Virus record (IMG/VR): IMGVR_UViG_2639763139_000004
Origin: a virus
Lineage: Duplodnaviria > Heunggongvirae > Uroviricota > Caudoviricetes
Length of the DNA: 11,635 bases
Strand: one strand, 5' to 3'
Shown here: one piece after another, positions 1 through 11,635 of the stretch
Position numbering within the stretch: the first letter of the stretch is position 1
How the letters are laid out: the number at the start of each line of letters is the position of its first letter
Translations under genes and position numbers: made by a program
Notes under the pieces: model-generated
The model's database searches: none
Seen by the model: the letters and a program-made list of their open reading frames with translations, nothing else
Told to the model about the DNA's origin: nothing

Positions 1-52
1 CTTCTGATGCCATTCTATTTCAGGAAGGAGTGTCCGTTAAACTCAGGCTACC

Positions 53-145
53 TCACTGATCCAACCACTGCAAAAACCAGTAGCCGGCACTGCCGGCGGA
101 GGTGCCGTAGGCAATGCCTGTTGATATTTTTTCCATCTGATACAT
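53..145 (-). pseudogene. N-terminal fragment of an S21/EssQ-type pinholin, truncated after the first transmembrane segment
   Basis: Minus-strand ORF ends ...[30 protein letters not shown]. Dual-Met start (ATG at 143-145 and 134-136) and the [22 protein letters not shown] segment match phage 21 S holin from memory. TGA at 53-55; no downstream frame encodes a second TMD. Confidence 0.5.
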
Positions 146-181
146 ATCCCGCCCCCCCGACAGACCTGTGCTATCGGAAAG

Positions 182-212
182 AAAAAAGGCCATCAGCAAA
201 ACTCTGATGGCC
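182..212 (-). terminator. Intrinsic terminator just upstream of the holin start
   Basis: Perfect 9-bp stem GGCCATCAG / CTGATGGCC (188-196, 204-212) with a 7-nt loop; on the minus-strand transcript it is followed by U6 (plus A-run 182-187). Confidence 0.55.
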
Positions 213-322
213 TGAATCACCTTTACCAATATTGTATGAAAAAACACGCACGACTAATTGACAATAATTTTCATTTCCATTAAAAAAGATCGCGCAGCAT
301 TCTTAATTCATGAGGAACTTTA

Positions 323-389
323 CCCGCCAGCAATCTGAGTAGCGAAAGCTGTTCATCCCCAATGTTTTTGCTGGCGGGTCCTTTTTTCT
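323..389 (+). repeat. Perfect 11-bp inverted repeat with 34-nt spacer, followed by a T-run on the plus strand
   Basis: CCCGCCAGCAA at 323-333 and its exact reverse complement TTGCTGGCGGG at 368-378, then TCCTTTTTTCT (379-389). Lies in the ORF-poor spacer between tRNAs and holin. Confidence 0.4.
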
Positions 390-825
390 ACGGTCCTCCT
401 CCCCGGAGGGGGCATTTCATTATTTTTCTAATCGTTACTGGTGAGAAGGCGGAAGAAAAAGCCAGTTCTTCGCCCCTAAATAATAGCATGATTCCAGTCC
501 ATGCAAAATCTGATTTCCAGCTCACACATACCGAGCACGGTACAAAAAACCGCCAACCAAGGCAGTTAAGAGTGTGTTCCCGGGGTTTGCTTAGAATATT
601 TTGTAAGTTGTCCGAAGAGATATTTACAACACCAGAATGATGCATTATCAGTCCCCTGCCAGAGGTTCACTACGTAACCTGACCGACAATGCACCATTCT
701 GGTGCTGAAAAAAGAGCACTGGAACTGCAACAAAACAACATCACAGAACAGGAGATGGTAAGGAGTCAGACATTCCCACACAATATTGTGTCAGTGCAAA
801 TAACAACCTTCGTCTCAAATCTCGC

Positions 826-900
<75 letters not shown>

Positions 901-903
901 ATA

Positions 904-979
<76 letters not shown>

Positions 980-981
980 GC

Positions 982-1058
982 TGGCCCACCACCGAGGACT
1001 CGAACCTCGCACCGTCAACTTAGAAGGTTGATGCTCTATCCGGATGAGCTAGTGGTGG
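982..1058 (-). tRNA. tRNA-Arg (anticodon UCU, reads AGA)
   Basis: Reverse complement CCACCACTAGCTCATCCGGATAGAGCATCAACCTTCTAAGTTGACGGTGCGAGGTTCGAGTCCTCGGTGGTGGGCCA. Perfect acceptor, D, anticodon and T stems; loop CUUCUAA; encoded CCA; unusual C1:G72. Confidence 0.8.
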
Positions 1059-1059
1059 T

Positions 1060-1136
1060 TGGTGGCCCTTGCTGGACTTGAACCAGCGACCTGGCGATTA
1101 TGAGTCGCTCGCTCTGACCAACTGAGCTAAAGGGCC
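1060..1136 (-). tRNA. tRNA with CAU anticodon, probably tRNA-Ile2 (ileX/ileZ-like, AUA decoder) rather than Met
   Basis: Reverse complement GGCCCTTTAGCTCAGTTGGTCAGAGCGAGCGACTCATAATCGCCAGGTCGCTGGTTCAAGTCCAGCAAGGGCCACCA. Anticodon loop CUCAUAA; overall similarity to E. coli ileX from memory. Ile versus Met identity cannot be settled from sequence alone. Confidence 0.8.
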
Positions 1137-1224
1137 GGAGGCAGAATAATAACCATATGTCATCACATCTGCAAACTCATCTGATCACCAGCACGTTTAA
1201 CGTCCTGTGCCGTTTTTCAGGTAT

Positions 1225-1246
1225 AAAAAAAACCGCATAAAGCGGG
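1225..1246 (-). terminator. Weak candidate intrinsic terminator (tR'-like) between Q and the tRNA cluster
   Basis: Minus-strand transcript reads GAGCCCGCUUUAUGCGG followed by U8 (plus A-run 1225-1232); the stem is only 4-5 GC pairs. Confidence 0.35.
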
Positions 1247-1325
1247 CTCTTTCAAATGTCCATGTCTGCTATTCGCCTCGCGGTACAGCTTTGCGATGCG
1301 TACAAGAATTGAAGCAGTTTTTACG

Positions 1326-1880
1326 TCAAAAAGCAATAACTTTTTTCTCTATACCAAAAGCCATAACCATTGGTTTGTGCAAAATAAATTCTGCCACCTT
1401 TAGCCAATGCTCAATGCGTCTTTCACAGGTTCTTAAACTCCATTTCGGGTGTGCATCATTCAGCAGTTCAGCCATTTTGCATTTGGTCATCCCCCGCCCC
1501 TCATACCGTTGCCGAAGGACGCTAATCAATCCTGGATGCTCTGCCAGCACCTCACTTATGACCCGATCAATACATAACGCCTCTGCATCAGTACAATGCG
1601 CCAGCCAGCTCTTTTGCTTACCGTTAATCATATCCCGCAAAAAAGCCTCAAGTTCAGACTTGTTCAGACCTGCTTTTTTCATCCTCCGGAGCGCCTCGTT
1701 AATTGCCGTTTTTGTCAGCTTTTTAGAGGTCAACATCAGGTTAAACATATTCCCCGTCTTACCGCCACCAATATACGACCAGCGCCCCCACATACGTAGT
1801 TTTCCCTGAATCCAGACACTTTCCAGCGTGGTGAGACGAAGGTGTTCTCCGCTTTTTCCTGTATTCGTTGGGTAAATCAT
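1326..1880 (-). CDS. Putative late-gene antitermination protein Q (184 aa)
   Basis: ATG at 1878-1880 with GGAG upstream, overlapping the stop of the preceding gene (ATGA). Last gene before a terminator, the tRNAs and the holin; follows nin-like genes. The upstream ORF extension to 2000 is rejected. Assignment is mostly positional. Confidence 0.55.
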   Translation of the reverse strand: MIYPTNTGKSGEHLRLTTLESVWIQGKLRMWGRWSYIGGGKTGNMFNLMLTSKKLTKTAINEALRRMKKAGLNKSELEAFLRDMINGKQKSWLAHCTDAEALCIDRVISEVLAEHPGLISVLRQRYEGRGMTKCKMAELLNDAHPKWSLRTCERRIEHWLKVAEFILHKPMVMAFGIEKKVIAF

Positions 1881-2167
1881 AAATATCCATCCTTTCTCCA
1901 GATTTCTTGTGTGCGAAAAACACCTTCTGCATGCATCAGGCGTAATTCTTCTTTGGTGTAATCGCTGGTTTTTACCCGCCCGTCGATTAAATCGTGGCAC
2001 GAGCTACAGGCAATCGCTGCCTGCATATCGTGTGGCTTTATCGCTGTTCCGCACGTTCCCGCCAGTCGGTAATGCGCCAGCACAGACGTTTCCGGAGCGT
2101 GATTGCAGTAGCCAGGAATTCTGACGGTGCACATCTGCCCCCGCGCCGCTTTAAGTAAATCCACCAT
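1877..2167 (-). CDS. YbcO-like (DUF1364-type) Cys/His-rich nin-region protein, 96 aa
   Basis: ATG 2165-2167 with GGAG upstream; stop overlaps the next start. Motifs CTVRIPGYCNHAPETSVLAH and CSSCHDLIDGR suggest a metal-binding nuclease-like fold; family from memory. Confidence 0.6.
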   Translation of the reverse strand: MVDLLKAARGQMCTVRIPGYCNHAPETSVLAHYRLAGTCGTAIKPHDMQAAIACSSCHDLIDGRVKTSDYTKEELRLMHAEGVFRTQEIWRKDGYL

Positions 2168-2766
2168 TACGCAAACTCCAGCAGCTGCGCGGCCACATTT
2201 TCGACTTGTTCCGGAGAGGAAAATTTACGGAACAGAATCCAGTTCCACAGCACATTCAGTACAGATTTATAAACCTGCTGAAACTCGGTTTCGTCCATAT
2301 TCGCAAACGCGATAGATTTCGCCCGACACCCACGGCTACCGTCCGGATAAAAATGCTCGGTGTAAAATCCGGCCTGAATGGCTACCCACTCGCGGAAAGC
2401 CTCAAACGACTTTAGCAATGCCGTATCACGGGTTCTGCGTGTCGCAACTGTATTCAGATATTGCTCTGCGGCTTCGCTCAGAGCTGGCGTATGTTCCCGG
2501 CCTACTGATTCACACAGGTAATCAACGAAACCGGACACCAGTTTTCGTTCGCGAGGCGTGATCGCCCCACCGACCGGAGTCCAGTAATCGAAACCCAGTT
2601 GCAGGAGTTTGAAAAAACGCTTGTGGAATGCGTAGTTACGCACACGCTTAAAGTCTGCGTGTATCCACTCACCTATTTTGATTTGATGCAGAAAATCGCA
2701 ACTCTCCGGCGTCGCCGGGAGAAGTAATCCGGAAGAGGTTTGTTTGACCAGTTGTATATGTGCCAT
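2167..2766 (-). CDS. Conserved lambdoid nin-region protein (possibly DUF1367/YbcN-like), 199 aa
   Basis: ATG 2764-2766 preceded by GGAGAAAGCC; TAATG overlap with the downstream gene. Family assignment tentative; the TTG-initiated upstream extension is rejected. Confidence 0.6.
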   Translation of the reverse strand: MAHIQLVKQTSSGLLLPATPESCDFLHQIKIGEWIHADFKRVRNYAFHKRFFKLLQLGFDYWTPVGGAITPRERKLVSGFVDYLCESVGREHTPALSEAAEQYLNTVATRRTRDTALLKSFEAFREWVAIQAGFYTEHFYPDGSRGCRAKSIAFANMDETEFQQVYKSVLNVLWNWILFRKFSSPEQVENVAAQLLEFA

Positions 2767-2804
2767 CGGCTTTCTCCGGTGGCACGGTGTTACACAGCAG
2801 GAGT

Positions 2805-3092
2805 TCAATCCTGCTCAAGATTGTAGATGAGTTTATTCTTCAGCAAAAGCAGAAAACCAGCCTTAAAACCAATCTTTTTCAAAACCCGTAATGATGTGAC
2901 AAATTCGTCCTCACGCAAAATAAAACCGTCCGTCAGAAGTCCATTACAAAAATAAAATAACACAGCACCGCTCTTCCTTTGTTGAGATTGCAAACATCTA
3001 ATGCGGCAATGGCTGACAATCGCTCCATTCTCAACGCGCACAGCATAGAGGCCATTTTCACTAAAAATTTCACGCAATTCTTCGATTTTCAT
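2805..3092 (-). CDS. Hypothetical protein, 95 aa
   Basis: ATG 3090-3092 with GGAAGGA upstream. Sits between hok and the nin-like genes. No family recognised. Confidence 0.45.
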   Translation of the reverse strand: MKIEELREIFSENGLYAVRVENGAIVSHCRIRCLQSQQRKSGAVLFYFCNGLLTDGFILREDEFVTSLRVLKKIGFKAGFLLLLKNKLIYNLEQD

Positions 3093-3172
3093 CTTCAGAA
3101 TCCTTCCAGATAAATAGCTCTCCCCTGTTCGGGGTCCATCCCTCTTCTCCCTGCGCGCTACTTAAGTGAGTC

Positions 3173-3200
3173 GATTCTATCTGCGAAGGTGCGCGAATCA
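3173..3200 (-). promoter_or_regulatory. Candidate sigma70 promoter for the nin-like/Q operon
   Basis: Minus strand TTGATT (3200-3195), 16-nt spacer, TAGAAT (3178-3173). Just downstream of the hok terminator, about 80 nt before the 2805-3092 ORF. Confidence 0.3.
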
Positions 3201-3220
3201 AATTCACCGGAAATAAACAA

Positions 3221-3266
3221 CAAAAAACCCGCCGAAACGCTGAGAGATCACAGCGATGGGCGGGTT
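3221..3266 (-). terminator. Intrinsic terminator at the 3' end of the hok transcript
   Basis: Minus strand AACCCGCC...GGCGGGTT 8-bp stem (3226-3266 region) followed by UUUUUUG (plus A-run 3222-3227). Confidence 0.5.
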
Positions 3267-3341
3267 AAGTGCGGGTGCGTTGAGGATGCCTGACACATCA
3301 GAGGTGGGCGGGGATGGGATCAGCTCCCCACCCGGTCACTC

Positions 3342-3497
3342 TTACTTCCTGGATTCGTAGTCTACGAAGACAGCGACCTCCGTCTGGCCGGTTCGGATTC
3401 GTACCTCACAGAGGTCTTTCCTCGTTACCAGTGCCGTCACTATGACGGTTAAACAGATGACGATCAGGGCGATTAACATCGCCTTTTGCTGCTTCAT
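3342..3497 (-). CDS. hok: Hok/Gef-family type I toxin (51 aa)
   Basis: MKQQKAMLIALIVICLTVIVTALVTRKDLCEVRIRTGQTEVAVFVDYESRK is near-identical in pattern to HokD/RelF from memory. ATG 3495-3497 preceded by AAGGAG. An in-frame upstream extension to 3554 is noted as a possible mok-like coupling reading frame. Confidence 0.85.
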   Translation of the reverse strand: MKQQKAMLIALIVICLTVIVTALVTRKDLCEVRIRTGQTEVAVFVDYESRK

Positions 3498-3668
3498 AGC
3501 CTGCTTCTCCTTGCCTTTCGGCATGTAAGAGGCTAACCTACATGTGCAAAGCATGAAATTGGCCTCAGATTAATGTTAAGCGTCTTGCCGGACGCGTAAT
3601 GTTAACTGGGGCTTTTCTCTATCTGCCTTTTGGTGTTCATGCCTGAAGCAGATAGCCTCAAGCACCCG

Positions 3669-3698
3669 CAGTCATTCTACTTACCTCGCCAATATGAA
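3669..3698 (-). promoter_or_regulatory. Candidate hok mRNA promoter
   Basis: Minus strand TTGATT (3698-3693), 18-nt spacer, TAGAAT (3674-3669). Predicted transcript of about 430 nt ends at the 3221-3266 terminator. Confidence 0.35.
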
Positions 3699-3724
3699 AT
3701 CAATCAGAAAGGTGCCCCATAAAA

Positions 3725-4411
3725 TCACTCCTTCTCTTCTTTACCGTAGTGGAGTTGACCAATTTTGATAAGAGGGCGTCCCTGAGATTTGCGGTGTAGA
3801 TTGGTATCGCGCAGAGAATACACACAGCCACAATATTCCTGCTGATAGAATTTTTCGCGCTTGCTGATTTCAATCATACGGGACGAGCCGCCCTGCTTGC
3901 GCCAGTTATAATCCCAGTACACCATGCCCGGATAATGCGCGACGGCTCGCCGCCCACAGTCGTTAACCTGCTGCATATTTTTCCAGCGTGAAATGCCCAG
4001 TGAACTGCTGATCACACTGAAACCATTTTCAGCGGCGTACAGCGCTGTCCGCTCAAAACGCATGTCAAAACACATGGTGCAACGGATCCCTCGTTCGGGC
4101 TCCCATTCCATTCCTTTGGCTCGTTCAAACCAGTTGTCTGTGTCGTAATCAGCATCAATAAACGGCACGCCGTGTTGTTCAGCAAAGCGAATATTCTCAT
4201 CCTTACGAATTAAATACTCTTTCTGAGGATGAATGTTCGGGTTGTAGAAAAAGATGGTGTAGTCGATTCCCGAGGCCTGAAGCGCCTCCATCACCTCACC
4301 GGAACATGGAGCACAGCAAGAGTGCAGTAGTAGTTTGTTTGCCCCGTTTGGGAGCTCCAATTTGGGCCGTTTGAAATCAGCAACTGTCATAAATATGTTT
4401 ATTGAGGTCAT
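3725..4411 (-). CDS. queH: QueH-like epoxyqueuosine reductase (DUF208), 228 aa
   Basis: [14 protein letters not shown] motif near the N-terminus plus further Cys clusters (CTMC, CGCV). ATG at 4409-4411; alternative ATG at 4388-4390; neither has a strong RBS. Confidence 0.65.
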
Positions 4412-4558
4412 AAAAATATCAAAGAGTGTAGCATTAGAACGGGGCTATCGGAAACAGATGTGTGACTGCTCCCCGCCCTTTCGGGCGGTCTCCTGATGAT
4501 TTGAGGGTGCAGAAATCCCTCCGGTTAAGGATTAAATTTTTAACAGTGCTAAATTTAA

Positions 4559-4915
4559 TTATTCAGTTCTGGATTTTGTCGCCCTGCGTATCCGCGCTTT
4601 CGCGTTACGCTCAATCTGTATCAGCTTTTCTATATTTCTCCGCCTTTCCTGTTCCTCCTGGCGCAATAGCCTTACATCATCTGCCAGTCTGGTTTCTCTT
4701 TTTGCCACAGAGAGCATCCAGTCAAACGGCTCCACAACCGCACCGCAGATTTTACAGCGGACCTGACGCTCTTTTTCGTCAACCCGTACAGAGGCGTGAT
4801 GGCAATATGGTCTTTCCGATGGCTTATAAAGAAAATTAACCTGATTACGAGGGTCATCCTCTTTTATCGGAAATAAAACGATATTGCTTAACTCATCTTC
4901 TGGTTTTATTTCCAT
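4559..4915 (-). CDS. Hypothetical zinc-ribbon protein with basic coiled-coil tail, 118 aa
   Basis: ATG 4913-4915 preceded by AAAGGAGAGGAGC. Contains CHH...(17 aa)...CKIC. The longer upstream ORF start is rejected. Confidence 0.6.
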   Translation of the reverse strand: MEIKPEDELSNIVLFPIKEDDPRNQVNFLYKPSERPYCHHASVRVDEKERQVRCKICGAVVEPFDWMLSVAKRETRLADDVRLLRQEEQERRRNIEKLIQIERNAKARIRRATKSRTE

Positions 4916-4972
4916 GCTCCTCTCCTTTGATGCGAATGCCAGCGGTAATTGAAGCCTGATAGCTAATTTCAT

Positions 4973-5395
4973 TCACAGTATCGCCTCCTGAAAATTACCC
5001 TGATAGAAAGCCAGTACACGCTGCATAGCTTCGCTCTTCCGGCACTCGCGACAGATTATATTCAGGCGCCTGTCGTAGCGGCGTATTTCTCCGTCAGGTA
5101 ATGACCAGATAAGGTCCGGATCAACAACAACCGGTTTCCTCACCTTTACTCTCGAGAGTTTTTTGCGGGCGCTTTGCCAGTCCTTGCGAGCCTGTTCAGA
5201 CGGGAATAAGCCGTAGCCAGAATTATATACATCACCACTTGCGACCAGTTCTATGCATAAGCGACCGACAGACGCACGACTGATACCTGTTTCATCGGAC
5301 AACTGCCGAATCGTGACCCGACCGTCCTGATGCACGAGTTCCACAATTCGCGTCTTCAGTTCTTCCCGCTGTTCGGGAGTAAAAGGTTTCGCCAT
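4973..5395 (-). CDS. Hypothetical winged-helix DNA-binding protein with C-terminal CxxC, 140 aa
   Basis: ATG 5393-5395 preceded by GGAGG at 5-nt spacing. HTH-like segment TIRQLSDETGISRASVGRL; CRECRK near the C-terminus. No family recognised. Confidence 0.6.
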   Translation of the reverse strand: MAKPFTPEQREELKTRIVELVHQDGRVTIRQLSDETGISRASVGRLCIELVASGDVYNSGYGLFPSEQARKDWQSARKKLSRVKVRKPVVVDPDLIWSLPDGEIRRYDRRLNIICRECRKSEAMQRVLAFYQGNFQEAIL

Positions 5396-5409
5396 AAATC
5401 CTCCTGAAA

Positions 5410-6156
5410 CTACTTAACAACCCTCGAATGGCTAACATTCGGACGCCAGCTCTCCCAGTTAAAATTCACCCAGCGCCCGCCGTTCATGACCATGCGATCC
5501 ATCACCCGCTCGCCGAGCAATGTTTTCATCACCTCATAGTTCAGGTTTGTCAGCATCCCCACGCTGCGCATCGACGCTGTCCGGCGATCAACAATCTGGT
5601 GCAGCACCACCTGCTCGTTTTTCGTCTCGCGCTGAATGCCAATTTCATCAAGAACCAGCAGATCCACTTCGCACAGCTCCCGCAAAAATTTTTCGCCTGA
5701 CTGCCCGTCGTCATAGCTGGCGTGCAGGGCGCTCATAACATCAGCCACGGTAACCACAATCACTGTCTGACCGTCTTTCAGCAGGCGATTCCCGATAGCT
5801 GCCGCTAAGTGATTCTACCCGGTATCAGGTTTTCCGCTGAACGCAAAATTTGTACACCCGGTCATCAGTTCATCGGCGATGGATTTCGCCTGGCTTAACG
5901 CGTATCGCTGGCCGTCGTTCTGCACCTGGTAATTCGCAAACGAGCATTTACGGTGCAACGGCTGGATGCCTGAGCGATTCAGAATTTTTTCCACCCGCAA
6001 CTGGCGATTCAGGCGGTTGATCTCCTCGCTACGTTTCTGGCCTTCAGCAAGTTGCCACTCGCGCCACTCCGCTACCGTTCTGAATGGGGCGGTTACATGT
6101 GGCGGGGTCAGTCGGCGGATGCGTTCCAGAACGCCGCCTGTCGCAATATTTTTCAT
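5410..6156 (-). pseudogene. DnaC-like helicase loader interrupted by an in-frame amber codon at the Walker A lysine
   Basis: Two listed ORFs (5815-6156 and 5410-5763) are in the same frame. Translation reads ...FAFSGKPDTG-TAG-NHLAAAIGNRLL...DLLVLDEIG..., with TAG at 5815-5817 where the P-loop Lys is expected. Walker B is present downstream. Confidence 0.7.
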
Positions 6157-6547
6157 GGTCCGTTACCCCCTGAAGCCTGGCGGGATCGCACTGTCCGGCA
6201 ACGAGACGGTGTTAACCTGTCGGAGCAACGTCTCAGGCCGAACACCTTTCGGCGCGAACAGACCCTGGTATTCATTGGCGATGCTGTGTCGAATCACCTG
6301 CTCAGGTGTAAAACCCTGCTGACGGAATTTTTCCAGTTCCCGTATCGCCCTGCTCCGTTCGAATCGGTTTTCGCAATGCCTGTCTGAACCGGACCCACTC
6401 ATGCCAGAGTGTTTCCGGCAACCAATCGGGCAGCTCAATAGCCTCCGGCTCGAATTTTTTAGACGCTCGTTTTTGGCGAGGGGGATTTAGGGGGAGATCA
6501 GTATTTAGATCTTCCTCTTCCACTGGTAACGCTTTTTGATCCGTTTG

Positions 6548-6567
6548 TGTAACGCTGGCAGCGTTAC
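6548..6567. repeat. Palindrome TGTAACGC-N5-GCGTTAC, copy 1
   Basis: GTAACGCTG-G-CAGCGTTAC is a perfect 19-bp dyad inside the replisome-organizer gene. Confidence 0.6.
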
Positions 6568-6754
6568 CTTTTCGTTTCAGTTCGCGTATTTTTGTTACTC
6601 GCTCGTTTGTAACCGCCCGTTTTTTAGAGCTTTTTCCGTTATGACGTTCAAAGTTAGGTAGAGAAAGCCCACCGTCATTTTCGACCAGCCATCCAACCTG
6701 AATTAACGTATCAGCAAAACCAGACATAAAAGTGATGCGATCTATTGCACTTTT

Positions 6755-6775
6755 TGTAACGCCGCGAGCGTTACA
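6755..6775. repeat. Palindrome TGTAACGC-N5-GCGTTACA, copy 2
   Basis: TGTAACGC cgcga GCGTTACA, perfect 8-bp arms, inside the replisome-organizer gene. Confidence 0.6.
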
Positions 6776-6946
6776 ATCTGCATTACCGTCTATCATTTGT
6801 TGATCCGCCCATGCCCAGAAGCGAATAACCTTCCCTAATGCGGCATCTGGATCAATATTCAGAATCTCAGCAAGCCTGAATATTTCCGGCTTATCCGGCG
6901 TAATAACCTCGAGCTTTATCCAGTTTGAAGCCATTTGTTTTCACCT

Positions 6947-6967
6947 TGTAACGCTCGCAGCGTTACA
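6947..6967. repeat. Palindrome TGTAACGC-N5-GCGTTACA, copy 3
   Basis: TGTAACGC tcgca GCGTTACA, perfect 8-bp arms, 13 bp upstream of the replisome-organizer start codon. Confidence 0.6.
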
Positions 6968-7011
6968 TTTAACTGATACCGAACAAAACAATCCGGCACG
7001 ATTAATTTCAA

Positions 7012-7434
7012 TCAATGCACTACGACAGAATCGCCGGGCGACCCACCACCGCTGAAATGTGCTTTCCGGTAAACGGCCTGGACAGCATCATCATGCGCAT
7101 CAATTGCCGTACTCAACGCTTCCTGCGCCGCCAGTAATGCACGGCGTTCCAGGGTATCGAAGATACAGAGTCGGTGACGCAGCTCACGCGGAAGAATTGC
7201 CAGAACCGCAGGGATCAGTTTCTGAATTTTTTCCCTTTGCGCTTTCGTTTCACCTTTCAACCAACGGTGATAGATATTCTGCTGATTGTTCCAGTCCTTG
7301 CCTGGTACCAGAGACAATTCGCCGCCCCCCTGCCGCAGATATTCTTCAGTAATTGCGTTAGCGACCCACGCCTGCCCTTTTTCGGCTGCCAGGGCTAACA
7401 GCACTGATTCGATGTGCTCATGCCTGATTTTCAT
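7012..7434 (-). CDS. YdaT-like (CII-position) prophage protein, 140 aa
   Basis: ATG 7432-7434 overlapping the end of the Cro-like gene. Sequence MKIRHEHIESVLLALAAEKGQAWVANAI... matches the Rac YdaT family from memory. Occupies the cII position. Confidence 0.7.
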   Translation of the reverse strand: MKIRHEHIESVLLALAAEKGQAWVANAITEEYLRQGGGELSLVPGKDWNNQQNIYHRWLKGETKAQREKIQKLIPAVLAILPRELRHRLCIFDTLERRALLAAQEALSTAIDAHDDAVQAVYRKAHFSGGGSPGDSVVVH

Positions 7435-7645
7435 GAATCACCTTCCCAGGTCGTTTTGCCTTACGATATTCGTCATAAACTTTGGGGTCGTACTGAAGTT
7501 CCCCGCCAGATGCCTCTTGCAGGCGCATCGCGCGACCTTCAGGAACCAGTTCCCCCCATGCAGCAATGCTTGCCAGCCTAACTCCTGCGGCATTGGCAAG
7601 CTTTGTTTTGCTGCCAAAAAACGCTATAGCATCAATTTTCAACAT
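7418..7645 (-). CDS. dicC: DicC/YdaS-like Cro-type regulator, 75 aa
   Basis: ATG 7643-7645 preceded by TAAGGAG. Divergent from the repressor gene. Sequence pattern matches DicC from memory. Confidence 0.75.
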   Translation of the reverse strand: MLKIDAIAFFGSKTKLANAAGVRLASIAAWGELVPEGRAMRLQEASGGELQYDPKVYDEYRKAKRPGKVIHENQA

Positions 7646-7653
7646 ATCGAGCT

Positions 7654-7713
7654 CCTTAGATTTTCCTAAGGAAACTAGACCGTAGAGAAACCTAAGTCAA
7701 GAAAAATTAGAAT
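7654..7713. promoter_or_regulatory. Right-operator-like region with two copies of a 14-bp operator motif and divergent promoters
   Basis: Palindrome CCTTAGATTTTCCTAAGG at 7654-7671 and minus-strand CTTAGGTTTCTCTA at 7683-7696. TAGAAT at 7708-7713 lies 8 nt before the repressor ATG, which has no SD. Confidence 0.5.
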
Positions 7714-7721
7714 TCCCTAAT

Positions 7722-8129
7722 ATGAAAAACGAAACCTTCGGTGCTCGCCTCTTACATAGGCGTAAAAAATTAAAACTGTCTCAGGCCGCATTAGGTAAGC
7801 TGGTCAAAGTGGCTCACGTAACAATTTCTCAATGGGAAAGAGATGAAACACAGCCGGCGGGGAAAAGATTATTCGCACTGAGCCAAGCGCTTCAGTGCTC
7901 ACCGACTTGGCTTCTTTTTGGGGATGAAGATAAACAACCAGGCGAACCGATCCCGGATAATCAGCCAGCCATTCTGACAGAAGATCAAAAAGAGTTACTT
8001 CAACTGTTCGACGCACTGCCTGAGTCAGAGCAAAAGGCCCTGTTGTCAGAGATGCGTGCTCGAGTTGAAAATTTCAACAAACTTTTTGAAGAACTACTCA
8101 AAGCTCGCAAAAGAAGCGCAAACAAATAA
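7722..8129 (+). CDS. dicA: DicA-like HTH repressor, 135 aa, no S24 peptidase domain
   Basis: ATG 7722, TAA 8127-8129. HTH segment LSQAALGKLVKVAHVTISQWERDETQP and tail LFALSQALQCSPTWLLFGDEDKQ...NFNKLFEELLKAR match DicA from memory. Confidence 0.85.
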   Translation: MKNETFGARLLHRRKKLKLSQAALGKLVKVAHVTISQWERDETQPAGKRLFALSQALQCSPTWLLFGDEDKQPGEPIPDNQPAILTEDQKELLQLFDALPESEQKALLSEMRARVENFNKLFEELLKARKRSANK

Positions 8130-8201
8130 TCCCCTTTTTTCTCCACACCCTGTAATAAAAAGCACAAACTTTCAAACACTTGTGTTTTTTACATCAAAAA
8201 G

Positions 8202-8254
8202 CTTAGGTTTTTCTACACAAAAATCTTGACCACCCTCCTTAGGTTATTCTAAAT
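8202..8254 (+). promoter_or_regulatory. Left-operator-like region: two more copies of the operator motif flanking a candidate promoter
   Basis: CTTAGGTTTTTCTA at 8202-8215 and CTTAGGTTATTCTA at 8239-8252. TTGACC at 8226-8231 with a weak -10 around 8249-8255, upstream of the ydfA-like gene. Confidence 0.45.
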
Positions 8255-8331
8255 TTTATTCATCAAGACACCGCACGGTGTTCTCAGCAAACAGTTCCGC
8301 TACCCCGGCGTTAAGGGGAAATGGGGTCAAC

Positions 8332-8487
8332 ATGAATACTATCGATCTTGGCAACAACGAATCTCCGGTGTACGGCGTGTTCCCCAACCAGGACGGCACA
8401 TTCACCGCCATGACGTATACCAAAAGCAAAACGTTTAAAACCGAAGCTGGCGCACGTCGTTGGTTGGGAAGACATTCAGGTGAGTAA
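8332..8487 (+). CDS. ydfA: YdfA/YdaF-like small protein (DUF1391-type), 51 aa
   Basis: ATG 8332 with AAGGGGA upstream. MNTIDLGNNESPVYGVFPNQDGTFTAMTYTKSKTFKTEAGARRWLGRHSGE; first gene after the repressor, as in the dicB operon. Confidence 0.7.
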   Translation: MNTIDLGNNESPVYGVFPNQDGTFTAMTYTKSKTFKTEAGARRWLGRHSGE

Positions 8488-8488
8488 A

Positions 8489-8692
8489 ATGAACGAGACA
8501 GAATTAAAACACGTTATCGCTCTACTCCTAGAAGATGCAAAACGCCTCCAGCAACTGGAGCCAAATGCAGGCACTGGGGCACGCATCTGGCTGGCTAAAG
8601 AAGCGCTGGAATCTGGCGATTATGATAGCGAAGAAGCCTTCTACAAAGCAGAAGGCCGTGCAGGATATTCACCGGGTCTTGGCGGGGTATAA
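8489..8692 (+). CDS. Hypothetical small protein, 67 aa
   Basis: ATG 8489 immediately after the upstream stop, preceded by AGGTGAG. No family recognised. Confidence 0.5.
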   Translation: MNETELKHVIALLLEDAKRLQQLEPNAGTGARIWLAKEALESGDYDSEEAFYKAEGRAGYSPGLGGV

Positions 8693-8933
8693 ATACCATG
8701 CGCATTGACTGAATTCGCAAACAAAAACAGACGCGCGATACCCGGATAGTCGGTCTGCATAGTCAGATATCTGGCTGCGAATTTGATAAATATCACCGCC
8801 CTTTTCGGAAACATAAGTTCCGTCCGGGAGTTGATTATACGAACCATCTCCATGGGGGATCGTTCTCCTGAATCCTAGTGAGAGCATATATTTATGAAGC
8901 CCTTCGTAATCCTCTGGCTCAGTGGATTTGCCC

Positions 8934-9839
8934 CTATATTTCCAGACATCTGTTATCACTTAACCCATTACAAGCCCGCTGCCGCAGATATTCCCGTGGC
9001 GAGCGATAACCCAGCGCACTATGCGGATGCCATTCGTTATAATGCTCGAACGCCTCTGCAAGGTTCTTTGCTGCCGTTAACCCGTCTGGTTTGGGCATGA
9101 TACTGATGTAGTCACGCTTTATCGTTTTCACGAAGCTCTCTGCTATTCCGTTACTCTCCGGACTCCGCACCGCCGTGTTCTTCGGTTCAAGTCCCAACAT
9201 CCGGGCGAACTGGCGTGTTTCATTAGCCCGGTAGCATGAACCATTATCCGTCAGCCACTCCACTGGAGACGACGGAAGATCGTTGCCGAAGCGGCGTTCC
9301 ACCGCTCCCAGCATGACGTCCTGTACTGTTTCACTGTTGAAGCCGCCGGTAGTCACCGCCCAGTGCAGTGCCTCACGATCACAGCAGTCCAGCGCGAACG
9401 TGACACGCAGTCTCTCTCCGTTATCACAGCAGAACTCGAACCCGTCAGAGCACCATCGCTGATTGCTTTCTTTCACGGCCACTCTGCCTGTATGTGCCCG
9501 TTTCGATGGCGGTACAGCAGGTTTTCGCTCAAGCAACAGCGCATTCTGGCGCATGAGCCGGTAAACACGTTTGGCATTGATCGCAGGCATACCATCAAGT
9601 TCTGCCTGTCTGCGAAGCAGCGCCCATACCCGACGATAACCATACGTGGGCAGCTCTCCGATAACATGGTGTATACGGAGAAGCACATCCGTATCATCAG
9701 TGTGACGACTGCGGCGGCCATCCATCCAGTCATCGGTTCGTCTGAGAATGACGTGCAACTGCGCACGCGACACCCGGAGACAACGGCTGACTAAGCTTAC
9801 TCCCCATCCCCGGGCAATAAGGGCGCGTGCGCTATCCAC
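8934..9839 (-). CDS. insD: IS2 transposase OrfB (InsD), made as an OrfAB fusion by -1 frameshifting
   Basis: 301-aa frame with integrase-core motifs. Slippery heptamer A AAA AAG at 9839-9845 (minus) sits at the InsC/InsD overlap. Confidence 0.9.
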
Positions 9840-10162
9840 TTTTTTGCCCGTCCATATTCAACGGCTTCTTTGAGGAGTTCATTTTCCATCGTTTTCTTGC
9901 CGAGCAGGCGCTGGAGTTCTTTAATCTGCTTCATGGCGGCAGCAAGTTCAGAGGCAGGAACAACCTGTTCTCCGGCGGCCACAGCAGTAAGACTTCCTTC
10001 CTGGTATTGCTTACGCCAGAGAAATAACTGGCTGGCTGCTACACCATGTTGCCGGGCAACGAGGGAGACCGTCATCCCCGGTTCAAAGCTCTGCTGAACA
10101 ATTGCGATCTTTTCCTGTGTGGTACGCCGTCTGCGTTTCTCCGGCCCTAAGACATCAATCAT
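9797..10162 (-). CDS. insC: IS2 OrfA (InsC), 121 aa
   Basis: ATG 10160-10162; sequence [41 protein letters not shown]... is a typical IS3-family HTH OrfA. Confidence 0.9.
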
Positions 10163-10474
10163 CTGTTCTCCAATGACTAGTCTAAAAACTAGTATTAAGA
10201 CTATCACTTTTTAACATTGATGCAGTCTCTTTGAGAGCTGACATCGCTAATACATCACTTGCTCACTCTTCTTATTGTTGGGGTATTCAGATTATACAAA
10301 TTTCTTGTTGTTGGGGAATAACAGGAACCACCTCGCCTGACGTAGTTAAAAGCAGGCACACAACGCGAAATGACGCGGCGGTAAGTATGGCGGAGTTATT
10401 CCTTCCCCGTTGAGGACACCGGGTTGTCAGGTTGACCATACGCTTAAGTGACAACCACGCCACAACACTCCATG

Positions 10475-10530
10475 TTGATTGGTACCTTTGGCGGCATCAG
10501 TTTCATTGCTGGCTGATGTCCGCCCTTTTT
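10475..10530 (+). ncRNA. dicF: DicF-like small RNA with its intrinsic terminator
   Basis: UUGAUUGGUACCUUUGGCGGCAUCAGUUUCAUUGCUGGCUGAUGUCCGCCCUUUUU shares the UUUGGCGG(U/C)AUCAGUUU core and CCGCCCUUUUU-AAAGUGAAUUUUGUGAUG 3' context recalled for E. coli DicF. Hairpin GGCGGCATCAG/CTGATGTCCGCC plus T5. Same strand as the dicA/ydfA genes. Confidence 0.45.
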
Positions 10531-10826
10531 AAAGTGAATTTTGTGATGCGGTGAATGCGGCTGAGCGCACGCGGAACAGTTAAAAAGCGATTAGTTCCCA
10601 CGTATCGGGTGGTTATGGGTTTCCCTGTATCCGGCGTTAATTGTTAACTGGTTAACGTCACCTGGAGGCACCAGGCACCGCATCAACAAAGTTCACTTCG
10701 GTGATGAAAGGTAAGAGAAAATGTTGAATGTAGCTATTGAAAACCAGAACGGGTGGAATTATAGTGCATCTGCACCTCATAAAACGGGGGCCGGGCGTGG
10801 AAACCCGAACGTTACTCGAGCGCATA

Positions 10827-10848
10827 GCCGCGCTGAAGCGGTTTTTTT
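10827..10848 (+). terminator. Hairpin plus T7 in the leader upstream of the Rha-like gene
   Basis: AGCCGC gctgaa GCGGTT followed by TTTTTTT (10842-10848). Lies inside the rejected N-terminal extension of the Rha ORF. Confidence 0.35.
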
Positions 10849-11017
10849 ATGCGTAATGCACAGCTCCATTCAAATTATGGTGGGATGTGCAGGGCAGTCG
10901 CAAGACTGGCCGGGTTCTCGAGTGACCGGTATTTCCACCCCTGTACGTCTCACCACCCTTATGGTCGTGGAAAACCTCGGTGGTGAGTTAATTAACTTAT
11001 CACTCGAGGATGCCATC

Positions 11018-11559
11018 ATGGCTACTATCCCTGCCCTTTCTCACCCTGACGTAACCATCGAAAACGGTCGCGCTGTCACTACGTCTGTTGCGGTTGCAGA
11101 GTTCTTCCACAAACGACACGACAATGTGTTACGTGCCATCGCAAATACTGAATGCTCACCTGAATTTAACGCCCTCAATTTTGAGGACGTCACCTACACC
11201 GACACCAAAGGCGAAAAACGCCCAATGTACCAAATCACCAAAAACGGCTTCGTTTTCCTGGTGATGGGCTTCACTGGGAAAAAAGCCGCTGCATTCAAAG
11301 AGGCCTACATCGCTGATGTTCGACCGCATGGAGGCAGAACTGCACCAGAATAATACCCCGTCCGCTGACAAGATGATTCCGGGTAACGGTCGCACTCTGG
11401 TTGTGCACTTCGACGAACACGGCAATATCAGATTCACCGAAACTGTTCCTGACGGTGCACTGGTCTGTACCCTGGATACTTTCCAGTTTTATCTGGAAAA
11501 ACAGGGGTGGGCTCTTGTAAACCGGAGCGCAATTAAAAATATGACCGTAGAGCAGCTGC
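11018..11559 (+). pseudogene. Rha-family regulatory protein gene, frameshifted near 11318 and cut at its 3' end by IS2
   Basis: ATG 11018 preceded by GAGGA. Frame 1 gives ...VAVAEFFHKRHDNVLRAI...MYQITKNGFVFLVMGFTGKKAAAFKEAYIAD then VRPHGGRTAPE*. The Rha-like continuation FDRMEAELHQ... is in the +1 frame from 11319 and runs into the IS2 end at 11560. Confidence 0.55.
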
Positions 11560-11635
11560 TAGACTGGCCCCCTGAATCTCCAGACAACCAGTATCACTTA
11601 TTTAAGTGATAGTCTTAATACTAGTTTTTAGACTA
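11560..11635 (+). mobile_element. Left end of a second IS2 copy, inverted relative to the first, running off the window
   Basis: TAGACTGGCCCCCTGAATCTCCAGACAACCAGTATCACTTATTTAAGTGATAGTCTTAATACTAGTTTTTAGACTA; its last 32 nt are the exact reverse complement of 10178-10209. Confidence 0.85.

What the first reader, a model, noticed from the sequence alone, without database searches (positions are those of the whole stretch)
3221..3700. hok-type type I toxin locus with promoter, fold-back terminator and a possible antisense Sok
The hok ORF is intact with a strong RBS and an in-frame upstream mok-like extension. A candidate antisense promoter on the plus strand (TTGCCT 3511-3516, 17 nt, TAACCT 3534-3539) would give an RNA complementary to the mok start region, as Sok is. 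Chromosomal hok loci often lose sok; whether this one is still regulated is open.
Basis: partly seen in the sequence, partly recalled or inferred. Interest (0 to 1): 0.45.

Follow-up and report, generated by a model that had tools for sequence, protein, structure and literature searches.

The report
Intact prophage hokW/sokW toxin-antitoxin cassette
This is an ordinary, complete copy of the already characterised hokW/mokW/sokW RNA-regulated toxin-antitoxin cassette in a defective lambda-like prophage, and its antisense Sok gene and promoter are still intact.

Summary
On the minus strand, 3703-3221 holds a complete hok-family cassette: promoter, hok mRNA leader, in-frame mok, 51-aa Hok (Pfam HOK_GEF), a 5'/3' fold-back and a terminator. 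The leader matches Rfam RF01794 (117 bits). The locus is about 92% identical to hokW/mokW/sokW of phages 933W and Sp5, and Hok differs at one residue. That system has been shown experimentally to be a type I toxin-antitoxin pair.

The -10 is the element mutated in the published promoter-less sokW construct. By homology, Sok spans 3546-3616 (+) and folds as a free 5' tail plus a long hairpin.

Taken alone the hexamers are weak (7/12; 287 comparable sites in the window). The support therefore comes from homology, not from consensus strength. RefSeq labels the gene hokD, but K-12 hokD lacks this whole leader.

Transcription and toxicity were not testable here.

Two side observations:
- The Sok 5' tail/target segment is hypervariable among otherwise near-identical copies, including copies in one genome.
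- This lineage carries a 23-nt insertion in the terminator loop.

Novelty: already known. Interest is low.

The parts
3698..3703 (-). hok promoter -35 (TTGATT)
   Evidence: Promoter scan. This hexamer lies in sequence that differs from 933W, which has a 26-nt indel upstream of the -10.
3674..3679 (-). hok promoter -10 (TAGAAT)
   Evidence: The position is kept as TAGAAT, TAAGAT, TAAAAT or TACAAT in relatives.
3221..3667 (-). Predicted full-length mok-hok mRNA (about 447 nt)
   Evidence: The 5' end is inferred from the start of the Rfam RF01794 match and the 6-nt distance from the -10. The 3' end is inferred from the terminator. MFE z = -7.45.
3656..3667 (-). tac element (GGGUGCUUGAGG), the 5' end of the mRNA
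   Evidence: It pairs with fbi in the full-length fold and with AAGCCCC in the Rfam consensus structure. It is almost invariant: 0.003 differences per site across 54 relatives.
3608..3616 (-). ucb / anti-SD (AAAAGCCCC)
   Evidence: It pairs with the mok SD region in the full-length MFE and with tac in the Rfam consensus. The R1 model is described in PMC9841398.
3546..3616 (+). Sok antisense RNA (predicted, 71 nt)
   Evidence: Mapped from the sokW misc_RNA of 933W. It folds as a 9-nt free 5' tail plus a long hairpin plus a U-rich end, -30.2 kcal/mol, z = -4.9.
3511..3516 (+). Sok promoter -35 (TTGCCT), overlapping the hok SD on the other strand
   Evidence: Identical in 933W. Its columns are invariant in 58 unique relatives. 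R1-type loci have TTGCGC at the same place.
3534..3539 (+). Sok promoter -10 (TAACCT)
   Evidence: Identical to the sokW -10. Primer YO-421 of PMC8621323 changes TAGGTTA to CCGGCTC in hok sense to make the promoter-less construct. R1-type loci have TATCCT.
3563..3566 (-). mok Shine-Dalgarno (GAGG)
   Evidence: Invariant in relatives. It lies 8 nt upstream of the mok ATG.
3342..3554 (-). mok reading frame (70 codons, in frame with hok)
   Evidence: It is homologous to mokW.
3529..3566 (-). Predicted Sok-target hairpin (SDmok GAGGC paired with GCCUC, loop CUUUGCA)
   Evidence: -13.6 kcal/mol. It matches the Rfam consensus helix. The inner stem has no covariation support.
3546..3562 (.). Hypervariable segment: the Sok 5' tail on one strand, and the mok start and target loop on the other
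   Evidence: 0.325 differences per site, against 0.024 in the adjacent Sok hairpin and 0.067 at hok third codon positions.
3342..3497 (-). hok toxin gene (51 aa) with SD AAGGAG at 3512-3507
   Evidence: Pfam HOK_GEF, E 4e-23. It differs from HokW at one residue, R50 against E.
3306..3333 (-). Post-stop hairpin, the likely road-block for 3' trimming
   Evidence: A 9-bp stem. Relatives keep the hairpin with paired changes, for example GGCGGGAGAG/CTCTCCCGCC against GGCGAGGGAG/CTCCCTCGCC. The role is inferred from R1 (PMC1635323 and PMC9841398).
3271..3285 (-). fbi element (CCUCAACGCACCCGC)
   Evidence: Complementary to the 5' end apart from one bulged C. Conserved in relatives.
3221..3266 (-). 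Intrinsic terminator with a lineage-specific 23-nt insertion (3259-3237) in its loop
   Evidence: Fold of -22.8 kcal/mol, against -11.8 for the common short form AACCCGC-TTCG-GCGGGTT. The insertion occurs only in the window, L051, L053/54 and L055/56.

Best explanation
The region is a complete hok/mok/sok type I toxin-antitoxin cassette of the hokW/sokW subtype. It sits in the nin region of a defective lambdoid prophage, between QueH and the DUF1367/YbcO/Q-like genes, on the strand of the early rightward operon. The sequence matches Shigella flexneri and two 'E. coli' FDAARGOS genomes.

The proposed mechanism is as follows. Steps 1-4 are inferred from the R1 and Sp5 experiments. What is shown here is that the sequence elements each step needs are present.

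1. A weak constitutive promoter (3703-3674) makes a roughly 447-nt mok-hok mRNA. Its 5' end (tac) pairs with fbi near the 3' end, while ucb sequesters the mok SD. The full-length RNA is therefore neither translated nor bound by Sok.
2. Slow 3' exonucleolytic trimming back to the post-stop hairpin removes fbi. The 5' end then refolds onto ucb, and the mok SD moves into a target hairpin.
3. A short unstable Sok RNA is made from TTGCCT-17-TAACCT on the plus strand (about 3546-3616). Its free 5' tail binds the target loop, blocks mok translation and so the coupled hok translation, and the duplex is cut by RNase III.
4. When Sok supply stops, Hok is made and damages the inner membrane. Supply would stop on loss of the element, on a transcription block, or on prophage induction as seen for Sp5.
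For: - **Family match:** Rfam RF01794 hits 3667-3492 on the hok strand at 117 bits against a gathering score of 59. The same model hits the hok-sense leader of 933W, an R1-type plasmid locus and a hokC-type locus.
- **Toxin:** Hok hits Pfam HOK_GEF.
- **Homology:** identity to hokW/mokW/sokW of 933W and VT2-Sakai is 91.8% over 70% of a 611-nt query. The alignment shows identical Sok promoter hexamers and hok SD, and one amino-acid change in Hok.
- **Sok mapping:** 933W annotates a 71-nt sokW whose 5' end overlaps mokW.
- **Published experiments** (PMC8621323): HokW is toxic. sokW expressed from its own promoter neutralises it. Mutating the -10 abolishes protection. sokW RNA is detected by northern blot. 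The antitoxin effect partly needs RNase III and Hfq.
- **R1 comparison:** R1-type loci have TTGCGC-17-TATCCT at the same position.
- **Structure:** the Sok fold has z = -4.9. The full-length mRNA fold shows tac-fbi pairing and SDmok-ucb pairing with z = -7.45.
- **Conservation:** across 54-58 unique relatives, tac, SDmok, the Sok hexamers and the hok SD are almost invariant.
- **Context:** Cro, a CI-like repressor, YdaT, a DnaC-like gene, QueH, DUF1367, YbcO, a Q-like DUF1133 gene and tRNAs.
- **R1 mechanism:** described in PMC9841398 and PMC1635323.
Against: - There are no expression or toxicity data for this allele or this host.
- The Sok hexamers are weak by consensus: 7/12, not listed by the scan, with 287 comparable sites in the window.
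- The MFE of a 3'-truncated RNA did not reproduce the tac-ucb pairing. It gave a local 5' hairpin instead. The refolding step therefore rests on the Rfam consensus structure and on R1 work.
- The terminator carries a 23-nt loop insertion and the post-stop hairpin has an enlarged loop. Neither is seen in most relatives. Their effect on termination and 3' processing is unknown.
- According to Pedersen and Gerdes 1999, as summarised in the 2025/26 preprint, intact chromosomal hokA, hokB and hokC loci did not give post-segregational killing. Sequence integrity therefore does not prove activity.
- The prophage is defective, so the Sp5-type role in phage release may not apply.
Confidence: 0.85

Rival explanations
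1. The locus is an inert relic. The sequence looks whole, but like the K-12 chromosomal hok loci it is no longer activatable, and the lineage-specific 3' changes may have locked or destabilised the mRNA. It would then be carried passively in a decaying prophage.
For: - The prophage is degraded. Its DnaC-like gene has an in-frame stop in the Walker A motif, and an IS3-family element lies at 8.9-10.2 kb.
- The terminator-loop insertion and the altered post-stop hairpin are confined to this lineage.
- Chromosomal hokA, hokB and hokC were reported unable to mediate post-segregational killing.
Against: - Every element known to be required in R1 is present and unbroken: the hok promoter, tac, ucb, SDmok, mok, the hok SD, hok, the road-block hairpin and fbi.
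- The one base that differs from the closest relatives inside the post-stop hairpin (3330 T against C) keeps the pair as G-U.
- The 98%-identical HokW is toxic.
Confidence: 0.1
2. No Sok is made here. On this reading the plus-strand hexamers are conserved only because they overlap the hok SD (-35) and the dcb/target-stem sequence (-10) on the mRNA strand, and the promoter match is incidental.
For: - The hexamers score 7/12, and 287 equally good sites occur in the window.
- Both hexamers overlap functional elements of the hok mRNA. Conservation alone therefore cannot separate the two strands.
Against: - In Sp5 the same -10 hexamer was mutated and protection was lost. Supplying sokW in trans restored protection, and sokW RNA was seen by northern blot.
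- The window is identical in both hexamers and differs at one spacer base.
- The downstream plus strand folds as a classical tail-plus-hairpin antisense RNA with a U-rich end.
Confidence: 0.04
3. The parts are the same but the role differs. Rather than acting as an addiction module, the cassette would be a lysis or induction accessory, as proposed for Sp5. Early rightward transcription running through the cassette against the Sok promoter would lower Sok after induction and release Hok.
For: - hok lies on the same strand as cro and the replication, nin and Q-like genes. No terminator-like site was found between QueH and hok.
- Transcripts reaching the Q-like gene must cross the cassette and its terminator.
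- In Sp5, sokW RNA disappears and HokW appears after mitomycin C in a RecA-dependent way, and phage release halves without the locus.
Against: - In 933W and Sp5 the cassette is at a different place, near the right end of the genome and not in the nin region. Read-through from pR therefore cannot be the general explanation.
- This prophage looks replication-defective.
- Transcriptional interference is pure inference.
Confidence: 0.3

Closest known systems
hokW/mokW/sokW of Stx2 phages 933W and Sp5 (VT2-Sakai)
   Same: - Nucleotide identity is about 92% across leader, mok/hok and fbi.
- Hok is identical at 50 of 51 residues.
- The Sok promoter hexamers, hok SD, SDmok, tac, ucb and Sok hairpin are identical.
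- mok is in frame with hok.
- The system is experimentally validated as a type I TA pair (PMC8621323).
   Different: - Seven substitutions cluster in the Sok 5' tail, mok start and target loop. The window reads CCAATTTCATGCTTTGC where 933W reads CTCAATCCATGCTGAAC.
- The sequence upstream of the hok -10 differs, so the -35 differs.
- The post-stop hairpin has a larger loop.
- The 3' end differs: the window has a GC stem plus U6 terminator with a 23-nt loop insertion, while 933W diverges straight after fbi.
- The position in the phage genome differs: nin region here, near the right end in 933W.
hok/sok (parB) of plasmid R1 and related IncF plasmids
   Same: The architecture and element order are the same. 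The elements are tac GG(C/G)GCUUGAGG, ucb AGCCCC, SDmok GAGG, the Sok promoter over the hok SD with a 17-nt spacer, the hok SD AAGGAG, the Hok/Gef toxin and a 3' fbi. Both match Rfam RF01794.
   Different: - Overall nucleotide similarity is low. HokW is 44% identical to R1 Hok according to PMC8621323.
- The Sok hairpin is about 19 nt longer here.
- The hexamers are TTGCCT/TAACCT here and TTGCGC/TATCCT in R1.
- The carrier is a prophage, not a plasmid.
E. coli K-12 hokD (relF), the name RefSeq gives this gene
   Same: The toxin is 90% identical over all 51 residues, differing mainly at the C-terminus (VDYESRK here). The post-stop hairpin, fbi and terminator core are similar.
   Different: - K-12-type hokD sits directly behind relE.
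- Homology to the window starts only at the hok SD (query position about 210, window about 3511).
- It has no hok promoter, tac, ucb, mok start or Sok, and gives no Rfam leader hit.
- The window has all of these.
hokC/gef-sokC of Escherichia chromosomes
   Same: mok is in frame, the leader architecture is the same, and it matches the Rfam leader model at 118 bits.
   Different: - Nucleotide identity is about 75%.
- The Sok hairpin is shorter, with an 18-nt deletion at its top.
- The -35 is TTGACC.
- The location is chromosomal rather than prophage.

Membership tests
[quoted passage not shown] | Small hydrophobic Hok/Gef toxin | tested here: met
   The 51-aa ORF 3497-3342 hits PF01848 at 81 bits against a cut-off of 22.
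[quoted passage not shown] | mok reading frame with its own SD that starts upstream of hok and overlaps it | tested here: met
   A 70-codon ORF runs 3554-3342 with GAGG 8 nt upstream. Here mok is in frame with hok, as annotated for mokW in 933W.
[quoted passage not shown] | Structured hok mRNA leader matching the family covariance model | tested here: met
   RF01794 scores 117 bits, E 1e-26, over model positions 1-157 of 157, on the hok strand.
[quoted passage not shown] | Long-range tac-fbi pairing of the mRNA 5' and 3' ends | tested here: met
   12 nt of the 5' end pair with 3285-3271, with one bulge, in the MFE. z = -7.45.
[quoted passage not shown] | Alternative tac-ucb pairing and release of the mok SD after 3' truncation | tested here: inconclusive
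   The Rfam consensus structure pairs GGGUGCUU with AAGCCCC, and the window fits it. However, the MFE of a truncated RNA gave a local 5' hairpin instead.
[quoted passage not shown] | cis-encoded antisense Sok with its promoter over the hok SD region, a free 5' tail and a terminator hairpin | tested here: met
   This is met at sequence level. The hexamers and 17-nt spacer are at the position homologous to sokW and R1 Sok. The fold has a 9-nt tail plus a hairpin. Transcription itself was not testable.
[quoted passage not shown] | Toxicity of Hok and neutralisation by Sok; unstable Sok against stable hok mRNA; RNase III cleavage | not testable with these tools
   These were shown for the 98%-identical HokW and for sokW in PMC8621323, not for this allele.
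hokW/sokW subtype (lambdoid prophage cassettes) | Close sequence identity to the 933W/Sp5 cassette, including the Sok promoter | tested here: met
   Identity is 91.8%. Both hexamers are identical. The HokW-type C-terminus VDYES(E/R)K is present.
hokW/sokW subtype (lambdoid prophage cassettes) | Same Sok recognition tail as sokW of Sp5 | tested here: not met
   The first 21 nt of Sok differ at 7 positions: GCAAAGCATGAAATTGGCCTC here against GTTCAGCATGGATTGAGCCTC in 933W. This points to a different tail class within the subtype.
K-12-type hokD (relF) | hok fused behind relBE, without its own leader, mok start or sok | tested here: not met
   The window has the full leader. The K-12-type locus L008 lacks it and gives no Rfam hit.

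The most novel reading that the evidence does not exclude
The most novel reading not excluded is that the 17-22 nt forming the Sok 5' tail and its target loop (3546-3562) act as a specificity determinant under diversifying selection. Prophage hokW-type cassettes would then fall into at least ten discrete recognition classes. Co-resident copies would not cross-protect, so each prophage keeps its own private antidote. The window would represent one class, distinct from the characterised Sp5 sokW.

Support:
- The tail shows 0.325 differences per site, against 0.067 at hok third codon positions and 0.024 in the adjacent Sok hairpin.
- The three full copies in S. flexneri SFBU1023 carry three different tails.
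- In four Photorhabdus genomes, no two co-resident copies share a tail, while the rest of the leader is nearly invariant.

Still open: relaxed constraint combined with recombination could give the same pattern, and no fixed-register covariation was found in the target stem. Comparable discrimination has been reported for other type I families; this is from my own knowledge of Sib/Ibs and OrzO/ZorO.
Probability: 0.4. Interest if true: 0.45.

Novelty: already known. Interest (0 to 1): 0.18.

Why it matters
There are three practical consequences.

- **Annotation:** RefSeq labels this gene hokD and lists no mok or sok. This suggests the sok-less K-12 relic, whereas the locus is a full hokW/sokW-type cassette with its antitoxin intact.
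- **Shigella and E. coli genomics:** it adds one more apparently live toxin-antitoxin module that could stabilise a defective prophage.
- **Sok tail hypervariability:** this side observation, if functional, would explain how several near-identical hok/sok cassettes coexist in one polylysogen without cross-neutralising. That is directly testable with cross-protection assays.

Tried and rejected
- **Pattern scan for the Sok promoter and the terminator.** Neither was reported. The promoter scores 7/12 and the terminator loop exceeds the 8-nt limit. Both were instead established by homology and folding.
- **Folding a 3'-truncated mRNA to see the tac-ucb switch.** The MFE gave a local 5' hairpin, so the result is inconclusive.
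- **Covariation test of the Sok-target hairpin on 21 distinct haplotypes.** Only the invariant GAGGC/GCCUC base stem is common. The inner stem has 76% of cells paired, no better than shuffles, and no double-sided changes. Each haplotype does fold into the same shape on its own, but there is no formal covariation support.
- **Literature search for 'CssrC', the alternative Rfam name.** It returned only unrelated papers.
- **K-12 hokD identity, as the RefSeq name implies.** Rejected, because K-12-type loci lack the whole leader.
- **Whether the 23-nt terminator-loop insertion is a local duplication.** No other copy of any of its 11-mers occurs in the window, and its origin is unknown.
- **Tools left unused.** The large protein-database, structure-prediction and metagenome tools were not used, because the identity was settled by DNA-level homology.

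Full report
**What is in the sequence**

Read on the minus strand, the region contains the following elements in order:
- a promoter-like pair, TTGATT-18-TAGAAT, at 3703-3674
- a leader beginning GGGUGCUUGAGG at 3667
- GAGG at 3566-3563, followed 8 nt later by an ATG at 3554 that opens a 70-codon frame
- AAGGAG at 3512-3507, followed 9 nt later by the ATG at 3497 of a 51-codon frame ending at 3342, in the same frame as the upstream ATG
- a 9-bp hairpin at 3333-3306
- CCUCAACGCACCCGC at 3285-3271
- a GC-rich stem plus U6 at 3266-3221 (coordinates)

The 51-aa product hits Pfam HOK_GEF at 81 bits. Rfam's RF01794 model matches 3667-3492 over its full length at 117 bits, E 1e-26.

That match is on the strand of the hok ORF and ends at the hok start codon. 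Despite the family name 'sok', it therefore recognises the hok mRNA leader, the region that Sok is antisense to. The same orientation is seen in 933W, an R1-type plasmid locus and a hokC-type locus.

**Fold-back and terminator**

The 447-nt RNA 3667-3221 folds at -187.7 kcal/mol (z = -7.45). Its first 12 nt pair with 3285-3271 with one bulge. The mok SD pairs with the AAGCCCC box at 3616-3608. This is the closed, full-length arrangement described for R1 (PMC9841398).

The terminator scan missed the 3' hairpin because its loop is 25 nt. Folded alone it gives an 8-bp stem with an inner 5-bp stem, -22.8 kcal/mol, followed by U6.

**The antisense promoter**

On consensus alone they are unimpressive. 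They match 7 of 12 positions, the scan did not report them, and the window holds 287 sites of at least that quality.

Homology is what makes them meaningful:
- The locus is 91.8% identical to hokW/mokW/sokW of phages 933W and VT2-Sakai (Sp5).
- In the pairwise alignment both hexamers are identical and the spacer differs at one base.
- 933W annotates sokW as a 71-nt RNA whose 5' end lies 8 nt inside mokW. That maps here to 3546-3616 (+).
- Takada et al. 2021 (PMC8621323) showed four things. HokW arrests growth. The cloned hokW-sokW locus is harmless unless the sokW promoter is mutated. sokW supplied in trans partly rescues growth. sokW RNA is visible on northern blots.
- Their mutagenic primer YO-421 replaces TAGGTTA with CCGGCTC in hok sense. 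That destroys exactly the TAACCT hexamer.
- An R1-type IncFII locus aligned to the window has TTGCGC-17-TATCCT at the same position, over the hok SD.

The predicted Sok RNA folds as a 9-nt free 5' tail, a long interrupted hairpin and a U-rich 3' end, at -30.2 kcal/mol and z = -4.9. This is the R1 Sok architecture described in PMC1635323.

**Is this the sok-less chromosomal type?**

It is not. RefSeq calls the identical gene hokD. In K-12-type hokD loci (L008, directly downstream of relE, and L042), similarity to the window starts only at about window position 3511, at the hok SD. Everything upstream is unrelated, and no Rfam leader hit is found. The window carries the whole leader.

Across 54-58 unique relatives from IMG/VR and genomes, the following are nearly invariant:

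| Element | Differences per site |
|---|---|
| tac | 0.003 |
| SDmok | 0 |
| Sok hairpin | 0.024 |
| Sok promoter | 0.061 |

The hok SD is also nearly invariant, with a mean column entropy of 0.04 bits.

**Context**

The minus strand carries, in order: cro (7645-7418), a YdaT-like gene, replication genes, DUF977, QueH (4411-3725), the hok cassette, an unknown ORF, DUF1367, YbcO, a Q-like DUF1133 gene and four tRNA genes. A CI-like repressor lies on the plus strand. This is the early-right/nin region of a lambdoid prophage.

The region recurs almost identically in E. coli FDAARGOS_943 and 944 (99.8% over the 611-nt locus query; 98.9-99.5% over window 56-8922 against FDAARGOS_943) and in S. flexneri SFBU1023.

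The prophage is defective. The DnaC-like gene has an in-frame stop inside its Walker A motif (GKPDTG*NH), and an IS3-family element lies at 8934-10207.

In 933W the cassette lies elsewhere, near the right genome end. It therefore behaves as a mobile module.

**Mechanism**

The presence and integrity of every element is shown here. The dynamics are inferred from R1 and Sp5:
- The full-length RNA is inert.
- Slow 3' trimming to the road-block hairpin removes fbi.
- The 5' end refolds onto ucb.
- The Sok tail binds the exposed target loop.
- RNase III cleaves the duplex.
- Hok is made when Sok decays.

The refolding step is only partly supported here. The window fits the Rfam consensus that pairs tac with ucb, but the MFE of a truncated RNA gave a different local hairpin.

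One context-specific inference follows from gene order. Early rightward transcripts must cross the cassette, converging on the Sok promoter, to reach the Q-like gene, and no terminator-like site lies between QueH and hok. This could couple Sok levels to induction, but it was not tested.

**Differences from the characterised allele**

- Seven substitutions are concentrated in the Sok 5' tail, mok start and target loop.
- The sequence upstream of the hok -10 differs.
- The post-stop hairpin has an enlarged loop, and the terminator loop carries a 23-nt insertion. Both are confined to the window's lineage.
- Hok has R50 where HokW has E.

**Side observation: a hypervariable Sok tail**

The stretch 3546-3562 is the most variable part of the functional transcript. 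It shows 0.325 differences per site, against 0.067 at hok third codon positions. It occurs as discrete haplotypes.

S. flexneri SFBU1023 carries three full copies with three different tails. In four Photorhabdus genomes with two to four copies each, no two co-resident copies share a tail, while the rest of the leader is almost identical.

Each of seven haplotypes folds into the same target hairpin with a different loop. A fixed-register pair count gives no covariation signal.

This pattern fits recognition classes that avoid cross-talk. It also fits relaxed constraint combined with recombination. A recent survey of Hok diversity (bioRxiv 10.1101/2025.08.07.668861) reports enrichment of hok in prophages. 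In the passages I searched, it does not discuss Sok tail variation.

**Verdict**

The locus is a sequence-intact member of an already characterised system, and the open question about Sok is answered at sequence level by homology to an experimentally tested promoter. Novelty is 'already known' and interest is low. A modest, testable side lead concerns Sok tail classes.

Noticed in passing
window 3546-3562 (both strands); loci L004, L009, L011; L025-L041: The Sok 5' tail, mok start and target loop are hypervariable: 0.325 differences per site against 0.024 in the adjacent Sok hairpin. The variation falls into discrete haplotypes. Co-resident copies in S. flexneri and in four Photorhabdus genomes all differ in this stretch, while the rest of the leader is near-invariant.
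   Followed up: partly
window 3237-3259 (- strand) and 3306-3333: A 23-nt insertion (CCATCGCTGTGATCTCTCAGCGT) lies in the loop of the hok terminator hairpin, and the post-stop hairpin has an enlarged loop. Both occur only in this lineage (window, L051, L053/54, L055/56). All other relatives have AACCCGC-TTCG-GCGGGTT. The origin and effect are unknown, and no other copy of the insertion occurs in the window.
   Followed up: partly
window 3492-3667 (-); L001, L016, L050: The Rfam family RF01794, named 'sok antitoxin', matches the hok-sense strand from the mRNA 5' end to the hok AUG in every locus tested. It therefore models the hok leader, not the Sok RNA itself. Strand calls from it should not be read as the Sok gene.
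   Followed up: yes
L002 (NZ_CP065615.1) 8264-8419, equivalent to window 3342-3497: RefSeq/PGAP names this gene hokD and annotates neither mok nor sok. K-12-type hokD (L008, behind relE) lacks the entire leader that is present here.
   Followed up: yes
window 5410-6156 (-): The DnaC/IstB-like replication gene (ydaV homologue) carries an in-frame stop inside its Walker A motif (GKPDTG*NHLAAA). The gene is intact in E. coli FDAARGOS_943. The prophage is probably replication-defective.
   Followed up: partly
window 8934-10207 (-): An IS3-family insertion sequence is present, with an HTH_Tnp_1 orfA of 136 aa and an rve orfB of 301 aa. It is 99.8% identical to the element RefSeq annotates as IS2 in L002. 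It lies between the immunity region and the Ash/Rha region.
   Followed up: no
window 10772-10960 (+): An isrK sRNA match (59.6 bits) is followed directly by a C4 antisense RNA match (76.7 bits). Both lie at the 5' side of an Ash/Rha-domain ORF (10721-11353). This resembles a P1/P7 immI-type antirepressor control module.
   Followed up: no
window 826-1136 (-): Four tRNA genes lie downstream of the Q-like gene. Their anticodons are CAT (called Ile in RefSeq), TCT (Arg), TGT (Thr) and TCC (Gly). This arrangement is typical of lambdoid late-region tRNA clusters.
   Followed up: no
window 3174-3201 (-): A second promoter-like site has the same hexamers as the hok promoter (TTGATT-16-TAGAAT). It lies just downstream of the hok terminator and upstream of the unknown 95-aa ORF 3092-2805.
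   Followed up: no
window 3725-4411 (-): A QueH (epoxyqueuosine reductase) gene is carried in the prophage immediately upstream of hok. Its stop codon lies 22 nt from the hok -35, and no terminator-like site lies between them.
   Followed up: no
L055/L056 (IMG/VR): A relative shares the window's hok gene, Sok promoter and unusual 3' end, but has unrelated sequence upstream of the mok start. It therefore lacks the hok promoter, tac, ucb and Sok body. This is an independent leader truncation resembling the hokD situation.
   Followed up: no

Follow-up and report, generated by a model that had tools for sequence, protein, structure and literature searches.

The window, which is the whole stretch of 11,635 nucleotides analysed here (IMG/VR record IMGVR_UViG_2639763139_000004), carries on its minus strand an intact queH gene inside a lambdoid prophage. 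The gene is a cassette captured from an Enterobacteriaceae chromosome, and probably encodes a competent, cobalamin-independent epoxyqueuosine (oQ) reductase that would act on host tRNAs and form a second route to queuosine (Q) beside QueG. In about one E. coli genome in five, the last step of queuosine synthesis is served by two enzymes that are not homologous, the second one obtained through a temperate phage. The identification of queH is itself already known in public annotation, where RefSeq/PGAP gives exactly this protein the name QueH. An earlier sequence-only reading of the region had implied a novelty that is overstated in this respect, and the gene identification alone adds nothing.

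The longest open reading frame of queH has two in-frame ATG codons, and the true start is probably the second one, at position 4390, which gives a protein of 221 aa. This start is preferred because PGAP picks the equivalent ATG in the near-identical prophage locus L001 and because the N-termini of the chromosomal homologues (MTNPAFKR... and MKNADFKR...) align there. The gene and its neighbours in the window, all of them on the minus strand, are:

826-1136, minus strand: tRNA array Gly-UCC, Thr-UGU, Arg-UCU and CAU (Met/Ile2), called by ARAGORN, downstream of the Q-like antiterminator.
1326-1880, minus strand: DUF1133 / Q-like antiterminator, marking where the nin-like region stops; the gene's end coordinate was transferred from the PGAP annotation of L001.
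3342-3667, minus strand: hok/sok type I toxin-antitoxin locus, next to queH on its downstream side.
3342-3554, minus strand: hok/mok open reading frame, named hokD by PGAP in L001.
3492-3667, minus strand: sok RNA (Rfam RF01794, 117 bits), overlapping the hok/mok open reading frame.
3719-4461, minus strand: conserved queH cassette of 743 bp, with a leader of ~71 nt, the coding sequence and ~5 nt past the stop codon.
3725-4411, minus strand: longest open reading frame of queH, 228 aa, from the upstream in-frame ATG at 4411.
3725-4390, minus strand: queH coding sequence with the likely start, 221 aa, from the second in-frame ATG at 4390.
4559-4972, minus strand: small zinc-ribbon-like open reading frame, PHROG 1621 (function label unknown), between DUF977 and queH.
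4973-5395, minus strand: DUF977 (ydaW / Ren-like), which closes the replication module and usually neighbours queH on its upstream side.

Membership of the DUF208/QueH family, which had been proposed from the HSCCAPC motif (residues 30-36 of the 228-aa open reading frame), is borne out by the profile search. The Pfam model PF02677 (QueH) matches the open reading frame over almost the full profile, positions 1-174 of 175, with E=1.9e-65 and 220.6 bits (curated cutoff, 23.5 bits), and the T. maritima QueH chains 7lc5, 9dco and 9d86 match residues 27-203 with E ~5e-22. By these comparisons the open reading frame is confirmed as an intact, full-length QueH, and its family assignment is secure. None of the NCBIfam models matched it, and therefore the name QueH given by PGAP rests on other evidence.

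For residue conservation, diverse relatives were drawn from 50%-identity cluster representatives (4756 matches at E<=0.001), and full-length relatives were aligned with the query in alignments of 46 and 50 sequences. The Fe-S cysteines, whose conservation the sequence-only reading had put forward as a check, are all kept: C32, C33 and C36, C111 and C114, and C194 and C196 (228-aa numbering) are invariant in both alignments and line up with the T. maritima cysteines. The window QueH shows the motif classes CCxPC/D, CxxC and CGC, and retains 16 of the 16 invariant columns of the 50-sequence diverse alignment, which in 221-aa numbering are C25, C26, P28, C29, N52, R62, E99, R103, C104, C107, R111, K137, Q184, C187, G188 and C189. 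The position of T. maritima Asp13 is occupied by Cys (CCAPC versus CCAPD). This change is no defect, because CCAPC is the family norm, being found in 58 of the 66 diverse representatives, with CCAPD in three. According to the PDB titles, T. maritima QueH has been solved together with its C9S and D13N mutants, the D13N mutant being 9dco.

An AF2 model of QueH, with the 50-sequence alignment as input, has a pLDDT of 95.8 and a pTM of 0.91. Its best PDB matches in Foldseek are 9d86 and 7lc5 (target TM 0.92, rmsd 1.2 A, ~179 columns), and the next matches are distant alpha-hydrolase-type enzymes, TtuA, TilS and GMP synthase, with E-values at least 1e9-fold weaker. As modelled, the window protein has the QueH fold solved for T. 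maritima. Past the Pfam domain it has a tail of 20-25 C-terminal residues, which is also present in the chromosomal enterobacterial QueH proteins and is a trait of the subfamily rather than a phage addition.

Over 8.9 kb the window shares 99.4% identity with L001, a prophage that sits beside ybhA in E. coli FDAARGOS_944. Among the complete E. coli genomes none equals the window exactly, and the best one, at 99.4%, lacks the insertion sequence that the window contains. This insertion and the broken genes of the prophage would be compatible with a Shigella sonnei origin. Read along the minus strand, L001 shows a divergent cI-like repressor, a cro-like gene, YdaT, a replication initiator and a DnaC-like YdaV, followed by DUF977, a small hypothetical gene, QueH, hokD, DUF1367, DUF1364 and DUF1133, and then by the tRNAs Ile2-Arg-Thr-Gly, a holin, a lysozyme, the terminase and head genes. 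Within this Rac/Qin-type lambdoid prophage, queH occupies the nin-equivalent part of the early-right operon. The surroundings that the sequence-only reading had described were all recovered: queH is carried by a lambdoid prophage, it lies beside hok (with both the hok/mok open reading frame and the sok RNA in place), and the tRNA array ends at 1136, 2.6 kb from queH at 3725, with no GUN anticodon in any of its four tRNAs. The CAU tRNA (1060-1136, minus strand) is Met for ARAGORN and tRNA-Ile (lysidine-type Ile2, which reads AUA) for PGAP in L001. If it is Ile2, all four phage tRNAs would presumably read rare codons of E. coli, AUA, AGA, ACA and GGA.

The position directly after DUF977 is also occupied by queH in an O157:H7 prophage, a Qin-like prophage of ST131, Rac at trkG, E. 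coli 042 and others. DUF977 is found within 900 bp upstream of queH in 67 of the 74 IMG/VR contigs with enough sequence, and in 65 of 76 viral contigs Hok follows queH within 700 bp; the PHROG 1621 open reading frame is next to queH in only 24 of 74. The neighbours of queH vary among prophages and include hokD, an NgoMIV-type restriction-modification pair or DUF1971, and the slot adjoining the gene is a variable accessory or defence site. In E. coli O157:H7 Z892 (L013, 4806-6816), genes encoding an NgoMIV-family endonuclease and a cytosine methyltransferase replace hokD downstream of queH.

The cassette limits, 3719 and 4461, are common to prophages with differing flanks (blastn, seven loci), and conservation among 39 unique sequences drops from ~0.88 to 0.4-0.5 upstream of about -72. 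Because the similarity between prophages starts and stops sharply at these two positions, queH moves as a discrete cassette, 743 bp long. Just beyond the upstream boundary of the cassette, at 4468-4492, the minus strand has a GC-rich hairpin (CCGCCC-GAAA-GGGCGG) that lacks a U-tract.

The phage gene was captured from an Enterobacteriaceae chromosome, because its closest relatives (84-90% identity) occupy non-phage chromosomal neighbourhoods. Identity is ~90% to the QueH clusters of Enterobacter and of Citrobacter koseri/Klebsiella/E. albertii, 87% to QueH of Klebsiella aerogenes/Kosakonia, 86% to that of Erwinia, and 80-84% to those of Providencia, Proteus, Photorhabdus, Pantoea, Rahnella and others. 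The gene order is purL-queH-glrK-glrR-glnB in Erwinia (L007), tmcA-DUF441-queH in Providencia (L003), and LysR-acetyltransferase-queH-csbD in an Enterobacter-like contig (L101). The statement that enterobacteria use QueG instead of QueH is right for E. coli, where queG is present in 5426 of 5426 complete genomes and every queH carrier thus has both genes, and does not extend to the order, where chromosomal queH with 80-90% identity is found in many genera. A contig scan, to be read at the level of genera and not of single genomes, also found queG in Photorhabdus, Pantoea, Rahnella and Morganella. Since QueG homologues occur in genera with chromosomal queH, the scan hints that both enzymes together are not unusual in Enterobacterales.

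Prophage queH is held by 995 of the 5426 complete E. coli genomes (~18%), and IMG/VR has it on 188 contigs or more. NCBI files the exact 221-aa protein under 'MULTISPECIES: epoxyqueuosine reductase QueH [Enterobacteriaceae]' and under Shigella sonnei, and at least 1000 contigs encode it. Sixty queH records drawn from along the ranking all have the annotation QueH, and only the weakest of them is a truncated pseudogene. Phage resources lag behind, and neither PHROG 3217 nor phage HannyBb has the QueH name yet. HannyBb, deposited as a complete genome, is the sole near-identical DNA match in the phage collection, and its queH is a 'hypothetical protein'. The queH family phrog_3217 carries the label 'unknown function', and its profile of 188 positions begins at Met41 and does not include CCAPC; this start suggests truncated legacy gene calls. 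Phage pipelines call queH hypothetical, as in HannyBb, because PHROG 3217 has this label and lacks CCAPC.

Protein matches in the phage collection are mostly short unannotated faecal contigs or bacterial-looking records, and they were left out as phage queH. The queH of 'Acinetobacter phage MD-2021a' (L182, which is CAKLQH020000001.1, and CAKLQF020000001.1; 328-378 kb) was rejected, with soxR, cynX and tadA around it. It is 78% identical to the window queH and annotated 'putative prophage protein'. Since the gene lies among ordinary chromosomal genes, these records look like bacterial contigs mislabelled as phage. A search of the searchable literature on QueH or DUF208 together with prophage, phage or lysogen returned nothing about prophage queH.

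In the proposed mechanism, a lambdoid phage captured queH, and the cassette now circulates in the nin-like region of Rac/Qin-type prophages of E. coli and Shigella, in the order replication genes, DUF977, queH, hok/sok, Q antiterminator, tRNAs and lysis. By homology, QueH would bind a [4Fe-4S] cluster with an adjacent iron, an arrangement that Li et al. reportedly described for QueH in 2021. The enzyme would convert epoxyqueuosine (oQ34) to queuosine (Q34) on the GUN tRNAs Asp, Asn, His and Tyr, the epoxide of oQ34 being reduced to the cyclopentene of Q34. Its substrates would be host tRNAs, because the phage's own tRNAs cannot carry Q; the target named in the sequence-only reading agrees with this, as any tRNA substrate must be the host's when the phage tRNAs have no GUN anticodon. 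E. coli has no de novo cobalamin synthesis and QueG needs cobalamin, so a B12-independent back-up is the most economical role for QueH, which would keep Q maturation complete when cobalamin is unavailable. The queuosine pathway of E. coli is established (PMC9508795), and its QueG step is cobalamin-dependent (PMC4646009). Because QueG is always present too, any effect of queH would be conditional, for example on cobalamin scarcity. We infer the activity of the enzyme in E. coli, its time of expression and its fitness benefit, and the benefit is a conjecture.

A further and tentative idea is that prophage queH is a lysogenic-conversion gene, which would make the last Q step cobalamin-independent with a measurable effect on decoding or fitness. 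If this were true, lysogens among ~18% of E. coli, plus those of Shigella sonnei, would hold Q and not oQ on their tRNAs Asp, Asn, His and Tyr in B12-poor niches, and also after loss of the cobalamin receptor BtuB. BtuB is a receptor for phages and colicins. The idea is weakened because no phenotype known to us tells oQ and Q apart, and because queH has no detected promoter or terminator of its own and the early-right promoter is repressed in the lysogen. In a consensus scan, no sigma-70-like promoter was found on the minus strand upstream of queH, with counts equal to the shuffle expectation (weak or non-sigma-70 promoters are possible), and in a scan of the downstream side no intrinsic terminator was found, again with counts equal to the shuffle expectation. 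The leader region 4391-4520 shows no significant RNA structure (z = -1.6), and an Rfam scan at the gathering thresholds shows no riboswitch at the queH leader. The GC content of queH, 0.47-0.50, is inside the range of the window, and its composition is ordinary. Of the traits of a moron, queH shows the discrete insertion with sharp bounds, and shows neither a promoter and terminator of its own nor a deviant base composition. Since these signals are lacking and the GC content is ordinary, transcription of queH may depend solely on the early-right phage promoter, which is repressed in the lysogen.

The same signals bear on a role in the lytic cycle only, which we consider doubtful, in which delayed-early queH would keep the tRNAs that decode NAU/NAC codons matured for phage translation and the lysogen would be unaffected. 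The gene is oriented and placed as part of an early-right operon, with the replication genes before it and the Q antiterminator after it, and both the missing promoter and terminator and a cassette leader of just ~71 nt agree with this role. A single lytic cycle would, however, be short relative to tRNA turnover, and queH is perfectly preserved although the replication genes are broken and an IS is inserted, which fits selection in the lysogen better. Compared with L001, queH shows zero coding differences, whereas the DnaC/IstB-like ydaV gene is cut in two by a nonsense codon (5815-5817) and the replication-initiator gene has lost 11 bp at 6346 and 6 bp at 6523, so that the replication module (5410-6934 of the window) looks dead. 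An IS3-family element at 8923-10481, missing from L001, contains orfA (HTH_Tnp_1, 9797-10207) and orfB (rve integrase core, 8934-9839); a look for its terminal inverted repeats resolved none. The integrity of queH in this decaying prophage argues weakly for selection in the lysogen.

The insertion point of the IS3-family element lies between a Rha/Ash gene and the repressor side of the immunity region. At 10772-10960 (plus strand), Rfam matches to the Hfq-binding RNA isrK (RF01394, 59.6 bits) and to C4 antisense RNA (RF01695, 76.7 bits) overlie the 5' part of an open reading frame with Ash and Rha domains (10721-11353). By these matches, the RNA and the Ash/Rha open reading frame together appear to be a P1/P7-type antisense control unit for an antirepressor-like gene.

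It is improbable that queH is a neutral passenger, a cassette that hitch-hikes in the mosaic nin region and helps neither phage nor host. Such a passenger would be in keeping with the nin region as a known home of accessory genes, with the changing neighbours of queH, with the queG that every host has, and with the lack of a known phenotypic difference between oQ and Q. The alleles themselves speak against it: in pairwise Nei-Gojobori comparisons of six prophage alleles, dN/dS is 0.02-0.05 with dS up to 0.45, and all 80 queH copies on 80 IMG/VR viral contigs are intact, so that prophage queH is under strong purifying selection. All invariant catalytic-site residues are kept, and the gene is spread over ~18% of genomes in distinct prophage types. 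The low dN/dS, the intact copies and the unchanged gene in a decaying prophage argue that queH is functional.

That the phage QueH acts on another substrate, 7-deazaguanine in phage DNA, or in anti-defence, is very hard to credit: phages do use Q-pathway enzymes for DNA modification (PMC6884629) and the nin region often has defence or anti-defence genes, but there are no DpdA/TGT-like or preQ0-synthesis genes in the 24.7-kb L001 annotation or in the scanned open reading frames of the window, the protein is 84-90% identical to chromosomal QueH with no divergence of active-site residues, and no homologues of QueA, QueG or QueH were found in the deazaguanine-modifying viruses analysed by Hutinet et al. 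(2019; PMC6884629). PADLOC gave no match for QueH and only sub-threshold noise for its neighbours, and a defence role was rejected on this result; a DNA-modification role was rejected as no partner genes are present in L001 or in the scanned open reading frames of the window.

As a B12-independent oQ reductase on host tRNAs, prophage queH would give experimenters an easy way to ask whether oQ and Q differ in their physiology, and also whether the supply of B12 limits tRNA modification in enteric bacteria.

Several known systems resemble the window queH. The QueH of T. maritima (7lc5, 7lc7, 9deu; PF02677/IPR003828) shows ~30% identity with the same fold and the same CC.../CxxC/CGC motifs, and differs in having the CCAPD motif and a chromosomal gene, whereas the window QueH has CCAPC and a C-terminal tail and is phage-borne. 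The chromosomal queH genes of Enterobacterales (L101; L009 of Citrobacter koseri/Klebsiella; L007; L003; L005 of Photorhabdus) encode proteins with 80-90% amino acid identity and the same length and N- and C-termini as the prophage protein, and these genes lie in non-phage neighbourhoods, whereas the window queH lies in a lambdoid prophage with sharp cassette boundaries. As a host-derived gene in an accessory slot of a temperate phage, queH is similar to the morons and auxiliary genes of lambdoid nin regions, but differs from morons in that no promoter-terminator unit of its own was detected. It also differs from the phage DNA-modification genes FolE, QueD, QueE, QueC and DpdA, since queH belongs to a late, tRNA-specific step of the Q pathway. 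QueG (YjeS) of E. coli is predicted to share the reaction and the tRNAs with QueH and is co-resident in all carriers, but it is non-homologous, needs cobalamin as well as a [4Fe-4S] cluster, and is encoded by a core chromosomal gene, whereas queH is accessory. According to reports attributed to Zallot et al. (2017), an E. coli queG mutant regains Q when it receives duf208 genes from other bacteria, and Acinetobacter baylyi ADP1 has both QueG and QueH and is said to lose Q only when both genes are deleted. A. baylyi ADP1 would thus be the closest parallel in having two redundant oQ reductases in one cell, as in queH-carrying E. coli, with the difference that in E. coli and Shigella the second enzyme is supplied by a prophage, in only ~18% of strains.

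Follow-up and report, generated by a model that had tools for sequence, protein, structure and literature searches.

ydaV of Shigella flexneri is very probably a fixed pseudogene in the replication module of a defective lambdoid prophage

The systems closest to the locus described here include the replication module of phage lambda, the Rac prophage and the helicase loader DnaC of Escherichia coli. Lambda P is not an AAA+ protein. The Walker A residue of DnaC is Lys112, replacement of which by arginine (K112R) abolishes ATPase activity, and the sensor I and arginine-finger motifs of this loader have also been identified (PMC8213410). In the Rac prophage, YdaS and YdaT are regarded as homologues of Cro and CII (PMC5917428). 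Our literature search for ydaV as a prophage DnaC-like gene found no paper, and the ydaV papers that were found treat only the gene content of Rac. In bacteria, in-frame stop codons are commonest in genes of the mobilome, many of which are pseudogenes (PMC7918605). Here we describe a ydaV gene carrying such a stop. It belongs to the replication module of a lambdoid prophage that is defective, and it is in all likelihood a fixed pseudogene and an outcome of ordinary prophage decay.

The stretch of DNA that was analysed, called the window, is the whole of the 11,635-bp draft contig AMKF01000019.1 (assembly GCA_000815805.1) in reversed orientation. S. flexneri chromosomes are colinear with it and share 99.6–99.9% identity. 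The gene map was carried over from an annotated relative and checked with tblastn (Table 1). The window represents the early-right and nin region of a defective, Rac-like lambdoid prophage. A CI-like HTH gene on the plus strand is followed on the minus strand by Cro, YdaT, a phrog_2509 initiator and ydaV, which is the order of a Rac-like replication module. The immunity region (7012..8129) is intact and would drive or repress the replication operon, and the IS2 insertion at its left is a further sign that the prophage is defective. In complete genomes, an ipaH gene (LRR_TTSS and NEL domains) lies a few kilobases past the immunity region.

Table 1 Features of the window, in window coordinates.
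Feature	Position	Strand	Remarks
Contig-end IS3-family element	1-56
Truncated holin	56-145
Four prophage tRNAs	826-1136	-	ARAGORN
Q-like DUF1133, YbcO, DUF1367, Rem-like	1329-3092
hokD / sok	3345-3667	-	hokD ORF intact
QueH (epoxyqueuosine reductase homologue)	3728-4390	-	Intact
Hypothetical gene	4562-4915
DUF977	4976-5395
ydaV pseudogene (YdaV-family, DnaC-like AAA+ replicative-helicase loader)	5410..6156	-	248 codons including one internal TAG; from translation
Downstream in-frame ORF from Met141, 108 aa	5410..5736	-	Separate gene in several public annotations
Walker B DLLVLDEIG, codons 165-173	5638..5664	-	Sequence intact, downstream of stop
Walker A / P-loop, codons 108-115	5812..5835	-	Contains both lesions; from alignment
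Amber codon 114 (TAG from AAG)	5815..5817	-	Coding-strand A>T at 5817, relative to intact loci L001/L003 and outgroup L002
Remaining N-terminal ORF, 113 aa plus stop	5815..6156	-	Called as a gene in public annotations (P0002, P0005)
Codon 111 GAT (Asp) from GGT (Gly), G111D	5824..5826	-	Change at 5825, relative to intact allele; opposite DnaC G109
Partner replication-initiator gene (phrog_2509, ydaU position)	6163..6934	-	Frameshifted; 11-bp deletion between 6345 and 6346
YdaT/CII-like	7012-7434	-	Pfam YdaT_toxin; 100% protein identity to FDAARGOS_943
Cro	7418-7645	-	P22_Cro on homologous loci; 100% protein identity to FDAARGOS_943
CI-like HTH repressor	7722-8129	+	HTH_3 on homologous loci; 100% protein identity to FDAARGOS_943
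DUF1391	8332-8484
IS2	8920-10214	-	Left of immunity region
Rha-family gene	10721-11564	+
Contig-end IS2	11560-11635

Several observations concern the element outside its replication module. The QueH gene resides in the nin region of the prophage, roughly 2.6 kb from the tRNA cluster of the same element, in which the tRNA with a CAT anticodon is called Met by ARAGORN and tRNA-Ile by RefSeq in a relative. The sok antitoxin RNA gives a full-length match to Rfam RF01794 (117 bits) at hokD. In E. coli FDAARGOS_943, an IS1 separates the tRNAs from DUF1133; the window has no such element (junction 1274–1283). The Rha gene is split over two frames near 11277–11317 in AMKF01000019.1 alone, and is only about 85% identical to the allele that other S. 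flexneri genomes have in the corresponding position, where the gene is intact (282 aa); the split may reflect either a mistake in the draft assembly or a frameshift private to this contig. Two Rfam matches above the gathering score, the isrK Hfq-binding RNA at 10772–10848 (plus strand, 59.6 bits) and the C4 antisense RNA at 10873–10960 (plus strand, 76.7 bits), lie inside the 5′ part of the Rha ORF, which suggests that the real Rha start is further downstream. Together these matches suggest an RNA-based antirepressor control region at 10772–10960.

Translation of the minus strand from 6156 to 5410 reveals a single internal stop, in the context ...NFAFSGKPDTG*NHLAAAIGNRLL..., in a frame that is open elsewhere in the window. 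The uninterrupted full-length frame that characterizes the loader family is therefore broken by the TAG at codon 114. Family membership was assessed with the closest intact allele, the ydaV gene of E. coli FDAARGOS_943 (WP_000789009.1; loci L001 and L003, NZ_CP065615.1). This protein exceeds the cut-off of NCBIfam NF009043/PRK12377 (510.4 bits, cut-off 389, over residues 1–248 of 248) and so belongs to that family, whereas its score of 306.1 bits against the chromosomal DnaC equivalog NF005931 falls below the cut-off of 357. It also matches PHROG 50, ‘DnaC-like helicase loader’ (E=1e-82), and HMMER aligns it end to end with E. coli DnaC (PDB 6qel_G; E=8e-75, 50% identity over 239 residues). 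These matches identify the window gene as a DnaC paralogue carried by a prophage, distinct from the chromosomal dnaC gene. With lysine restored at codon 114, the window sequence additionally yields a Pfam IstB_IS21 match of 66.9 bits and a Bac_DnaA match.

The alignment to DnaC also reveals which parts of the loader precede the stop and which follow it. Residues 2–57 align with DnaC residues 2–55, both in 6qel_G and in the isolated fragment 6kza_C (E=6.9e-5), and this N-terminal portion lies upstream of the stop. The remaining 113-aa ORF accordingly keeps the entire DnaB-binding N-terminal domain and the linker and lacks the ATPase fold. Downstream, the DLLVLDEIG segment pairs with the DnaC Walker B motif DLLVIDEIG, and the segments GMLTN and LLGERVMDRM match the DnaC counterparts that hold the sensor I asparagine and the arginine-finger region; the DNA for these is present but, being after the stop, untranslated. 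The ORF that begins at Met141 contains no Walker A motif.

Two nucleotide substitutions, 8 nt apart, are the sole differences between the window copy and the intact allele across the 747-nt gene. Specifically, comparison of window positions 5300–6300 with FDAARGOS_943 yields three differing positions, of which two are inside ydaV (5817 and 5825). Codon 114, now a stop, is opposite DnaC K112 in the HMMER alignment to 6qel_G, and the P-loop has changed from GKPGTGKN to GKPDTG*N, which no longer conforms to the Walker A pattern GxxGxGK. The outgroup locus (L002) has the intact state at both positions, and thus both K114* and G111D are derived. The initial annotation had reported, at exactly these coordinates, an amber codon replacing the Walker A lysine of a DnaC-like helicase loader, with the Walker B motif and the remainder of the gene in frame, and each of these points is borne out by the translation and alignments. 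Its proposal of one AAG to TAG change does explain the stop, because the intact allele reads AAG, but it passed over the second change in the same P-loop, GGT to GAT, which it had transcribed without flagging.

The probability that both substitutions fall in the 24-nt P-loop is roughly 0.001 for two hits in 747 nt, or roughly 0.004 given the 29 substitutions over 7.6 kb of the region, where both values assume uniform mutation and were calculated post hoc. Close pairs of substitutions are not rare as such in the region alignment, where 0.84 are expected. A templated origin of the pair, through a quasi-palindrome or ectopic gene conversion, found no support: the window contains no second copy of any k-mer of 10 or more that covers one of the sites, nor of any that covers both.

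The two changes occur together in all 15 alleles that were aligned, which come from independent assemblies and are mostly from S. flexneri. Carriers include S. flexneri 5a M90T (CP037923), CP026799, CP026810, the NCTC assembly UGYR01 and strain SFBU1023, as well as three IMG/VR prophages, one gut metagenome and one Logan assembly. In a DNA scan of species-representative genomes, two carried the double mutant: that of S. flexneri SFBU1023 and one of 4.44 Mb with the label E. coli ECMA0423. At the protein level, at least 14 contigs, 4 of them complete chromosomes, are annotated with an identical truncated product of 113 aa. Cluster look-up places this product (P0002) on 8 contigs with S. flexneri 5a M90T as host, and a variant differing by P19Q (P0005) on 330 contigs of S. 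flexneri, including strain 2003036. The P19Q change is non-synonymous, is located inside the DnaB-binding domain and is carried by the dominant S. flexneri clade. The double-mutant allele is a fixed, established pseudogene across S. flexneri sublineages, and hundreds of public genomes already contain it in the form of annotated fragments.

FDAARGOS_943 and FDAARGOS_944 are the only complete genomes labelled E. coli that carry the prophage at more than 99% identity, and their ydaV genes are intact. Both have several IS copies (IS1, IS2 and IS600) in and beside the prophage. These two strains and ECMA0423 may be Shigella or EIEC-like strains filed as E. coli.

Alleles carrying only one of the two changes were absent from every collection searched. 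Among 83 copies of the motif in IMG/VR, 80 are wild type, 3 are double mutants and none is a single mutant; 77 of the 80 wild-type copies are full length (244–248 aa), which indicates that the loader family is normally intact. A 51-nt probe able to catch either single mutant found neither change in 5,426 complete E. coli genomes. An exact look-up for the protein with Asp111 and Lys114, on three backgrounds, returned nothing from a collection of 15 billion proteins, and the DNA pattern with the stop only had 0 matches in metagenome and genome collections. A pattern requiring Asp111 with either base at 5817 had 0 metagenome matches and 2 genome matches, both of which are double mutants. One apparent stop-only candidate, a 113-aa entry with Gly111 from S. 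sonnei (P0016), was rejected. In a control using neighbouring lengths, 8 of 10 (108, 111, 112 and 114–118 aa) were likewise entries of the type ‘DnaC, partial’ on short contigs, so P0016 is one of a ladder of partial lengths, that is, a contig-end fragment that carries no evidence of a stop. G111D and K114* arose together or in quick succession, and the data agree equally well with both.

To order the lesions of the replication module, the region from Cro to DUF977 was aligned for twelve of the double-mutant alleles. The partner initiator gene, which has no Pfam or NCBIfam match, has lost one CGCCC direct repeat and the six bases between two repeats, a pattern expected of replication slippage. 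This 11-bp deletion is present in the window and in most S. flexneri loci, and is absent in two loci (L010 and L013) that both carry G111D and K114*. Thus, the loader lesion is the earlier of the two. A +1 frameshift in ydaT is confined to four loci (L005–L007 and L009) and is a later, sublineage-specific event, as is the single-base (+1) insertion that follows ydaV codon 178, beyond the stop, in M90T. This succession, together with the fixation of the allele across S. flexneri sublineages, overturns at strain level the suggestion of the initial annotation that the mutation might be recent.

Downstream of the stop, private point changes among the double-mutant alleles comprise 3 synonymous and 0 non-synonymous substitutions, too few events for a dN/dS estimate to separate neutral decay from constraint. 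In two loci (L006 and L007; M90T CP037923 and NCTC UGYR01), the distal part of ydaV has 12 mostly third-position substitutions in 72 nt, at about window positions 5563–5635. Such patches of clustered third-position changes, also later and sublineage-specific, have the appearance of gene conversion in which paralogous copies in other prophages were the donors. In another locus (L004, CP026810.1, 7224–7994), an extra 1-bp deletion at about window position 6484 combines with the 11-bp deletion so that the initiator (256 aa) returns to its frame once about 43 codons have been read out of frame, either as a compensating mutation or as a long-read homopolymer error.

These results are most consistent with decay of a prophage replication module. 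A functional phage of this kind would have an early rightward operon made up of cro, ydaT (cII-like), the initiator gene and ydaV, and the initiator would mark the phage origin. By analogy with DnaC, the N-terminal domain of YdaV would capture host DnaB and the AAA+ ATPase would place DnaB on the opened origin, a mechanism proposed from the 50% identity to the E. coli protein and from gene order. With G111D and K114amber in place, translation would end at residue 113, before any ATPase fold, and the prophage would therefore probably be unable to recruit DnaB for its own replication. The 11-bp slippage deletion then frameshifted the initiator, some strains gained frameshifts in ydaT and in distal ydaV, and IS elements broke up the prophage. 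The lesions, their derived state, their order relative to the initiator deletion and their spread in S. flexneri are seen directly in the sequences, and we infer that the ydaV product is non-functional and that the stop is not read through. Set against decay are the 747-nt frame, which is otherwise open in the window, and the state of the remaining early and nin-region genes. Relative to the nearest intact relative, only the two replication genes are disabled between 1329 and 8484 and the rest are intact, such that the element is not uniformly degraded.

This uneven pattern of damage invites a selective explanation, which refines the fixed-pseudogene reading and does not replace it. A P-loop hit such as G111D could have produced an ATPase-dead loader that still bound DnaB and was harmful on derepression, whereupon the nearby nonsense mutation would have been favoured for eliminating this protein; in a wider form of this model, loss of replication itself was favoured, immobilising the prophage beside its ipaH effector cargo. 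The placement of both changes of the gene in the P-loop, the restriction of damage to the two replication genes and the proximity of ipaH in complete genomes all accord with selection, and ATPase-mutant DnaC proteins, which are toxic on over-expression, had to be expressed in the periplasm (PMC8213410). Nevertheless, we regard selected stepwise inactivation as unlikely. The probabilities for the P-loop are post hoc, the searches described above contain no single-mutant intermediate, and the operon is normally repressed by the intact CI-like repressor, which would limit toxicity. Moreover, a single multi-nucleotide mutation and subsequent drift in a pathogen that passed through bottlenecks fit the data equally well.

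It is improbable that the 113-aa N-terminal fragment has a function of its own, for example as a modulator of DnaB or as a barrier against superinfection by DnaB-dependent phages. The fragment does keep the full helicase-binding domain, as judged from the 6qel and 6kza alignments, it is conserved across S. flexneri, and the isolated helicase-binding domain of DnaC can activate unwinding by DnaB in vitro (PMC8213410). However, recent common descent explains this conservation, and the P19Q change of the dominant clade is within the very domain concerned. Furthermore, the operon lies behind an intact repressor, which makes expression putative, and truncated alleles do not recur in other lineages, given that nearly all wild-type IMG/VR copies are full length. 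We attach similarly little weight to a composite scenario in which the P-loop pair is not a chance event, an ATPase-dead loader that still clamped DnaB was harmful, truncation at residue 113 was then selected, and the retained DnaB-binding domain might serve as a modulator of DnaB or as a decoy against incoming phages that must capture it.

Were the amber codon decoded, whether through a suppressor tRNA of the host or by a near-cognate tRNA, the full-length loader could still be made, as the initial annotation had also entertained in the form of an amber-suppressor host. The downstream frame is still open in the window, and read-through has been proposed for some conserved bacterial in-frame stops in a survey that argues for its frequent occurrence, although most in-frame stops of the mobilome are attributed there to pseudogenes (PMC7918605). 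Within the element, none of the four prophage tRNAs (anticodons Gly-TCC, Thr-TGT, Arg-TCT and CAT) is a suppressor, the partner initiator is frameshifted, and the M90T copy has its additional frameshift after the stop. The amino acid that common amber suppressors supply is Gln, Tyr or Ser rather than Lys, so that read-through with them would leave the Walker A position without its lysine. The P-loop is damaged further by G111D. The same annotation had anticipated that a read-through product would likely be inactive for want of the catalytic lysine, an expectation that stands and to which G111D and the broken initiator add further reasons to find a working product implausible. Production of a full-length loader thus finds no support here and is scarcely credible. 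Finally, a sequencing or assembly error, for which one could cite the short draft contig and the private Rha frameshift that is possibly such an error, can be dismissed, because the identical TAG and GAT recur in 15 independent assemblies obtained with different technologies, including four finished chromosomes, as the comparison with orthologues called for by the initial annotation revealed.

Reading ydaV as a fixed pseudogene has a direct bearing on annotation, because the two short ORFs labelled ‘DnaC’ or ‘hypothetical’ at this site in S. flexneri are the halves of one dead ydaV gene. The replication module of an ipaH-adjacent prophage is doubly disabled, which fits a prophage immobilised in the chromosome. 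An ordered lesion series, in which the loader is followed by the initiator and then by frameshifts, could inform work on prophage domestication. The clustering in the P-loop would be of wider interest only if an ATPase-dead prophage loader is toxic.

Comparison with known systems places the locus as follows. The intact allele shares with E. coli DnaC (6QEL/6QEM) the arrangement of an N-terminal DnaB-binding domain and an AAA+ domain, along with the motifs GKPGTGKN, DLLV(L/I)DEIG, GMLTN and LLGERVMDRM; the window gene differs in being a prophage paralogue whose Walker A motif is destroyed (D111 and a stop at 114). The ydaV genes of Rac in E. coli K-12 and of phages vB_EcoS-683R6 and ‘Escherichia phage Rac’ are closer, with 93.6–94.5% nucleotide identity over 97% of the gene. 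Rac-like ydaV genes occupy the same place in an early operon of cI, cro, ydaT, initiator and ydaV, and ydaV is the RefSeq name of the intact allele. Unlike the window copy, they are annotated as a single CDS, and the intact ydaV alleles that were translated are uninterrupted. The window initiator is a phrog_2509 protein, whereas some relatives carry a gene annotated YdaU instead. Judged by gene order and the established biology of lambda, the module would parallel lambda O and P, in that an origin-binding initiator is followed by a DnaB-delivering gene in the early rightward operon after cro and cII, but its loader is a DnaC-type ATPase. IS21 IstB has a similar AAA+ core (Pfam PF01695; PDB 5bq5 and 8q3w, E of about 1e-9), but this similarity is confined to residues of about 100–220, there is no neighbouring IstA transposase, and the IstB equivalog score is 82 bits against a cut-off of 200. 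The locus matches the decay of defective Shigella prophages in that one prophage has acquired a nonsense point mutation and a slippage deletion as well as insertions of IS2 and an IS3-family element, with IS ends bounding the contig; it does not differ from this process in kind, and is unusual only in having two substitutions in one 8-codon motif.

Follow-up and report, generated by a model that had tools for sequence, protein, structure and literature searches.

The window, the whole stretch of 11,635 nucleotides that was analysed, is a Rac-like lambdoid cryptic prophage remnant with a dead replication module. The initiator gene has lost 11 bp, and the gene for the helicase loader that follows it is stopped by an amber codon; the prophage belongs to the Shigella flexneri/boydii lineage. 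We assign this reading a probability of about 0.93. The case is an ordinary pseudogenised replication module, a product of ordinary prophage decay, and it has already been sequenced. A sequence-only reading of the same DNA had placed the split of the replication-initiator gene at the CAGGGCG at 6352-6346 and had regarded the whole module as inactivated. Both statements hold. Both genes for trans-acting replication functions are disrupted, one by the 11-bp deletion and one by an amber codon in the Walker A motif.

The initiator gene is spread over two reading frames

The length of the initiator span leaves a remainder of one when it is divided by three (772 mod 3 = 1), and the coding sequence is divided between two frames (Table 1). 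Frame 0 runs from the ATG at 6934 to a TGA at 6304-6302 and encodes 210 amino acids, 196 of them native and the last 14 out of frame. Frame 1 carries AIRELEKFRQQGFTPEQVIRHSIANEYQGLF...IPPGFRG and ends with a TAA at 6165-6163, exactly 6 nt ahead of the ATG of the DnaC-like gene at 6156, as the sequence-only reading had described. The frames overlap by approximately 135 nt (6438-6302). Taken together they cover 257 of the 260 residues of the orthologue with 97-100% identity, which is more than chance. Codons 1-196 are intact, and so are the ribosome binding site and the palindrome ahead of the gene. An in-frame ATG is located at about 6402 within the stranded C-terminal frame, and a small C-terminal peptide starting there is formally possible. 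The ORFs 6934..6302 and 6438..6163 should be annotated as one initiator pseudogene, and likewise the two ydaV pieces as one loader pseudogene.

Table 1. Features of the replication module and of the neighbouring regulatory genes, in window coordinates.
Feature	Position	Strand	Remarks
ydaV / DnaC-type AAA+ helicase loader pseudogene	5410..6156	-	99.2% identical to intact YdaV, 248 codons
Mutated Walker A, GKPGTGKN -> GKPDTG*N	5815..5826	-	from alignment; substitutions at 5825 and 5817
Initiator pseudogene	6163..6934	-	772 nt over two frames; intact orthologues 260-262 aa
Stranded C-terminal 61 codons (AIRELEKF...IPPGFRG) + TAA	6163..6348	-	C-domain helices 2-3 and tail
Out-of-frame tail, 14 codons DTGTGKIPSAGFYT, then TGA	6302..6346	-	tail also in S. 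flexneri P0064 and P0082
Deletion junction, single GGGCG copy kept	6346..6350	-	intact relatives: GGGCG-CTAACG-GGGCG
Native codons 1-196	6347..6934	-	N-domain, acidic linker, C-domain helix 1
Half-site GCGTTAC	6526..6532	.	linker-coding part, beside the +367 palindrome
Palindrome	6549..6567	.	+367, inside initiator gene; encodes GNAASVT
Palindrome	6756..6774	.	+160, inside initiator gene; encodes CNARGVT
Palindrome GTAACGC-N5-GCGTTAC	6948..6966	.	starts 32 nt upstream of initiator ATG; putative binding site/operator
YdaT	7434-7015		intact
cro-like gene	7645-7421		intact
cI-like repressor	7722-8129		intact

The lesion is an 11-bp deletion between direct repeats

The initiator/loader module was aligned with the closest locus, that of E. 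coli FDAARGOS_943 (L001), and with the locus of UTAK-4 (L002). Alignment with these intact orthologues showed that the initiator lesion is the loss of 11 bp (GGGCGCTAACG) between 5-bp direct repeats of GGGCG. The relatives read GCA-GGGCG-CTAACG-GGGCG-ATAC and the window reads GCA-GGGCG-ATAC, with a single gap of 11 columns against both loci. The intact 29-mer is present in FDAARGOS_943, in UTAK-4 and in K-12 (L003). With the 11 bp the codons for Ala-Asn-Gly-Ala/Gly are lost and the frame is shifted. Over the 7.65 kb in which the window is colinear with FDAARGOS_943 there are 29 substitutions, and the 11-bp gap is the only indel. Three window-specific substitutions fall in the initiator gene, two of them non-synonymous.

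The sequence-only reading had explained the split by a single-base frameshift that one extra G would restore. This does not agree with the 11-bp gap, and the proposed repair has the wrong sign: addition of one G in silico gives 773 nt that still read into stops. The frame is regained only by -1 nt, +2 nt or +11 nt. Insertion of the 11 nt yields an ORF of 783 nt for a protein of 260 amino acids that is 98% identical to homologue P0001. A repeat-flanked loss of 11 bp would be the signature of replication slippage or of a microhomology-mediated deletion. The deletion point lies at the start of helix 2 of the C-terminal domain; what remains in the truncated product would be the DNA-binding domain, the linker and helix 1, with helices 2-3 and the IPPGFRG tail lost. 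Annotation should name a repeat-mediated deletion of 11 bp as the cause, and not a homopolymer error that invites "polishing".

The loader gene is stopped in its Walker A motif

The intact orthologue of the loader scores 510 bits on PRK12377 (cut-off 389) and 306 bits on the DnaC model, and it also matches IstB_IS21. Two substitutions alter the Walker A motif of the window copy: a GGT to GAT change at 5826-5824 replaces Gly by Asp, and an AAG to TAG change at 5817-5815 turns the Lys codon into an amber codon. The amber that had been pointed out previously is therefore real, and it occupies the codon of the catalytic lysine itself. The GxxGxGK pattern of an intact Walker A is absent from the window loader.

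The deletion is inherited in the Shigella flexneri/boydii lineage

The 1.6-kb module has matches in 1820 complete E. coli genomes, 680 of which are covered over at least 80% of its length. A search with an 81-nt query centred on the junction found the deletion in none of the 1269 complete E. coli genomes that carry the segment; all 1269 matches show at most 88% identity over 92 nt of the record, and each thus contains the 11 nt.

The approximately 135-nt overlap of the frames would in principle allow a +1 shift to join them. On this rival reading, a functional initiator would come from two naturally separate genes or from programmed +1 ribosomal frameshifting. However, the two-frame arrangement, and with it the natural two-gene homologues that the sequence-only reading had allowed for, occurs in 0 of the 1269 E. 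coli genomes, and each of the 25 full-length homologues that were aligned, which represent five genera, is a single ORF. A protein made by a perfect shift would still be four residues short where helix 2 begins, and the partner loader is dead anyway. We consider a functional two-frame initiator very improbable.

The exact 44-nt junction was found in two other finished chromosomes, those of S. flexneri SFBU1023 (L004) and of the 4.44-Mb "E. coli" ECMA0423 (L005), and both also share the double change in the loader Walker A. The exact 210-aa product is on record for Shigella boydii, and the listed entries of a 243-member cluster of the truncated product include several S. flexneri as well as S. 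boydii. For the loader, a 113-aa fragment is on record for S. flexneri 5a M90T, and a near-identical 113-aa fragment is found on 330 S. flexneri contigs. Because the same lesion occurs in independent assemblies, it is a real inherited allele of the S. flexneri/boydii lineage and not an artefact. Indels are a common class of sequencing error, and the G run had been suspected as a homopolymer read error in the earlier reading, which would leave the gene intact in the organism. But a loss of 11 bp is no homopolymer miscount, the identical junction recurs in two independently finished chromosomes, and the truncated protein belongs to a cluster in which assemblies of S. flexneri and of S. boydii are among the listed sources. 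An error of sequencing or assembly thus has next to no probability.

Other, different frameshift or truncation alleles of the initiator gene are present in P0076 and P0079. As these alleles are independent, decay of the initiator gene is recurrent. Pseudogene alleles of both 210 and 214 amino acids are on record.

The intact initiator is a mosaic protein

The restored 260-aa protein aligns with PHROG 2509 ("replication initiation protein") over its full length (residues 1-260 on 1-277 of 277, E 1e-85). A member of this family is expected to be a single continuous ORF of about 255-315 amino acids, which the window copy is not; the window gene is a pseudogene of the PHROG 2509 family. A match to PHROG 6451 (YdaU-type) covers residues 107-260, and PHROG 678 ("O-like") is matched only partially, by residues 80-234. 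In a Pfam scan the restored protein hit no family at E<=0.1.

From the sequence comparison, the initiator is a mosaic with a different N-terminal domain on a YdaU-type C-terminal half, because the DNA identity to K-12 of approximately 90.5% starts only around gene position 420. The label YdaU/O-like that had been given to the gene applies accordingly to one half only. The C-terminal half is as in K-12 YdaU, and the remainder of the label had to be dropped: the N-terminal DUF1376 (PF07120), which K-12 YdaU matches at 2.7e-26, is absent from the restored protein, and there is no match to a lambda O or replisome-organizer Pfam family.

An AlphaFold model of P0001 was built from a 25-sequence alignment and has a mean pLDDT of 66.7. 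It predicts a helical N-terminal domain with a beta-hairpin (about residues 16-91), in a region of about residues 11-95 that is regarded as winged-helix-like, followed by a disordered acidic linker (about residues 96-160) and a C-terminal domain of three helices (176-188, 196-211 and 216-225) with a pLDDT of about 90.

As a single sequence, residues 168-260 resemble the C-terminal domain of DnaT (2ru8, E 9e-5; 9zbt, E 2.8e-4), and the tail NTVS.PDS.IPPGFRG is near-identical in the initiator and in DnaT. With a profile of the family, the search of PDB sequences gave a weaker result than with the single sequence and matched the DnaT tail alone (E 0.087); with NCBIfam, likewise, the only match of the restored protein was to the DnaT tail, below threshold. 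Since the family profile retrieves the tail only, the domain-wide homology to DnaT appears modest. In the preprimosome, the C-terminal domain of DnaT assembles into filaments on ssDNA (PMC13377028), and the occurrence of DnaT_C motifs among O-like proteins of phages was noted earlier (PMC5509034). A literature search on YdaU/YdaV found no functional study of either protein.

Alleles differ in how many Glu codons the acidic linker has (window 6495-6515, a GAAGAG repeat): the window encodes VEEED, P0001 has EEEEEED, and P0010 and P0069 have up to approximately 8 Glu. This is a length polymorphism of a hexanucleotide repeat, and it lies beside the third palindrome. In many E. coli copies of the initiator (homologues P0011-P0058, 376-380 aa, from E. 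coli and Salmonella) the disordered linker carries an insertion of approximately 114 amino acids (...REFRDFVAGVLEGRL...GGRIDIVVTD...GIELDR...), which from its sequence looks like an extra inserted domain. The Serratia and Yersinia initiators have a longer and different C-terminus in place of the IPPGFRG tail. Downstream of the Klebsiella (L006) and Serratia (L007) initiators there are HTH_ParB-like, DUF3268 and other genes and no DnaC-like gene. By this comparison, the C-terminal tail and the downstream partner seem to vary together.

Comparison with known initiator-loader pairs

Orthologous pairs with 96-98% protein identity are encoded by Escherichia phage vB_EcoS-666R9 and by E. coli prophages, for instance the one in FDAARGOS_943. 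They share the 6-nt gene junction, the palindromes and the neighbours with the window; in contrast to the window copies, theirs are continuous and encode 260-262 and 248 amino acids. The Rac YdaU-YdaV pair of K-12 occupies the same place after cro-like and ydaT genes and has the same ydaV loader. The approximately 90.5% DNA identity of the initiator genes (query 488-1566) includes an intact GGGCGCTAACGGGGCG. The N-terminal DNA-binding domain of K-12 YdaU is unrelated, and both K-12 genes are intact, unlike those of the window.

In lambda O/P, too, cro/cII-like genes precede the initiator gene, which is paired with a partner for helicase loading. Lambda O is likewise a modular initiator consisting of a DNA-binding N-domain, a flexible linker and a partner-recruiting C-domain, and the putative binding sites of the window initiator would, as in lambda, be located inside the initiator coding sequence beside an A/T-rich stretch. 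Unlike lambda P, the partner here is a DnaC/IstB AAA+ ATPase, and instead of the four tandem iterons of lambda there are three palindromes about 190-210 bp apart. As in E. coli DnaT-DnaC, the dnaC-like gene comes immediately after the DnaT-like one. The similarity to DnaT is weak outside the tail, though, and the N-terminal half of the initiator is predicted to be a sequence-specific winged-helix-like domain and not the DnaT N-domain. The initiator would also act in origin firing rather than in restart.

Conserved palindromes lie in and ahead of the initiator gene

A 19-bp palindrome has three perfect matches in the window, compared with 0.01 expected. The layout is common to homologues from Klebsiella, Serratia, Salmonella and a metagenome with only 53-67% protein identity; the spacers differ among them, and the arms show hardly any change (one mismatch in two sites). 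Homologues with as little as about 46% identity, among them that of Xanthomonas phage CP2, still keep position and arms; this phage and phage TL-2011b both have a perfect palindrome at +148. No such palindromes occur in K-12 ydaU, whose N-domain is a different one. In a codon alignment of the homologues with 53-67% identity, the arm codons of the +367 site show no variation at their third positions; among amino-acid-invariant degenerate codons the background of such invariance is 24% (22/92). The palindromes impose a repeated peptide motif, (C/S/G)NAxxVT, on the protein. The arm sequence is conserved and does not covary, which argues for recognition of the DNA by a protein and not for an RNA hairpin. 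Next to the third palindrome, the part of the gene that encodes the linker has a low GC content and a strong bias towards A.

On these patterns the three (locally four) palindromes might be the origin and operator sites of an uncharacterised winged-helix/DnaT-like initiator family, a proposal that we make tentatively and rate at somewhat below even odds. A literature search on the palindrome motif returned unrelated primer sequences only. In the middle of K-12 ydaU (2930-2973 of the K-12 locus) there are other inverted repeats, TGTTCAAACA / TGTTTGAACA and neighbours, which may, judged from their sequence, be equivalent binding sites and related to oriJ.

Twelve other prophage genes are preserved

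Twelve other prophage genes are full length and 98-100% identical to their E. coli counterparts. Besides the regulatory genes in Table 1, full-length genes include those for DUF977, QueH, HokD, DUF1367, DUF1364 and DUF1133. An intact initiator/loader module is found in the isolated phage vB_EcoS-666R9. Both disabling lesions of the aligned 7.65-kb stretch sit in the 1.5-kb replication module; this clustering of two lesions is suggestive only.

The truncated N-terminal product might have been kept as a functional protein, acting as an autorepressor or as a decoy that occupies the origin against superinfecting phages with GTAACGC sites. Such a role would be in line with the intact first 196 codons, upstream palindrome and ribosome binding site and with the wide distribution of the allele in the lineage. 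Yet the gene lies behind an intact repressor and is probably silent, the predominance of non-synonymous changes among its window-specific substitutions (2/3) is consistent with relaxed constraint, and the independent alleles P0076 and P0079 suggest plain recurrent decay. We therefore regard retention for function as unlikely; residual activity of the fragment, DNA binding without loader recruitment, is conceivable.

Several features outside the replication module were also recorded. A gene for a Rha-family regulator (window 10721-11609, + strand) is split between two frames and is a third prophage pseudogene: residues 1-198 and 185-280 of the orthologue are found in different frames that overlap at approximately 11277-11317. 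Between the DUF1391 gene and the Rha gene there is an IS2 copy (approximately 8934-10207, - strand) with a TnpB of 301 and a TnpA-like protein of 136 amino acids. Colinearity with the FDAARGOS_943 locus ends at 8922. At the late end of the prophage, four tRNA genes (826-1136, - strand) are present as in FDAARGOS_943: Gly-tcc, Thr-tgt, Arg-tct and one with a CAT anticodon, which is annotated as Ile in that relative. The sequence at both ends of the window (1-61 and 11560-11635) is found repeated or rearranged in related loci, close to an IS600 in FDAARGOS_943 and beside the IS2 copy in ECMA0423. This fits a window that is a whole draft contig bounded by IS repeats.

Discussion

In an intact module, the N-terminal domain of the initiator would bind the GTAACGC-N5-GCGTTAC sites within and ahead of its own gene. 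By analogy with DnaT-DnaC and lambda O-P, the DnaT-like C-terminal domain would then engage ssDNA and a DnaB-YdaV complex. Neither trans-acting replication function would be made from the Shigella prophage and, because both genes are disrupted, it would not replicate autonomously after derepression or excision. Inactivation may have been selected, as it would avoid lethal replication in situ, or it may equally be neutral decay.

The locus is one more case of prophage decay in Shigella, in which autonomous replication is gone and regulatory and cargo genes are left, and its importance is small beyond correct annotation. In the Shigella copy the palindromes in cis are intact and both trans factors are dead. 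If the palindromes do serve as origin and operator, the locus would be a silent origin that could be fired in trans by a superinfecting relative or occupied by the N-terminal fragment. The palindromes could also make the origin of a widespread, unstudied family of phage initiators easily accessible to experiment.

Follow-up and report, generated by a model that had tools for sequence, protein, structure and literature searches.

The window, by which the whole stretch of 11,635 nucleotides of DNA analysed here is meant, is a decayed Rac-like lambdoid prophage, and the region considered in the following is its early-right operon, which lies on the minus strand. The genes in and beside this region are as follows.

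7722-8129, plus strand: DicA-like repressor
7418-7645, early-right operon: Cro/YdaS-like protein
7012-7434, early-right operon: YdaT/CII-like protein
6302-6934, minus strand: initiator gene, truncated (phrog_2509, "replication initiation protein")
6163..6438, minus strand: out-of-frame remainder of the initiator, comprising the DnaT-like C-terminal domain and the end ...PDSAIPPGFRG
5815-6156 and 5410-5763, early-right operon: DnaC-like loader, split
4973-5395, early-right operon: DUF977 winged-helix protein

The initiator gene of the window carries an 11-bp deletion near position 6350, which leads to a frameshift, while intact relatives of the protein comprise 260-262 amino acids. The loader gene is split and lacks the Walker A segment. 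Because both genes are broken, the replication module of the window is regarded as a relic; the palindromes described below are intact despite this.

The initiator is composed of a winged-helix N-domain (approximately codons 1-96), in which a helix-turn-helix is followed by a beta-hairpin wing, a linker extending to about codon 160, and the DnaT-like C-domain. Residues 1-210, searched for the N-domain, gave no Pfam or NCBIfam match at E<=0.01. The protein matches phrog_2509, and phrog_678 ("O-like") matches only residues 82-234, that is, the linker and the C-terminal part. When the family profile was compared with the PDB, the C-terminal domain of DnaT was matched (6aep, E=2.4e-5; also 9zbt and 2ru8). 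In the AF2 model, residues 97-160 are disordered and residues 49-60 form a loop with a pLDDT below 50 at positions 54-57. Members of the initiator family are encoded by Rac-like prophages of E. coli and Shigella, by phages such as epsilon15, TL-2011b, Xanthomonas CP2, and Xylella Usme, and by prophages of at least five phyla.

Scanning of the window with TGTAACGC-N5-GCGTTACA, with up to 3 mismatches tolerated, revealed three occurrences of the palindrome (T/G)GTAACGC-N5-GCGTTAC(A/C) in 11.6 kb, located at 6548-6568, 6755-6775, and 6947-6967, with centre-to-centre distances of 207 and 192 bp. In shuffled windows the mean was 0.03 matches, and none of 200 shuffles contained three. An earlier note on this DNA had described three palindromes with perfect 8-bp arms; all three are real and lie within one base of the positions given there, but the first copy, TGTAACGCTGGCAGCGTTACC, ends at 6568 and has one mismatch (the last base, C), its right arm being preserved in 7 of 8 positions, while the other two copies are without mismatch. 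The part without mismatch in each of the three copies is the 7-bp core GTAACGC/GCGTTAC. The note had further placed two copies within a replisome-organizer gene and one between this gene and the ydaT-like gene, which agrees with the ORF coordinates: the copies at 6548-6568 and 6755-6775 are inside the initiator ORF in a common reading frame, encoding the peptides C-N-A-R-G-V-T and G-N-A-A-S-V-T, and the copy at 6947-6967 is found in the 77-nt gap between the initiator ORF and the ydaT-like gene. Of the "half-site near 6608", a box-like sequence, TGTAACCGC, is indeed present, but with one inserted base; a cleaner additional box, GGTAACGC, is found at 6525-6532. At 6779-6786, where relatives contain the exact box GCGTTACC, the window has a degenerate box, GCATTACC. 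The palindromes are pairs of the 7-bp box GTAACGC and form the visible part of three box clusters with 12-bp spacing. The elements on the minus strand are listed below.

6947..6967, minus strand: site 3, upstream palindrome TGTAACGC-TGCGA-GCGTTACA (coding strand), from the pattern scan
6755..6786, minus strand: site-2 cluster, consisting of a perfect palindrome at 6755-6775 (codons C54-T60) and a degenerate box at 6779-6786 (codons G50-A52)
6591..6616, minus strand: two degenerate box-like sequences, GAGTAAC (codons R112-T114) and GCGGTTACA (codons A107-T109)
6525..6568, minus strand: site-1 cluster, proposed origin core, consisting of a palindrome at 6548-6568 (codons G123-T129) and a box at 6525-6532
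6480..6524, minus strand: proposed unwinding region adjoining the last box, based on AT-richness and family comparison

With respect to the initiator gene, the clusters are thus located about 33 bp 5' of the ATG, over codons 50-60, and over codons 116-137; by the AF2 model, the second is encoded in the low-confidence surface loop and the third in the disordered linker. Site 3 ends 13 nt 5' of the initiator ATG (6934), directly adjoins the AGGTGA ribosome-binding site, and is kept in relatives of 89-99% identity. The site-1 cluster of the window contains three exact or near-exact boxes in addition to two degenerate ones, and its box GGTAACGC is read in another frame than the palindromes (K-A-L-P). 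Since both members of the pair at 6591..6616 are degenerate in the window, their status as boxes is uncertain; GCGGTTACA is the half-site of the earlier note, and in several relatives (Yersinia, Serratia, Rouxiella, Pantoea) an exact GCGTTAC box is present at +334. A terminator-like call at 6549-6567 on the plus strand, antisense to the gene, was discarded, as it merely reflects the palindrome followed by a T-rich stretch.

For comparison, 39 loci were fetched by protein pattern alone, with one genome per species; they span Enterobacterales, Hahella, Burkholderia and Paraburkholderia (Burkholderiales), Verrucomicrobiota, Planctomycetota, and Ignavibacteriae. In most of these 39 loci, (x)GTAACGC-N5-GCGTTAC(x) is found at +147/+159 and a second time between +345 and +411, with fixed palindrome arms and freely varying spacers, and the box itself is almost unchanged from Enterobacterales to Planctomycetota. 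The clusters are built of heptamer boxes at 12-bp spacing in direct and inverted orientation (e.g., 367> 379> 391> 403< 426< in locus L011 and -56> -44> -32< -10> in locus L017). Distal clusters comprise 2-6 boxes each, with at least one GTAACGC-N5-GCGTTAC dyad, and follow the order of one to four direct GTAACGC boxes (12-bp phasing), N5, GCGTTAC, a gap of 4-5 or 16 nt, and again GCGTTAC. An upstream palindrome at -32 to -45, sometimes with 3-4 boxes, is found in relatives from Mixta, Erwinia, Yersinia, Serratia, Winslowiella, and Pantoea. It is missing where the initiator gene abuts its upstream neighbour and restricted to loci with an intergenic gap, mostly in Enterobacterales; as a family-wide feature the upstream copy was rejected, being confined to Enterobacterales lineages with such a gap. 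Across the family, the two in-gene dyads are 192-264 bp apart, with modes at 207, 216, and 219. Of the regular spacing of about 200 bp pointed out in the earlier note, the conserved separation is therefore retained, but it is neither strictly regular nor helically phased.

The motif might have been abundant at random positions or absent from orthologous replication regions, as the earlier note had considered. The orthologous regions of related prophages carry boxes at matching positions, while the DNA flanking the loci contains about 16 exact boxes in approximately 150 kb, which corresponds to the chance level. In the reverse test, viral contigs were scanned for exact GTAACGC-N5-GCGTTAC, and at least 120 contigs matched; among the 120 contigs listed, at least 101 encode the N-domain, and in these the palindrome is located at -32, +148/160, or +343-424 of its gene. 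The remainder (about 19 of the 120 listed, 17 of which were inspected) are mostly single occurrences in unrelated contexts, and one further contig carries a member of the family that is truncated where the contig ends.

Several helix-turn-helix proteins are encoded near the boxes, and site 3 is situated in the intergenic gap just 5' of the initiator gene; the boxes could accordingly be operators for the replication genes which are bound by another DNA-binding protein, be it the DicA-like, the Cro/YdaS-like, the YdaT/CII-like, or the DUF977 protein, or a host factor. The neighbours of the box-bearing loci, however, are wholly different from locus to locus, the downstream partner being DnaC-like, DnaB-like, a primase-helicase, or a protein of unknown type. 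A natural domain swap is found in the Rac prophage of E. coli K-12, whose YdaT and YdaV are near-identical to those of the window (94% and 93% identity, respectively) and whose YdaU C-domain is 81% identical, while the N-domain of YdaU is unrelated and of the DUF1376 type; yet no GTAACGC or GCGTTAC is present in the 6 kb fetched from K-12 Rac. Instead, K-12 ydaU contains a repeat of its own, (C)AGATGTTCAAACA, between +352 and +460, and further copies lie apart from these at +143 and +228. The homology between the window and K-12 Rac resumes at a shared AGATCTAAA..GATC-C5-7-TAAAT-C5-7 element, from which it follows that the exchanged module, running between the ydaT stop codon and the end of the repeat region, includes all three palindromes. 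The operator of YdaT is TTGATT-N6-AATCAA (PMC11879457), and a box of this type, GTGATTCATGAAAATCAG, is present at 7424-7441, over the ydaT start codon. A role of the palindromes as operator of the YdaT/CII-like protein was consequently rejected, given that sequence and spacing differ, that the YdaT-type box lies elsewhere, and that K-12 YdaT occurs without the boxes. A host factor would have to be common to Enterobacterales through Planctomycetota and would nevertheless have to follow the variants of the N-domain.

Variants of the box are found in the relatives. Locus L030 has GTCACGC at both +148 and +364, locus L039 shows GTCAC(A/G)C at +65 as well as within the distal cluster, locus L036 has GTCCGC..GCGGAC at +65 and +347, and locus L023 contains an identical 19-mer, CTAACGGTCCCAGCGTTAG, at +154 and +352. 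Within one genome, box variants thus change together at both clusters, which points to the N-domain as the predicted binder. The basic stretch K104-V113 differs in the clades with variant boxes; these are few independent clades, and no claim on specificity is made. Comparison of the loci shows the boxes to be associated exclusively with the initiator N-domain, and the palindromes would most likely be the cognate sites of this winged-helix domain. The "different regulator" of the earlier note, for which the DicA-like, YdaT-like, and DUF977 proteins come into question, is thereby disfavoured, because the boxes track the N-domain across phyla in which those neighbours do not occur and are missing from the 6 kb of K-12 Rac; control by any other protein is considered unlikely.

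A second explanation places the function of the palindromes at the RNA level, where they would fold into hairpins of the early-right transcript and control translation or stability of the initiator mRNA. Each palindrome folds into a stem of 8-10 bp with -12.6 to -16.8 kcal/mol (calculated for local segments), site 3 ends right at the AGGTGA ribosome-binding site, and some changes in the arms are symmetric, so that pairing is preserved. It is, however, the sequence and not merely the pairing that is conserved across phyla, and about half of the exact boxes are outside exact palindromes, occurring as direct repeats that are phased by 12 bp and have no partner. At both clusters of a genome, variant boxes show the identical change, which would not be necessary for separate hairpins. 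No Rfam match was obtained at E<=1 for 6200-7200 on either strand, and the fold of site 3 has a z-score of only -0.95. Function at the RNA level is hence regarded as quite improbable, and recognition of the boxes as DNA by the N-domain is preferred.

Junctions of hybrid initiators are located at or beside the clusters: P0112 changes its sequence at the site-2 box, and 376-amino acid variants as well as K-12 YdaU switch just 3' of site 1 and the polypurine tract. This would be compatible with the boxes being short homology patches for recombination, through which N-domain, linker, and C-domain are exchanged, without any role in replication. Homology patches, however, need neither dyad symmetry nor 12-bp phasing nor multiple copies per site, and they would not covary between the clusters of one genome; junctions at conserved DNA are an expected side effect of any conserved element. 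This explanation is therefore held to be very unlikely.

The in-gene palindromes encode (C/G/S)-N-A-x-(G/S)-V-T, residues of which are conserved across the initiator family, and N-A and V-T are kept down to about 30% protein identity. The constraint at the boxes nevertheless acts on the DNA and not on the peptide, as is evident from the codons used in 31 distinct protein-selected initiator genes:

S58: AGC in 17/17, expected fraction 0.23
V59: GTT in 22/23, expected fraction 0.38
G50: GGT in 19/25, expected fraction 0.34
S127: AGC in 14/15, expected fraction 0.23
A135: GCG in 13/13, expected fraction 0.27
L136: TTA in 20/20, expected fraction 0.19
P137: CCA in 16/19, expected fraction 0.24

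The nearby conserved residues D44, D65, K104, and V113 have mixed codons. The residue before N-A alternates between Cys, Gly, and Ser, all of which are encoded by xGT codons, and the distal cluster's third box is translated in another frame, as A-L-P. After synonymous resampling of the 31 proteins, 15.8 ± 3.6 boxes (maximum 27) were obtained against 107 observed, and 0.42 palindromes (maximum 3) against 28 observed; in the rest of the 31 ORFs, 2 boxes are present where 1.3 are expected. These codon and resampling statistics overstate independence because the sequences are related, but the contrast between box positions and other positions of one gene set is internal to the data, despite the kinship. 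That the palindromes are a by-product of a required peptide repeat N-A-x-x-V-T, as the persistence of these residues might suggest, or a product of chance, for which the expectation in the window is 0.03, can be practically dismissed, given that the same palindrome occurs in non-coding DNA 5' of the ATG, that one box is in a different reading frame, that resampling lowers the number of boxes about 7-fold and that of palindromes about 65-fold, and that the peptides sit in a low-confidence loop and a disordered linker.

In the relatives, the last distal box is followed by C(A/T)AGAGAAGAGAAGAGAAGA, that is, a polypurine tract of 20-25 nt, and then by AT-rich DNA, often with a C5-6..C5-6..G5 element. 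A purine run of at least 10 nt, following C(A/T)AGA directly 3' of the last box, is present in 61 of 86 distinct relatives. The tract consists of (GAGAA)n in most lineages, usually (GAGAA)4-5, and of (GAGGAA)n in enterics. Its translation varies by lineage, being either EEEEE (poly-Glu) or EKRREEK, while the Glu codons are fixed, for which reason the tract is taken to be an element at the DNA level. The window contains a short version, with the 12-nt polypurine tract GGAAGAGGAAGA (plus strand, 6510-6521), 10 nt of AT-rich DNA, TCTAAATACT (6500-6509), and C5-TAAAT-C5 (6480-6495); this copy of the region is 6 bp shorter than in the relatives. GATC sites are located at 6496, 6508, and 6538, i.e., three within the 46 bp of 6496-6541, two of which fall in 6480-6524. 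An AT-rich unwinding element near the palindromes, for which the earlier note had suggested looking, thus has a polypurine and AT-rich candidate at 6480-6524 with a putative counterpart throughout the family. The earlier note had also set the widely spaced palindromes apart from the clustered iterons of lambdoid origins; this contrast does not hold, since the distal site itself is a cluster of boxes with 12-bp phasing, followed by the polypurine and AT-rich tract.

The occurrence of boxes at matching places in relatives of several phyla implies that they most likely mark the replication origin of the family, where they would be bound by the initiator. Three of the features by which lambda-type origins are recognized are found here: a repeat cluster between the regions coding for the N- and the C-domain, multiple dyad sites, and an adjoining AT-rich, strand-asymmetric region. 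On comparative evidence, the reading of the palindromes as initiator sites of an in-gene origin, which had been raised in the earlier note, is the best one. The boxes are probably bound by the N-domain of the initiator, as is indirectly suggested by co-occurrence, co-variation, and the natural domain swap, the cluster in the linker-coding DNA being the likely core of the origin and the two upstream clusters probably auxiliary.

According to the proposed mechanism, initiator monomers or dimers would occupy the boxes through the winged helix. The origin core would be constituted by the distal cluster together with the polypurine/AT-rich segment, where the bound initiator would open the duplex, and the DnaT-like C-domain would then deliver the melted DNA to the loader, which is DnaC-like, and to the helicase of the host. 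The clusters about 200 and about 400 bp upstream of the core would be auxiliary and may be joined to it by initiator-initiator contacts, either by looping or by wrapping; a separation of 192-264 bp would permit this, though it is not helically phased. The cluster beside the ribosome-binding site may in addition limit read-through into the initiator gene. With a simple consensus match for the sigma-70 type only, no promoter was detected at 6300-7800 on either strand, and because none was detected there, the role of the upstream site as an operator is weak and speculative. A more far-reaching version, in which the loci would represent a distinct and very widespread class of phage origins, with two to three clusters about 200 bp apart looping or wrapping and thereby opening a near-universal (GAGAA)n tract, and with the boxes dictating the N-A..V-T peptides, is put forward as a tentative possibility that appears doubtful at present.

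In the literature covered by our search, no description of the boxes or of an origin for this initiator family was found; many subscription papers were outside this coverage, so that this is not proof. The principle of an origin within the initiator gene is classical and already known. What appears to be new is the initiator family itself, its 7-bp box with a phasing of 12 bp, a polypurine element of near-universal occurrence, the outlying clusters, which are conserved, and the breadth of conservation. An initiator family that is otherwise uncharacterised is thereby provided with a concrete candidate origin and recognition sequence, and a clear case is obtained of a DNA-binding site constraining the amino acid sequence of its most likely binder. 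The boxes and the (GAGAA)n signature could serve for the annotation of origins in thousands of phage genomes and could help to build replicons.

The origin of phage lambda lies inside gene O, in the DNA coding for a flexible segment that connects the DNA-binding N-domain to the C-domain, by which the helicase loader is recruited; this origin consists of repeated dyad sites, namely four 19-bp iterons, followed by a strand-asymmetric, AT-rich, easily melted segment. The proposed origin resembles it in being located in the linker-coding DNA of its own initiator gene, in its repeated dyad-symmetric sites, in the purine-asymmetric AT-rich segment after the last repeat, and in that the N-domain and its sites are exchanged as one module. 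In contrast to lambda O, the N-domain is not of the Pfam Phage_rep_O type, no Pfam family matching it, and the C-domain is DnaT-like. The repeat is a 7-mer with 12-bp phasing in mixed direct and inverted orientation instead of four 19-bp iterons, and there are extra clusters about 200 and about 400 bp upstream, in the N-domain coding region and 5' of the ATG, respectively. To our knowledge, such outlying clusters have not been described for lambda.

In iteron plasmids, examples of which are those with F RepE, pPS10 RepA, and R6K pi, Rep monomers bind to iterons and Rep dimers to an inverted-repeat operator. Common features are a winged-helix initiator, the use of one short box in both direct arrays and inverted pairs, and the location of one inverted pair just upstream of the initiator gene. 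The system described here differs in that no promoter was detected at the upstream palindrome, the gene being transcribed within a longer operon, in that inverted pairs are also found inside the proposed origin core, and in that the initiator has no sequence homology to F RepE, pPS10 RepA, or R6K pi.

A further comparison is that with ydaU of K-12 Rac, a stretch which we take to be the oriJ region of Rac. The two genes occupy equal positions in the operon, share the C-domain and the same downstream AT-rich element (C7-TAAAT-C7 in K-12), and each contain repeats of their own in the DNA for the linker, further copies of which lie apart in the part coding for the N-domain, whereas the N-domains and the repeats are unrelated. 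From the conserved outlying clusters and this parallel in an otherwise unrelated system, the question arises whether a distant auxiliary site is generally required by in-gene phage origins.

Box clusters of GTAACGC/GCGTTAC heptamers, which are located before and within the initiator gene, are found as junction points in the hybrid initiators P0112, P0040, P0065, and P0120. The first 50 residues of P0112 are foreign, and the join lies exactly at the site-2 box; in the 376-amino acid variants, an insert of approximately 115 amino acids is present immediately after the site-1 box cluster and the polypurine region. The conserved box-cluster DNA may provide the crossover points. In the related loci L018 and L020 and in the initiator proteins P0080-P0107 (Klebsiella, Pantoea, Enterobacter type), the site-2 loop carries an 11-residue insertion (SNADSVTDSEQ..KSNA), which brings extra GTAACGC/GCGTTAC boxes, and growth of this loop appears to be an addition of boxes. 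As for recognition of the boxes, the family alignment reveals a basic stretch after the wing, K104-V113, with the sequence SKKRALTNxRV. It is replaced by RAxATxRK or RAQDADRK in clades with GTCAC or GTCCG boxes; K104-V113 is a candidate specificity determinant, the variant-box clades being few as independent cases.

Directly beyond the AT-rich segment, a C5-6..C5-6 element is located (6480-6495 in the window; approximately +440 to +470 in the related loci L052, L110, L071, and others), which is common to many relatives and K-12 Rac and encodes the peptide 'PPLNPP'. It is often followed by G5-6, resulting in a hairpin-like ACCCCCC..GGGGGGT. Inside and adjoining the proposed unwinding region, three GATC sites occur within 46 bp (6496-6541), while GATC is scarce across the window (31 observed versus 42.6 expected). 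In enteric relatives and K-12 Rac, GATC is again found at similar places. Control by Dam/SeqA via the sites at 6496-6541 is possible.

The replication module of the window is decayed (6302-6438 and 5410-6156). The frame of the initiator gene is shifted by an 11-bp deletion at about position 6350, and the DnaC-like loader (5410-6156) is split into two separate ORFs of 113 and 117 amino acids and is missing the stretch that corresponds to residues 114-132 in intact YdaV, the Walker A segment. Further features of the window are as follows.

3725-4411: QueH-like epoxyqueuosine reductase gene, among late-early genes
7424-7441, minus strand: GTGATTCATGAAAATCAG, spanning the ydaT start codon
8934-9839: IS3-family transposase ORF (301 amino acids), interrupting the prophage right of the repressor region

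The 7424-7441 element agrees with the published YdaT box (ATGATT-N6-AATCAA) and lies at the known position of that box. The QueH-like gene is likewise found among late-early genes in L001, the closest relative.

The ydaU gene of E. coli K-12 Rac, whose N-domain is of the DUF1376 type, possesses its own repeat, (C)AGATGTTCAAACA, with five copies in the linker-coding DNA plus an inverted copy (L163, 2760-3160). This repeat region may be the oriJ core. Within the DNA that encodes the N-domain, 12-mers near-identical to (C)AGATGTTCAAACA are located at +143 and +228. Thus, a main cluster with outlying copies is also present in an unrelated initiator occupying the same operon slot.

Follow-up and report, generated by a model that had tools for sequence, protein, structure and literature searches.

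The repeated motif surrounding the repressor gene of this prophage very probably represents the operators that DicA and DicC share in a Qin-type lambdoid immunity switch, as comparison with related loci suggests. The DNA analysed here, called the window and taken at its whole length of 11,635 nucleotides, is a Qin-like lambdoid E. coli prophage. Over this region it shares 99.4% identity with strain FDAARGOS_943, and at least 80% of the region occurs in 489 of 5,426 complete genomes. To the left of dicC lie ydaT, replication genes, nin-region genes, hokD/sok and a Q-like antiterminator gene, and to the right of dicA lie ydfA and IS2. The two regulator genes are the following.

7418..7645, minus strand: dicC-like Cro gene, 75 aa, 75% identity to K-12 DicC, P22_Cro family (Pfam)
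7722..8129, plus strand: dicA-like repressor gene, 135 aa, 62% identity to K-12 DicA, N-terminal HTH_3 domain (Pfam)

We first present the motif itself. A scan for CTTAGGTTTNTCTA allowing at most two mismatches gives four matches, all near the repressor gene and none elsewhere in the 11.6-kb window, while 0.16 matches are expected by chance and none of 200 dinucleotide-preserving shuffles contains four or more. The four copies described in the earlier note are therefore all present:

7655-7668, plus strand: match with two mismatches
7683-7696, minus strand: match with no mismatch
8202-8215, plus strand: match with no mismatch
8238-8251, plus strand: match with one mismatch

A repeat search run independently of the motif scan recovers the same family. 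When the four copies are aligned, the left half CTTAG is invariant, and a T-rich spacer of 6 bp separates it from a right half starting with CTA, so that the copies read as 20-bp pseudo-palindromes. The putative operator unit is accordingly longer than the 14-mer that had been proposed: the 14-mer is a real motif, and it forms the core of the 20-bp pseudo-palindrome TCCTTAG-N6-CTAAGGA, which we take as the functional unit. Searching with the core TTAG-N6-CTA gives five sites in 7640-8260 (between 7656 and 8252) and one other in the window, the chance expectation being 0.64 matches per whole window; with a relaxed core score the same interval has five matches against 0.34 expected, and the maximum over 500 shuffles is three. 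The five candidate operators, named after their counterparts in K-12 or lambda, are the following.

7653..7672, unstranded: Oc-like candidate operator TCCTTAGATTTTCCTAAGGA, a perfect inverted repeat with 7-bp arms and a 6-bp spacer
7679..7698, minus strand: Om-like candidate operator GACTTAG-GTTTCT-CTACGGT, 10/14 half-site matches
7704..7723, unstranded: Oa-like candidate operator AAATTAGAATTCCCTAATAT, core TTAG-N6-CTAA at 7707-7720, the fifth site
8200..8219, plus strand: OL2-like candidate operator AGCTTAGGTTTTTCTACACA, 3' end 6 bp upstream of the -35
8236..8255, plus strand: OL1-like candidate operator TCCTTAGGTTATTCTAAATT, 11/14 half-site matches

The fit to the palindrome is uneven, with OL2 and Om agreeing at only 9-10 of 14 positions, and a search of 8130-8330 for a third OL-like operator gives no core score of 7 or above. 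Three promoters and a stem-loop complete the anatomy of the region.

7672..7700, minus strand: dicC-like promoter (early-right, PR-like), read from the sequence by alignment with K-12 TTGACT-17-TATCTT
7708..7724, plus strand: dicA-like promoter, -10 TAGAAT at 7708-7713, predicted start A7720, ATG at 7722
8156..8191, plus strand: stem-loop and T-run after dicA, AAAAAGCACAA-N12-TTGTGTTTTTT, -9.2 kcal/mol, z=-3.0
8226..8255, plus strand: PL-like (dicBp-like) promoter TTGACC(8226-8231)-18-TAAATT(8250-8255), from a consensus promoter scan

The consensus promoter scan found the PL-like promoter and did not report those of dicC and dicA, the former because its -10 matches only 3/6 positions, and both were placed by homology with K-12. 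The dicC-like promoter has its -35 TTGACT at 7700-7695, a 17-bp spacer, its -10 TAGTTT at 7677-7672 and a predicted +1 at G7665. The intergenic region between dicC and dicA is 76 bp long and holds three sites, with centres at 7662.5, 7688.5 and 7713.5, that is 26 and 25 bp apart; the two sites claimed there before are both present, while the one at 7704-7723 had been overlooked. The palindrome CCTTAGATTTTCCTAAGG at 7654-7671 extends to perfect 7-bp arms at 7653-7672, and this Oc-like site adjoins the -10 and covers the predicted +1 of the dicC-like promoter, spanning about -8 to +13. It lies at ATG-69, the same offset as in K-12, and is the positional homolog of K-12 Oc TTGTTAGTCATAACTAACAA; none of the 21 distinct upstream variants departs from its CCTTAG and CTA. 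The Om-like site overlaps both promoters, at the -35 and spacer for dicC and at the -35 region for dicA, and is nearly invariant among close relatives, although the overlapping -35 TTGACT could account for part of this conservation. The Oa-like site takes in the dicA -10 TAGAAT and the predicted +1 and reaches 2 nt into the ATG. In addition, Oc provides, through the right arm of its palindrome (CTAAGGAG), the dicC-like Shine-Dalgarno sequence AAGGAG (7657-7652, minus strand).

The palindromes might also act as RNA, for example through an Oc hairpin sequestering the dicC Shine-Dalgarno, and the minus-strand RNA of 7646-7672 would indeed form a structure of -8.5 kcal/mol (z=-3.0) whose stem includes the Shine-Dalgarno. 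However, the dicC start predicted from homology to the mapped K-12 start, G7665, falls inside the palindrome and leaves its 5' arm untranscribed, for which reason we rejected an RNA-level role of the Oc palindrome, and the other four sites are not hairpins; we consider this explanation extremely improbable.

For the repressor gene, TAGAAT is followed by 8 nt and then by the ATG at 7722, with no Shine-Dalgarno or GGAG-like sequence upstream, just as the earlier note described; the -35 is poor. The suggestion of a leaderless mRNA in that note gains support from homology. In K-12 the dicA transcript start is mapped 3 nt upstream of the ATG, and dicA is among five leaderless E. coli mRNAs (Romero et al.), so a leaderless mRNA is already known for this gene. 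The K-12 hexamer TAGCAT is followed by 6 nt and then by the mapped start, which is exactly 7 nt after the hexamer; since TAGAAT here is 1 nt closer to the ATG, the start is predicted at A7720, giving an essentially leaderless mRNA with a 2-nt leader. In each of the 24 family loci compared, a TANNNT hexamer precedes the ATG by 6-9 nt and a usable Shine-Dalgarno is lacking. The dicA and dicC promoters are arranged back-to-back with predicted starts about 55 bp apart, and their polymerase footprints therefore overlap.

On the other side of dicA, the earlier note had placed the second pair of copies at a candidate promoter, and the pair indeed flanks and overlaps TTGACC-18-TAAATT, which is the sole plus-strand promoter-like match in that intergenic region. 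The OL2-like site, upstream of the -35, has an invariant core and variable flanks, its positional homolog in K-12 being ATGTTAGCTATAGCATACAA, and the OL1-like site occupies the spacer and -10 of the PL-like promoter, whose predicted +1 is about A8262, inside a conserved CATCAA. The centres of the two sites are 36 bp apart, about 3.4 helical turns, so that cooperative binding is not obviously favoured. Between dicA and this promoter, the A/U-rich stem-loop at 8156-8191 with its 12-bp stem is likely an intrinsic terminator insulating dicA from the PL-like promoter, and distant relatives keep a stem-loop after dicA through different stem sequences, e.g. ATCCGTTT/AAACGGAT. Downstream follows ydfA (DUF1391) at 8332-8487. 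ORFs for an InsD-like protein of 301 aa and an InsC-like protein of 136 aa, at about 8900-10230 of the window, presumably represent an IS2-like insertion, which breaks the PL-like operon after about 8.9 kb, just past ydfA and the next small ORF. No Rfam match to DicF and no dicB were found in the window, and the closest complete relative (L002) is also without an annotated dicB.

The positions and sequences of these sites match those of the E. coli K-12 Qin prophage, and the sites in the window are therefore homologs of experimentally studied operators. The Qin dicA-dicC immunity region, with Oc, Om, Oa and the dicBp operators, was first described by Bejar et al. 1986, according to the citation in PMC10448788, and the older work as summarised by Ragunathan et al. 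2023 (PMC10448788) has operators at dicA-dicC and at dicBp and a DicA without the Ala-Gly cleavage bond. K-12 Oc TTGTTAGTCATAACTAACAA is TTGTTAG-N6-CTAACAA, a 20-bp inverted repeat; it overlaps the -10 of the dicC promoter mapped by 5'RACE, and DicA bound there represses dicC and activates dicA (PMC3441716). In K-12 we find TTAG-N6-CTAA at Oc (ATG-69), at Oa (ATG-19) and at two OL positions, stop+34 and stop+69, around the dicBp TTGACC; three operators are mentioned at K-12 dicBp (PMC10448788), and two sites are seen here. The two loci thus share the gene pair and its orientation, the 20-bp operator with 7-bp arms, 6-bp spacer and TTAG...CTAA core, the placement of the sites with respect to the -10 of dicC, the ATG of dicA and the PL-like promoter, a dicA without Shine-Dalgarno and with its -10 just before the ATG, ydfA downstream, and a Rem homolog beside hokD. 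They differ in the half-site, which is TCCTTAG here and TTGTTAG in K-12, and in DicA, which is 62% identical and has a helix 2 starting with SQA instead of TQR. The intergenic region is 7 bp shorter here, and the dicC Shine-Dalgarno therefore lies inside Oc, whereas in K-12 it lies outside; and the PL-like operon, broken by IS2, is without dicF or dicB within the window.

To obtain an overall view of the relatives, we assembled loci from three sources: GTDB genomes (19), phage records (4) and IMG/VR (80). The close variants, which share the immunity type of the window, amount to 21 distinct sequences upstream and 45 downstream. In them CCTTAG, CTA and the OL cores over their full length vary little or not at all, and changes cluster between the cores; positions 8231-8237 and 8256-8260, beside OL1, differ in 20-70% of the close variants. 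The covariation table covers 11 representative loci from at least six lineages (among them Escherichia coli, E. albertii, E. ruysiae, Citrobacter, Rahnella, Symbiopectobacterium and a Klebsiella phage), while distant loci with other half-sites (TTGA and TTAT types), namely L007, L009, L011, L010, L014, L016 and others, were left out of it; the best palindromes picked automatically in those loci were irrelevant and were rejected. The motif scan of related prophages that had been proposed finds TTAG-N6-CTAA sites at matching positions in the 11 representatives, and the layout Oc, Oa, OL2, OL1 recurs in all of them, with Oc at ATG-68 to -70, OL2 ahead of the -35 and OL1 another 35-36 bp downstream. 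Oa, as TTAG-N6-CTAA at ATG-18/-19, is present in 10 of the 11, the remaining locus (L013) having a degenerate TTAG-N6-CGAA.

Within a locus, the base just 5' of TTAG changes in concert and tracks helix 2 of DicA. Where helix 2 starts with SQA or SQS, there is C at both Oc arms (ccTTAG...CTAAgg) and at the OL1 left arm (tcc, ctc, aac), and OL2 has C in the window and in L025 (agc); where it starts with TQR, Oc reads tgTTAG...CTAAca and G stands at the same position in OL1 and OL2. The sole exception to this C/G rule in the OL left arms is OL2 of L022, aatTTAA. The OL1 of the window, TCCTTAGGTTATTCTAAATT, and that of the E. albertii locus L003, TTGTTAGGTTATTCTAAATT, differ only at the two specificity positions. 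Helix 3 (AHVTISQWE) and the helix-turn-helix of DicC are almost identical between C-type and G-type loci. Such a pattern is the one expected if Oc, OL1 and OL2 are DicA sites with an inner core common to DicC. The flanks of Oa show no covariation with DicA, and Oa is therefore likely a DicC-preferred site. Sequence anatomy, positional homology, conservation and covariation are all observed for this allele itself.

These data also bear on the view that the repeats are conserved promoter or architectural sequence, i.e. T-rich spacers, -35 and -10 elements or module junctions, and not protein-binding sites. In its favour, Om overlaps TTGACT, OL1 overlaps a -10, Oa contains the -10 TAGAAT, and the operator region is AT-rich and recombines as a module. 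Yet the core also occurs at places that need no promoter element, ahead of the -35 (OL2) and past the +1 (Oc), promoter function explains neither the symmetry of the palindromes nor the C/G change that Oc, OL1 and OL2 undergo together within each locus, and in K-12 DicA binds Oc sequence-specifically in vivo, a single base change abolishing the binding (Yun et al. 2012, PMC3441716). We regard this view as very improbable. A different possibility is that the sites are operators for one regulator only, e.g. for DicC at all five with DicA at Oc alone; the motif family would then not be the DicA regulon assumed in the earlier note. The in vivo assay in K-12, in which DicA bound Oc and neither Om nor Oa on its own (PMC3441716), speaks for it, as does the K-12 DicC ChIP-seq, with the strongest binding on either side of dicA and a palindromic motif TT(A/C/T)G...C(G/A/T)AA (TTNG...CNAA), and the Oa flanks without DicA covariation fit it too. 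On the other hand, deletion of dicA in K-12 derepresses dicBp 22-fold while deletion of dicC has no effect on it (PMC10448788), and the specificity base of OL1 and OL2 tracks DicA helix 2 while the DicC helix-turn-helix is nearly unchanged between C- and G-type loci. We judge a single regulator to be unlikely, and operators shared by DicA and DicC remain the preferred reading.

With shared operators, the switch might work as follows. Each 20-bp pseudo-palindrome would be read by a repressor dimer, and DicA would bind best at the perfect palindrome Oc, over the dicC -10/+1, and at OL1, over the PL-like spacer and -10, thereby silencing both early operons. The weak dicA promoter would yield the essentially leaderless mRNA, and DicA at Oc would favour this promoter by clearing away its dicC competitor, through contact with RNA polymerase, or in both ways; from the back-to-back arrangement with overlapping footprints we infer that the removal of the dicC promoter plays a part. 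The Cro-like DicC would recognise the common TTAG...CTAA core and, on Oa over the dicA -10/+1, would turn dicA off, making the switch bistable. In this scheme, several elements are carried over by analogy from the K-12 homolog: that DicA binds Oc, represses dicC and dicBp and activates its own gene, where the dicA and dicC transcripts start, that DicC binds on either side of dicA, and how Rem acts. What we infer for this locus is the order of affinities, the preference of DicC for Oa and the mechanism of activation. The K-12 DicA/DicC pair is a bistable switch independent of RecA (PMC10448788).

The earlier note had further suggested an OR/OL-like logic with a short repressor lacking a RecA-cleavable domain, and this agrees with the DicA and DicC homologs, the K-12-matching sites and the missing S24 domain. 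Actually, the 135-aa repressor has no Pfam match to Peptidase_S24 and matches HTH families only; its residues 2-69 match the N-terminal DNA-binding domain of P22 C2 (E=1e-21), and its C-terminal part is helical. Without an S24 domain, induction would therefore proceed via an antirepressor or repressor instability and not via RecA cleavage, and a Rem homolog is present in the window:

2805..3092, minus strand: Rem homolog, 95 aa, 66% identity to K-12 Rem, E=3e-29

It adjoins hokD/sok (3342-3667), as rem does in K-12, where Qin Rem is an antirepressor that derepresses dicBp 165-fold (PMC10448788). By analogy, the Rem homolog is a candidate antirepressor of the DicA-like repressor, through which induction may occur, and the Rha-family ORF running to 11353 is a candidate for a second one. 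This ORF (Phage_pRha) is at 10721-11353 on the plus strand, and Rfam gives gathering-level matches to isrK at 10772-10848 and to C4 antisense RNA at 10873-10960, both on the plus strand and directly upstream of the Rha-family ORF, an arrangement that resembles the immI-like c4/ant antirepressor module of P1. A Pfam Phage_ASH match to residues 14-109 of the same ORF coincides with the isrK and C4 RNA genes, and because it overlies them this 'protein' match may be translated RNA-coding DNA.

Compared with lambda OR/OL, the locus is alike in its tripartite operator, which separates the divergent repressor and cro genes, and in carrying more operators at the leftward early promoter; sites common to repressor and Cro, autoactivation of the repressor and a leaderless repressor mRNA (cI from PRM in lambda) would be further likenesses. 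Unlike in lambda, the repressor is without S24 and RecA-mediated cleavage and only two OL-like sites are evident, and the proteins and operator sequences are unrelated. The divergent starts of lambda are about 80 bp apart, versus about 55 bp here. With P22 immC it shares the N-terminal domain of C2, which is homologous to that of DicA, the P22_Cro family of DicC and half-sites ending in AG; however, operators in P22 measure 18 bp around a 4-bp centre (consensus ATTTAAGATATCTTAAAT) versus 20 bp around a 6-bp centre here, and C2 has a cleavable C-terminal domain. Short prophage repressors under antirepressor control, of the Gifsy GfoR/GfhR type or Qin DicA with Rem, are likewise small HTH proteins without an autocleavage domain, and in the latter case the likeness includes the Rem homolog of the window.

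The architecture of the switch is already known from K-12, and the locus is a new allele whose operator is one specificity base apart. Our analysis adds a fifth site, defines the operator as a 20-bp unit, assigns the three promoters and brings out the covariation of one base with one residue. Tentatively, and with rather less than even confidence, the locus may represent a distinct immunity specificity in the DicA family, in which the base before TTAG, C in this locus and G in Qin, would be read by the helix-2 residue two after the conserved Gln (Ala/Ser versus Arg), while DicC would read the shared TTAG...CTAA core only. If so, co-resident heteroimmune DicA prophages would have private repressors and partly cross-acting Cro proteins, and the one-base, one-residue rule for DicA-family repressors could help to predict which co-resident cryptic prophages, some of them with toxic dicB/dicF/kil, are cross-regulated. 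Otherwise the work places operators, three promoters and likely transcript starts for a common E. coli prophage immunity type, with little import beyond annotation.

Besides the switch, a few features of the window are reported here. The leader of the PL-like transcript at 8262-8320 (plus strand) is conserved far beyond the operators, and is also found in L001 (1940-2008), L007 (2018-2092), L015, L022, L024 and L099-L105. It contains a hairpin ACACCG-CA-CGGTGT at 8268-8281, a conserved spacer TCTCAGCAAACAGTTCCGCTA and a second hairpin CCCC-GGCGTTAA-GGGG at about 8303-8318, the latter with compensatory stem changes among loci as judged by eye (CCCTG/CAGGG, GCCT/AGGC, GCCG/CGGC, CCG/CGG). RNAalifold on a MAFFT alignment of the leader gives a 4-bp stem only and does not capture the hairpin that covaries by eye, and Rfam E-value searches of 7600-8400 return chance-level matches only; the leader hairpins may be a nut-, put- or processing-type RNA element. 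The DnaC/YdaV-like replication gene at 5410-6156 (minus strand) is present as two ORFs, 5410-5763 and 5815-6156, while it is a single 747-bp gene in L002, which suggests a frameshift and a defective prophage. In addition, a cluster of four tRNA genes at 829-1136 (minus strand) follows the gene for the Q-like antiterminator, an arrangement common to many lambdoid and Stx-type prophages.

Follow-up and report, generated by a model that had tools for sequence, protein, structure and literature searches.

The window, the whole stretch of 11,635 nucleotides analyzed here, carries in its left part early genes of a lambdoid prophage (prophage A). A dicC/cro-like regulator gene on the minus strand (7418 to 7645; Pfam P22_Cro, 3.1e-13) encodes a protein with 75% amino acid identity to K-12 DicC and 89% to PPompW DicC, and a dicA/cI-like repressor gene on the plus strand (7722 to 8129; Pfam HTH_3, 7.8e-14, and Phage_CI_repr) encodes one with 98% identity to PPompW DicA and 62% to K-12 DicA. 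A candidate PL/PdicB-like promoter (TTGACC-18-TAAATT; 8226 to 8255, plus strand; 9/12 matches in a consensus scan) lies 3' of dicA as in K-12, a placement from which we infer its function. Downstream are a ydfA-like gene (8332 to 8487, plus strand; Pfam DUF1391, 7.8e-27; 90% amino acid identity to K-12 YdfA) and a 70-amino-acid open reading frame (ORF) (8480 to 8692, plus strand), which occupies the ydfB/ydfC position and is homologous to neither gene (no hits in a Pfam search or in blastp against YdfB and YdfC); the identical protein is recorded in two assemblies only. The sequence-only reading had placed the dicA-, dicC- and ydfA-like genes and a small RNA (sRNA) on one strand, which is true of dicA, ydfA and the sRNA but not of the dicC-like gene. 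The last prophage A feature is the 3' part (8669 to 8922, minus strand) of a gene of about 98 codons, cut by IS2 at a CTCAG target site (8918 to 8922). This gene was rebuilt from locus L011 by taking out IS2 together with one of the two duplicated CTCAG copies, and it is unbroken in locus L290 (96 amino acids).

The insertion element itself, IS2 copy 1 (8923 to 10209, minus strand), is 99.3 to 99.8% identical to annotated IS2 (IS3 family), with insC and insD open and the right inverted repeat intact. It differs from that element in that 44 bp are missing from its left inverted repeat and no target duplication is present, and should therefore be immobile. Copy 1 ends within the palindrome ATCACTT/AAGTGAT and is joined there to the first 12 codons of an accessory gene (10210 to 10244, minus strand) of a second prophage (prophage B); the junction cuts this gene, which runs on in loci L003 to L007 and L002 (78 to 148 amino acids). 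Only 1 to 2 nt of microhomology were found between the partners at the 10209/10210 junction, and no ORF of at least 30 amino acids crosses it.

To the right of the junction lies a dicF-type cassette. Its upstream flank (10360 to 10476, plus strand; hairpins at 10422 to 10456 and 10459 to 10483) is nearly identical to that of K-12 dicF, and an exact 26-mer from it is present in more than 120 IMG/VR contigs. A covariance-model scan, a terminator scan and folding bore out the DicF-like sRNA that the sequence-only reading had seen after the ydfA-like region: a noncanonical DicF/KilS-type variant, here called class B, at 10477 to 10530 on the plus strand. Its match to Rfam DicF (RF00039; 10477 to 10525, plus strand) scored 38.8 bits (E = 1.2e-5 over the whole window and 9e-7 in a local search), below the gathering score of 48 bits that sets family membership; the K-12 and PPompW dicF copies scored 76.7. 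The RNA consists of a 5' tail (GAUUGGUACCUUU), a G+C-rich terminator hairpin of 13 pairs (10490 to 10524) and a U5 tail (T5 at 10526 to 10530), and folds at −21 kcal/mol (z = −2.9). Its 5' end would lie at 10477, judging from the model alignment.

The sRNA is followed by a structured leader (10531 to 10700, plus strand; Rfam STnc100 at 36.5 bits, below the gathering score of 47) in which an inverted repeat and the fold pair 10539 to 10553 with 10676 to 10690. Except for one variable block, its columns are 95 to 100% conserved over 62 distinct alleles. A candidate promoter (TTGAAA-17-TATAGT; 10737 to 10765, plus strand; 10/12 matches) is spaced to fit a start near 10772, the first model position of an IsrK-type RNA (10772 to 10848, plus strand; Rfam isrK, RF01394, 59.6 bits against a gathering score of 50). 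This RNA has its own terminator in the terminator scan (10826 to 10843) and contains the segments a1 (10797 to 10803) and b1 (10814 to 10820), both complementary to a C4 antisense RNA encoded downstream (10873 to 10960, plus strand; Rfam C4, RF01695, 76.7 bits against a gathering score of 45). The b' loop (10917 to 10925) and a' segment (10932 to 10940) of C4 were located by fold and complementarity, and its target sites (10967 to 11008, plus strand) comprise a2 (10967 to 10973) and b2 (11000 to 11008), exact 7-nt and 9-nt complements of a' and b', respectively; b2 overlaps the Shine-Dalgarno sequence (GAGGA) of a Rha-family gene. The score and the complements at 10797, 10814, 10967 and 11000 to 11008 identify this RNA as of the C4/immI type. 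It thus resembles the c4 antisense system of P1/P7 immI, reportedly described by Citron and Schuster in 1990, with a' and b' complementary to a1 and b1 upstream and to a2 and b2 over the ribosome-binding site. The IsrK score, the promoter, the terminator, a 45-codon ORF (10849 to 10986, plus strand; matched by position to Gifsy-1 orf45) and the antirepressor-like gene downstream (Rha domain) identify the unit as an isrK locus, in the same order as Gifsy-1 isrK-orf45-anrP (PMC4825925). Unlike its Gifsy-1 and P1 counterparts, the module lies within a dicF-kilR/dicB early-left operon, not beside antQ or in P1 immI, and its downstream gene is of the Rha family and inactivated.

That gene (11018 to 11559, plus strand; Pfam Phage_pRha, 1.8e-28) carries an additional T near 11317, a frameshift relative to loci L001, L002 and L011, and is interrupted by a second IS2 three codons ahead of its stop, so that, by its reading frame, Rha is a pseudogene in the window. 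The IsrK/C4 unit, with its own predicted promoter, could still be transcribed, its client gene being inactive. Of IS2 copy 2 only the left end is present (11560 to 11635, plus strand), with its left inverted repeat intact and forming a 32-nt perfect inverted repeat with 10178 to 10209. The copy extends past the end of the window and is entire in loci L003 to L008. In L003 its GCTGC duplication marks it as a simple insertion, and kilR-ydaE-recE come next.

The sRNA occupies the same genomic slot as K-12 dicF, as judged by alignment, because both flanks are near-identical to the K-12 dicF flanks; the upstream flank and downstream leader also aligned with those of PPompW, A19 and RMDEC465, in addition to K-12 Qin. 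The alignment to K-12 likewise upheld the expectation that the body of the RNA differs from DicF: the two agree at 44 of 54 positions and differ in the single-stranded 5' part and in the loop and 3' arm, which include the target-pairing segments. In both RNAs a terminator hairpin (GGCGG...CCGCC) is preceded by a single-stranded 5' tail and followed by a U tail, but the 5' tail is GAUUGGUACCUUU in the window and UUUCUGGUGACGUUU in DicF, and the window copy has neither dicB downstream nor the operon promoter. Compared with the 3' part of KilS of prophage Rac (b4833), 45 of 54 positions are identical, including the whole stem (GGCGGCAUCAG/CUGAUGUCCGCCC), and the cassette and downstream leader are common to both. 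KilS, by contrast, is 98 nt long, differs in its 5' region, loop and upstream flank, and apparently has its own promoter. It is located upstream of the division inhibitor gene kilR, which in Shigella-type relatives also lies downstream of the window-type segment, separated from it by the IsrK-C4-Rha insert. The window lacks the KilS 5' region and upstream flank and has a flank of the DicF (processed) type instead; KilS-type flanks accompany alleles 2 and G. By these alignments the window sRNA is a mosaic allele: its upstream flank is of the DicF type, its stem is of the KilS type, and its 5' tail and loop are its own. In E. coli P393-F10 the identical class B allele precedes dicB in an operon that is intact.

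In a sample of 264 loci the slot held at least 62 distinct alleles, in which the leader was conserved and the body variable. The hairpin was retained across alleles (94.7% of stem positions paired, with compensatory changes in two pairs). K-12 KilS, a northern-verified and Hfq-associated sRNA (PMC8175672, Bar et al. 2021), is one allele of this dicF-type slot. All noncanonical alleles tested fell under the Rfam DicF threshold, those other than the window allele scoring 43.5, 39.1 or 28.6 bits or returning no score. By sequence comparison, then, the slot is a hypervariable sRNA cassette that includes DicF (Qin), KilS (Rac) and the window allele.

Whether this variability serves regulation is a separate matter, on which two accounts bear. 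As a tentative possibility, DicF, KilS and dozens of unnamed alleles could form a single seed-swapping cassette, in which a constant scaffold is aimed at different mRNAs. Under this account, flanks that are 95 to 100% constant would enclose an exchanged, target-selecting 5' tail and loop; the cassette lies just upstream of a cell-division-inhibitor gene in lambdoid early-left operons. The other account, which we also hold to be possible but doubtful, is that the hairpin serves the early-left operon solely as its intrinsic terminator, that the variation reflects drift and recombination, and that the noncanonical alleles have no role in trans. The strong terminator signature, the good conservation of the stem and U tail alone while loop and 5' tail are free to vary, the absence of cognate complementarity to the linked leader block and the finding of no target in 2.9 Mb of prophage loci are consistent with a terminator; however, for two slot alleles, DicF and KilS, experiments have detected an Hfq-associated sRNA, DicF has validated targets, and the flanks around the scrambled body are 95 to 100% conserved, a pattern that simple neutral drift does not explain.

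The literature treats DicF as a single conserved sRNA, against which the allele counts, the subthreshold scores and the identity of KilS argue. The DicF copies analyzed by Balasubramanian et al. (2016; PMC5069750) were >99% identical, and S. flexneri and E. coli SE11 have been scored as having lost dicF (PMC3318445). If the seed-swapping account were true, surveys at >99% identity or at the gathering score would overlook the greater part of the family, and two or three alleles would be present in S. flexneri, a species scored as dicF-lost. If the alleles differ in their targets, prophage control of division and metabolism would be strain variable and hidden from current annotation.

Target pairing of the window sRNA was assessed by a windowed, accessibility-corrected energy calculation with shuffle controls; plain duplex folding of whole sRNAs on targets had given long and unrealistic duplexes and was dropped. 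For canonical DicF, the sites in xylR, manX and pykA were all recovered (total energies of −9 to −13 kcal/mol; 3% shuffle tail). For the window allele none of these three sites was recovered and energies were inside the shuffle range, indicating that pairing to xylR (5' end) and to pykA and manX (3' region) is lost compared with DicF. Target prediction, which the sequence-only reading had called for, was thus informative for these three mRNAs and not for ftsZ. Pairing of the loop and 3' arm with ftsZ −35 to +3 gave −18.7 kcal/mol for the window sRNA and −27.9 kcal/mol for DicF, but the corrected calculation did not separate canonical DicF-ftsZ from shuffled controls, as it did xylR, manX and pykA. 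Segment AUCAGUUU is invariant across alleles and complementary to ftsZ −5 to +3. The Shine-Dalgarno-complementary CUCC motif is changed in the window sRNA, as is the greater part of the block pairing 5' to the ftsZ ribosome-binding site; in K-12, the mutated upstream pairing of DicF23 results in weaker ftsZ repression. Pairing to ftsZ is thus probably weakened relative to DicF, with partial complementarity remaining, and the target specificity of the window sRNA is computationally predicted to be altered. Searching the 2.9 Mb of fetched prophage DNA for trans targets of the tail and loop returned only the opposite strand of the sRNA itself and chance-level 11-mers. Covariation of the 5' tail with the variable block of its own leader by complementarity was considered and rejected, cognate and noncognate pairs giving −10.75 and −10.89 kcal/mol, respectively.

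These data bear on the proposal that the strain has in this RNA a functional DicF orthologue, one that continues to repress ftsZ and so to block cell division. We consider this improbable: the 81% identity to DicF, the AUCAGUUU complementarity, the duplex of −18.7 kcal/mol that could form at the ribosome-binding region of ftsZ and the presence of the same allele before dicB in an intact operon are set against the changed CUCC and upstream-pairing segments (compare DicF23), a duplex weaker by 9 kcal/mol, a hairpin to be opened that is 5 kcal/mol more stable, a disrupted operon and no evident promoter. A consensus scan found no sigma-70-like promoter between 10210 and 10476, and with the truncated IS2 and chimeric junction upstream and dicB absent, the window sRNA is outside the ydfABC-dicF-dicB operon arrangement.

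In an intact prophage, repressor-controlled early-left transcription would end at the hairpin or be processed around it; an Hfq-type 3'-end sRNA would be released, and its single-stranded 5' tail and loop would choose the targets. Here the native promoter is gone, and 1.3 kb of antisense IS2 separate the foreign PL-like promoter from the sRNA. A weak promoter may exist upstream of the window allele, and KilS-type alleles may have one of their own. With the promoter lost, antisense IS2 in between and changes in the pairing segments validated for DicF, the window copy is most probably silent or, failing that, unable to regulate ftsZ, xylR, pykA and manX as DicF does.

The two sides of the junction have different relatives. 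Positions 10210 to 11635 are 99.9 to 100% identical to loci L003 to L007, whose left context differs, and the match is a second prophage remnant, which in chromosomes of the Shigella flexneri type lies at a distance of about 0.5 Mb; CP026788 carries both prophages, at 0.91 and 1.43 Mb and in opposite orientation. Upstream of the junction, the complete version of IS2 copy 1 (1,331 bp with the CTCAG duplication) is found in L011, and complete copies also in L283 and L284; in all three, a different sRNA allele, only 85% identical, comes after IS2, and intact Rha also lies 3' of the complete IS2 in related genomes. Allele G was always present with prophage A in ten genomes, the window junction in none of the ten, and class B natively linked to the window dicA allele and the 98-codon gene without IS2 in none of 10 contexts. 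These comparisons indicate that the window combines the early-left regions of two decayed lambdoid prophages (Qin/Rac type) with a truncated IS2 at the join, in a host chromosome that is probably of the S. flexneri type. Prophage A would have contributed the cro-like and cI-like (dicA) genes, the PL-like promoter, ydfA, the 70-amino-acid ORF and the opposite-strand small gene with its IS2. Prophage B would have contributed a 1.35-kb island, bounded by the left ends of the two IS2 copies (broken in copy 1, intact in copy 2), that holds the dicF-type cassette (upstream processing flank, 54-nt hairpin RNA with intrinsic terminator, and conserved leader) and the inserted isrK-orf45-C4-Rha module. 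We consider it probable that the two-prophage composite and a mosaic sRNA allele, most likely silent or not DicF equivalent here, together best explain the region.

The join itself could be an assembly artefact, which we judge unlikely. The exact 33-nt junction pattern had no match in species-representative genomes, JGI metagenomes or any fetched locus, so that its origin has to be judged from this window, and it lies within IS2, a repeated sequence of which another end is present in inverted orientation at a distance of 1.4 kb. Assemblers, however, make joins through long overlaps, and this break is inside IS2 at a point where the partner shares only 1 to 2 nt; in IS-rich Shigella genomes, a palindrome could plausibly be the site of a genuine illegitimate recombination. 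A single Qin-like dicB operon, interrupted by a simple IS2 insertion in the ydfA-dicF interval and later deprived of dicB by deletion, would account for the dicC/dicA/ydfA...sRNA order, the IS2 and the missing DicB but is very improbable, given the truncated, duplication-less IS2 that is complete with CTCAG in L011, L283 and L284, the other allele after it there, the origin of the gene fragments flanking IS2 from different genes, and a conserved insert that coexists with dicB in E. coli A19. The idea of a rearranged dicB-operon-type early-left region thus stands on gene content, IS2 and the positional DicF homologue; an IS2 does separate the ydfA-like genes from the sRNA, but not by simple insertion.

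The absence of a DicB-like ORF after the sRNA was confirmed: tblastn with K-12 and A19 DicB revealed no homologue (62-amino-acid ORF) in the window (best E, 0.66) or in Shigella-type loci. The roughly 480 bp after the sRNA do lead to Rha, at 11018, although that gene is frameshifted, but they are fully occupied by the conserved leader and the IsrK/orf45/C4 module and are not a scar of dicB loss; E. coli relatives such as A19 have the same insert between sRNA and dicB, with dicB 3' of Rha. An A19 protein annotated "DicB, partial" upstream of Rha was considered as a DicB remnant and proved to be translated conserved leader. In Shigella-type relatives, kilR and not dicB follows Rha, downstream of IS2 copy 2 and outside the span of the window, which suggests that kilR takes the place of dicB beyond the window end. 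The window itself is of little significance, since each of its modules is of a known kind and the region reflects IS-driven prophage decay. ipaH-type genes nearby are one basis of the S. flexneri assignment.

The window covers part of a lambdoid prophage, with many insertion sequences; where it carries the DicF-like RNA, two prophage remnants have been joined through IS2 into a chimera. Of the features named in the sequence-only reading, the dicA-like, dicC-like and ydfA-like genes and an IS2 copy (8923-10209, minus strand) were all confirmed, but the idea of one operon into which IS2 had simply inserted was not borne out: the element is truncated, and everything to its right derives from a second remnant. 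The left side (3128-10209) was 99.7% identical to contig AFHA01000024, and many chromosomes of 4.4-5.2 Mb share the dicA allele of the window. That contig (L011) and three other loci (L283, L284 and L289) have this IS2 at its full length of 1,331 bp, flanked by a CTCAG target duplication, within a minus-strand gene of ~98 aa that it interrupts; beyond it there come another sRNA allele (class G) and an Ash/Rha ORF that is intact, in sequence only 85% identical to the right side of the window. The same prophage without IS2 was found in L290 and L292. In the window, the IS2 copy ends 44 bp before its left end, within a palindrome, and is joined to an unrelated minus-strand gene at codon 12 of the latter, with a microhomology of 1-2 nt. 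From this junction (10209/10210) to the window end, the sequence is that of the second remnant, and 10209-11635 was 99.9-100% identical to six chromosomes, in which ipaH-type genes lie nearby. We infer that the source of the window was S. flexneri-type.

The junction was not found elsewhere among species-representative genomes, JGI metagenomes and the fetched loci. An assembly error is a possible but unlikely origin, since there is no overlap at the junction. As for a chimera formed in the chromosome, the second remnant lies at 0.91 Mb in CP026788 and the first prophage (prophage A) at 1.43 Mb, in opposite orientation; an inversion between these points would create exactly the junction of the window. 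An 18-nt direct repeat (TTCTTATTGTTGGGGTAT at 10269-10286 and TTCTTGTTGTTGGGGAAT at 10302-10319) closely precedes the truncated minus-strand gene and may act as an operator or promoter element for it.

The DicF-like RNA (10477-10530, plus strand; class B allele) is retained, as had been proposed. The Rfam DicF covariance model matched 10477-10525 (plus strand) with 38.8 bits (E = 1.2e-5 window-wide and 9e-7 locally), a significant match that does not reach the gathering score of 48, and the hairpin at 10490-10524 followed by T5 is a textbook intrinsic terminator. When aligned with K-12 Qin, the flanks on both sides of the RNA were near-identical, so that the RNA of the window is the positional homologue of dicF; the differences were concentrated inside the RNA, in agreement with the earlier remark that its central region departs from K-12 DicF. 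Class B, with the 5' tail GAUUGGUACCUUU and the loop UUUCAUUG, resembles DicF (44/54 identical) as closely as it does the 3' part of KilS, the sRNA of prophage Rac (45/54).

Wider interest lies solely in the series of alleles that occupy the dicF slot. Anchored scans of IMG/VR and species-representative genomes yielded 264 usable loci, among which 62 distinct sRNA bodies were counted. The canonical DicF form was dominant in the upstream-anchored sample; many other alleles carried varied 5' tails and loops on a GGCGG...CCGCC stem with a U tail. The commonest noncanonical allele was identical to KilS, an sRNA annotated in K-12 that lies upstream of kilR in Rac; kilS (1906-2003 of the fetched K-12 Rac locus, L311) shares its terminator base and leader with the dicF cassette, of which it is an allele. 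KilS has been verified by northern blotting and is present in Hfq RIL-seq data; DicF is not mentioned in the paper that named it (PMC8175672). Every noncanonical allele tested scored below the Rfam DicF threshold, in keeping with a previous survey in which dicF was scored as absent from S. flexneri and E. coli SE11 (PMC3318445); SE11 does carry a class B-like copy. Class B was present, at 80-100% identity, in ~108 of 5,426 complete E. coli genomes, and an identical copy lies in an intact operon of E. coli P393-F10 (repressor-ydaF(ydfA-like)-ydfB-sRNA-dicB-DUF1482). Several alleles occur together in S. flexneri-type chromosomes (L296, L304, L310, L003-L008 and L283-L289), with class G in prophage A and class B in the remnant beside kilR, and strain SFBU0723 has a canonical-type copy and a KilS-type copy. 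Outside Escherichia/Shigella, the cassette turned up only in a few metagenome bins bearing unrelated names; we take these to be contamination.

The terminator is followed by a leader of ~170 nt (10531-10700) with a 15-bp long-range stem (10539-10553 with 10676-10690). Except for one internal variable block, the leader was 95-100% conserved across the 62 distinct alleles, whether followed by dicB, kilR or the IsrK-Rha module (it was compared also at L010 2933-3142 and in K-12 Rac). Matches to Rfam STnc100 just below threshold were obtained in the leader of the window and in K-12 between dicF and dicB. The RNase III cleavage that gives rise to the 72-nt form of DicF may take place within the leader. 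The annotation "DicB, partial" in E. coli A19 is a translation of this leader.

In DicF, the 3' region acts on ftsZ and pykA and the 5' end acts on xylR. An accessibility-corrected calculation recovered the known xylR, manX and pykA sites of canonical DicF (3% tail of shuffles), whereas for class B nothing above background was obtained on these three targets, in line with the suggestion that target specificity may differ. That suggestion was less clearly upheld for ftsZ, on which the calculation cannot tell even canonical DicF from shuffles: the loop and 3' arm of class B could form a weaker duplex (-18.7 versus -27.9 kcal/mol for DicF), and the class B hairpin, which has to open, has the greater stability (-21 versus -15.9 kcal/mol). 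By these modeled energies, class B has likely lost control of ftsZ. A promoter scan revealed no promoter-like site between the junction and the class B RNA, whose upstream flank belongs to the DicF (processed) type and not to the KilS type, which may have a start of its own. Nearby there is one early promoter only, that of the other prophage, with 1.3 kb of antisense-read IS2 between it and the RNA. From the sequence, the class B RNA would be poorly expressed or silent in the window. The initial observation was confirmed, and its interpretation was partly right.

The roughly 480 bp after the terminator, in which no DicB-like ORF had been seen, hold, besides the leader, a promoter candidate (10737-10765; 10/12 matches), IsrK (10772-10848; 59.6 bits), a 45-codon ORF (10849-10986) and C4 (10873-10960; 76.7 bits), all on the plus strand. 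As had been stated, a Rha gene lies downstream (Rha domain confirmed; start at 11018). A DicB homologue is absent from the window. The b' loop of C4 (CUCGAGUGA) and its a' segment (UUUCCAC) have exact complements within IsrK (b1 and a1), and further complements lie at 10967 (a2) and 11000-11008 (b2, overlapping the Rha Shine-Dalgarno sequence). The P1 immI c4 system has the same layout. The Gifsy-1 isrK-orf45-anrP locus is also arranged in this way (PMC4825925). In E. coli A19, where this insert is also found, dicB comes directly after Rha; the module has therefore been inserted between leader and division-inhibitor gene and is not a deletion scar. In the window, Rha has an extra T near 11317, and a second IS2 copy starts at 11560, 3 codons before the Rha stop. 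In locus L003, this second copy has a GCTGC duplication and is followed 65 bp on by kilR, ydaE and recE; KilR, encoded beyond the window, is therefore the division inhibitor of the right-side prophage lineage. The region combines a noncanonical DicF/KilS-family allele with a known IsrK/C4-Rha module, kilR replacing dicB, and is not a new kind of system.

The IsrK and C4 genes are covered by an ORF that has a match to Pfam Phage_ASH (2.2e-14; 10721-11017) and is in frame with Rha, and the fused ORF of 282-284 aa is called Rha in two genome records (L001 and L002). Among 25 distinct homologues, codon-position bias was absent from the Ash part (diversity, 0.153/0.183/0.178) and present in the Rha part (0.227/0.201/0.340); the Ash ORF was nonetheless open in 23 of them. 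The "Ash" family may be largely a translation of RNA genes.

Elsewhere in the window, a DnaC/IstB-like replication gene (5410-6156, minus strand) is seemingly split into ORFs of 117 and 113 aa, with a single 248-aa product in relatives L287 and L290, which is further evidence of prophage decay. A hok/sok-type toxin-antitoxin locus (3342-3667, minus strand) comprises a sok RNA (3492-3667, minus strand; 117 bits) and a 70-aa ORF (3342-3554, minus strand) annotated as HOK_GEF in relatives. A 228-aa ORF (3725-4411, minus strand) lies within the prophage, and its counterpart in relatives has the Pfam domain QueH (epoxyqueuosine reductase). Four tandem tRNA genes (Gly-TCC, Thr-TGT, Arg-TCT and Met-CAT; 826-1136, minus strand) adjoin an antiterminator Q-like gene, an arrangement that some lambdoid prophages typically show in their late-promoter region.
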